From positions 1 through 33,196 of the forward strand of contig JAYUGC010000079.1 in assembly GCA_043767805.1 (NCBI GenBank): a stretch of 33,196 nucleotides of DNA, in the 5' to 3' direction. Position numbers and translations under genes: made by a program. This document shows, piece by piece, positions 1 to 33,196 of the stretch. The first letter of the stretch is position 1; each line of letters opens with the position of its first letter. The notes beneath the pieces are model-generated. The model made no database searches and had not been told where the DNA came from. It worked only from the letters and a program-made list of their open reading frames with translations. The stretch comes from Pseudomonadota bacterium. GTDB taxonomy: Bacteria; Bdellovibrionota; FAC87; UBA2466.

Positions 1-1
1 C

Positions 2-289
2 GCGGCCGAGCGCCGGCGCAAACAGTCCGGTCAGTGGGCTTTCTTACGGCTTTTGAACCGGATGCTCTTTCAAGGCGCCGAGCCCGAAGAGCGGCGGAAA
101 GTGTTCGAGCGGTTTTACTCACTCTCGCAAGGCTGCATCGAGCGCTTTTATGCGGGGCGGCTGACGACGTTCGACAAAGCGCGGATCCTCGTCGGTAAAC
201 CGCCCATCCCCGTGAGCCGCGCGCTCGAGTGCCTTCGAGAGGCGCCTCGCCGCGAAGGCTTTGGCGAGACAGGGGCGGTCTTTGGATAA
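2..289 (+). CDS. crtY: Lycopene beta-cyclase CrtY, C-terminal fragment (5' truncated by window edge)
   Basis: Frame is open from position 2: ...WAFLRLLNRMLF..AEPEERRKVFERFYSL....IERFYAGRLT..DKARILVGKPPIPV, the characteristic C-terminus of bacterial CrtY. Lies upstream of crtE/crtI/crtB-like genes. Confidence 0.88.
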   Translation, partial: AAERRRKQSGQWAFLRLLNRMLFQGAEPEERRKVFERFYSLSQGCIERFYAGRLTTFDKARILVGKPPIPVSRALECLREAPRREGFGETGAVFG

Positions 290-1298
290 GCAGGGGTTGC
301 CTACCTGCGGAGATTTGACGCCGCTTCTCGGCTTTCACGAGGATGCCGTATCCGATCTCGTTCAAGGCGCGCTACTGAGCCCGCTCAGTGAGTTTCTTAC
401 CCGGCCCGGCAAACAATTCCGCGGGCAGCTCGTGCGCTTGGCGTTCCGGCTTTCCGATTCGGCTTTGACGGTTCCCGAAAGCGAAGCCGAGCGCTGGTTC
501 GGTCTGGGTGCCGAGGTGCTCGAGCACATTCACGCGGGCTCGCTCGTTGTCGACGATATCCAGGACGGAAGCCTCCAGCGGCGTGGGGGACCCACCTTGC
601 ACCGCGAGCACGGCGTGCCGCTCGCTTTGAACGCCGGGAACTGGCTTTACTTTTGGCCGCTCGAGCGCGTCAAGACGTGGGGACTTCCGCCCGAGCGAGA
701 AGTGCGGGTCTATCAGGTTTGCCACGAGGCTTTGCTGCGGGCGCACTTCGGGCAGGCCCTCGATGTCGGCGTACCCATCGATGGGCTCGATCGTGGCCGC
801 ATTCCGGAAGTTTCCCTCGCGTCTTTAGAGCTGAAAACCGGCGCGCTCATGGCGCTCGCCACTCAGCTGGGGGGCGTGCTGGGCAACGCGAGCCCCCCGC
901 GGCTCGAAGTTTTAGGTGAGTTCGGTAAACGGTTTGGCATAGCGCTCCAGATGCTGGACGATCTCGGTAATTTCACCGGCAAGGCGGGGCAGCCGGCCAA
1001 GGCCGACTCGAAACGCTGGGAAGACTTGCGCCTCCGCCGGCCCTCCTGGGTTTGGGCCTCGGTCGCGCGCCATGGAACGCAGAGCGAGTTCGCCGAGTTC
1101 GTTTCCGCGGTGCGGGCGCTTCCCGAAGAAGCAAGGCTCTTGCCTTGGACCAAAGGCCCCTTCGTCGAAAAGGCCCGCGAGGAAGCCGACGCCTATCTGG
1201 AGAGCGCGCTTTCGGGGCTTGAGTCGGCGGTCGGCGCCGGGGTTTTTGTCGACGAGATTAAGCAACTGGGAAGGGCGCTCGCCAGGGCGTACCGCTAA
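261..1298 (+). CDS. crtE: Polyprenyl diphosphate (probably GGPP) synthase, CrtE-like
   Basis: GKQFRG, first Asp-rich motif HAGSLVVDDIQDGSLQRRGGPTLH, GQALD, KTGAL, second motif QMLDDLGN; crt context. Start may instead be the TTG at 282, which overlaps the crtY stop. Confidence 0.8.
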   Translation: MARQGRSLDKQGLPTCGDLTPLLGFHEDAVSDLVQGALLSPLSEFLTRPGKQFRGQLVRLAFRLSDSALTVPESEAERWFGLGAEVLEHIHAGSLVVDDIQDGSLQRRGGPTLHREHGVPLALNAGNWLYFWPLERVKTWGLPPEREVRVYQVCHEALLRAHFGQALDVGVPIDGLDRGRIPEVSLASLELKTGALMALATQLGGVLGNASPPRLEVLGEFGKRFGIALQMLDDLGNFTGKAGQPAKADSKRWEDLRLRRPSWVWASVARHGTQSEFAEFVSAVRALPEEARLLPWTKGPFVEKAREEADAYLESALSGLESAVGAGVFVDEIKQLGRALARAYR

Positions 1299-1306
1299 AG
1301 GACATT

Positions 1307-3808
1307 ATGAAGCCAAAAGTAGCCGTCATCGGAAGTGGATTTGGAGGACTGGCGAGCGCCATTCGTCTGAGAGCGCAGGGGTTTCCGGTCACGATCTTCG
1401 AAAAACGCGAATTACCTGGGGGGAGAGCTTACGTCTATCGTCAGGACGGCTTCACTTTCGATGCGGGGCCCACGGTGCTCACCGCTCCCGATTGCCTAAG
1501 CGAGCTTTTCGAGCTCTCCGGCCGTGCGATGAAGGATTATCTGGAGATGCTAAAGCTCTCCCCCATGTACCGGCTCCATTGGGAAGATGGGCTCGTTTTC
1601 GATTATTCGGACAGTGTCCAAGACACCATCGCCCAGATCGAGAAGATCAATCCCGAAGACGCCAAGAACTATCCGGCGTTTCTCGAGTACACGCGTCAAG
1701 TCTTCGTCGAGGGCTACGAGAAGCTCGCGCACGTTCCCTTCCTGAAGATTTCGAGCATGGTGAAAGTCGCGCCCCAGCTCTTGAAGCTCCAGGCGTACCG
1801 CACCGTCTATTCTATGGTGAGCAAGTATCTGAAGGACCCGCACTTGCGTCAGGCCTTCAGCTTTCACAGCCTGCTCGTCGGAGGCAATCCGTTTTCCGCC
1901 TCCGCGATTTACACGCTCATCCATTACCTCGAGAAGAAATGGGGCGTTTACTTCGTGAAGGGTGGCATGAACGCGGCCGTGGACGCTCTCGCCAGGCTTT
2001 TCACCGAGATGGGCGGGGAAATTCGTTACTCGGCTGAGGTCGACCGGATCGTCACCAAGGACGGCAAGGTTACCGGCCTCGTGTCTCAGGGCAGAGAAGA
2101 GGCTTTCGGCATCGTCGTCAGTAATGGCGACGTCGTGCACACCTACCAGAAGCTTCTGCGCGAGGAACCGGCGGTCGAGGGCACGAGAAAACATCTGCTC
2201 AACGCCCGCCATAGCCCGTCGCTCTTCGTGCTCTACTTCGGCACACGCCGTAAGTACCCGGGCCTTGCCCATCACAATATTTTGTTCGGGGCTCGCTACA
2301 AGGAGCTTTTGAACGATATTTTTCACAAGGGCGTTCTCGCCGACGATTTCTCGATTTACCTTCACGTGCCCACGGTCACCGATCCGAGTCTCGCACCGGA
2401 GGGCTGTGAAAATTTCTATGCGCTGTCTCCCGTGCCTCATCTCGGAAAGGCGGCGATCGACTGGAAGGTGGAAGGTCCGAAATACGCGGATAAAATTTTA
2501 GGTTATCTGGAGAAGCATTATCTTCCCGAAGTGCGGCGTGAGATCGTCACCCAGAAGTTCTTCACGCCGGATGATTTCAAGTACGAGCTCAACGCGCACC
2601 TGGGCTCGGCCTTTTCCCTGGAGCCCGTCCTTTGGCAGAGCGCCTACTTCCGCGTGCACAACCGGGACAGCCACATCAAGGGTCTCTATTTCGCGGGAGC
2701 CGGAACGCACCCTGGGGCGGGAATCCCTGGCGTCATCGGCAGCGCGAAAGCCACGGCTGGTCTGGTTGTCGACGATTACCACCTGGGTAACGTCGAGACT
2801 TTGGATCGCGTGGTGCAAGAGCAACGCGATGCTGAGGCGGCGATTCCGCTGGTGGTGAGGGGAGCCCAGCCCGCTCGCCCGGACGTGTCGCCGTCGGTGG
2901 CGGCCGCGCTCACGCAGTGCCGGAATATGATCAAAGTGGGCTCGAAGAGTTTCTCCATGGCCTCGCATTTGTTTGGAGAAGAGACGCGGGATGCAGCCCA
3001 CTTTCTATATGGGTGGTGCCGCTACGCCGACGACCAGGTGGACTCCGTGCGCGATCCGGTCGATCAGCTCATCCGGGTGGAGCAGCTCCGCTCGAAAACG
3101 GCGGACGCTTTTCGCGGCACTCCGGCGCCGGAGCCGGTTTTCGTGGCGCTCGCTCACATCGCCCAGCAGTATCGCATTCCGTCCTACTACGCCGAGGAGC
3201 TCCTGGAAGGCATGGCCATGGACGTCCGGCGGACGAGTTATGAAACCCCCCGCGACTTGAGTCTATATTGTTATCGGGTCGCCGGAACCGTGGGTCTCAT
3301 GATGAGTCACGTGATGGGAGTTTCTGACGAGAAAGCTCTGGAATATGCCGCCGCCATGGGAAGCGCCATGCAGCTTACCAATATCGCGCGCGACGTTCTG
3401 GAAGATTCCGCCATGGGCCGGGTTTATCTCCCCGTCGCCTGGCTGAGGGAAGAAGGTTTGAGCGAAGCAGACGTGGGCCGGCCCGAAAATCGGGCGGCGG
3501 TCGCGCGGGTGGTAAGCCGGCTCCTCGACTTGGCCGATCGCTACTACGCCATCGGTAACGACGGCATGAAGTTTCTTCCCTGGAGAGCCGCGGTGGCGGT
3601 GGGTACGGCGAGCGCGGTCTATAGCGACATCGGGCGAGTCGTGCGCGAGAAGGGCGCTCTTGCTTGGGATCACCGCGCGGTGGTGTCCAAAGGGCGGAAA
3701 GTAGTGATGGTGCTCAAAGGCCTGATGTTGACGCTCGCCACGGTGCCGTATCGGATAGCGAAACCCTTCCGTCCGGTCGCCTTGGACACGGTGTGGAGGC
3801 ACGCATGA
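1307..3808 (+). CDS. crtI-crtB: Fused phytoene desaturase (CrtI, about 1307-2780) and phytoene synthase (CrtB, about 2900-3808)
   Basis: N-part: VIGSGFGGL FAD-binding motif, FDAGPTV, FSFHSLLVGGNPF, GAGTHPGAGIPGV. C-part: GSKSF, WCRYADDQVD, YCYRVAGTVG, QLTNIARDVLED..GRVYLP. One continuous 833-aa frame; AAGGA RBS upstream. Confidence 0.93.
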   Translation: MKPKVAVIGSGFGGLASAIRLRAQGFPVTIFEKRELPGGRAYVYRQDGFTFDAGPTVLTAPDCLSELFELSGRAMKDYLEMLKLSPMYRLHWEDGLVFDYSDSVQDTIAQIEKINPEDAKNYPAFLEYTRQVFVEGYEKLAHVPFLKISSMVKVAPQLLKLQAYRTVYSMVSKYLKDPHLRQAFSFHSLLVGGNPFSASAIYTLIHYLEKKWGVYFVKGGMNAAVDALARLFTEMGGEIRYSAEVDRIVTKDGKVTGLVSQGREEAFGIVVSNGDVVHTYQKLLREEPAVEGTRKHLLNARHSPSLFVLYFGTRRKYPGLAHHNILFGARYKELLNDIFHKGVLADDFSIYLHVPTVTDPSLAPEGCENFYALSPVPHLGKAAIDWKVEGPKYADKILGYLEKHYLPEVRREIVTQKFFTPDDFKYELNAHLGSAFSLEPVLWQSAYFRVHNRDSHIKGLYFAGAGTHPGAGIPGVIGSAKATAGLVVDDYHLGNVETLDRVVQEQRDAEAAIPLVVRGAQPARPDVSPSVAAALTQCRNMIKVGSKSFSMASHLFGEETRDAAHFLYGWCRYADDQVDSVRDPVDQLIRVEQLRSKTADAFRGTPAPEPVFVALAHIAQQYRIPSYYAEELLEGMAMDVRRTSYETPRDLSLYCYRVAGTVGLMMSHVMGVSDEKALEYAAAMGSAMQLTNIARDVLEDSAMGRVYLPVAWLREEGLSEADVGRPENRAAVARVVSRLLDLADRYYAIGNDGMKFLPWRAAVAVGTASAVYSDIGRVVREKGALAWDHRAVVSKGRKVVMVLKGLMLTLATVPYRIAKPFRPVALDTVWRHA

Positions 3809-4392
3809 GCCAGTCTCGAACGTTTCTGCAGGACACCTGGTTCTACATTCGCCGCATGGACCAGTTTCAGCGAGGAGACTGGTGGGTATACTTTCTTTGG
3901 GTGGGGCAGATCTTTTCGCTATTCGCCGTCCTCTTGGCCTTCCTCCTGGTTGGCCATCGCGCCGGAGCGGTTTATCCCGCTTACGTCTGGAACATTCCCG
4001 TGGGAACGTTCATCTTCGCCATGGCGATTGCCATCGATACCATTGGCCATCGCACGGCGTACCGCCAGGCTCTCAAGAGCGGGGAAGAGCTCGTTCATCA
4101 CATTACGATTGCGGCGGGCATTTCGAGCTGCGTGCTACTTTGTCTGGCGTACACGTACCGGCAGTTCTTCATGATTCCGGCTCTGGTCCTGACGGGGCTC
4201 TCGATTTTCTACAGCGCCATCGACGAGGGGATGCACTGGTTCCGTTTCTTTCAGGGAAACTCCGATCGAGTGGAGATGTGGAGCCACTTTTTCATCTTCG
4301 TGGGCCACGTCATCATGATGAGCGCGTGGGTGCTCTGGTTCATGGAAGGGTATCCGGGAGTCGCGGCGACGCTGGTGGCGCTGGGGTACTAA
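3805..4392 (+). CDS. Uncharacterised polytopic membrane protein (195 aa) with duplicated D-x3-H-x12-E-x3-H motif; last gene of crt operon
   Basis: ATG at 3805 overlaps the crtIB stop (ATGA); GGAGG at 3795-3799; about five hydrophobic segments; motifs AIDTIGH...EELVHH and AIDEGMH...EMWSH. Confidence 0.8.
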   Translation: MSQSRTFLQDTWFYIRRMDQFQRGDWWVYFLWVGQIFSLFAVLLAFLLVGHRAGAVYPAYVWNIPVGTFIFAMAIAIDTIGHRTAYRQALKSGEELVHHITIAAGISSCVLLCLAYTYRQFFMIPALVLTGLSIFYSAIDEGMHWFRFFQGNSDRVEMWSHFFIFVGHVIMMSAWVLWFMEGYPGVAATLVALGY

Positions 4393-7300
4393 CTATTTCG
4401 CGACGTTCACACGGATGGTCGTGTTGGTGCCGTTGCTTTCCGACCAGGTGTTATAGAGCTTGATGCCGAACTGCAAGAGGAAGGGATTGCTGGCCGCGCG
4501 GTTCGTACTCTTATTCAAGCCGGAGAAGCCGTTGCCGTCGATAAACGTCCAAACGCCGGCGCCGGACTCGTTGCTCAGAACCGCGGCTCTCGTGTTTTGG
4601 GCCGCGCCGTTGGACTCGGTCCAGCTCGCATAGAGATAGTTGCTCAAAACGCCGAGCATGGGTTTCGAGGCGATGCGGGTAGGATCCTTGTTGAGGCCGA
4701 CGTCGGCCACGTTCCCGTCGACTTTCACCCAGTTAGTGGCGGCGCAGCTCGCGCCGTCGAAGCGGGCGACTCGGACCTGGGCGATACCCCCGGTGCTGTC
4801 CTCGGTCCAGGTCACGTAAACTTTGTTGTTATAGATGACCGCGCGAGGGTTTCTCGCGTGGTGAGTGAGATCGTGGTTCAAGCCGGTGCCGGTGGTGTAC
4901 TGCCAACCCGATGCGGTCTCATCCTCGTTACAGGCAACCTGAATCGTTTCTTTGTTGGTATTACTCGTCTCTTGCCAGGCCAGATAGATACGTCCGGCCA
5001 GAGTCACCATGGACGGCGCCAGCGCATTCTTGGAAGGGTTCACGTTAAGACCGTTCTCGGCGCTACCGGTATCGAAGTTGGACCAGATAACTCCGTCCCA
5101 CTTCTTCACCCGGATTTCCGTGTTGACCGAGGTGTTGAGCTCTAAAAAGGCGACGAAGAGGTTCGAGCCGCCCGCGGCCGGAGAAGGAGCGGTCGCTTGG
5201 TTCAAAACGTTGCGATTGAGACTGCCGCCGTCCATCGAGCTCCAAAGCGGAATGCTTCCGTCGCCGTTAAAGCGCTGAGCGCGGATCTGGCTGACTGCCG
5301 TGCCATTGAGCTCTTCCCATGTCATCCAAAGATCGGCGCCGAACACGACGGGCCTCGCCAGGTTCGCCCCGTGAGTCGGATCGTTATTGAGGCCGTCGGC
5401 AAGCCCTCCGTCCAGAGACGCCCAAACGGGCGCCGTATCGTTGCCGTTGAAACGGAAGGCCCGGATGTTATCGGCGGTACCGTTATTTTCCTGGGAGGTG
5501 ACGATGACAGAACCGTTGAACTCCACGAGCGACGGATTCTTCGCGTTCTTGGTGAGATCGTGGCCGATGCCGTCGGCGCCGTTACCGTCGACGAAAGTGC
5601 CGAAGGCCGCTTGGCGCCAGGTGAACCCGTTGGTGCCCGTCACGGTCTGCGCGTCGATGTTGGTCAAAACGATGTTGGTGGAGGTAGTCGGAGTGCCCGC
5701 CGGAGCGAGACAAGACAAAGTCGTGGCGTTGGAGACCAGCACGCTCGCGCAAGGTAAATTATTGATGGTGACGACGGCGCCGGCTCTAAAGCCCGTTCCC
5801 GTCACGGTAACGCGATCGCTGCCCATGAAGAACCCTTGGGTCGAGCTCGTGAACGTCGGCGGCGGGTTGTAAGTGTAGGCCGATGACAACGTTCCGGGGT
5901 AGGTGATGCCAGTATTTAAATCGCGATTGGTAACAACCACGTCCACAACTCCGCCACCGCCCGCGGCCGGCGTGCGGCAGGTCAACTGGGTAGTCGACAA
6001 GGCAATCAAGTTCGTGCAGGACTGGCCGCCAATGGAGACGAGCGAGCCCAGATTATAATTGGACCCCGTGACCGTGACCACCGTCGAGCCGGAGACGGGG
6101 CCTTCCGCCGGAGAAATGCTGGTGACGACGGGCGTAAAGGAAGGCGCGGTGTAGGTAAAGCCGCCGACCTGAGTGGCGGACGCCGTCAAGAGCGTGAGCA
6201 AATCGTGATTGGTGATGATGACGTCGGCGGCCGCGGCCGTCGCGCTGGACGGTGTGGTGCAGGATAGTGAAACCGAGGAGGTCACGACCACGTCCGTGCA
6301 ATTACGGCCGCCAACGGAGACCGTCGTGAAAAGGTCGAAGCCCGTGCCCGTGATGGTAACCGTCGTTCCGCCGGTTTGCGTACCGCTCGCGGGGGCGGTC
6401 AAAGTCAAAGTCGGGGTCACGAGATTGGTGAGATAGGTATATCCGCCCACCTGGGTCGCCGTCAGCGTCGCGAGCGTAATCGGATCGTGGTTGGTGACGA
6501 CCACGTTCACGGCTCCGGTGGAGACTTGAGAAGGGGTCGTGCAGGTCAGGGAGGTCGCGGAATTTACGACCACGTCTTTGCAATTGCGCGCGCCGATGGA
6601 AACCGTCGTGTAGAGATCGAAGTTCGTGCCCGTAAGGGTGACCGTAGTGCCGCCGCTTACCGTGCCGCTCACGGGAGACGTCAGTGTGACGCTAGGAGCC
6701 ACGACGTTGGCGGCGTAGGTAAAGCCGCCGACTTGGGTCGCCGACGCGGTGGCAAGCGTACTGGGCTCGTGGTTCGTAACTACGACGTTCACCGCGCCCG
6801 CCGCCGACTGAGACGGTGTCGTGCAACTAAGTGACGTCGACGAAGCCACGACCACATCCCTGCAGGTGCGGCCGCCCATGGCGACCGTCGTTTGTAAGTC
6901 AAAACCCGTACCCGTCAGAGTTACGGTAAGTCCGCCGACGACAGAGCCGCTTAGCGGAGTCGTCGCCGTGATCGTCGGCGTGACCAAGGCTGTCGTATAG
7001 TTGTAACCCGCGCCCAGCGTGCCGGAGCTGGTCAAAAGCGAAGTGAGGTCGCGGTTCGTCGCGATGATGGCGACGGGACCCGTCGCCGATTGCGAAGGCA
7101 CCGTACAGGTAAGTGAGGTCGACGAGATGGCAAGTACGTCCATGCAGGTGCGTCCGCCGAAGCTCACGGTCGAGGTCAAATTGAAATTCGTTCCGGTGAG
7201 AGTAACGATGGTGCCGCCATTCGTGGTGCCCGACGTGGGAGACACCGCGCTCACCGTCGGCGTGGTGAGAGTGAGGGGCCCCGTGCCGCCCGCCGCGGTA

Positions 7301-7668
7301 TAAGTAAAAGCGCCCACCAAATTCGCGCGCAGGCTCGTGCCAGTCGTGAAATCCCGATTCGTCACGGCCACGTCGACCGCGCCGAGAGAGCTCGCCGCGG
7401 GCGTTAGACAAGTCATCGTCGTAGGCGTGAGCGCGATGGAGACCAAGCAAGGAGCGTCACCGACGGTGACGGTCGCGGTCAGCGCAAACGAAGTGCCGGT
7501 CAAAGTGAGCAGCGTGCTCCCCGAGATGGTTCCGCTAGAGGGAGAAACCGTGGTCAGACCAGGTTGCACCACGGCGTCAGCCGAAATCGGCCGGGAACAG
7601 CTGGGCAAAGCCACGGCGGTGACCAGAAGAACAACCCAGGTAAGCTGACGACGTACTGCTAAGGGCAT
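4393..7668 (-). CDS. Large surface lipoprotein: 7 IPT/TIG domains plus C-terminal 7-repeat (probable beta-propeller) domain
   Basis: Signal peptide ending LPSC (lipobox-like); seven repeats of the P-x-I/V-x2-V-S-P-x2-G-x3-GGT-x-V-T-L-T-G-x-N/G-F type, each with a Cys pair; C-terminal repeats W..DG...GLN.D....A..P......LY..W.E.....IRV. Confidence 0.85.
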   Translation of the reverse strand: MPLAVRRQLTWVVLLVTAVALPSCSRPISADAVVQPGLTTVSPSSGTISGSTLLTLTGTSFALTATVTVGDAPCLVSIALTPTTMTCLTPAASSLGAVDVAVTNRDFTTGTSLRANLVGAFTYTAAGGTGPLTLTTPTVSAVSPTSGTTNGGTIVTLTGTNFNLTSTVSFGGRTCMDVLAISSTSLTCTVPSQSATGPVAIIATNRDLTSLLTSSGTLGAGYNYTTALVTPTITATTPLSGSVVGGLTVTLTGTGFDLQTTVAMGGRTCRDVVVASSTSLSCTTPSQSAAGAVNVVVTNHEPSTLATASATQVGGFTYAANVVAPSVTLTSPVSGTVSGGTTVTLTGTNFDLYTTVSIGARNCKDVVVNSATSLTCTTPSQVSTGAVNVVVTNHDPITLATLTATQVGGYTYLTNLVTPTLTLTAPASGTQTGGTTVTITGTGFDLFTTVSVGGRNCTDVVVTSSVSLSCTTPSSATAAAADVIITNHDLLTLLTASATQVGGFTYTAPSFTPVVTSISPAEGPVSGSTVVTVTGSNYNLGSLVSIGGQSCTNLIALSTTQLTCRTPAAGGGGVVDVVVTNRDLNTGITYPGTLSSAYTYNPPPTFTSSTQGFFMGSDRVTVTGTGFRAGAVVTINNLPCASVLVSNATTLSCLAPAGTPTTSTNIVLTNIDAQTVTGTNGFTWRQAAFGTFVDGNGADGIGHDLTKNAKNPSLVEFNGSVIVTSQENNGTADNIRAFRFNGNDTAPVWASLDGGLADGLNNDPTHGANLARPVVFGADLWMTWEELNGTAVSQIRAQRFNGDGSIPLWSSMDGGSLNRNVLNQATAPSPAAGGSNLFVAFLELNTSVNTEIRVKKWDGVIWSNFDTGSAENGLNVNPSKNALAPSMVTLAGRIYLAWQETSNTNKETIQVACNEDETASGWQYTTGTGLNHDLTHHARNPRAVIYNNKVYVTWTEDSTGGIAQVRVARFDGASCAATNWVKVDGNVADVGLNKDPTRIASKPMLGVLSNYLYASWTESNGAAQNTRAAVLSNESGAGVWTFIDGNGFSGLNKSTNRAASNPFLLQFGIKLYNTWSESNGTNTTIRVNVAK
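5620..7563 (-). repeat. Seven tandem IPT/TIG domain repeats (about 90-100 aa each)
   Basis: Repeat starts: PGLTTVSP, PTVSAVSP, PTITATTP, PSVTLTSP, PTLTLTAP, PVVTSISP, PTFTSST. Repeats 3-5 share TATQVGG/SATQVGG F/Y TY endings. Confidence 0.85.
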
Positions 7669-7839
7669 GACGCACCACGTTGGTGGGAATACAGGCTGAA
7701 TTCAGGATAGCCTTAAAAAATGGTGCAATTATTTTGTACAATCTTTCTGGGAAGTAGCTGGAATGAACGCAGTATTTCGCGCGGGTTTGGTGTGGGGCAA
7801 ATCAACAGCCCCGTTTTTTGAGTTTTACCGGGGCCCGAT

Positions 7840-8325
7840 TTAGATCTTCACGGGCTTGCCGTTCGCGCCTATGAGCTCGAACTCCGCTTCGGTCACGGGC
7901 TGGACGGAAAGGCGGGATCCTTTTCTAAGGAGCACCATATCCTTTAGAGGGGCTAACTCTCGTAATTGAGCGAGAGGCAAAGGCGTACTGAAACGATGGG
8001 TGGCTTTCACGTCCACCACGCACCAGGGGGACTCGCCTTTGGCTTTGGCCTTGGGATCGAAGTACTCGCTCTTCGGATCGAGGGCGGCCGCATCGGGGTA
8101 GCCTTCGCGCACCACTTCGGCGAGGCCCACCACCGCCGAGGGCTCGGCGTTACTGTGATAGATGAGCACCCCATCTCCCTTTTTCAGCTCGTCGCGGAGC
8201 AGATTGCGGGCCTGGTAATTGCGCACGCCTTCCCAGTGAGTCGTGCGGCGGGGAGCCGCCACGAGATCCTCGAAAGAAAAAACGTCGGGCTCGGTTTTCA
8301 TCAGCCAGTATTTTCGTTTCGCCAT
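7840..8325 (-). CDS. EVE domain-containing protein (PUA-like, Thy28 family)
   Basis: KYWLMKTEPDVFSFEDL, WEGVRNYQARN, GDGVLIYHSN, YFDPK, RLSVQPVT are EVE signatures. Real start is probably the ATG at 8325 (MAKRKYW), not 8457. Confidence 0.92.
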   Translation of the reverse strand: MAKRKYWLMKTEPDVFSFEDLVAAPRRTTHWEGVRNYQARNLLRDELKKGDGVLIYHSNAEPSAVVGLAEVVREGYPDAAALDPKSEYFDPKAKAKGESPWCVVDVKATHRFSTPLPLAQLRELAPLKDMVLLRKGSRLSVQPVTEAEFELIGANGKPVKI

Positions 8326-8440
8326 GGGGAGCGAATACCAAAAGTGCACAGCTCTTGTCGAGCCTGAGCGGTGTCTAAGAACCGAAAGACTGTCGTGCCC
8401 CTTTTTGTTCCGCGCCGCACTTGGGCCCTTGCCCCTGCCG

Positions 8441-8456
8441 CGGAACGGCTCTTGCA
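8441..8456 (+). promoter_or_regulatory. Candidate sigma54 -24/-12 promoter for the Gly/Tyr-rich secreted protein
   Basis: CGGAACGGCTCTTGCA: GG-N10-GC spacing with TTGCA, about 90 nt upstream of ATG 8544. Confidence 0.5.
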
Positions 8457-8543
8457 ATGACCTAGATCAAAGATGTTTGGTGTGGATGGGTAACCGTGGA
8501 ACGCTTCGCTTTGCGATTCACGGTAGTCTCGGGAGGTGCTCGT

Positions 8544-8939
8544 ATGAAAGCGATAGCTAGATTCTTCGTGGCGGCGACACTCGCCTTTACGTTAACGGTT
8601 TCGTATAACGCGCGCGGTAAGGATCACGGAAGTGCATCCGGTTTCGCCGCTCCCGTCCACCGGCCTCGCGCCGTTTGCGGCGCGTGGGGATGTTACGTAT
8701 TTCCGAAACGTGGCCTGCGGCGGTTTCGCAATTTTTCGCTCTTCCTGAATATCGGCGGCTACCAACCCTACTACGGATACGGCGGCTATAATCCCTACGG
8801 GTATGGCGGTGGATACGGGTACGGTTATGGTGGCGGATACGGTTACGGATATGGCGCGTACGGCCCGTACCCTCCCGGCGATTATCGCAACGCTTACGCC
8901 GGACTTTTCGGAAGCTACCGGTTTCCGCCCGCGTATTAA
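8544..8939 (+). CDS. Small secreted protein with Gly/Tyr-rich low-complexity C-terminus
   Basis: GGAGG at 8532-8536, ATG 8544, signal peptide MKAIARFFVAATLAFTLTVS; GGYQPYYGYGGYNPYGYGGGYGYGYGGGYGYGYG. Confidence 0.75.
   Translation: MKAIARFFVAATLAFTLTVSYNARGKDHGSASGFAAPVHRPRAVCGAWGCYVFPKRGLRRFRNFSLFLNIGGYQPYYGYGGYNPYGYGGGYGYGYGGGYGYGYGAYGPYPPGDYRNAYAGLFGSYRFPPAY
8805..8852 (+). repeat. Two imperfect 24-nt tandem units encoding GGGYGYGY
   Basis: ggcggtggatacgggtacggttat / ggtggcggatacggttacggatat. Confidence 0.7.
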
Positions 8940-9055
8940 CGGTTTCTTAACAACCCACTCTGGTCGGATGAAAGTTAAACGAGGGCCCCGGTCTCCAACC
9001 GGACCGGGACCGCGACTCTCTCCCCAGGGGTTGGCCTCGTGGTAAACTTCCGGGC

Positions 9056-11014
9056 ATGCCTTCTCTGATTCGTGCTTTTTTCCTCGGGGTTCTTTTTGCG
9101 GTGCTTCCTCTCCAAGCTTTGGGCGTTTCCGCCAAGGGGGGAATCGAAGCTTTGGGCCAGCAAAAGGTCTGGCTTAACGCCTCGCGACCCTTGAAGGGCG
9201 AGGACCTCCAAAATCGGCTGCTCGTTCTGCATTTCTGGAGTTACGGCTGTCTGGAATGTCTGGACGTCATGCAGGATCTCGCGGCCATCGAGGCCGAGCA
9301 GGGAGCCGCGGTCACGGTCATCCACGTGCACTCCCCCCAATTCGATCCCGAGAAGGAGACGGACTCGCTCCGATCCGCGCTGCTGAAAAATGACATCCGC
9401 GGCCTGGTGGTGAAGGACAGTTCCCTTGCCGTTCTCAATGCGTTTGCGTTGCGGGCGCGGCCTTCGCTCGTACTCGTGAGGCCGACAGGAGAGCAAGAGC
9501 GCATCTACACGGGATCGGGGCAGGGAGAAAAAGTGCGGCGGGATGTCGCGCGCCTGGTCGAAGAGTACGGCAAGAAGTTGAATCGCGATCCGCTCCCCCG
9601 CTCATGGGAAGGGGCGACGGAAAAAAGCACGGGCGCGCTTCGCTTTCCGGGAAAACTCATTTATGCCCTCGACCCGAAGGGGGAAGGCCTTCTTTTCATT
9701 TCCGACGCGGGCCACAACCGCGTTCTGGGCGTTGTCGCTTCAGGGCCGGAAGCGGGTAACGTCCGCTATCGTCTCGGCGTTTCAGGTCAGCCGGGGAGTA
9801 CCGACGGATCTTTCGCCGACGCTCGCTTCAAGCAGCCTTCGGGTTTGTTTTACGACGGGGGAATGCTGTATGTCGCCGATCGCGGGGGCCACACCATCCG
9901 GAAGGCTGATTTCGCGAGCGGGCAAGTGACCACAGTCGCGGGCACCGGCGATCGAAAAACGATCCTCAATTTCAAAGGCGCTGGTGCGCTGCGGACGCCC
10001 GTCGCTTTTCCCTACGACGTGGCGGAATCGCCCAATCCAAATGAGCTGGCGATCTCTCTTGGCTCCGGCACGCAGATCTGGAGCTACAGTCCCGAGCGCG
10101 GGTTACTCACCGTTCTGGCGAGCCGCGAGACTCCGGGCTTGGAAGACATCGCCACGCCCGACAGCCTGCCGTTTCAGCCCACGGGAATTACCACTTTCCA
10201 GAATGAGCTCTACTTCGCCGATTCCGAAGCGTGCATGCTGGGAACGCTGAAGCAAAAAAAGGCGGACATTTTGATGGGTAAAGGCTCTCTCCCTTTCGGC
10301 TTCTCCGACGGAAACCGACTGAAGGGCATGCTGCAGTACCCCACCTCTCTTTTCGCGGACGCTTCCGGTCTCTACGTGGCAGACACTTTCAATCACGCCA
10401 TCCGCCGCTTCGATCGCGCGACGGGAAAGCTCGAGACCATAGCGGGGGACGGCAAGCCGGGCCGCGAGATGGGCCAGCTCCGGCTCTCTCGTTTCAACGA
10501 GCCCTCGGGCGTCACCAAGGTCGGAGACATTCTCTATGTTTCCGATACGAACAATCACCGCATTCAAATGCTCGATTTGAAAAAGCACGCGGTGCGCCCG
10601 TTTCCCGTGCACGAAACGGCTTCCGACTCTCGGCGGCTTTCGCAGGTCTTGCCCAATACCAAATCGGTTCCCAGCCAAAAATTCAAAGCGGGGGCGCCGA
10701 TCCCCATGCGGATAGCGCTGCCGGCCGGGTGGATTTGGGACGCGAAGGCGCCCAGCTACCTCGCGCTCTTCGAGATGGGCAATCCTCCGCAGATGATAAA
10801 GGAGTGGATCGGCGAAACGTTGCGGGCGTCCTCGCTTCAACTGCCGCCGCTCCGTCGCACGGCCGTTTACCGGCTTCAGGGAACTCTGCATTACTGTGAG
10901 GCCAAGGACCCGCAGGTCTGTGCTTTCGAAAGCCGTGACATGGACCTGCAGGGCGTAAAGAAATCCCCGCTCCGTAAGCTGGACGTGGTGTTGTCAGTCC
11001 TGCAACGTTCTTGA
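9056..11014 (+). CDS. Thioredoxin-like plus NHL-repeat beta-propeller protein (NHLRC2/SOQ1-like architecture), with signal peptide
   Basis: LHFWSYGCLEC, VIHVHSPQF..EK, LRFPGKL, LFISDAGHNRV, LYVADTFNHAIR, FNEPSG, LYVSDTNNHRI; C-terminal YC...C domain. Confidence 0.88.
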   Translation: MPSLIRAFFLGVLFAVLPLQALGVSAKGGIEALGQQKVWLNASRPLKGEDLQNRLLVLHFWSYGCLECLDVMQDLAAIEAEQGAAVTVIHVHSPQFDPEKETDSLRSALLKNDIRGLVVKDSSLAVLNAFALRARPSLVLVRPTGEQERIYTGSGQGEKVRRDVARLVEEYGKKLNRDPLPRSWEGATEKSTGALRFPGKLIYALDPKGEGLLFISDAGHNRVLGVVASGPEAGNVRYRLGVSGQPGSTDGSFADARFKQPSGLFYDGGMLYVADRGGHTIRKADFASGQVTTVAGTGDRKTILNFKGAGALRTPVAFPYDVAESPNPNELAISLGSGTQIWSYSPERGLLTVLASRETPGLEDIATPDSLPFQPTGITTFQNELYFADSEACMLGTLKQKKADILMGKGSLPFGFSDGNRLKGMLQYPTSLFADASGLYVADTFNHAIRRFDRATGKLETIAGDGKPGREMGQLRLSRFNEPSGVTKVGDILYVSDTNNHRIQMLDLKKHAVRPFPVHETASDSRRLSQVLPNTKSVPSQKFKAGAPIPMRIALPAGWIWDAKAPSYLALFEMGNPPQMIKEWIGETLRASSLQLPPLRRTAVYRLQGTLHYCEAKDPQVCAFESRDMDLQGVKKSPLRKLDVVLSVLQRS

Positions 11015-11105
11015 TACCTTGCGGCAGGAGTGCTTGCCGTTCCCGCTTTCTTGATGCTGGATACTTTGAACTGGCCGAAGGTCGGCCTATTTTTGGAGGT
11101 ATCCC

Positions 11106-11501
11106 ATGTCTCGTTCTTTTTCTTCCGTGGTCGTCGCCCTCGTGGCGTTCGTGACCTTGAGCTCTTCGGCGTTTGGCGCTTGGAGTGAAATCCTGTCCTT
11201 GAACGTTCCCATGAACGGCACGTTCCCCACCACGAACCTCATCCGCACGAGCCGCATGAAGCTCATCAAGACGGGTCAGGATTGTCCCCGCGTCCGCACG
11301 AATTTCACGGCGCTCGGCCGTGATTTGAGCGGTCAGCTCGTGCTGACCCTCGGCTTGAACGCCATCGGTCAGGACTCTTACGGCAACAGCGTGTATCAGG
11401 TGAATCCGTTTGCGACGATCTACGACTTCGTCTTGCAGACGACGGCCGGCGGCCGCAACGCGGATTGCACGTACACGTTCTACGCCGAAACGCTCGACTA
11501 A
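11106..11501 (+). CDS. Hypothetical secreted protein (131 aa, two Cys)
   Basis: GGAGG RBS at 11095-11099, signal peptide ending SSAFG, followed by a strong terminator. Confidence 0.75.
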   Translation: MSRSFSSVVVALVAFVTLSSSAFGAWSEILSLNVPMNGTFPTTNLIRTSRMKLIKTGQDCPRVRTNFTALGRDLSGQLVLTLGLNAIGQDSYGNSVYQVNPFATIYDFVLQTTAGGRNADCTYTFYAETLD

Positions 11502-11520
11502 GCTTTCGGTTCGTTCTTTG

Positions 11521-11559
11521 AAAGGCCGCCTTCTCCGGAAACGAGAGGGCGGCCTTTTT
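11521..11559. terminator. Rho-independent terminator, probably bidirectional
   Basis: AAAGGCCGCCTTCTC-cggaaac-GAGAGGGCGGCCTTT then TT, between convergent genes. Confidence 0.85.
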
Positions 11560-11569
11560 CAATTCTCTT

Positions 11570-13711
11570 TCAGCCCGCGCCGAAAGTTCTTCGGAGCAGG
11601 TAGTACTCGTTGTAGGGCCGATCGTCGGAGACCCGGATCCGGGGGTTCTTGATTAGGGACGCCGGAGCGATTTCGCTGTCTAGAAACCGCTTCACGAAAG
11701 TGAAAGGATCCTTGGTGCCAGCGTCCGGCCACTCCACCAGATCGCGCTGAGAAATCTCGCTCACCTTCGCGAGAATATCCGCCTCGGTCATCTTTGGGAG
11801 CGGAGTCAGGGACGCAAAGAAATGATGTCCGCCTCTGGCGACCGGAGGGCTGAAGACCCGCACGTACGGGAACGCCTCGAACACCGATTTCGCGACGGCC
11901 TCGACCGTTTTGCGCTCGGTATCGGGGAGCCACTGTTGCAGCATGCCTCCCGGTTTCAGCTTCGCTTTGGCGAGCTCGTAGAATTCCCGCGAGTAGAGAA
12001 GGCTGGAGCCGGCCGCCGCCGTCGGAGGCGGCGGATCGATGGTGATCAAATCGTACGTGTCCCTGGTGCGGCGCAAATAGCGACGGCCATCGTCGACGAT
12101 GATGCGAGCGCCGGGCCTTGAGACGATCTCGGGCGCCTCGGGGAAGAAGTAAGAAAAGGCCAGTGGCACGCTCGGCACTAGCTCCACCGCGGTCACGTCG
12201 ATATTCCATTGCCTGAGCGATCGGAACGTCGTTCCCATGCCGAAGCAAATGACCAGCGCCGACTTCGGCTCGGTGAGATGGGCCATCGGGAGGTGCGCCA
12301 TCACTTTCGTAATGGTGGTGAGCTTCGTCATGCCCATGCCGTTCACGAGAAGCATCTTATCGAAGCCGTTGCCGTACGCGATGACCGAGGCGGTGTGATC
12401 GCGCAGGATCCGCGCTTCCGTATCGGTCGCGCGCCATTGATCTTCGTAAGTGCGAGCCAGCAGAGCGACGAAAATCATCGTGGCTACCACCGGAACAAAG
12501 CGCAAGCTGGGGCGGTTCCAGACAAGCCAGGCGCCGAGATAGGGTACCGCGAGCCAAACCAGAGAGCTTTGCGTGCCAAGCACCGGCAAGAAAAAATAAG
12601 ACGCCGCCAAAGGCCCGAGGATGCAGCCCAAGACGTTCATGCCGTAAGCAAAGCCAGCCGCGTGCGGGCGTCCCCCCGAAACGCGATCGATGAGCTGAGG
12701 CGTCAGATAGCCGAGGCCCAGGCAAAATGGGAAAATGCCGACGAGAACGCCGAGGACGCCGAGCCTAATCCGCGGGTCGGTCGGCAGTAAGGGAAAGATC
12801 GCGGCGAAGCAAAGGAAGTAGAGAAGGTGCTCCGTGCTGACGAGCCGGCCCTTGGCGAGATGGCGGCGATAAAGCAACGAGCCCACCCAGGTCGCGAGGA
12901 GGTACATGAGAAGCAGACCCGCGAATGAGTACACTTCCGTGCGCATGACCGGAGCGAACGCGCGGGTCCACACCACTTCCATTGCCATGGAGGTAAAGCC
13001 CGTCAGAAAAAGCGTCGCCAGGGCCTTGGGCGAACGCCTCGCTTGGAACGGAACTTCGGGCATCATCGGTTTGTGCGCCACCGGATGGCGTCGGGCCATG
13101 TCGAGCGCGAGCCAGGCGACGGTGACGTTCAAGACCGCCGCGACCGTAAGCGTTCCGCGAAACCCAAGCGTCTCCACAAGCACCACGGCGGTGAGAAACG
13201 TGCCGGCCAGCGCGCCGAGCACATTGGCCAAGTACAAAAAGCTAAAGCTGGATGATTCTTCCGGCAGGAGCCGTCTGAGGTAGGCGAGCAAAAAAGGAAA
13301 GGTCGCTCCCATGGCGATGCACCACGGAAGCAGCGCCACCGCCACGCCGAGTGAAGACCAAAACAAATAGGAGCCGGTGTTCGATCCACCGAGCGGAAGA
13401 AGCCGCGTCTCGCCCCACGCCATCAGGAGGGGCACGGCAAACGCGCCGAGGCCGAGCGTCGCCTCGGCAATCGCGTAAAACTGCGCGCCGTTTAAGCCCG
13501 TGCGCTCGCAAAGGGCGTCGACCCATTTACCCGCGCCCCAGGAGCCCAGAAAAAGTCCCGCCATGAAAACGGAGAGGATCACCGAGAGCACCGGAGTCAC
13601 GACGCCGAAAGCCGCGAAGCCGAGTCTCACCCAAACGATTTGGTAGAGCAGTCCGCAGAAGCCGGACAAAAAGAACATGAGAAAGAGACGGCGACGTAGG
13701 GGACCAGACAT
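11570..13711 (-). CDS. Fused membrane (MFS-like) / spermidine-synthase-like SAM-binding protein
   Basis: N-terminus FFLSGFCGLLYQIVWVR..., repeated LY.AN.LGA.AG and YGMNVLGCILG segments; C-terminus LVICFGMGTT, VELVPSV, DDGRRYL, YDLITID, LYSREFY..LKPGG. AAGGAG RBS. Confidence 0.87.
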   Translation of the reverse strand: MSGPLRRRLFLMFFLSGFCGLLYQIVWVRLGFAAFGVVTPVLSVILSVFMAGLFLGSWGAGKWVDALCERTGLNGAQFYAIAEATLGLGAFAVPLLMAWGETRLLPLGGSNTGSYLFWSSLGVAVALLPWCIAMGATFPFLLAYLRRLLPEESSSFSFLYLANVLGALAGTFLTAVVLVETLGFRGTLTVAAVLNVTVAWLALDMARRHPVAHKPMMPEVPFQARRSPKALATLFLTGFTSMAMEVVWTRAFAPVMRTEVYSFAGLLLMYLLATWVGSLLYRRHLAKGRLVSTEHLLYFLCFAAIFPLLPTDPRIRLGVLGVLVGIFPFCLGLGYLTPQLIDRVSGGRPHAAGFAYGMNVLGCILGPLAASYFFLPVLGTQSSLVWLAVPYLGAWLVWNRPSLRFVPVVATMIFVALLARTYEDQWRATDTEARILRDHTASVIAYGNGFDKMLLVNGMGMTKLTTITKVMAHLPMAHLTEPKSALVICFGMGTTFRSLRQWNIDVTAVELVPSVPLAFSYFFPEAPEIVSRPGARIIVDDGRRYLRRTRDTYDLITIDPPPPTAAAGSSLLYSREFYELAKAKLKPGGMLQQWLPDTERKTVEAVAKSVFEAFPYVRVFSPPVARGGHHFFASLTPLPKMTEADILAKVSEISQRDLVEWPDAGTKDPFTFVKRFLDSEIAPASLIKNPRIRVSDDRPYNEYYLLRRTFGAG

Positions 13712-14037
13712 TCGATTAGCTCTCCTTCAGAAAAAACGAAGTCTGGAGGATAGAGTAAATCTGAGGATTTGGCGAAGCCGTTCGTGGCGTCACGGACGGC
13801 GTACGGCTACTCGCGTCAATTCGCGTGGGCTATTCACTTTAGGGTGAGGAAGTAAGACGACACGTGACGTCCGTGTCGATCTGAGTCTTGTGGAGGGCCG
13901 CAGTCAGGTGACCCCGAGTGCGCGGGGGCGTTCGTTCCCTCTCGATTCAGGGTCACTCGGGTTCCATCGGAAGCCGTGCAACCGGCGAACGGCAAGATCT
14001 GAACCTGGTTCAAAGAACGTGGACGAAGGAGATAGCA

Positions 14038-14409
14038 ATGAAACTGAGTACCCGGACTCTCAAGATGATGGCCGTGTCGATGTTGGTCGCCGGTCTGTCT
14101 CATGCCCAAAGCGTGAAGCCGATTTTGAAAGGAACGATCAAGGTGGCCGCCGAGAGTAAGCCCATACGGGCCATGCTCTATAGTGATGGACGCTCGGACT
14201 ACGTTAGCCTCTCGTACGATCTGATGGCGAAGCTGTACGTCGGAGCCGTACACATTTCCAGCGACGCCTGTTTCACTTATTACAACTTCGCGGGAGTGAC
14301 GAAGCAGGGCGAATCCCTTTCGCTGAGCACCGCTCAGGTAAAGCGGGACCGCAATTCTAAATCGGTTTGTATCCTGGGATACCCTCAGGTCAATACCAGA
14401 GGAATTTAG
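14038..14409 (+). CDS. Hypothetical secreted protein (123 aa)
   Basis: AAGGAG RBS then ATG 14038; signal peptide MKLSTRTLKMMAVSMLVAGLSHA; two Cys. Confidence 0.7.
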   Translation: MKLSTRTLKMMAVSMLVAGLSHAQSVKPILKGTIKVAAESKPIRAMLYSDGRSDYVSLSYDLMAKLYVGAVHISSDACFTYYNFAGVTKQGESLSLSTAQVKRDRNSKSVCILGYPQVNTRGI

Positions 14410-14461
14410 ATCAATCCGGGAGCTTGTGACCTTATCTCGCGCGTGTTCGGTAACCTGGAGT

Positions 14462-14522
14462 AAAAAAACTAAGTAGTCCTTTCCTACCGGTACCCGGGGG
14501 GGGAATCGGTAGGAAAGGACTA
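14462..14522 (-). terminator. Long hairpin with U-tract, probable terminator of the tRNA-Ser/trailer transcript
   Basis: Perfect 16-bp inverted repeat TAGTCCTTTCCTACCG (14474-14489) / CGGTAGGAAAGGACTA (14507-14522); on the minus strand followed by CTTAGTTTTTTT. Confidence 0.65.
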
Positions 14523-14592
14523 TGAGGAGGAGGTTAAGGATTAATCCTTAACGTTAACCCTTAAGGATTCCATTCGACGAGGGCGAATGGAA

Positions 14593-14678
14593 TGGCGGAG
14601 AGGGAGAGACTCGAACTCTCAAACCCTTACGGGTGCCGCATTTCGAGTGCGGTGGCATACCAATTTGCCTACCTCTCC
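14593..14678 (-). tRNA. tRNA-Ser (anticodon CGA)
   Basis: Reverse complement GGAGAGG...CCGCA-CTCGAAA-TGCGG, long variable arm ACCC-GTAA-GGGT, T arm GAGAG-TTCGAGT-CTCTC, CCTCTCC-G-CCA (G discriminator, encoded CCA). Confidence 0.95.
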
Positions 14679-14758
14679 GGATTGGTAGACGCTCAAAATG
14701 AGCGCCCTAAATTCTCAAGACTTTGAGGCATTGTAAAGGTTTAGCCGGGCGGACGGCG

Positions 14759-15865
14759 TTAATATCCGACGCCGATATCCATGGCCTTGCCGGTATTGGT
14801 GAAGGACTCCAGGAACGGGCTCTCCGGAGACTTGTCGGCTGCCTGGGCGTAAACGAAAGCCTCCTTGACCGAGACCTTGCCATCGCCATCGCTATCGGCC
14901 GAGACCGGTGTCCCGTCGTGGCGCTGAAAGCCGATGGCCGCGGTGAAGTGATAGAGGAACTCGTCGAATTGGAAGTCGGTCGTGGCCCAGCTGAGTTCCA
15001 AATCGGTGGAAGCCGCCACTGCCACCCGCCCCTGAGCGATGGAGGGGCGCACGAAGCCGCCGGCATTACACTGAGCAAAAACGGAAATGGTTTCCTGGTT
15101 GGGCAAGGTCGCCATCAGCGGAAGAAATTCACTCGCTTTCAGCTCGACGTCCGACAAGACGATGGTCGACTCGCCGTCGACGATGCCGCCGTGATCGTTG
15201 ACCACGAAAAGCAGGCGATCGCTTTTTTTGAGCGTGCTATTTAAAAAGCCAAACGCTCGCTTCACCTCGTCGTGGGTCGAGCCGTAGTTGATATCGCTCG
15301 TGCCGTTGTCGTCGAGATCGGGCTTACGTTTTCGAAAAAGGCCGTCGCCCACGAGGATGTGGCTCGGGAGATACCCGTACACTTCCACCAACACTCGGTA
15401 GAGATAGGCGTAGTCGTTCCAGTGTCTTTGCTCCGCGTCTCCGTTTAGGAGATACGCCCAATACTTGTCCGGATCGGCGACCCGGTGGACGCCCTTCGCG
15501 TTACCAATCTTGAACTCTGGCGGCTTCGAGGGAACGGGCGGCGTGCCCCCGAGGACTTCCAAGGTCGCGAGGTCCCTCGGCGGAAAGCGAAGCTTGATCT
15601 GAGCCGCGAGCCGGCCGTCGTTGTCCTCGATGCGAACCCGCGCGTCGTGTCCCCAGTTGGCGCCCGGCTGAAGGTCCTCGAAGTAAATGCGGCGCTTGGA
15701 CCAAAGCGCGGGCAGGGCGAGCGTCCCACCGCCCATGAGTGGAATTTGCCCCGAGGTGGCGAGCGCGATGGGAGTTAAGTCGTAGCGCACTTTATGGCGC
15801 CGCTTGGGAAACGCTTCCGCTCCCAGGCAACAGATCAAGGCCACGACTAGAACCGCCCACCGCAT
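14759..15865 (-). CDS. Secreted clan CD (C13/legumain-caspase-like) cysteine peptidase
   Basis: Signal peptide; His-Cys dyad context LLFVVNDHGG...VFAQCNAGGF; DEFLYHF; EF-hand-like loops DLDDNGTSD and ADSDGDGKVSVKEAF. Confidence 0.8.
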   Translation of the reverse strand: MRWAVLVVALICCLGAEAFPKRRHKVRYDLTPIALATSGQIPLMGGGTLALPALWSKRRIYFEDLQPGANWGHDARVRIEDNDGRLAAQIKLRFPPRDLATLEVLGGTPPVPSKPPEFKIGNAKGVHRVADPDKYWAYLLNGDAEQRHWNDYAYLYRVLVEVYGYLPSHILVGDGLFRKRKPDLDDNGTSDINYGSTHDEVKRAFGFLNSTLKKSDRLLFVVNDHGGIVDGESTIVLSDVELKASEFLPLMATLPNQETISVFAQCNAGGFVRPSIAQGRVAVAASTDLELSWATTDFQFDEFLYHFTAAIGFQRHDGTPVSADSDGDGKVSVKEAFVYAQAADKSPESPFLESFTNTGKAMDIGVGY

Positions 15866-15883
15866 GACTTAAAAAGAGACCCC

Positions 15884-15909
15884 AAAAAACGGGGGGCAAG
15901 TGAGCCCCC
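15884..15909 (-). terminator. Possible rho-independent terminator after DUF2905/lipoprotein pair
   Basis: Minus strand GGGGGC-TCACTT-GCCCCC-C-GTTTTTT. Confidence 0.45.
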
Positions 15910-15986
15910 AACCCATGTGGGTGCACCTTAGCAGGCTTGAGTCTGGGGTAGGGAGCGCCGGCCGCAGTAATTTTTAACGGGAGAGT

Positions 15987-16277
15987 TCAGAAGGGCGAGT
16001 CGGCGGAAGGCGGGGCCGGAGCCTGGTTTTTGGCCCGCTCCTTAAGCCGTTCGAGCCTGGATTTGAGCAAAGCCTGGTCCTCGGTAAGCTGGTCCCGGGT
16101 GCCGTTGTCCGAGCTCTCGCCCTTCAAGCGCTCTTTCATGGTTCCGAGCTCGGCTTCCATCTGGTCGATCTTGAGGTTTAGCTCTTTGAGCTCCTCGACG
16201 GGCTCTTCCTTGGGAGCGGGACATCCCACCATGCCGAGGGCGAGAAAGAGGCATAGGACGCCGAGGGCCCGCTTCAT
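15987..16277 (-). CDS. Small coiled-coil lipoprotein
   Basis: MKRALGVLCLFLALGMVGC lipobox; heptad-like charged helices; start overlaps DUF2905 stop. Confidence 0.75.
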   Translation of the reverse strand: MKRALGVLCLFLALGMVGCPAPKEEPVEELKELNLKIDQMEAELGTMKERLKGESSDNGTRDQLTEDQALLKSRLERLKERAKNQAPAPPSADSPF

Positions 16278-16498
16278 CCCGGTCTCCCGAAAAGGCGCGC
16301 CAAAAAGCTCGCGACGAGGCTAAGGAGGAGACAAGTGACCCAGGGGAAATAGAAGCGAAAATTTTCTCCCTCTACCCGGAGGTCTCCGGGGAGGCGGCCC
16401 AAGCGGGAGAGACCCGGCAGTTTTTGAGATATTCCTAGAACCAACCCAAAAAGAGCTAGAGTCACTCCGACGATGACAAGCGTTTTCGCAAAGTTCAT
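16274..16498 (-). CDS. DUF2905 family small membrane protein
   Basis: LGRLPGDLRVEGENFRFYFPWVTCLLLS signature between two TM helices. Confidence 0.88.
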   Translation of the reverse strand: MNFAKTLVIVGVTLALFGLVLGISQKLPGLSRLGRLPGDLRVEGENFRFYFPWVTCLLLSLVASFLARLFGRPG

Positions 16499-16517
16499 TT
16501 TCGACTACAATCGGCTC

Positions 16518-18230
16518 GTGAGAGCCCTTTCGCTGATTTTAAGTCTGGTCCTATTATGCCAGTGCGCGGCGAAACATCAACCGATCGAGTTCGCCCCCAG
16601 TTTCAACTTAAAACCGCGCGGGATGATGACCGGAGAGTCGCTCCAGGAGCGGCGGACCCTCGAAGCGCGCCCCTCCCTCGCGCCCCTCGAAAAGAAGCGT
16701 TTGGTCGATCTGTATGAGAACGAGCTGAAGTATATGAAAAGCGGCTCGCCGCTTTATGACAAGCTGAAGGAAAGCGTCGGCACTCTGCAACCGGAAGTGA
16801 CCCGGCTTCAGGAAGAATCGCAGAGCGCCTGGTCCGACTATCAAAAGTACGTGCGCGCGAACCGTGAAGAGCCAGCCGGGCGCTCGCCGATAAAGCACCG
16901 CGGCCTCAAAAAGGCTTACGATCAGGTGTATCAGCTCTGGAACCAGGATCAGAACGCCTCCGCCCTCGATAAGGTCGGCGAGATTTTGAAAGACGCGACC
17001 TTCCTGGACGAGGCGAACGATCACGACTGGTACGTCATACAAAATTTGAAATTTCGGATCGCAAACGACTTGGGCCAGATTCCGGTGGCCGAAGAAGCCT
17101 ATCAGAAAATGAAATCTCTCGACGACTGCGCCGAGAGAACGGCCACCGCCGGGTTCATCCTCGCCTTGCATCTCTTCGGCGCCGGCCAGAATGAGTCCGC
17201 TTTGGAGCGCATGGAGAGCCAATGCGACAGAGACGAAAGCGTCTCCAATAAAATGCGCCGGATGTACTGGCGAGGGCGTTTCCTGGAGAGCCGCGCGGCG
17301 AAACCGGAAGACGCCTATGCCGAGATCCTCTCGACGAAAGTCCCGGGCTATTATTTTTATCTCGCTTGCAGCCGTCTCGGCCGCAAAGTGGAGTTCGCGC
17401 CGCGCGTATTCCAGACGCGCTCGTTTTTGAAACGAGAGATCGAGATGCCCGGCAAGATTCACGATCTTTTGCTGAAAGCGGAAGAGCGGCTAAAAAGCGG
17501 GCTCAAGCGCGATGCCGACGCGTACCTGCTTCAGGCGGCCGTCCGGGTACGAAAAGATCCCGACATCTCCGATCTGCCGACGCTTCTCTACGTCGCGCAC
17601 CTTTTGCAAGCCGCCGAAGATCACGTGGAGGCCATGCGGCTCTATTCGATCGTGACCGAAGCCCTTCAGCTTCCGGAAAAGCCCACGGGCGTGGAGTTCG
17701 ATTTTCTGGACGATATGTTCCCGCGCCCTTTCGGCTCCCAGGTGGACGCGTCCGCGCGCCAGTGGGCGGTGGATCCGGATCTCATTTACTCCCTCATGCG
17801 CCAGGAAAGCGCATTCAATCCAGAAGCGTCGAGTGTCGTCGATGCGCGCGGTCTCATGCAGCTCATGCCGTTTCTCGCGAAAAGTATCGCCGAGCAGTGG
17901 GGATACCAATATTACGCCGACAAATACCTTTTTCAGGGCGACGAGAACGTAAAGCTCGCGACGGTGCATCTGCATCAGCTGCAAGTGCTTGTCCCGCATA
18001 TCGCGCTCATCGCGGCGTCGTACAACGCCGGCGTGCAACGCACGTCCGGGTGGTGGAAGCGCTGGGGCCATCTCCCCGCGGACGTTTTCATCGAGTTAAT
18101 TCCGATCACCGAGACGAGAAACTACGTGAAGCTCGTCATCCGCAATTTCCTCTACTACAAAGCGAGCCGCGCCCGAGGCGCCGTGCAGGCCGGCGTCGTT
18201 CCCATGGAACTGCCTCCGTATTCCGGTTGA
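16518..18230 (+). CDS. slt: Soluble lytic transglycosylase (Slt-type), probable lipoprotein
   Basis: C-terminal SLT motifs MRQESAFNPEA, ARGLMQLMP, AASYNAG, FIELIPITETRNYVK; helical N-terminus. GTG 16518 gives a signal peptide ending LLCQC and avoids overlap with DUF2905. Confidence 0.87.
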   Translation: MRALSLILSLVLLCQCAAKHQPIEFAPSFNLKPRGMMTGESLQERRTLEARPSLAPLEKKRLVDLYENELKYMKSGSPLYDKLKESVGTLQPEVTRLQEESQSAWSDYQKYVRANREEPAGRSPIKHRGLKKAYDQVYQLWNQDQNASALDKVGEILKDATFLDEANDHDWYVIQNLKFRIANDLGQIPVAEEAYQKMKSLDDCAERTATAGFILALHLFGAGQNESALERMESQCDRDESVSNKMRRMYWRGRFLESRAAKPEDAYAEILSTKVPGYYFYLACSRLGRKVEFAPRVFQTRSFLKREIEMPGKIHDLLLKAEERLKSGLKRDADAYLLQAAVRVRKDPDISDLPTLLYVAHLLQAAEDHVEAMRLYSIVTEALQLPEKPTGVEFDFLDDMFPRPFGSQVDASARQWAVDPDLIYSLMRQESAFNPEASSVVDARGLMQLMPFLAKSIAEQWGYQYYADKYLFQGDENVKLATVHLHQLQVLVPHIALIAASYNAGVQRTSGWWKRWGHLPADVFIELIPITETRNYVKLVIRNFLYYKASRARGAVQAGVVPMELPPYSG

Positions 18231-18370
18231 GGGCATCGTCTAGAGCCTTGTCTAGGACCGTGACCCCCAGGTGACGTAAAGCGGCACCGCCGTCCGACAA
18301 TTCTGTCCAAAAGTAGGACGTGTTCTGATCGTCAACGCAACCATTTCAAAAGTTTAAGCCCACGCAAACC

Positions 18371-18387
18371 TTGGCACCTCACTTGCT
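18371..18387 (+). promoter_or_regulatory. Sigma54 -24/-12 promoter for the S8 protease
   Basis: TTGGCACCTCACTTGCT closely matches TTGGCAC-N5-TTGCW. Confidence 0.75.
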
Positions 18388-18457
18388 CTTCTAAACCCAC
18401 GAGTAGCAGCGGGGCGCTCAAACCTGAGCGCCAAAGTGGATAGCTTTAACGGGACGT

Positions 18458-19822
18458 GTGTTGCAGATGGTGCGGATGATGCGGAAACGTGGAATCGGAG
18501 CTACGAGCCAAGCGGCTCGCATACTGATGGGATTCGCTCTCTTGGCGAGCTCCTCTTCGTTTGCGAAAGACGGGGAAACCGCCAAAGCGGAATTTCCTTT
18601 CGCGGCCCCGAAACGTGCCTTCCAGCTCGATTATCCGGCCCTCCCGCAAGAAATCAACGACCGCATCAAAGGCATGAAGAAGGCGCCCGCGGGCAATGCC
18701 AAAGTCGACGCGTCTCTCGGCCGTGACTGGGCGCTGCTCAACATCGGATTTTTCGAATCGTTCACGCCTCTCGTGCAGCCCGTGAGCCCGGCGACGCAAA
18801 GTTGCTCGCCGTCCATCGTCGTGGCGGTGGTGGATACGGGCATCGATTACACGCACCCCGAGCTCAAAGAGAACATCTGGGTGAACTCCGGTGAGACCGG
18901 CGCGTGGGAGCCGCCTTCGGGCATGGCCGCTTTGGGTTACGATTGCCACGACAAGAGCTGTAACGGCATCGACGACGATGGCGACGGCTTCATCGACGAC
19001 GTGGTGGGCTGGGATTTCGTGCACGACGTTCCGCTTCCGTACGATACGCACGGGCACGGCACGCACATCGCTGGCATCATTTCCGCCGCGTCGGCCAACG
19101 GCATCGGGACCACGGGCGTTTGCCCGCGCGTCACCATCATGCCTCTCAAGTATTACGACAACTCCGGCGCCGGTTATAACAACTTGAACAACACCGTGCG
19201 TGCGATTCAGTACGCCGTGAAAATGGGCGCGCACATCATCAACTACAGCGGCGGCGGATCCGATCCGGCCCCCGCCGAAAGAGCGGCTGTCGCCGAGGCC
19301 CGCAAGAAGGGCGTTCTCTTCATCGCGGCCGCGGGTAACGAAGGTCGCAATAACGACCGGATTCCTTACTATCCGGCGAGCTATGGTTTGGACAACATCA
19401 TCAGCGTCGCTTCCGTGAATAAGAAGAGCGAGCTTTTACCCTCCAGCAACTACGGCAAGACCGTGCATGTGGCGGCGCCGGGCATGATGATTCTCTCGAC
19501 GCTTCCCTCTGGCCGCTTCGGCACCATGTCGGGCACGTCGCAAGCGACTGCTTTCGTCACGGGTGAAGCCGCCTTGCTGGCCAGCCAGCTGAAAGACGAT
19601 CCCCGCAGCCACTACAGCGCGATCCGCGAGTGGATTATCAACGGCACGAAAGCTTATAAGGGCAACGACGCGAAGAATCTCCTCGCGGGCGGGCTCATCT
19701 CGGTTCCTATGGCTCTCGGGCTCGAGAAGAAAGCCTCCATCACCGTTCCCGTTTTCGCGGCGAAGCCGGCCGGAGAGAAGTCGCCTTCCTCTTTGGCTTT
19801 CGGCGCGAGGAAAAAGAAATAG
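18458..19822 (+). CDS. Secreted subtilisin-like serine protease (S8)
   Basis: VAVVDTGID, HGHGTHIAG, AAAGNEG, SGTSQAT catalytic motifs; NGIDDDGDGFIDD..GWDF loop; signal peptide. Exact start uncertain (ATG 18467 or 18476 possible). Confidence 0.93.
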   Translation: MLQMVRMMRKRGIGATSQAARILMGFALLASSSSFAKDGETAKAEFPFAAPKRAFQLDYPALPQEINDRIKGMKKAPAGNAKVDASLGRDWALLNIGFFESFTPLVQPVSPATQSCSPSIVVAVVDTGIDYTHPELKENIWVNSGETGAWEPPSGMAALGYDCHDKSCNGIDDDGDGFIDDVVGWDFVHDVPLPYDTHGHGTHIAGIISAASANGIGTTGVCPRVTIMPLKYYDNSGAGYNNLNNTVRAIQYAVKMGAHIINYSGGGSDPAPAERAAVAEARKKGVLFIAAAGNEGRNNDRIPYYPASYGLDNIISVASVNKKSELLPSSNYGKTVHVAAPGMMILSTLPSGRFGTMSGTSQATAFVTGEAALLASQLKDDPRSHYSAIREWIINGTKAYKGNDAKNLLAGGLISVPMALGLEKKASITVPVFAAKPAGEKSPSSLAFGARKKK

Positions 19823-19884
19823 CTTATAATTAGCTTTCGCGGCAATTGCTTCCGGTACCTGCCAAGGCAATCCGTTCTAAGAAA

Positions 19885-22119
19885 TCAACTCGAGAGGGCG
19901 GTCTGGGTGAACCCCTGGGCCGCCCATTTTTTAGGCTCGAAGAGGCTGAGTAGAAGAGGCAGCGCCACAAGGTAGAAAAGTAAGAAAACGAGTTTCACCG
20001 GATAGGGATCGAAGGCAAAGCGCACGCGGCTTCCCGCCTTCACGGGCAATGCCATGAAGGCGAAATTGGCGCGGAAGGGAGTGAGAGTCTCGGCCGCCGT
20101 GGAGGCCTTCCAATAGCTATCCCAATTGCTCTCCACGAACAGAACGCCTCCGCTCTCCGACGGAATATCGACTTCGAGGGAGGCATCGGAACCGTAGCTT
20201 GCTTTCAGGGCGACACAGTCCGTTGTTGGAAGCGGCACTTCGGGAAAATCCTCATGCACGTAAACACGCGGCGTCTTTTCCTGAATCGTCCGCGAAAGCG
20301 AAGCTAGGTCGCCGAGCTGAGCGAGCGGAATGCGATAGGCGCCAGAGCAAAAGCGCACAGGGGGAGGCCCAAGGGCTCGCTGGCGTTTGAAGTTCCAGTT
20401 GGTCAGAAGCGGTGCCGCGGCTTCGTTGGTTTGAAGCACCAGCCATTCCCGGAAACCGCCATAGAGCGTTCGCCGGTTGTGGTAGTGCGACGGCGCCTTT
20501 AACGAGAAAAGCGGTCGCTCTCCGTTTTCATCGGGCAATAGCGCCTCATCGTAGGGAACGCGCAGCCACTCGAGCCGATCCGCGGGGCCTAAGGCGGCAA
20601 ACCTAGCGGTACCCCGATCGAGATGAGCCGACTGAGATAAAACGAGGTCGAGCAGGGTGAGCAGAAAGAGCGCGCGGACGAGATACGGCCTCTGCCCCCA
20701 TTTCAGGAGAGCCGCCACGAGAAAAGAAAAGAGAGCGAAGCAAAGACCCATTTGAAAAGCGTTATCCATCTTCATCCGGTAGGTGGCGGGCAAAACGAAG
20801 GGCAGGGCGAAACACGCCGCGGCTCCCAGAAGGCCTAAGGGAACGAACGGCCAGCGTTGCACCGTCTGGAATCCCGGCTCGCGTCTCGTGCGAACGAGCA
20901 GGGCGTCCAAACCGAGGCAAGCCGCGAAGATCAGAAACAGCGAAGGCCCGCCCCGAGGAAAAATCGTCGCCATGTTCAGGACGTGTTTCAGGAACGGGAG
21001 AGTTTCCATCGCGCGCGCGTACAGGAGATTCTTGGTGGTGACGACGAGAAACCAGTTACACGTGAGGTAGGTCAGGACGAAAACCCAGAAGAGGCGTTGC
21101 CTATGACAGCCCAGTGCCGCGACGAGCAGGAGGAGTAGGCTCGCGATGCCGAGGTAGCGGTTGTCGTGGCCGTGCCACGAAATGTTTTCCAAGGGCTGAG
21201 CGAGCCAGGTCAGGGCCATTCCCCAGCCCGGGCTCGACTCGACTGGCTCGGCGCGCGTGGAAAGGGAGACCGACGTTTCATAAGAAACGATCCCGCCACG
21301 ATTTCTTAAAATATTGCGGTTGGAGTGCACCGTCACGATCGTCGCCGAAGCGCCGAGCCCCAGCGCGAGCAGGAGTCCGAGAAACACCAAGCCTTGTGAT
21401 TTCCGTAGCGCGGCAAAGTCCGCGTGAAGGCTCCGCCCCAAGTGGCGGCCGAAGAGCAGCAGCATCAAGCCGAACGTCGCCAGCCAAAAAACGGGAGAGA
21501 AGAGGACGTTCGCGCAAAAACCGCCGAGGAGAAAAGCAAGACTTAGGAGGACCAGGGTGAGATGGCGCGGAGTGGGCGTGAGGTAATACCTCAAGGTCGC
21601 ATACAGGACGAGAAGCGGAAGGGGAAGGGCGGCTACCGCCGGAGCGTCATGAAAATTGAGTAGCGTGTAGCTACCAAAGAGATAAAGGACGACCGCGAAT
21701 AAGGCGCTAGCCGGATGTTTGGTGAATAAACGGACCGTGAGGAAAATGAGGGCCGCGTTCAGCAGGGGAACGTATACGAACGTATAGAAAAATATCCAGT
21801 GGCTCAGGTCCACGGGTAGGAAAGCTAGTGCCTTGAAGAGCGCGAGAAATAGGACGTTGTGAACCGCGAGGAGATTAATTTCTCCCGCCAAAAAATTGAA
21901 GTAGAGCGGATAGCCATTTGTAATGGACGCATCCCACCAGGGAAACGTCGCGTGGGTTTTGAGGGAATGCAGTACGGCGTAGAAAAGGGTGTGACCGAGG
22001 AGCGTATCGCCACCCGGGAGAAACTGCCCGGCAAAGAAGGGATGAACGTAAAGATAATAGTAGAGCCCGAAAAACCCTATAAACAGCGCCCAGCCGCGAT
22101 TTAATTTAGAGCTAAGCAT
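19885..22119 (-). CDS. YfhO-like / GT-C fold polytopic membrane protein (putative glycosyltransferase)
   Basis: N-terminal GGD...FPWWD....GYPL, many TM helices, RYLG, C-terminal ESNWDSYWKA...RANFAFMALPVKAG..VRFAFDP typical of YfhO-like proteins. Confidence 0.7.
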   Translation of the reverse strand: MLSSKLNRGWALFIGFFGLYYYLYVHPFFAGQFLPGGDTLLGHTLFYAVLHSLKTHATFPWWDASITNGYPLYFNFLAGEINLLAVHNVLFLALFKALAFLPVDLSHWIFFYTFVYVPLLNAALIFLTVRLFTKHPASALFAVVLYLFGSYTLLNFHDAPAVAALPLPLLVLYATLRYYLTPTPRHLTLVLLSLAFLLGGFCANVLFSPVFWLATFGLMLLLFGRHLGRSLHADFAALRKSQGLVFLGLLLALGLGASATIVTVHSNRNILRNRGGIVSYETSVSLSTRAEPVESSPGWGMALTWLAQPLENISWHGHDNRYLGIASLLLLLVAALGCHRQRLFWVFVLTYLTCNWFLVVTTKNLLYARAMETLPFLKHVLNMATIFPRGGPSLFLIFAACLGLDALLVRTRREPGFQTVQRWPFVPLGLLGAAACFALPFVLPATYRMKMDNAFQMGLCFALFSFLVAALLKWGQRPYLVRALFLLTLLDLVLSQSAHLDRGTARFAALGPADRLEWLRVPYDEALLPDENGERPLFSLKAPSHYHNRRTLYGGFREWLVLQTNEAAAPLLTNWNFKRQRALGPPPVRFCSGAYRIPLAQLGDLASLSRTIQEKTPRVYVHEDFPEVPLPTTDCVALKASYGSDASLEVDIPSESGGVLFVESNWDSYWKASTAAETLTPFRANFAFMALPVKAGSRVRFAFDPYPVKLVFLLFYLVALPLLLSLFEPKKWAAQGFTQTALSS

Positions 22120-22156
22120 GGGATCCGGCGAGTGAATGCGTCTATAATACGCCGAG

Positions 22157-23797
22157 GTGGCGGCACTTCCAAAGTTCTCCTCGAGTAAGATCGCGCGGTG
22201 GGTCGTTCTATTCTTCTTGGCGCTTTCCGCACCAGTCCTCCTCTTGGTCTGGAACCATGGCCACTATCCGACCGATGACGGCGTGCTTCTCGCCGCCGGC
22301 TGGCGCATTTTTCACGGGCAAGTTCCCTATCGGGATTTTCTCTATGCTTTCCCGCCTCTCTCGCCCTATCTCCATTCGCTTTGGTTCTGGCTTCCCTCGG
22401 GCGCGGTCTTTTCGGCGGCGCGCCTTGCGCACATCTTGGGGCTCGCGGCCGCGGCTGGAGTCTGGGCGTGGTGGGGGTACCAAAAGGGAGGGTTGCGCCC
22501 GAATGGCGTGACGCTCTTTCTTGTTGGCGCCTTCTTTTACTTCTCGATTCACGACTCGCCTTCCATGCCCTGGTACACGGTCGACGCGATCCTACTGAGT
22601 AGCCTCGGCGGAGCGCTTATGCTCGTCTCCTGCGATCGGAAAGTCCGTTCGCTTTGGCTCACGCGTTTACTTTCCGGGCTTTGCTTTTCGCTCGCGGTAC
22701 TCGCGAAACAAAGTTTCCTCGGCATGTATGTCTTGTGGCTCGCGCTTTCCCTCATTGATCTCAAGCTGGCGCGCCGATGGATTTTCCTCGTGGGTACGGT
22801 TGCGGTCTCCCTGTTGCCGTTCCTGGTCGCGGGCGCTTGGCTTTCCCATCAGAATGGGCTCGAACCGTTTCTTAGACAAATCACCGTCCTCTCGACGGGA
22901 AATGCGGTCGAAACCTTTGGTTGGGATTCCTTCTGGCGGTCGTTCGATCTGCACCGCCCCTATTTCTTTTTCGGACTCGCTTTGGGGAAGGCGCCTCGGC
23001 GCTGGAGGGGCACGATCGGGCTTCTCCTCGTCCTGTCTCTCTTTTTCTGGGTGGGTGGCATTGCCAATCCGTGGTGGGGTTTCCAGCTCTTTTGGCTGGG
23101 CCTCGGCCTGACCGTCTTTTTGATCGGGGAACGTCGGGAGGAGCGGCTTTGGATCTTCTTTTCGCTTTTCGCGGTGTCTCTCGCCTGGTCCAGTGCCGTA
23201 AGTCACGGGTGGAATACGCCGCTTTTAGGAATCGCGCCCCTGGGGGTTTTACTCGCTCGTTTCATCGATAAATCCGTTGAGGCAAGCGTCGCTCGGCGCC
23301 GGGAAACGGCTCTCGCCGGATTGCTCCTCTTCGGCTCGGCGTTTTACGTTATGGAGTTTCAGGGGCTTCGCTACTTCAAGGATCGTCCGCGAGCCGAACA
23401 GCGCTACGACCTAGCGAGGGTCTACCCTCGTTTCGGCTCGCTTTATACGAACGCCACCACGTTCGAACGCTACGCGGATTTGCATGCGCTTTCGGAGCGG
23501 CTCGACGCTTTAGGGAGCGGGGTAATGGTGGTGCATCCGGAGTTTCCTCTCTTCTATTATCTTGAAAATCGTCTCAACCCCATGCCGGTGGATTGGTGGT
23601 TTCCCATGGGCTACCGCGCTTTCGGGGCCGCCCTCCCACGCCGTTTTTCCGCGGCTAAACCGACCGTGCTTCTGGAAGTCGAGCCGGGGGAAGGCTGCGA
23701 GCCCGTGCAAAAAGATGAAGTGGCATCCTGGGTGATTCGCCACGGACGGCTGGAAGCGCGCTCGAAGCGATTTTGCGCCTTCGAATTACGGGGTTAG
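22157..23797 (+). CDS. GT-C fold (ArnT/PMT-like) membrane glycosyltransferase
   Basis: After TM1: DDG...AGWRIFHGQVPYRDF...PPL; LAVLAKQ; many TM helices and a C-terminal soluble domain. Confidence 0.72.
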   Translation: MAALPKFSSSKIARWVVLFFLALSAPVLLLVWNHGHYPTDDGVLLAAGWRIFHGQVPYRDFLYAFPPLSPYLHSLWFWLPSGAVFSAARLAHILGLAAAAGVWAWWGYQKGGLRPNGVTLFLVGAFFYFSIHDSPSMPWYTVDAILLSSLGGALMLVSCDRKVRSLWLTRLLSGLCFSLAVLAKQSFLGMYVLWLALSLIDLKLARRWIFLVGTVAVSLLPFLVAGAWLSHQNGLEPFLRQITVLSTGNAVETFGWDSFWRSFDLHRPYFFFGLALGKAPRRWRGTIGLLLVLSLFFWVGGIANPWWGFQLFWLGLGLTVFLIGERREERLWIFFSLFAVSLAWSSAVSHGWNTPLLGIAPLGVLLARFIDKSVEASVARRRETALAGLLLFGSAFYVMEFQGLRYFKDRPRAEQRYDLARVYPRFGSLYTNATTFERYADLHALSERLDALGSGVMVVHPEFPLFYYLENRLNPMPVDWWFPMGYRAFGAALPRRFSAAKPTVLLEVEPGEGCEPVQKDEVASWVIRHGRLEARSKRFCAFELRG

Positions 23798-23800
23798 GCG

Positions 23801-26041
23801 CTAACTCGACTTCTTCTGAACGCGCTCGACCATGATGACGCCCGGGACACCTTCCAAAGTGGAGATGACCTGTTTCAGCTGATTCAAGTTAGAAATGGAG
23901 ACGGTGAAATGGCAAACGGCCTTTTTGTCTCGGGTGGTGCCGATCTGAGCGCGGGTGATGTTCACCTTTTGCTCTTTTAAGAGCTGGCTCATGTCGGCGA
24001 GAAGTCCGGAGCGATCTTCGCAAACGATGCGGATGCGGGCGCTACGGTTTTCCTTAGACGAGAGGTCCCACTCGATCTCGACCAAGCGGTGCGGATCGGA
24101 ATCGAAAATCTTGGTGCAGTTACGGCTGTGGACGCTGATGCCGCGGCCGCGGGTGATAAAGCCCGTCACCGGATCGCCGGGGACCGGATTGCAGCAACGG
24201 GCGAAGCGCACGAGAAGATCCTCGACGCCTTTGACTTTGACGACATGGCGCTCGGGACTTTGAGTTTTCGCGGCCTGGAAGAAGCGCTGAAGCATGCCCG
24301 GCTTCTTCTCTTCCTCGTCTTTCTCCTTTTCTTTGTCCTTATCTTTCTCTTTCGGCGTGAGCTTGGTCACGACCTTAGTGGGCGAGATCTTGCCGTAGCC
24401 CACGGCGCTCATGAGATCTTGCACGGTGCGGAAGGAAAAACCTTCGGCGATCTTCAAAAGCGTTCCGTCTTTAATCAAATCTTTCAGCTTCAAGTGAAGC
24501 CGCTTGAACTCTTTATCCAAAATCATCTCGCCGGAAGCGAGCGACCGCTCGTGCTCGACCTGCTTGATGAAGTTGCGGATCTTGTTCTTCGCGCGGCCCG
24601 TTTTGACGATTTTGAGCCAGTCTTTGTTCGGCGTCTGATTCGGAGAGGTGAGGATCTCGAGGGTATCGCCGCTCTTCATCTTATACTTCAGCGGCACCAT
24701 CCGGTTATTCACCTTAGCGCCGATGCAGCGATTACCCAAATCGGTATGAATCGTATAGGCAAAGTCTAGCGGCGTGGCACCTTGAGGAAACTCCATGACT
24801 TGGCCCTTTGGCGTAAAGACGTAGACCTCTTCGGAAAAGAGATCGAGCTTCACGGATTCCAAGAACTCGTTGGGATCGCCCAAGTCCTGGTTCGCTTCGA
24901 CCAAGCGAGAGAGCCATTTGAAGCGCTCGAGATCGCGCGTATTGGAAGTTCCTTCCTTATAGGCCCAGTGGGCTGCGATACCGCGCTCGGCGGTGTCGTG
25001 CATCTGGCGGGTGCGGATTTGAAACTCCACCTTTTCGCCCTGGGGCCCGACTACCGTCGTATGGAGCGACTGATAGAAGTTCGCTTTCGGAATGGCGATG
25101 TAATCCTTGAAACGCCCCGGTACGGGCGTCCAGAGCGAATGGATGAGCCCCAGGCAGCCGTAGCACTGCTCCACCGACTCCACGATGATGCGAAAGCCTG
25201 TGATGTCGAAAACCTGATCGTAGGAAAGGTTACGCTTCTCCATCTTCTGATGAATGCTGTAAAAATGCTTCGGGCGCCCGGTGACCTGAGCCGAGGTGTA
25301 GCTGTGCGATTGTAGCGCGGACTGCACCATCGCTTGCACGTCTTTCACGTAGTCTTGGCGCTCTTGGAGGCGTTTTTCGACAAGCGCCACGAGCTTGAAA
25401 TAGATCTCGGGCTTCATGTAGCGGAGCGAAAGATCTTCTAGCTCGCGCTTCATGGAAGAAAGGCCCAGGCGATTAGCGAGAGGGCCGTAAATTTCCAAAG
25501 TCTCTTGGGCAATCTGCGCTTGCTTCTCCGGCTTCATGTGCTGAAGCGTGCGCATGTTGTGAAGCCGGTCGGCGAGCTTCACGAGAATCACGCGAAGGTC
25601 TTTGGCCATGGCCAGAATCATCTTGCGGAAGTTTTCCGCCTGTTTCTCCTCGCTCGTCTTGAAAGTCATTTTGGAGAGTTTCGTCACCCCGTCGACGAGG
25701 GCGGCGATCTCGATGCCAAAGTGCGCTTGAATCTCTTCTAGAGTCGCGTGGGTGTCTTCCACGGTGTCGTGCAAGAGTCCGGTGACGATGGTGGCGGTAT
25801 CGAGCTGATAGTCGGCAAGTACCGTCGCGACTCCGACAGGATGAATGAGATACGGCTCGCCGCTTTTTCGCTTCTGATCCTTATGCGCTTCCATCGTGAA
25901 GCGATAGGCTTTGGTGATGAGGGCGAGGTCAGCCTTGGAGTTGTGCTTGGTGACCGAGGTAAGTAGATCGGTGAGGAGCGGATCGAGATCCGCTTGGTCG
26001 TCTGCGGTATCCACTGGTGGCGGTGGCGGCACCAGTTTCAA
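23801..26041 (-). CDS. rel: Bifunctional (p)ppGpp synthetase/hydrolase Rel (long RSH)
   Basis: RKSGEPY..HP, intact LHDTVED hydrolase motif, VKLADRLHNMR, GRPKH, RFKDY, YQSLHT, TGS (VFTPKG..P.GATPLDFAY), CCNPVPGD, ACT domain. Start placed at TTG 26041 (AAGGAG 5 nt upstream, overlaps gmk stop). Confidence 0.95.
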   Translation of the reverse strand: MKLVPPPPPVDTADDQADLDPLLTDLLTSVTKHNSKADLALITKAYRFTMEAHKDQKRKSGEPYLIHPVGVATVLADYQLDTATIVTGLLHDTVEDTHATLEEIQAHFGIEIAALVDGVTKLSKMTFKTSEEKQAENFRKMILAMAKDLRVILVKLADRLHNMRTLQHMKPEKQAQIAQETLEIYGPLANRLGLSSMKRELEDLSLRYMKPEIYFKLVALVEKRLQERQDYVKDVQAMVQSALQSHSYTSAQVTGRPKHFYSIHQKMEKRNLSYDQVFDITGFRIIVESVEQCYGCLGLIHSLWTPVPGRFKDYIAIPKANFYQSLHTTVVGPQGEKVEFQIRTRQMHDTAERGIAAHWAYKEGTSNTRDLERFKWLSRLVEANQDLGDPNEFLESVKLDLFSEEVYVFTPKGQVMEFPQGATPLDFAYTIHTDLGNRCIGAKVNNRMVPLKYKMKSGDTLEILTSPNQTPNKDWLKIVKTGRAKNKIRNFIKQVEHERSLASGEMILDKEFKRLHLKLKDLIKDGTLLKIAEGFSFRTVQDLMSAVGYGKISPTKVVTKLTPKEKDKDKEKEKDEEEKKPGMLQRFFQAAKTQSPERHVVKVKGVEDLLVRFARCCNPVPGDPVTGFITRGRGISVHSRNCTKIFDSDPHRLVEIEWDLSSKENRSARIRIVCEDRSGLLADMSQLLKEQKVNITRAQIGTTRDKKAVCHFTVSISNLNQLKQVISTLEGVPGVIMVERVQKKSS

Positions 26042-26616
26042 GGACACTCCTTCTGGATAATTCGGCTTAACTCCTGAAAGGTTTGGTTTAAATCGTCGTT
26101 CACCAGGCGGTGGTCGAATTTCTCGCTCCACCCAAGCTCAGTGTAGGCATTTTGGAGGCGGGTTTCAATAGAGTGGCTGGGGTCGCTGCCCCGCTCCCGG
26201 AGCCGCTTTTCGAGGGTCTCCATGTTCGGAGGCAGGATGAAGATGAGCAGCGTCCGCGTGCCGTAGACTCCGCGGAGGGTCATCGCCCCCTGGTAATCGA
26301 TGTCGAAAAGGACGTGGTTTCCCTTGGCGAGGGCATCCTCGATGGTGCTTTTCGAAATTCCGTAGCGATTGCCGTGCACTTCCGCCCATTCGGCGAAATC
26401 ACCGTGGTCGATCTTTTCCTGAAAGCGAGCGGGGGTGATGAAGTGATAGCTGACTCCGTCGATTTCAGACGGACGTCGCCGTCGTGTCGTCGTCGAGATG
26501 GAGCGAACGATGTTCGGAAAGCTCACTAAGATCATGCGGCAAAGCGTCGTCTTGCCGCCGCCACTGGGAGCGGAGAGCACGATGAGCTTCGATTGTTTTG
26601 GCGCTTTAGGAGACAA
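26038..26616 (-). CDS. gmk: Guanylate kinase
   Basis: SAPSGGGKTT P-loop, SISTTTR..R..EIDGVSYHF, EWAEVHGNRYG, FILPP. Confidence 0.96.
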   Translation of the reverse strand: MSPKAPKQSKLIVLSAPSGGGKTTLCRMILVSFPNIVRSISTTTRRRRPSEIDGVSYHFITPARFQEKIDHGDFAEWAEVHGNRYGISKSTIEDALAKGNHVLFDIDYQGAMTLRGVYGTRTLLIFILPPNMETLEKRLRERGSDPSHSIETRLQNAYTELGWSEKFDHRLVNDDLNQTFQELSRIIQKECP

Positions 26617-26944
26617 ACTCTCCGTCCTCCCATTCGACCCGGGCCGGATCCGTCCACATCCCGCCTTCTTCCTGGACGCGATCTTGAAGCGTCGCCGGGG
26701 CGAGGGCGGAGAGGATGACGTGGTTGGAATCGGTGACGACGAGCGAGCGGGTTTTGCGGCCCGCGGTGGCGTCGACGAGATGATTGAGTTCGCCCGCTTT
26801 TTCGCGCAGCCGCTTCATGGGAAGTGAGCCGCATTCCAAAATGGCGATGATTCGGCTGCTCACGATGAAGTTCCCGTGACCTACGTTGATAGTAGCCGGC
26901 GCACTGCGCCCAACCCCAGGTAATCCTCTCAACTTATTCGACAT
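26606..26944 (-). CDS. remA: RemA/DUF370 family regulator
   Basis: INVGHGNFIVSSRIIAI...LVDATAGRKTRSLVVTDSNHVILSAL; canonical position between yicC and gmk. Confidence 0.9.
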   Translation of the reverse strand: MSNKLRGLPGVGRSAPATINVGHGNFIVSSRIIAILECGSLPMKRLREKAGELNHLVDATAGRKTRSLVVTDSNHVILSALAPATLQDRVQEEGGMWTDPARVEWEDGEFVS

Positions 26945-27818
26945 TCTGAGCCTGTTCCCTTAGCTTCTCGATCTTTTGTTTTCCGTCGACCGTCAGGCGA
27001 GTCAATTCGAGCGACGCGGCCTTCGCTCCCATGGTGTTTACCTCACGGTGCATTTCCTGGGTGAGAAAATCGAGCTTACGGCCCACGCTGCCTTTGTCGT
27101 CCAAAAGCGCCTCGAAAGCCTGAGCGTGGGATTTGAGCCGATCGATCTCTTCCGTGATGTCCGAGCGCTCGGCGAAATAAGCAATTTCCCATTCGAGACG
27201 CTGAGCGTCGGAAGGCCCCGTCATGCCCCATTGGGCGATGCGGGCCTGAAGCTTTTCGCGTACGAGCCGCGGGTGATCGGCGGCGACTCGAAGGCACTGC
27301 ACGGCGAGCTCGGCGACTTCCTTGGCGCCGGTCCGCAAGACTTCGGCGAGCTTTTGCCCCTCGCTCTGGCGCATGGTGGCCACGCCCTGGCTCGCGGTGA
27401 GCGCGAGCTTTTTCAGCGCTTCCCAATGAGACGTGTCGTCTTGGGCTTCATCGACGGGAACGAAAATACGATTGGTCGCTACCATGGCCTCGATCGTCGG
27501 GGTGAGAGTCAGGTTCAGCTTTTTGGAGAGATGCTGACACGCTTCCACGAAGGTTTGCGCGGCCATTTCGTCCGCTTGCAGACGGGTGCCGGCGACGGCT
27601 CCCGAAGCGAGTGGCGCTTGGCGCAAGACCGCATCCACGCTGCCGCGCTCGAACTTTTCTTTCAGCAAGTCAGTGAGTCTCGGCTCGAAGGCGGTGAAGC
27701 CCGAGGGCAGGCGAAAACGCAAATCAAGATAGCGGTGGTTCACCGCTTTCATTTCAAAGGTGAACCGCTGGCCGCCGATGGCGCCTTCACTACGGCCGAA
27801 GCCGGTCATCGAGCGCAT
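26934..27818 (-). CDS. yicC: YicC/YloC family endoribonuclease
   Basis: MRSMTGFGR, VNHRYLD, DITEEIDRL, GRKLDFLTQEMHREVNT, EKLREQAQNVE. Confidence 0.95.
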   Translation of the reverse strand: MRSMTGFGRSEGAIGGQRFTFEMKAVNHRYLDLRFRLPSGFTAFEPRLTDLLKEKFERGSVDAVLRQAPLASGAVAGTRLQADEMAAQTFVEACQHLSKKLNLTLTPTIEAMVATNRIFVPVDEAQDDTSHWEALKKLALTASQGVATMRQSEGQKLAEVLRTGAKEVAELAVQCLRVAADHPRLVREKLQARIAQWGMTGPSDAQRLEWEIAYFAERSDITEEIDRLKSHAQAFEALLDDKGSVGRKLDFLTQEMHREVNTMGAKAASLELTRLTVDGKQKIEKLREQAQNVE

Positions 27819-28768
27819 TAAGCCGTCCCTTCGAGTACGTGAGTCAAGTTTTCCACTTCCTTCTGCACGCGCGGAAGGTCTCTGGAATCGATGAACCGAA
27901 GCTCGGCGTCGCTTCTCACCCAGGTGAGCTGGCGCTTGGCGAGCTGGCGGGTCTTTTCGATAATCTCATTGCGAAGCTGTTTCTCGGTGAGCTTCTTATC
28001 CAAAAATTGCATGCACTCCGAGTAGCCGATGCTCTGCAAAGCCCGCGCGCGAGGCCACTCGGCTTTCAAATTTTCCGTCTCTTTCGCGAGCCCGCTCAGC
28101 AGCATCTTCTCGGTGCGGGTGACGATGTTTTGATTGAGCGTGTGGCGAGAGAGCGCGACGGCGTACTTCAGCCAGAGGCGATCGGCCTGATTGGGAGAAA
28201 GCGGCACGGGCTTAAGCTGGCTCGGCAGCTCACCGGTGGTGCGAATGACGGCCAGTGCGCGGAGCAGGCGGTACTTGTCGTTTGGATGAATCTTTTCGGC
28301 GGCAGCCGGGTCCTTGCTTTTCAGCTCCGCGTGCATCCTCGCGGTGTTGGTGACTTCTTCCTCGAAGAACTCGGCTTCGATTGAGTCGATGACTTCTGCC
28401 GGAATGACGGGCGTTGGGTACATGCCGAACTGAAGCGCGCGCAAATAAAAATAAGTGCCGCCCGTCACGATGGGTATCTTGCCGCGGCCGTGGATCTCGG
28501 AGACGCACGCTTCGGCGCGCTCGACGAAGTGGCCCGCGGAAAACGGATCTTCGGGATCCAAAATATCCAGAAGGTGATGCGGAACTGCGATCTGCTCGTC
28601 GGGAGTGGGCTTACTGGTCCCGATATTAAAGCCACGGTAAACCGTGGTGGAATCCATGCAGATGATTTCCCCGCCGATGGCGCGGGCGATGTCGATGGCG
28701 ATCTTCGTCTTTCCCGAGGCCGTCGGACCGACGAGGGCGAGGGCTAATCTCCGTGTGCTCATGGGCAT
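27818..28768 (-). CDS. miaA: tRNA dimethylallyltransferase
   Basis: GPTASGKT, EIICMDS..VYRGFNIGTSKP, PHHLLD, GGTYFY, SIGYSE, TRQLAKRQLTW. Start probably ATG 28768 or 28762, just after the mutL stop. Confidence 0.95.
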   Translation of the reverse strand: MPMSTRRLALALVGPTASGKTKIAIDIARAIGGEIICMDSTTVYRGFNIGTSKPTPDEQIAVPHHLLDILDPEDPFSAGHFVERAEACVSEIHGRGKIPIVTGGTYFYLRALQFGMYPTPVIPAEVIDSIEAEFFEEEVTNTARMHAELKSKDPAAAEKIHPNDKYRLLRALAVIRTTGELPSQLKPVPLSPNQADRLWLKYAVALSRHTLNQNIVTRTEKMLLSGLAKETENLKAEWPRARALQSIGYSECMQFLDKKLTEKQLRNEIIEKTRQLAKRQLTWVRSDAELRFIDSRDLPRVQKEVENLTHVLEGTA

Positions 28769-28772
28769 CAGG

Positions 28773-30581
28773 TTAAACCCTTTCAAAGTGTTTCTCAATT
28801 GCGGGGAACCCAACGCGCAGGAGGACCGGCCGTCCGTGGGGACAGGTCCATCCTTCTTCGAGGCGAGTCAAACCCGAGAGCAGCGCTTCCGCTTCCCGCG
28901 GGCTCAACGCTTGTCCGAAGCGCACGACGGAATGACACGCAATCGTCGCAAAAGTCTTATGAAGGGCTCGCTCCACGACTTCGGGAGAAGAGTCGGGCGC
29001 TTCGCGTAAAGCTTCGAGCACAGTGCGCACGACCTCTTCAAGGCGCGCTTCCGGAATGAGCGTGGGCCGCGCTTTGACCGCGACATCGCCGTTACCGAAC
29101 GATTCCAATTCGAAGCCGAGCTCGGTGAGGAGCGTGCGGTGCTCATCCGCGACGGCTTCCAGCGCGCCATCGAGTTTCAAGATTTTCGGAACGAGCAGGC
29201 GCTGCACGGACATCGCGCCCGAACGGTGCGCGTTTCTGAGCCGCTCGAACTCCATCTTTTCATGCAAAGCGTGCTGGTCGACGATGACGATTCCCGTCTC
29301 GTCCTCGCAAAGGAGATAGGCGGCCTTGGCTTGTCCCAAGTAACGAAGGCGGGGGCCGGTCGCCGGAGCCAGCGTGGGAGCGGGTGCGCTCACCGAAGGC
29401 ATGGCCGACGGCGACGGGCGTTCGGGTGACATCAGGGTATCAACGTTCAAAAAATCATCGGCGAGAGCCGGTTGGGAGCGGTACACGGTAACCGGCGTTT
29501 CCGGGGCCGATGGAGTCGCCTGAGAGAAGTTTTGCGCCGGCGCGGGAAGCATTTCCCGAACGGAGGTCGACTGGCTGATGGCCTTTCTCAAGGAAGCTCT
29601 AAGCCAGCTGTAGATCCGCTCTTGCCGCAGACAGCGCACTTCGAGCTTTTGGGGATGCACGTTCACGTCGACCCAGTCGGGCCGGATATCCAAATACACC
29701 GCGCCCGCGGGCTCATGGCCCGGGCCGAGCGTATCGAGGTACGCGTTGCGAACCGCGGAGAGAAGCGCCCGGTTTCTCACCGACCGCGCATTGACGAAAA
29801 GCGAAAGTTCGCCCCGGCTTTGCCTGACAGAAGGAGGCGAGAGAAAGACTTCGAGCTCCATGTCGTCCACGGTCTCGATCAGGTGGAGCGGCTCCCAATT
29901 CGGCCGAAACACTTCACGGAAACGCGCTTCGCGTGTCCCATTCACGTACTCATGCACGAGGCGTCCGTTATGGCGCAAAAAGAACTTCGCTTGGGGAGCG
30001 CCGAGCGCCAGCTCACGGATCATCTGCGCCGCATGAGAGAACTCCGTGCTGCCCGAGCGCAGATATTTCTGACGCGCCGGAAGCTCGGCAAAAAGCTTGC
30101 GAACGCTGACCGAAGTGCCGACCGGACCCGACGCGGGCTTCGGCTCTCCCTGAGCGTATCCGTAACTAAGAGTAATCGCGTGCGCCTGATCGGCTTTCGG
30201 CGTGCGGCTCTTCAGCTCCACCTCCGCAACCGACACCAGACTCGCCAAGGCTTCTCCGCGAAACCCGTAGGTGTTCAGCTTTTCGAGGTCGGTAATTTCA
30301 CCGAGCTTACTCGTGCTGTGGCGCTCGACGGCGAGGGCCAGCTCGTCCGGCGGAATGCCGTGGCCATCGTCCACAATGGTGATCTCTTCCTTGCCGCCAT
30401 CGCCCAAAAGAATGTCGATGCGAGAAGCGCCCGCATCGAGACCGTTCTCGACCAGTTCCTTAACCACGCTGGACGGCCGTTCAATCACTTCGCCGGCGGC
30501 GATTTGGTTGATGAGCGTTTCATCCAAACGCCGGATGGGACGGCGCGAGTCGGCGTGAGAAGTCGAAATGGTGGGAGTCAT
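28773..30581 (-). CDS. mutL: DNA mismatch repair endonuclease MutL
   Basis: IAAGEVIERP.SVVKELVEN, GFRGEALAS, VDVNVHPQK; C-terminal DQHALHE, ACH, CPHGRP endonuclease motifs. Confidence 0.97.
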   Translation of the reverse strand: MTPTISTSHADSRRPIRRLDETLINQIAAGEVIERPSSVVKELVENGLDAGASRIDILLGDGGKEEITIVDDGHGIPPDELALAVERHSTSKLGEITDLEKLNTYGFRGEALASLVSVAEVELKSRTPKADQAHAITLSYGYAQGEPKPASGPVGTSVSVRKLFAELPARQKYLRSGSTEFSHAAQMIRELALGAPQAKFFLRHNGRLVHEYVNGTREARFREVFRPNWEPLHLIETVDDMELEVFLSPPSVRQSRGELSLFVNARSVRNRALLSAVRNAYLDTLGPGHEPAGAVYLDIRPDWVDVNVHPQKLEVRCLRQERIYSWLRASLRKAISQSTSVREMLPAPAQNFSQATPSAPETPVTVYRSQPALADDFLNVDTLMSPERPSPSAMPSVSAPAPTLAPATGPRLRYLGQAKAAYLLCEDETGIVIVDQHALHEKMEFERLRNAHRSGAMSVQRLLVPKILKLDGALEAVADEHRTLLTELGFELESFGNGDVAVKARPTLIPEARLEEVVRTVLEALREAPDSSPEVVERALHKTFATIACHSVVRFGQALSPREAEALLSGLTRLEEGWTCPHGRPVLLRVGFPAIEKHFERV

Positions 30582-30833
30582 AAAGAGGCAGAAGATACAG
30601 TTCGTTCGAGGGGAGCGTCAAACGCCCTAGGCACGGGAGGTGTACAACTCGAATACACCGGTGTTCATTTCTTGGACACCCATGGAATAGAACGTGATTA
30701 CCGTAGGTTAGAGGTCCCATTTTGTGCCTGGTTGAGGGGGTGTCCAATGATTCGACACTGATGACGCTAGGCGCATTTCAATCCCTTTGCGCTAGAGCGG
30801 TGAAATCGCGGAGTTTCCGCCGTATACCGCCGG

Positions 30834-30850
30834 TTGGCATAGGGGTTGCT
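30834..30850 (+). promoter_or_regulatory. Sigma54 -24/-12 promoter for the hypothetical gene at 30899
   Basis: TTGGCATAGGGGTTGCT, GG-N10-GC with near-consensus flanks. Confidence 0.7.
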
Positions 30851-30898
30851 CATGTGGAATCCGCCCAAAGAGAGAGGGGCCACTTCACGAGGTCCTAG

Positions 30899-31453
30899 GT
30901 GCCTGACTGGGGAAAAATCATAGCGCTTTATACGTTGGTGGCTGCCGCGGCTTTTGGCCGGCTGGCTTTCCCCGCCGAGAAAGCTGCCTTCTCCGCGGAT
31001 CAGATCAATCTCTCCGGGGATTATCTGCACCGGCCCATCGTCGCCGATGTGTACGCCGACGTTAAGTCGCCTTCCTTCAAAAAGCTATGGATTCAGCTCG
31101 CGACGTTTCGGTACGCTCGGCTAATCGTTGTCGGCCGGGACGAAGTAAAAGTCCGCGCCGAGCTAGCGAAGCTGCGAGACGAGCACCACGGCTTGATGAT
31201 GAATCGCAACGGCACGGGGCAGATGGACGACTCAGTGGAGCGTTCTCACGGTACCTCGGGCTGGTCGATGTCCCTCACGCAAAACATCGCGCGCCAAGCG
31301 GATCTCCGCGCGCGCCTCGAGCGCACCGCCGGTCGTTGGGATGCGGCCCATCCCCTCGCTCTGCGCTTCAAGATGCGTCGGGGCAAAAAGATTTTAGTCC
31401 GTCTGATGTTACCTAGTGTGCGTGTTGATTTGGAGCACGTCGCACACCGGTAA
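30899..31453 (+). CDS. Hypothetical protein (184 aa) with N-terminal hydrophobic segment
   Basis: Only substantial + ORF in the gap; preceded by a sigma54-like promoter; no family recognised. Confidence 0.55.
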   Translation: MPDWGKIIALYTLVAAAAFGRLAFPAEKAAFSADQINLSGDYLHRPIVADVYADVKSPSFKKLWIQLATFRYARLIVVGRDEVKVRAELAKLRDEHHGLMMNRNGTGQMDDSVERSHGTSGWSMSLTQNIARQADLRARLERTAGRWDAAHPLALRFKMRRGKKILVRLMLPSVRVDLEHVAHR

Positions 31454-31741
31454 CGTTCCGACGTAGACGAGGTTTCAGGGTAAACAATTTGGGGTAATGG
31501 GGGCGGGCAGGGCGTTGCTCGCGCTTTGCCGAAGCCAGCTCGGGCGCGGTAATCGAAAAACCGAGGTCGGGCGATTTGCTGGGAAGCGAGAGACTCAGGT
31601 CCCCCAAAAACGTAGTGGCAGTTTCCCTGCCCTGCATGGAACGATTATAGCGTAAGGACCTCCCCGGTCGGAGCGCGGGACCAAATGGGCAATAGGGAAG
31701 TCCTGTGATATAGCCTCTGAAACCAAAGGATTGCTTCAACT

Positions 31742-32806
31742 ATGTCAGTGGCTGTTGTGACCGGGTCTTCGGGACTCGTGGGTAGTGAGACCGTCTCCTT
31801 TTTGCTCGCAAAAGGACTGCAAGTCGTCGGCATCGACAACGACATGCGGGCCTATTTTTTCGGGACCGGCGCGTCCACCAGCTGGAACACAGCCCGTCTC
31901 AAAAAACTCGAGAATTTCACTTCGGTCTCGGCCGACATCCGCGACGAGTCCGCCATCTCCCGTGTTTTTTCGGAATTAGGGACAAATCTTTCTCTTGTCG
32001 TGCACACGGCCGCGCAACCGAGTCACGACTGGGCGGCTCGCGAGCCCCTCACCGATTTTTCCGTAAACGCCACTGGCACTTTGATTCTCCTCGAGGCGAC
32101 ACGCCGGCACGCCCCCGACGCGACTTTCATTTTTACTTCGACGAACAAAGTCTACGGAGACACTCCGAACCACCTTCCCTTGGTGGAAAAGGAAATGCGC
32201 TATGAAGTCGATCCGTCGCACCCCTACGCGACTCACGGGATCGATGAACAGATGACCTTGGACCAGTCGAAGCACAGCCTCTTCGGAGCCAGTAAAGTCG
32301 CCGCGGATATTCTCGTTCAGGAATATGGACGCTACTTCGGCATGAAGACGGGCGTCTTCCGAGGCGGTTGCCTAACCGGGCCGGCCCATAGCGGAGCCGA
32401 GCTCCATGGCTTTCTGGCTTACCTGGTGGAATGCGTGGTGAAGGAAAAACCGTACCGAGTCATCGGTTACAAGGGTAAGCAAGTCCGGGACAACATCCAC
32501 TCCTTCGATTTAGTAAACGCCTTCTGGAGCTTCTTTCAGAACCCGAGGCCCGCGGCCGTCTACAACATGGGAGGCTCGCGGCACAGTAACTGCTCCGTGC
32601 TGGAGGCCATCTCCCTCATTCAGAAAATCGCGGGAAAATCTCTCTCGTTTACTGTCGAAGAAACCTCTCGCTCCGGGGATCACATTTGGTGGGTGAGCGA
32701 CGTTCGTAAGTTTCAGCAGCACTATCCAGATTGGGAGTACCGTTACGATTTGAACGCCATTCTCTCCGAAATGGTAGCCGCGGCCGGGGAGCGCAGGCCC
32801 GCATGA
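31742..32806 (+). CDS. NAD-dependent epimerase/dehydratase, CDP-paratose 2-epimerase (RfbE)-like
   Basis: [49 protein letters not shown]. Confidence 0.9.
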
Positions 32807-33196
32807 TGCTTTCCGTCGTCATCCCCGCCTGTAACGAGCAAAACGGCATCAGCGAGACGGTGACCGCCCTTTCGGCCCACCTCGAAAAATCCGCGATTCC
32901 CCACGAAATCCTCGTCGTGAACGACGGCTCGACGGACGAGACCGCCCGGGTGCTCTCGGAGCTCCAAGCCAAGGTGCCCAGCTTGCGCGCCCTCGATAAT
33001 CCCGCGCCTCATGGCTTCGGCCATGCGGTTCGTAAAGGACTCGATCATTTCAAAGGGGACGCGGTTGCCGTGTACATGGCCGATGCTTCCGATAGTCCCG
33101 AAGATCTCGTTCGCTTCTATCGCGCTCTGCTCGAGAAGAACGTCGATTGTGTTTTCGGCACGCGTTTTTCCCGGGCGTCGAAAGTAGTCGACTACC
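32803..33196 (+). CDS. GT2 family glycosyltransferase (DPM-synthase-like), 3' truncated by window edge
   Basis: My translation: [13 protein letters not shown]...[13 protein letters not shown]...GFGHAVRKG...[12 protein letters not shown]...VFGTRF; ATGA overlap with the epimerase stop. Absent from the ORF track because it has no stop in the window. Confidence 0.9.

Follow-up and report, generated by a model that had tools for sequence, protein, structure and literature searches.

In the genome of a bacterium of the phylum Bdellovibrionota, a carotenoid biosynthesis operon ends in a short gene for a membrane protein without a named family, which raises the question of what this protein, here called X, contributes to pigment formation. 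We followed X in the window, i.e., the whole stretch of 33,196 nucleotides that was analyzed, and among its relatives in other genomes. Strongly conserved in predatory, Bdellovibrio-type bacteria and almost never found alongside the usual carotene hydroxylase CrtZ, X probably represents a novel type of enzyme for the modification of carotenoids.

The carotenoid operon and its terminal gene

The operon is encoded on the forward strand in the order crtY-crtE-crtIB-X. The window opens with the 3′ end of the lycopene beta-cyclase gene crtY (1..289; PF05834, TIGR01790), which is split over two contigs of the one genome, with its 5′ part at the end of contig C137 (PF05834 positions 1–287 map to C137:9921-10751 and positions 309–379 to C79:14-226). 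It is followed by a crtE-like polyprenyl (GGPP) synthase gene (261..1298; PF00348, E 2e-37), for which the start codon is uncertain and the NCBIfam GGPP-synthase models score under their cut-off. Next comes a gene (1307..3808) for an 833-aa fusion of the phytoene desaturase CrtI (TIGR02734, 660 bits, residues 5–493) and the phytoene synthase CrtB (SQS_PSY/CrtB, residues 535–812), in which Pfam finds Amino_oxidase and SQS_PSY. Gene X (3805..4392, forward strand) encodes a protein of 195 aa with five transmembrane helices. Both features of its position given in the preliminary description are borne out: it is coupled to crtIB by an ATGA overlap (ATG at 3805–3807, TGA of the fusion at 3806–3808), and it is the last gene of the operon, as its stop codon (4390–4392) abuts that of a convergent gene (4393..7668, reverse strand) for a 1091-aa TIG/IPT-domain protein (PF01833, E 2.5e-81) that bounds the operon and lies outside the system. 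A GGAGG ribosome-binding site (3795..3799) is located within the end of crtB, 5 nt before the ATG of X. X is a real gene, and it is whole in all 26 related genome loci (in L014 by translation).

The suggestion that the family is undescribed stands. X has no match in Pfam (E ≤ 1) or NCBIfam, its profile reaches a best E of 0.41 against PDB sequences, the ESM Atlas returned unnamed clusters only, and none of the PDB folds gave a trusted match (see below). At least 1246 relatives were found at E ≤ 1e-3, all of them unnamed, and searches of the literature on Bdellovibrio carotenoids, zeaxanthin in the Bdellovibrionota and non-homologous carotene hydroxylases returned no description of X. The family is recognized by a length of about 195 aa, five transmembrane helices, the succession D-x3-H, E-x3-H, DE-x2-H and E-x3-H, and a location after crtB, all of which are seen here. 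For a divergent subfamily of 17 proteins, two metagenome scans yielded no locus that could be used, and the clusters looked up were without names. A search for fused forms among longer proteins found none, which is weak evidence; three proteins considered as SQS_PSY-X fusions (P0166, P0177, and P0191) were rejected for their long wrong-frame arginine/proline-rich stretches, and we take them as frame-shifted calls across adjoining crtB and X genes on high-GC contigs.

Carboxylate-histidine pairs at the cytoplasmic membrane face

The preliminary description had drawn attention to a twofold D-x3-H-x12-E-x3-H motif. This pattern is literally present at D78/H82/E95/H99 and D140/H144/E157/H161, but among 141 full-length relatives E95 is kept in only 14 and H99 in 126, whereas the neighboring E94 (141/141) and H98 (140/141) are conserved. 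The true repeat is therefore D-x3-H-x11-E-x3-H followed by D-x3-H-x12-E-x3-H, with D78 kept in 140/141 and H82, D140, H144, E157, and H161 each in 141/141. The eight motif residues are thus nearly invariant, as had been expected of them, and they are kept also in a subfamily of only 23–26% identity. The histidines of X (positions 51, 82, 98, 99, 144, 161, and 168) include H51, kept in 30/141 relatives, and H168, the further histidine noted earlier in FVGH, kept in 123/141. Boxes of the CrtZ/CrtW/CrtG type are indeed absent (no HxxxH, HxxxxH, or HxxHH), while the proposed internal duplication was not upheld, since an hhalign comparison of residues 53–117 with 116–183 gave a probability of 0.4%.

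In the AlphaFold model (pLDDT 94.1, pTM 0.88; five transmembrane helices, including TM2 59–83, TM3 87–114, TM4 119–149, and TM5 155–180), the first two carboxylate-histidine pairs (4036..4098, forward strand) stand at the end of TM2 (D78/H82) and the start of TM3 (E94/H98), and the other two (4222..4287, forward strand) at the end of TM4 (D140/H144, with E141 beside D140) and the start of TM5 (E157/H161). Counts of lysine plus arginine are 3.3 for the N-terminus, 2.0 for loop 84–93, and 2.6 for loop 142–156, versus 0.3, 0.5, and 1.0 on the other side; in the topology predicted on this basis, the N-terminus is cytoplasmic and the C-terminus outside, which would place all four pairs on the cytoplasmic side, where CrtB, CrtI, and CrtY work. 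Together with E141, S137, R147, and S153, the eight residues would line a putative pocket at the cytoplasmic membrane interface that, judging from the chemistry of its residues, may hold one or two redox-active metal ions.

Fold searches gave X no trusted match in the PDB. Foldseek returned nothing at E ≤ 1e-3, its best row being TspO (4ryi; E 0.49, TM 0.36–0.44), in the noise range. A wide structure comparison with VIA ranked a PhoU-like protein first (Z 9.8, rmsd 3.8 over 163 residues), with TMEM120A (Z 9.3) and TSPO (Z 8.6, rmsd 3.7 over 139 residues) among further rows, all of them lower than the Z of about 13 that is needed for a trusted helical-bundle match. The likenesses to known proteins are accordingly general ones. 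The di-iron carboxylate bundles (AOX/PTOX, ferritin-like), whose ligands follow the pattern E...ExxH...E...ExxH, also pair carboxylates and histidines one turn apart in a helical bundle, but X has D/E-x3-H four times, is fully membrane-embedded, and shows no sequence relation to them; it also lacks the His boxes of the membrane di-iron enzymes. PhoU-type metal-binding bundles have ligand pairs (E/D-x3-D) one turn apart and likewise show no sequence relation to X. TspO/CrtK (PF03073), a five-helix protein encoded in the crt clusters of Rhodobacter, resembles X in helix number, size, and carotenoid-cluster neighborhood, but gives no Pfam hit (E ≤ 1), and its structural scores are within helical-bundle noise; to our knowledge, TspO has no carboxylate-histidine pairs.

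Genomic associations and competing explanations

Linkage to carotenoid genes, asked of the homologues, was found throughout: in 25 of the 26 loci crtB is the gene directly upstream of X and shares its strand, and in the remaining one (L024) a divergent crtE-I-B set is about 2 kb away. The association proved to be specifically with the beta-cyclase CrtY. A profile search found X strongly in 59 of the 401 genomes of the phylum, not counting weak hits in G010, G119, and G305 (E 1.8e-7 to 8e-4; two with stop codons). CrtI is present in 58 and CrtY in 57 of these 59, and among 318 genomes without a CrtY match X occurs in only two, both of them fragmentary genomes; because the genomes are related, these raw co-occurrence counts and the raw CrtZ exclusion counts given below overstate independence.

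In view of its neighboring genes, X could also be a non-enzyme membrane partner, such as an anchor or scaffold for CrtB, CrtI, or CrtY, a protein that holds or inserts carotenoids, or a component associated with the ABC-2 transporter. ABC-2 genes adjoin X in 13/26 loci, the common form of the cluster being X, two ABC genes, and a hydroxylase gene, and the row in L024 reads ABC-ATPase, ABC-2 permease, X, GT2. The translational coupling, the adjacency to crtB in nearly all loci, and the lack of a match to any recognized catalytic family fit such a partner as well. Yet around 48 genomes have a CrtI over the cut-off without X, which is therefore dispensable for CrtB and CrtI, and in the genome of the window, where X is present, a query with the L012 protein did not find an ABC-2 permease. 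A cluster of nine to ten invariant residues, charged or histidine, on one side of the membrane is a more usual feature of active or metal sites than of scaffolds, and a partner role leaves the exclusion of CrtZ unexplained. We consider it unlikely, if the strongest of the competitors.

That exclusion concerns CrtZ (FA_hydroxylase, PF04116), the beta-carotene 3,3′-hydroxylase. A CrtZ-like hydroxylase (140–163 aa) occurs in one of the 59 X genomes (G283) versus 9 of 12 genomes with a strong CrtY and no X, a comparison that left out 14 genomes whose CrtY-like hits were weak (E 1e-14 to 1e-38); the three others of the 12 have neither protein. Both states are present within families f8, f10, f14, and f20. 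Like X, CrtZ is a small membrane protein of a similar size class from CrtY-containing clusters, and in clusters of G122, G241, and G087 that lack X, a CrtZ-like gene takes the corresponding place, following crtB or next to crtY. The two proteins are otherwise dissimilar: X has no PF04116 hit (E ≤ 1), hhalign of alignment A2 with three CrtZ-like proteins gave a probability of 0.4%, and X carries carboxylate-x3-His pairs instead of the HxxxxH and HxxHH boxes of FA_hydroxylase/CrtZ proteins, which are visible in alignment A4. A different, 270-aa FA_hydroxylase is encoded in 30 genomes, 26 with X and four with CrtZ, and is absent from the three genomes that have neither.

A glycosyltransferase gene (GT2) directly follows X in 5 of the 59 genomes. 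The GT2 proteins encoded directly after X in L023 and L024 are HpnB/CruG-like (NCBIfam); since those next to X score higher as hopanoid-associated HpnB than as carotenoid CruG, their substrate is not certain. In the five genomes, no CrtZ, CrtW, 270-aa hydroxylase, CruF, or CrtC was found, and in one of them, G207 (100% complete), no FA_hydroxylase or P450 either, which leaves X as the only visible source of a hydroxyl group for the GT2. A hydratase, which is metal-free, could supply a hydroxyl too. Of the activities on beta-carotene first proposed for X (hydroxylation, oxidation, or cleavage), the near-exclusion of CrtZ and the downstream glycosyltransferase favor the first two.

A different tailoring chemistry was weighed on the same evidence. 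X might be a metal-free acid-base psi-end hydratase (CruF/CrtC-like, adding a 1-hydroxy group) or a ketolase, epoxidase, 2-hydroxylase, or isomerase; conserved Asp, Glu, and His residues suit proton chemistry, and CruG-type GT2 enzymes act after a hydratase, of which the genomes with an adjoining GT2 show no CruF/CrtC type. CruF itself (PF04240, carotenoid 1′,2′-hydratase), which supplies the hydroxyl for the GT2 CruG, resembles X as a membrane protein with a GT2 encoded next door, but its family does not match X (E ≤ 1). X tracks the cyclase CrtY, as a psi-end hydratase would not have to, and true CruF and CrtW-like genes coexist with X in G217 and G201 (CruF in G217). Its exclusion concerns CrtZ and not these enzymes. 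These chemistries are improbable taken together, slightly more so than a partner role. The lycopene cyclase domain CrtYc/Yd (PF18916) does not match X either, and X does not serve as the sole cyclase of its genome, CrtY being encoded in the operon and in 57/59 of the X genomes.

Four invariant membrane histidines and the coupling to the crtI-crtB fusion could also suit a redox helper, i.e., a haem or metal membrane protein that accepts electrons from CrtI or re-oxidizes quinol in the way PTOX serves the desaturases of plants. We hold this to be quite improbable, as all four histidines lie in one leaflet with a carboxylate one turn off, unlike those of bis-His di-haem proteins, and X is absent from the many CrtI genomes without CrtY. 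Least credible of all is a membrane carotenoid cleavage dioxygenase that forms retinal or another apocarotenoid, for which the invariant histidines and carboxylates, reminiscent of the 4-His iron centers of carotenoid oxygenases, and the dependence on CrtY would speak: X has no Pfam match to Blh/Brp (PF15461, beta-carotene 15,15′-dioxygenase), a multi-pass membrane protein with four conserved histidines that acts on beta-carotene, hhalign of X with Blh gave a probability of 0.1%, 45/59 X genomes have no rhodopsin, and 12 of the 14 that do carry their own Blh beside it. A retinal-forming role, and with it the cleavage to retinal first proposed, was rejected on this rhodopsin and Blh pattern, while cleavage at a non-retinal position is conceivable.

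Proposed role of X and its meaning for the Bdellovibrionota

Set against these alternatives, the reading that X replaces CrtZ as a membrane enzyme of a new family, probably dependent on metal, for the oxygenation of cyclic carotenoids seems to us an evenly balanced proposition. The gene and its family, the conservation, the topology, the operon linkage, the co-occurrence with CrtY, and the exclusion of CrtZ are borne out by the data; for the metal site, the oxygenase chemistry, the substrate, and the position of attack, we infer the following. X, an integral inner-membrane protein, would be the founding member of a family dedicated to carotenoid biosynthesis. It would oxygenate the cyclic carotene that CrtE, CrtB, CrtI, and CrtY produce, most likely by hydroxylating a ring, and so take over the task performed by CrtZ in other clusters. 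Its product may be glycosylated by the GT2 in some genomes and elsewhere further hydroxylated by the 270-aa FA_hydroxylase and handled by the ABC-2 transporter. More tentatively, X might represent a membrane oxygenase class that is new and has no relation to His-box (FA_hydroxylase/desaturase) enzymes or P450s, with a predicted di-metal site that four transmembrane helices form at the cytoplasmic face of the membrane through their four carboxylate-histidine pairs. X would then be a further, independent invention of beta-carotene hydroxylase and would supply the step still lacking on the way to the yellow xanthophylls, and perhaps the rhodopsin antenna pigments, of the Bdellovibrionota; we judge this more specific version possible, with the chances leaning against it.

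A few unrelated enzyme types are known for carotene hydroxylation (CrtZ/BCH, CrtR, and P450s). If the proposal is true, X would be a further type of carotene hydroxylase, with a new membrane fold and a metal-site architecture new among membrane oxygenases, and could serve as a new part for engineered xanthophyll production. As the gene is short and the pigment assay routine, its role is directly testable. Bdellovibrio bacteriovorus HD100 is yellow and makes carotenoids, and one study names bd1723-bd1725 and bd1730 as its carotenoid genes (PMC3539863). The four unassigned genes between bd1725 and bd1730 equal in number those of the common cluster form, i.e., X, two ABC genes, and the hydroxylase gene, and judged by the gene numbering of that study and the gene order in the loci compared here the X family probably includes bd1726. 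An oxygenase role for X would then explain a conserved hypothetical gene in the pigment cluster of this model predator.

The gene and its carotenoid operon

The gene for X, as we call a 195-aa membrane protein of an unnamed family, lies at 3805–4392 on the forward strand of the window, with a GGAGG 5 nt before its start and its ATG sharing bases (ATGA) with the stop codon TGA of the gene at 1307–3808, which encodes CrtI and CrtB fused into one protein of 833 aa. Upstream are a polyprenyl synthase (261–1298) and the last 95 codons of the lycopene beta-cyclase CrtY (1–289), whose first 290 codons form the end of contig C137 of the same genome (G000:C137:9921-10790). The contig break thus splits crtY, the operon runs from C137 into the window, and these genes together make it crtY-crtE-crtIB-X; the stop of X abuts that of a convergent TIG-domain gene downstream. 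CrtI and CrtB are likewise fused in most genomes of the family to which the window's genome belongs (about 810–850 aa; open frames of 809–848 aa); elsewhere in the phylum, other families encode them separately. The window's genome, scored 100% complete with 2.8% contamination, carries on another contig a 268-aa FA_hydroxylase that is 45% identical to the one in the form A clusters described below. At the nearest public locus, from an uncultured Pseudobdellovibrionaceae bacterium, X is 89% identical.

The linkage of X homologues to crt genes, which the preliminary description had raised, is borne out: among 26 loci from species-representative genomes, all with intact X, X is immediately preceded by a co-directional crtB in 25; in the 26th (L024) crtE-I-B is divergent, and an ABC ATPase and ABC-2 permease precede X. 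CrtY is encoded within 6 kb of X in 15 loci by tblastn and in 16 by ORF clustering. Form A clusters read crtE-crtI-crtB-X, followed by a convergent ABC-2 permease (13/26 loci), an ABC ATPase, a 270–290-aa FA_hydroxylase (10/26 loci) and then crtY. Form B (L023, L024 and genome G152) reads crtY-crtE-crtI-crtB-X-GT2, where the glycosyltransferases (GT2) of L023 and L024 are HpnB/CruG-like; in G152 a MerR/B12-binding regulator divergent from crtY (L090:1139-2083) is CarH-like by domain content, which suggests light control of the operon.

Other genes recur near these clusters. The ABC-2 exporter pair (DrrA/DrrB-like) and the His-box FA_hydroxylase make up a module linked to crt clusters (L012:6594-9006, 12 further loci and L070 of genome G116, there inside the crtY-E-I-B operon). 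Possible roles are those of a CrtG-like second hydroxylase for the enzyme and of a carotenoid exporter for the transporter. A set encoding PNP_UDP_1 phosphorylase, a small GT2, DUF2064, a CMD-family protein and a radical-SAM/DUF3641 protein, linked by NCBIfam (TIGR04283) to arsenosugar biosynthesis, occurs downstream of X in L002, L003 and L006 and at the ends of L012–L013. A large membrane protein with a spermine/spermidine-synthase domain is encoded at 11570–13711 on the reverse strand of the window, and also four genes past X in L002 (L002:6540-8129), L003 and L006.

Family, conserved residues and predicted topology

X matched nothing in Pfam or NCBIfam (best Pfam E-value 0.59). A word-indexed search returned 1246 relatives at E ≤ 1e-3, all unnamed or "hypothetical", with named sources including Bdellovibrio bacteriovorus and Peredibacter starrii, and exhaustive comparison with 1.84 billion cluster representatives gave 77 matches, just 10 of them below 1e-30. 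Judged by sequence clustering at 50%, the family is compact, with a small divergent branch of 17 proteins (23–26% identical); an ESM Atlas look-up returned unnamed clusters and no others. Several high-GC relatives were also seen (P0139, P0141, P0166, P0177 and P0191), some of them frame-shifted gene calls that also hold pieces of phytoene synthase; they show that high-GC organisms too have the crtB-X pair. Comparison by hhalign with Blh (beta-carotene dioxygenase), CrtZ-like proteins and a 270-aa FA_hydroxylase, each from the same phylum, gave probabilities of 0.1–0.4%. Comparisons with known structures, among them the fold search proposed in the preliminary description, recognised no known fold. 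The family profile run against PDB sequences reached E 0.41 at best and Foldseek E 0.49 (TSPO); in a structural search of all against representatives the leading Z-scores were 9.8 (PhoU-like), 9.3 (TMEM120A) and 8.6 (TSPO). None of these scores exceeds what is to be expected of helical bundles.

A twofold D-x3-H-x12-E-x3-H motif, read earlier as an internal duplication, does exist in X, although its first half was off by one residue: 141 full-length relatives conserve spacings of x11 and x12. When the two halves were compared as profiles, no duplication emerged. H82, E94, D140, E141, H144, E157 and H161, together with S137, R147 and S153, are each kept in 141/141 relatives, D78 and H98 in 140, H99 in 126, H168 in 123, H51 in 30 and E95 in 14. 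A confident AlphaFold model (45 sequences; pLDDT 94.1, pTM 0.88) predicts helices at residues 7–20, 23–52, 59–83, 87–114, 119–149, 155–180 and 186–192. Lys+Arg counts across the family place the N-terminus and loops 84–93 and 142–156 inside, and loops 53–58 and 115–120 and the C-terminus outside; the four carboxylate-His pairs therefore lie near the cytoplasmic ends of TM2–TM5, and from topology alone they would be expected to converge.

Co-occurrence with carotenoid genes

Among 401 mutually related genomes of the phylum, 59 have strong X matches; three weak matches were left out. CrtI is present in 58 of the 59, as a contig-edge fragment in G203; the exception is G266, a genome with masked bases, in which no CrtI turned up. 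About 48 genomes pass the cut-off for CrtI and lack X. CrtY is present in 57 of the 59; where CrtY had no match (318 genomes), X occurs only in the fragmentary G203 and G266. The presence of CrtY rejects X as the cyclase itself.

A profile of three CrtZ-like proteins (140–163 aa, His boxes visible) matched one of the 59 X genomes (G283, the single counter-example with both) against nine of the small set of 12 genomes with strong CrtY (E < 1e-50) and no X; both states are found within each of families f8, f10, f14 and f20. Where clusters lack X, the CrtZ-like gene comes after crtB (in G122 together with a GT1-type transferase, in G241 behind a CrtW-like gene) or after crtY (G087), and CrtZ lies near the crtY-E-I-B-hydroxylase-ABC cluster of G116. 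CrtW-like genes, found in 3/59 X genomes and 4/12 of the others, adjoin CrtZ everywhere but in X genomes G201 and G217. Of 71 genomes tested, 30 carry the 270-aa hydroxylase: 26 with X, four with CrtZ only and none with neither. Dependence of X on this hydroxylase is rejected by its absence from 33/59 X genomes, including the closed G072, G152 and G222, and dependence on the ABC-2 transporter by the window's genome, where the permease query found no match.

X as a retinal-forming enzyme is likewise rejected: rhodopsin occurs in 36/401 genomes but in only 14/59 X genomes, and 12 of these 14 have their own Blh gene beside rhodopsin, the other two having contig-edge fragments. Next to the rhodopsin gene in G025, G049, G080 and G117 are open frames of 660–690 aa whose N-terminal part resembles CrtY and which also match Blh; they may encode cyclase-dioxygenase fusions. 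G217, an X genome, has a CrtW-like/CruF/acyltransferase/GT2/Blh/rhodopsin cluster (L088, G217:C1:322000-334500), and this coexistence rejects X as a stand-in for CruF or CrtW. The gene set of this cluster resembles one for a xanthorhodopsin antenna made of a glycosylated and acylated keto-carotenoid, such as salinixanthin.

A candidate source of the hydroxyl group

B. bacteriovorus HD100 is described as yellow and carotenoid-producing, with carotenoid genes bd1723–bd1725 and bd1730 that are absent from the white strain Tiberius (PMC3539863); the literature searched for the gene name bd1726 gave no mention. For pigmented Silvanigrellales, the available text of one report has only the lycopene pathway annotated (PMC12321486). 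A xanthorhodopsin of an uncultured Bdellovibrionota bacterium is reported to bind hydroxylated xanthophylls, and the available part of that study is silent on their synthesis (bioRxiv 10.1101/2022.08.24.505090).

In G152, G222, G072, G121 and G207 a GT2 gene in the same orientation begins at most 27 bases from where X ends, and CrtZ, CrtW, the 270-aa hydroxylase, CruF and CrtC were not found; FA_hydroxylase-family genes were missing altogether from G072 and G207, and P450 from G207 and G121. If the GT2 glycosylates a carotenoid, as its operon position and partial likeness to CruG would imply, X would be the only visible gene able to create the acceptor hydroxyl, an argument weakened by the GT2 scoring better for hopanoid-associated HpnB than for CruG.

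In the mechanism that we propose, topology, conservation and genetic logic are observed, and the metal, oxygen chemistry, substrate and position of attack are inferred. Beta-carotene would be formed by the pathway enzymes on the cytoplasmic side of the inner membrane, and X, embedded beside them and holding a metal through its carboxylate-His pairs, would use electrons from a cytoplasmic donor to activate O2 and would hydroxylate the ring of carotene entering sideways out of the bilayer.

Follow-up and report, generated by a model that had tools for sequence, protein, structure and literature searches.

Analysis of a 33,196-nt window (the whole stretch of DNA under study) from an uncultured Bdellovibrio-like bacterium showed that it carries a gene, here named crtIB, in which phytoene desaturase (CrtI) and phytoene synthase (CrtB) domains are joined in a single open reading frame. 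The encoded protein is probably bifunctional, and we consider it very likely that one polypeptide with two flexibly tethered domains performs both activities leading from GGPP to the red pigment lycopene and that the gene was born of a crtI-crtB pair. The fused form is the usual state in this Bdellovibrionota family, which is Pseudobdellovibrionaceae by the naming of related records.

Gene structure and the domain junction

The ORF listing and its translation gave one ATG-started frame of 833 aa plus stop at 1307..3808 on the plus strand, free of internal stops. The features of the locus are as follows.

2..289, +: 3'-terminal part of crtY (lycopene cyclase), truncated at the contig start; Pfam Lycopene_cycl PF05834, profile 309-379 of 380, E 7.8e-15
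261..1298, +: crtE-like polyprenyl (GGPP) synthase, ORF limits with uncertain start codon; Pfam polyprenyl_synt, E 2e-37
1298..1302, +: AAGGA, Shine-Dalgarno-like, 4 nt 5' of the crtIB ATG; read directly from the sequence
1307..3808, +: crtIB, phytoene desaturase and phytoene synthase fusion; ORF, Pfam, NCBIfam and homologous single ORFs
1307..2785, +: CrtI domain, FAD-dependent phytoene desaturase, residues 1-493; TIGR02734 and alignment to 4dgk
2780..2899, +: linker, residues 492-531 (about 40 aa), hypervariable and predicted to be disordered; alignment and pLDDT
2900..3805, +: CrtB domain, SQS_PSY-family phytoene synthase, residues ~532-833; PF00494 and NCBIfam CrtB
3805..4392, +: gene X (P0270, 195 aa), a His-rich membrane protein that is conserved; start codon and crtIB stop overlap as ATGA

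Alignment of the fused homologues revealed that the linker region (alignment columns ~510-575) varies in both length and sequence, the inter-domain linkers ranging from 2 to 40 aa. The AlphaFold2 model, computed with 66 sequences, had a mean pLDDT of 89.9 and a pTM of 0.62; pLDDT was mostly above 90 in the CrtI domain and fell below 50 only at residues 495-523. The hypervariable, disordered linker fits better with a flexible tether than with a fixed inter-domain tunnel. Given the pTM and the range of linker lengths, there was no sign of a fixed domain interface and true channelling of phytoene is unsupported.

A single frame might nevertheless yield two proteins, if internal initiation or proteolysis in the linker released free CrtI and CrtB and the fusion itself were catalytically inconsequential. 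The unconstrained, disordered linker and the in-frame GTG (2885) and ATG (2927) close to where the CrtB domain begins are compatible with this. However, inspection of the sequence found no GGAG or AGGA box 5-10 nt before the in-frame starts of the linker, nor a Shine-Dalgarno-like box at that distance from GTG 2885 or ATG 2927, in agreement with the first-pass annotation, which had seen no well-spaced RBS ahead of the CrtB part; the sequence GAGGGGAG at 2857-2864 lies 20 nt 5' of the next in-frame GTG (2885). The only promoter-like match, at 3240-3269, falls within the CrtB domain and is in the chance range (1 found against a shuffle mean of 0.5). Furthermore, the linkers of homologues P0048, P0020 and P0049 are just 2-4 aa long and leave little space for a processing site. 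Production of two separate proteins is accordingly unlikely, and a single polypeptide is the preferred reading. Among the listed data sets carrying crtIB sequence there was no RNA run.

The CrtI and CrtB domains

The N-terminal domain matched NCBIfam crtI_fam (TIGR02734) with 660 bits (cut-off 238.1), residues 5-493 covering 1-494 of the 504 profile positions, and Pfam Amino_oxidase over residues 13-487 with 152 bits (cut-off 19.8); a Pfam NAD_binding_8 match covered residues 7-67. The motif GxGxxG is the N-terminal FAD-binding Rossmann motif, and it is present here as VIGSGFGG at residues 7-14. Its glycines G9, G11 and G14 did not vary among 28 fused homologues and reached at least 90% conservation across 66, the homologues of both sets being of 40-83% identity. 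PDB 4dgk ('Phytoene dehydrogenase') aligned end to end, 1-491 on 1-491 of the CrtI domain (E 1.4e-188). From this alignment and the lycopene cyclase gene nearby, we infer that the CrtI domain would perform the four-step conversion of phytoene to lycopene.

The C-terminal domain matched Pfam SQS_PSY (PF00494) with 249.8 bits against a gathering score of 26, residues 543-796 covering 2-262 of the 263 profile positions. NCBIfam CrtB (NF042419) matched residues 535-812 with 276.2 bits, where its equivalog cut-off is 480, and was the best-scoring SQS_PSY-type NCBIfam model. Because CrtB scored highest while remaining below the equivalog cut-off, we classed the domain in the phytoene/squalene synthase family and regard CrtB as its most probable identity; its C40 versus C30 specificity rests on the gene context. 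The two Asp-rich motifs of SQS_PSY synthases serve in substrate and Mg binding. Residues D575, D576, D579, N692, R695, D696, D700, R705 and Y707 were invariant in the 66 fused homologues, and the motifs ADDQVD (D575, D576, D579) and ARDVLED (D696, D700) aligned with RADDIVD and RDIGED of PDB 8is6 and 5iys. With full-length profile matches and conserved FAD glycines and Asp-rich motifs, the view of the first-pass annotation that both domains are complete with intact motifs holds.

Since the equivalog cut-off was missed, HpnD and HpnC scored 186 and 137 bits and CrtM (8is6) is among the closest solved structures, the C-terminal synthase might instead make C30 products (CrtM-type) or be of the squalene type (HpnC/HpnD), or either domain might be a non-catalytic remnant. 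Against this, CrtB is the top model at 276 bits, the N-terminal domain is closely related to C40 CrtI, catalytic residues are conserved in both domains among the fused homologues, and genes of the GGPP synthase type and for a lycopene cyclase flank crtIB. PF00494 was matched once in the genome (100% complete), within crtIB, no second SQS_PSY gene being present, while the control was positive in 8 of 14 genomes; any carotenoid synthesis here therefore depends on the fused CrtB. A non-C40 or inactive domain is thus very improbable. The adjacent upstream polyprenyl synthase gene and the lycopene cyclase gene suggest that the substrate of the CrtB domain would be GGPP (C20) rather than FPP.

Distribution of the fused gene among relatives

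Of the 33 other family genomes, 20 were verified to carry both domains in one ORF, at 58-79% identity. In two more (G004 and G014) the gene is cut by contig ends in a manner consistent with fusion, G010 and G017 carry split crtI and crtB, G025 has a fragmented gene with stops, and a close match was absent in the remaining 8 genomes. Genus g10 represents the split form, so that fused and split genes coexist in one family. In split relatives the gene order is likewise crtI then crtB, and the crtI stop and crtB start overlap (by 4, 8 or 11 nt) or directly adjoin in one frame, as TGAATG; with such an overlap, a one-base change would fuse the two genes.

The linker was spanned with 0 differences and 0 gaps by Logan contigs from runs X2 and X3 (855 nt, 2457-3311) and from run X4 (151 nt, 2773-2923), runs X1-X4 being of one study, with X1 probably the source sample and X2 and X3 possibly one data set deposited twice. 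The region 2770-2910, over which the first-pass annotation had proposed to map reads, is therefore crossed by contigs of other samples, and the in-frame fusion it described is genuine. That the fusion is a sequencing or assembly error (a lost stop or a frame shift between two ordinary genes) is next to impossible: although the genome was assembled from a metagenome into 204 contigs and, given the overlaps in split relatives, a single-base error would be enough, the same ORF recurs in the 20 family genomes, both domains occur together in 66 of the best 120 protein clusters listed, which come from several sources, and contigs of other samples run through 2457-3311 without gap or difference.

Several candidates were rejected. 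Matches by tblastn that spanned both halves had pointed to fusions at loci of Chloroflexota, Myxococcales, Chthoniobacterales, Methylophilales and Pleurocapsa; a stop-to-stop ORF check showed that loci L021-L063 carry adjacent separate genes or one domain only. In G059 and G054, open frames of 788 and 810 aa had hinted at fusions, but in both genomes a stop separates crtI from crtB.

Other CrtI-CrtB fusions and their origins

A natural bacterial crtIB fusion has been reported in proteorhodopsin (PR-1) operons of Verrucomicrobiota (ISME J 2023, PMC10284914), for example in Ca. Pelagisphaera phototrophica, where according to the portion of that report consulted its function is predicted. That gene resembles ours in being a single ORF with CrtI N-terminal and CrtB C-terminal, within an operon that also includes crtE and crtY; it differs in that the operon described there also has a rhodopsin gene and blh, neither of which was found in the genome studied here. 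With this report, and with 66 of the best 120 listed clusters holding both domains in single proteins, as the database search proposed by the first-pass annotation brought out, its view of bacterial fusions as something rare or unfamiliar was not sustained: the fusion is usual in the family and, for the most part, both common and already described.

Verrucomicrobiota is another phylum, and the fused ORF retrieved from it (L075, 774 aa) shared 44% (CrtI) and 32% (CrtB) identity with crtIB. In quick trees with low backbone support, L075 paired with the unfused unf_P0132 (support 99) in the CrtI tree and with L071/L073 (90) in the CrtB tree, and shared descent of the two fused genes was not recovered. 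The low identity and the position beside unfused sequences outside the Bdellovibrionota clade indicate that L075 is probably an independent fusion.

The thraustochytrid CrtIBY has the same I-then-B order in one polypeptide. It produced beta-carotene in yeast (PMC5924542), which indicates, as far as the excerpts of that paper go, that such fusions can be active, and it is reported as essential for pigment in A. limacinum (PMC10016063); the parts of the latter paper considered treat eukaryotic CrtIBY and do not mention bacterial CrtIB. CrtIBY differs, as described there, in being eukaryotic, 1268 aa long and provided with a third, CrtYc/d cyclase domain, whereas the cyclase here is encoded by a separate upstream CrtY-type gene. 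The crtIB protein ends about 20 aa past the SQS_PSY domain without a cyclase domain and is not a CrtIBY. In per-domain trees of the kind called for by the first-pass annotation, the CrtIBY-sized representative P0248 (1222 aa) was distant from crtIB for both domains. The term 'CrtIb' in PMC9907078 proved to be a subfamily name instead of a fusion. Compared with ordinary separate bacterial CrtI (4dgk) and CrtB, each domain here is likewise full-length and conserved, but the two are covalently joined by a variable linker.

Further fused CrtI-CrtB proteins were found in public data: P0124 (806 aa, uncultured Lichenicoccus sp., WP_321986442.1, deposited as 'phytoene desaturase family protein'), P0121 (a Myxococcota MAG), P0122, P0130, P0184 and P0260, while P0188 and P0205 have the reverse order CrtB-CrtI. 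Labels on these further forms included one Myxococcota and one Alphaproteobacteria. All eight shared 29-43% identity with crtIB over the matched stretches. They have the same two-domain make-up under generic names and fall in other clades, beside unfused proteins. Both domain trees suggest that CrtI-CrtB fusions may have arisen several times independently. A single origin of all fused proteins of the Bdellovibrionota type was examined on a 57-row CrtI tree, which required a minimum of 8 fused/unfused changes, some of the 'unfused' metagenome proteins in it being possibly truncated gene calls; forcing its 27 fused rows together cost 57 log-likelihood units (AU p = 0.06).

We give even chances to a broader proposal: that the Bdellovibrionota crtIB is an independent, family-wide fusion among at least five bacterial CrtI-CrtB fusions (plus two reversed), each reached through a minimal change at an overlapping junction, and that fused and split genes alike are always followed by gene X. 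If the family-wide independent fusion is true, these genomes would form a natural matched set for asking whether flux rises when a lipid-pathway synthase is tethered to its desaturase, and the same fused/split set would help to find the effect of X on the product.

Proposed function

The first-pass annotation proposed a GGPP-to-lycopene enzyme, and sequence comparison supports this as the predicted function; we infer the two activities, the identity of the product and any gain in kinetics. Translation of crtIB would give one polypeptide, estimated at about 92 kDa from its 833 aa. At its C-terminus the CrtB domain would condense two GGPP molecules, supplied by the upstream CrtE, to phytoene; at its N-terminus the CrtI domain, as a FAD enzyme associated with the membrane, would convert phytoene to lycopene by four desaturations, and lycopene would then be cyclised by the separately encoded CrtY. 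The flexible, unconstrained tether would fix the catalytic units at a 1:1 ratio and hold both enzymes at the membrane, where the lipophilic intermediate would remain, so that tethering would act as proximity coupling and not as a fixed tunnel. As to origin, the fusion very likely came from an ordinary crtI-crtB pair with overlapping stop and start by a small junction change, the fused form then becoming standard in this Bdellovibrionota family. No enzyme assay of any bacterial CrtIB was found in the literature searched.

The gene adds to the known natural CrtIB fusions a well-sampled bacterial lineage, with about 20 fused genomes and close split relatives, and shows the ease of fusion from overlapping genes. 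For pathway engineering it offers compact single-gene modules predicted to lead from GGPP to lycopene, with natural linkers of 2-40 aa. Knowledge of carotenoid biosynthesis as such is unchanged by it.

Gene neighbourhood and gene X

The TAA stop of crtE (1296-1298) lies 8 nt ahead of the crtIB ATG. The gene belongs to an operon whose order, crtY-crtE-crtIB-X, is common to the genus-mate locus L016, which carries a full-length crtY at the corresponding place (2001..3599) and crtE at the matching position (3592..4602).

A rhodopsin or retinal link as in Verrucomicrobiota was considered and rejected, no rhodopsin, heliorhodopsin or blh gene having been found in this genome or in that of the genus-mate. 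Searches with PF01036, PF18761 and PF15461, for rhodopsin, heliorhodopsin and blh respectively, gave no match in the genome, the control genomes also being silent; the same PF01036 search matched in 11 of 61 genomes, the 61 including this genome and none of the 11 belonging to this genus.

Gene X matched no Pfam or NCBIfam family, and the protein atlas returned unnamed clusters only. The frame 3882..4463 was discarded as a non-coding shadow frame of X. Every f1 and f2 locus with sufficient 3' sequence has a homologue of X (53-89% identity) directly 3' of crtIB or crtB, as does L086 (f14), and it adjoins the fused and the split genes alike.

CrtIB open reading frame and operon

Analysis of the source genome, which is 4.5 Mb in size and 100% complete, placed crtIB in a carotenoid operon on a 33-kb contig that makes up the entire window, with the following features:

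2..289, 3' end of crtY, cut by the contig start
261..1298, crtE-like polyprenyl synthase gene, between crtY and crtIB
1307..3808, + strand, crtIB, an ATG-started, stop-free single open reading frame of 833 aa
2780..2899, + strand, linker of crtIB, residues 492-531
3805..4392, + strand, gene X, its ATG overlapping the crtIB stop
4393-7668, - strand, gene of a 1091-aa protein carrying seven IPT/TIG domains, convergent with the crt operon; conserved in the genus-mate
7840-8457, - strand, EVE-domain protein, beyond the TIG-domain gene
9056-11014, + strand, protein combining NHL repeats with a thioredoxin-like domain, beyond the EVE-domain gene

The first-pass annotation had described a single in-frame CrtI-CrtB frame, and this was correct in every detail. 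An AAGGA box lies 4 nt 5' of the crtIB ATG. Pfam assigned residues 13-487 to Amino_oxidase and residues 543-796 to SQS_PSY, both far over the gathering scores. The NCBIfam phytoene desaturase family model TIGR02734 matched residues 5-493 with 660 bits against a cut-off of 238, and the top SQS_PSY-type model for the C-terminal half was CrtB (residues 535-812), the CrtB equivalog scoring 276 bits, below its strict cut-off of 480.

The CrtI domain (1-491) aligned end to end with residues 1-491 of the solved CrtI structure 4dgk (E 1.4e-188). Alignments of 28 and of 66 fused homologues showed that the FAD-binding glycines are conserved and that the synthase Asp-rich motifs (D575, D576, D579 and D696, D700) do not vary, nor do N692, R695, R705 and Y707; the synthase motifs also align with their counterparts in CrtM (8is6) and in phytoene synthase (5iys). 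The motifs of both halves are intact, as had been claimed, and crtIB very probably encodes a bifunctional GGPP-to-lycopene enzyme. PF00494 occurs once in the source genome, within crtIB (control search positive in 8 of 14 genomes).

Gene order in the genus-mate locus L016 (79% identical; labelled uncultured Pseudobdellovibrionaceae bacterium) is identical and includes a full-length crtY. Further loci with the fusion carry the labels Bdellovibrionaceae, Bdellovibrionales or 'Deltaproteobacteria'. The accessible part of a preprint traces the xanthorhodopsin Kin4B8 to an uncultured Bdellovibrionota bacterium. Since the profile search found no rhodopsin, heliorhodopsin or blh gene in the source genome, although it detected rhodopsins in 11 of 61 genomes (own genome among the 61; nine of the positives among the 33 other family genomes, none in the own genus), the product of the operon in this organism is most likely a carotenoid pigment rather than retinal.

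Conservation of the fusion

The fusion is real and conserved, because it recurs in protein databases, in related genomes and in independently assembled contigs. A search of 5.8 billion proteins, with both Pfam domains scored in the best 120 clusters, yielded two-domain clusters from NCBI, JGI, ENA and Logan; nearly all measured 760-838 aa, one (P0072, 590 aa) being partial, and the full-length ones were 49-83% identical to the query.

For the fetched loci, stop-to-stop frames were translated and searched with each half of the crtIB protein. Of the 33 other family genomes, 20 had a single frame with both halves (G001, G005-G008, G011, G012, G015, G016, G018, G020-G022, G024, G026-G029, G031 and G033). 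In G004 and G014 contig ends break the locus in a pattern compatible with fusion, G010 and G017, of one genus, carry split crtI and crtB genes, G025 has crtIB in fragments with stops, and eight genomes lack a close match.

Linker continuity was confirmed by contigs that the same study had assembled from further samples: those of runs X2 and X3, which may be duplicate entries of one data set, cover 2457-3311, and that of X4 covers 2773-2923, all with neither differences nor gaps (the source sample is probably X1).

The supposed rarity of the fusion did not hold: such fusions have been described since 2023, as seen in part of an ISME J paper (PMC10284914), and both domains occur in 66 of the best 120 clusters, query included. 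The kind is therefore already described and is common in metagenome data. Full-text searching found PMC10284914 as the only paper describing a natural bacterial crtIB fusion, and its accessible part describes no enzyme assay. Among the papers listed in the literature search, none on Bdellovibrionota carotenoid genes was seen to mention the fusion. Among eukaryotes, available excerpts report that CrtIBY (order I-B-Y) produced beta-carotene in yeast (PMC5924542) and that A. limacinum requires it for pigment (PMC10016063).

Linker

The sole purine-rich box in the linker (2857-2864) sits 20 nt 5' of the next in-frame start codon, which agrees with the earlier reading that a well-spaced RBS before the CrtB part is lacking. 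Linkers of fused homologues, measured between aligned domains, range from 2 to 40 aa and have neither length nor sequence in common; those of crtIB and its two closest relatives rank among the longest. An AlphaFold2 model from the 66-sequence alignment (mean pLDDT 89.9, pTM 0.62), with pLDDT <50 confined to residues 495-523, depicts both domains as well folded and the stretch between them as a flexible tether. The modelled tether supports an arrangement that would favour co-localisation and fixed stoichiometry of CrtI and CrtB; model and variable linker lend no support to a fixed channel, nor do the results support the channelling of phytoene that had been suggested.

Other fusions and number of origins

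Among the best 150 matches of an exhaustive search of 1.84 billion representatives, 16 were at least 590 aa; 15 were Pfam-scanned, the sixteenth, P0009, representing the query's own cluster. Eight had CrtI then CrtB: P0121 (from a Myxococcota MAG), P0122, P0124 (RefSeq, uncultured Lichenicoccus sp., Alphaproteobacteria), P0130, P0161 (a fragment), P0184, P0248 (1222 aa) and P0260. Two more of the 15, the metagenome proteins P0188 (814 aa) and P0205 (591 aa), have the enzymes fused in the opposite order, CrtB before CrtI. A strong match was present in 38 of 301 sampled Verrucomicrobiota genomes, and one of 11 verrucomicrobial loci examined, L075 (G138), carries a single fused frame (774 aa).

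Quick LG+G4 trees of the CrtI (92 rows) and CrtB (67 rows) domains placed fused proteins other than the Bdellovibrionota type in different clades, next to unfused ones. For example, L075 grouped with P0132 in the CrtI tree and with L071/L073 in the CrtB tree, both trees paired P0066 with split locus L066, and P0122 grouped with L065. The Bdellovibrionota-type fused proteins formed one broad group with the split genes of genus g10 and family f2. Within this group the data allow one origin or more: the minimum number of fused/unfused changes was 8 on a 57-row tree, and forcing its 27 fused rows into one clade gave p = 0.06 in the AU test. The Bdellovibrionota crtIB represents a new and probably independent lineage of a known kind of fusion.

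Split relatives

From g10 (within the family) and f2 (within the order), split genes belonging to this CrtI and CrtB lineage were compared. In them the stop codon of crtI overlaps the likely start of crtB, by 4 nt in L078, L079 and L084 and by 8 or 11 nt in L080-L082; in L076 the genes abut in one frame (TGAATG), a single stop codon short of fusion. A one-base indel or stop loss at this junction would be enough for fusion.

Two Bdellovibrionota genomes from other families (L076, G059:C42; L077/L099, G054:C127) carry split crtI and crtB with a rhodopsin gene a few kb away on the same contig. At L083 (G037:C2) crtI lies in pieces in different frames beside an intact crtB, and the crtIB pieces on G025 contigs C251/C232 contain stops; either decay of the carotenoid operons or errors in assembly may account for this. 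A second CrtI-like amine-oxidase paralogue (L002, G000:C200:985-2550), of a type of about 540-580 aa with 26-29% identity to the CrtI domain, occurs in most family genomes, including ones without crtIB.

Gene X

A long Arg/Gly/His-rich frame at 3882-4463 (+), 51% identical in the genus-mate, was rejected as a shadow frame of gene X. Gene X (195 aa) is translationally coupled to crtIB by an ATGA overlap and is better conserved in the genus-mate (88% vs 79% for crtIB). Its translation is His-rich and membrane-protein-like, with a twofold D-x3-H-x12-E-x3-H pattern and no Pfam or NCBIfam family match. A homologue lies directly 3' of crtIB or crtB in all loci of families f1 and f2 that reach far enough, fused or split, and another occurs in L086 (f14); none was seen in loci from other phyla. 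Gene X is a candidate for a hitherto unrecognised carotenoid-modifying enzyme.
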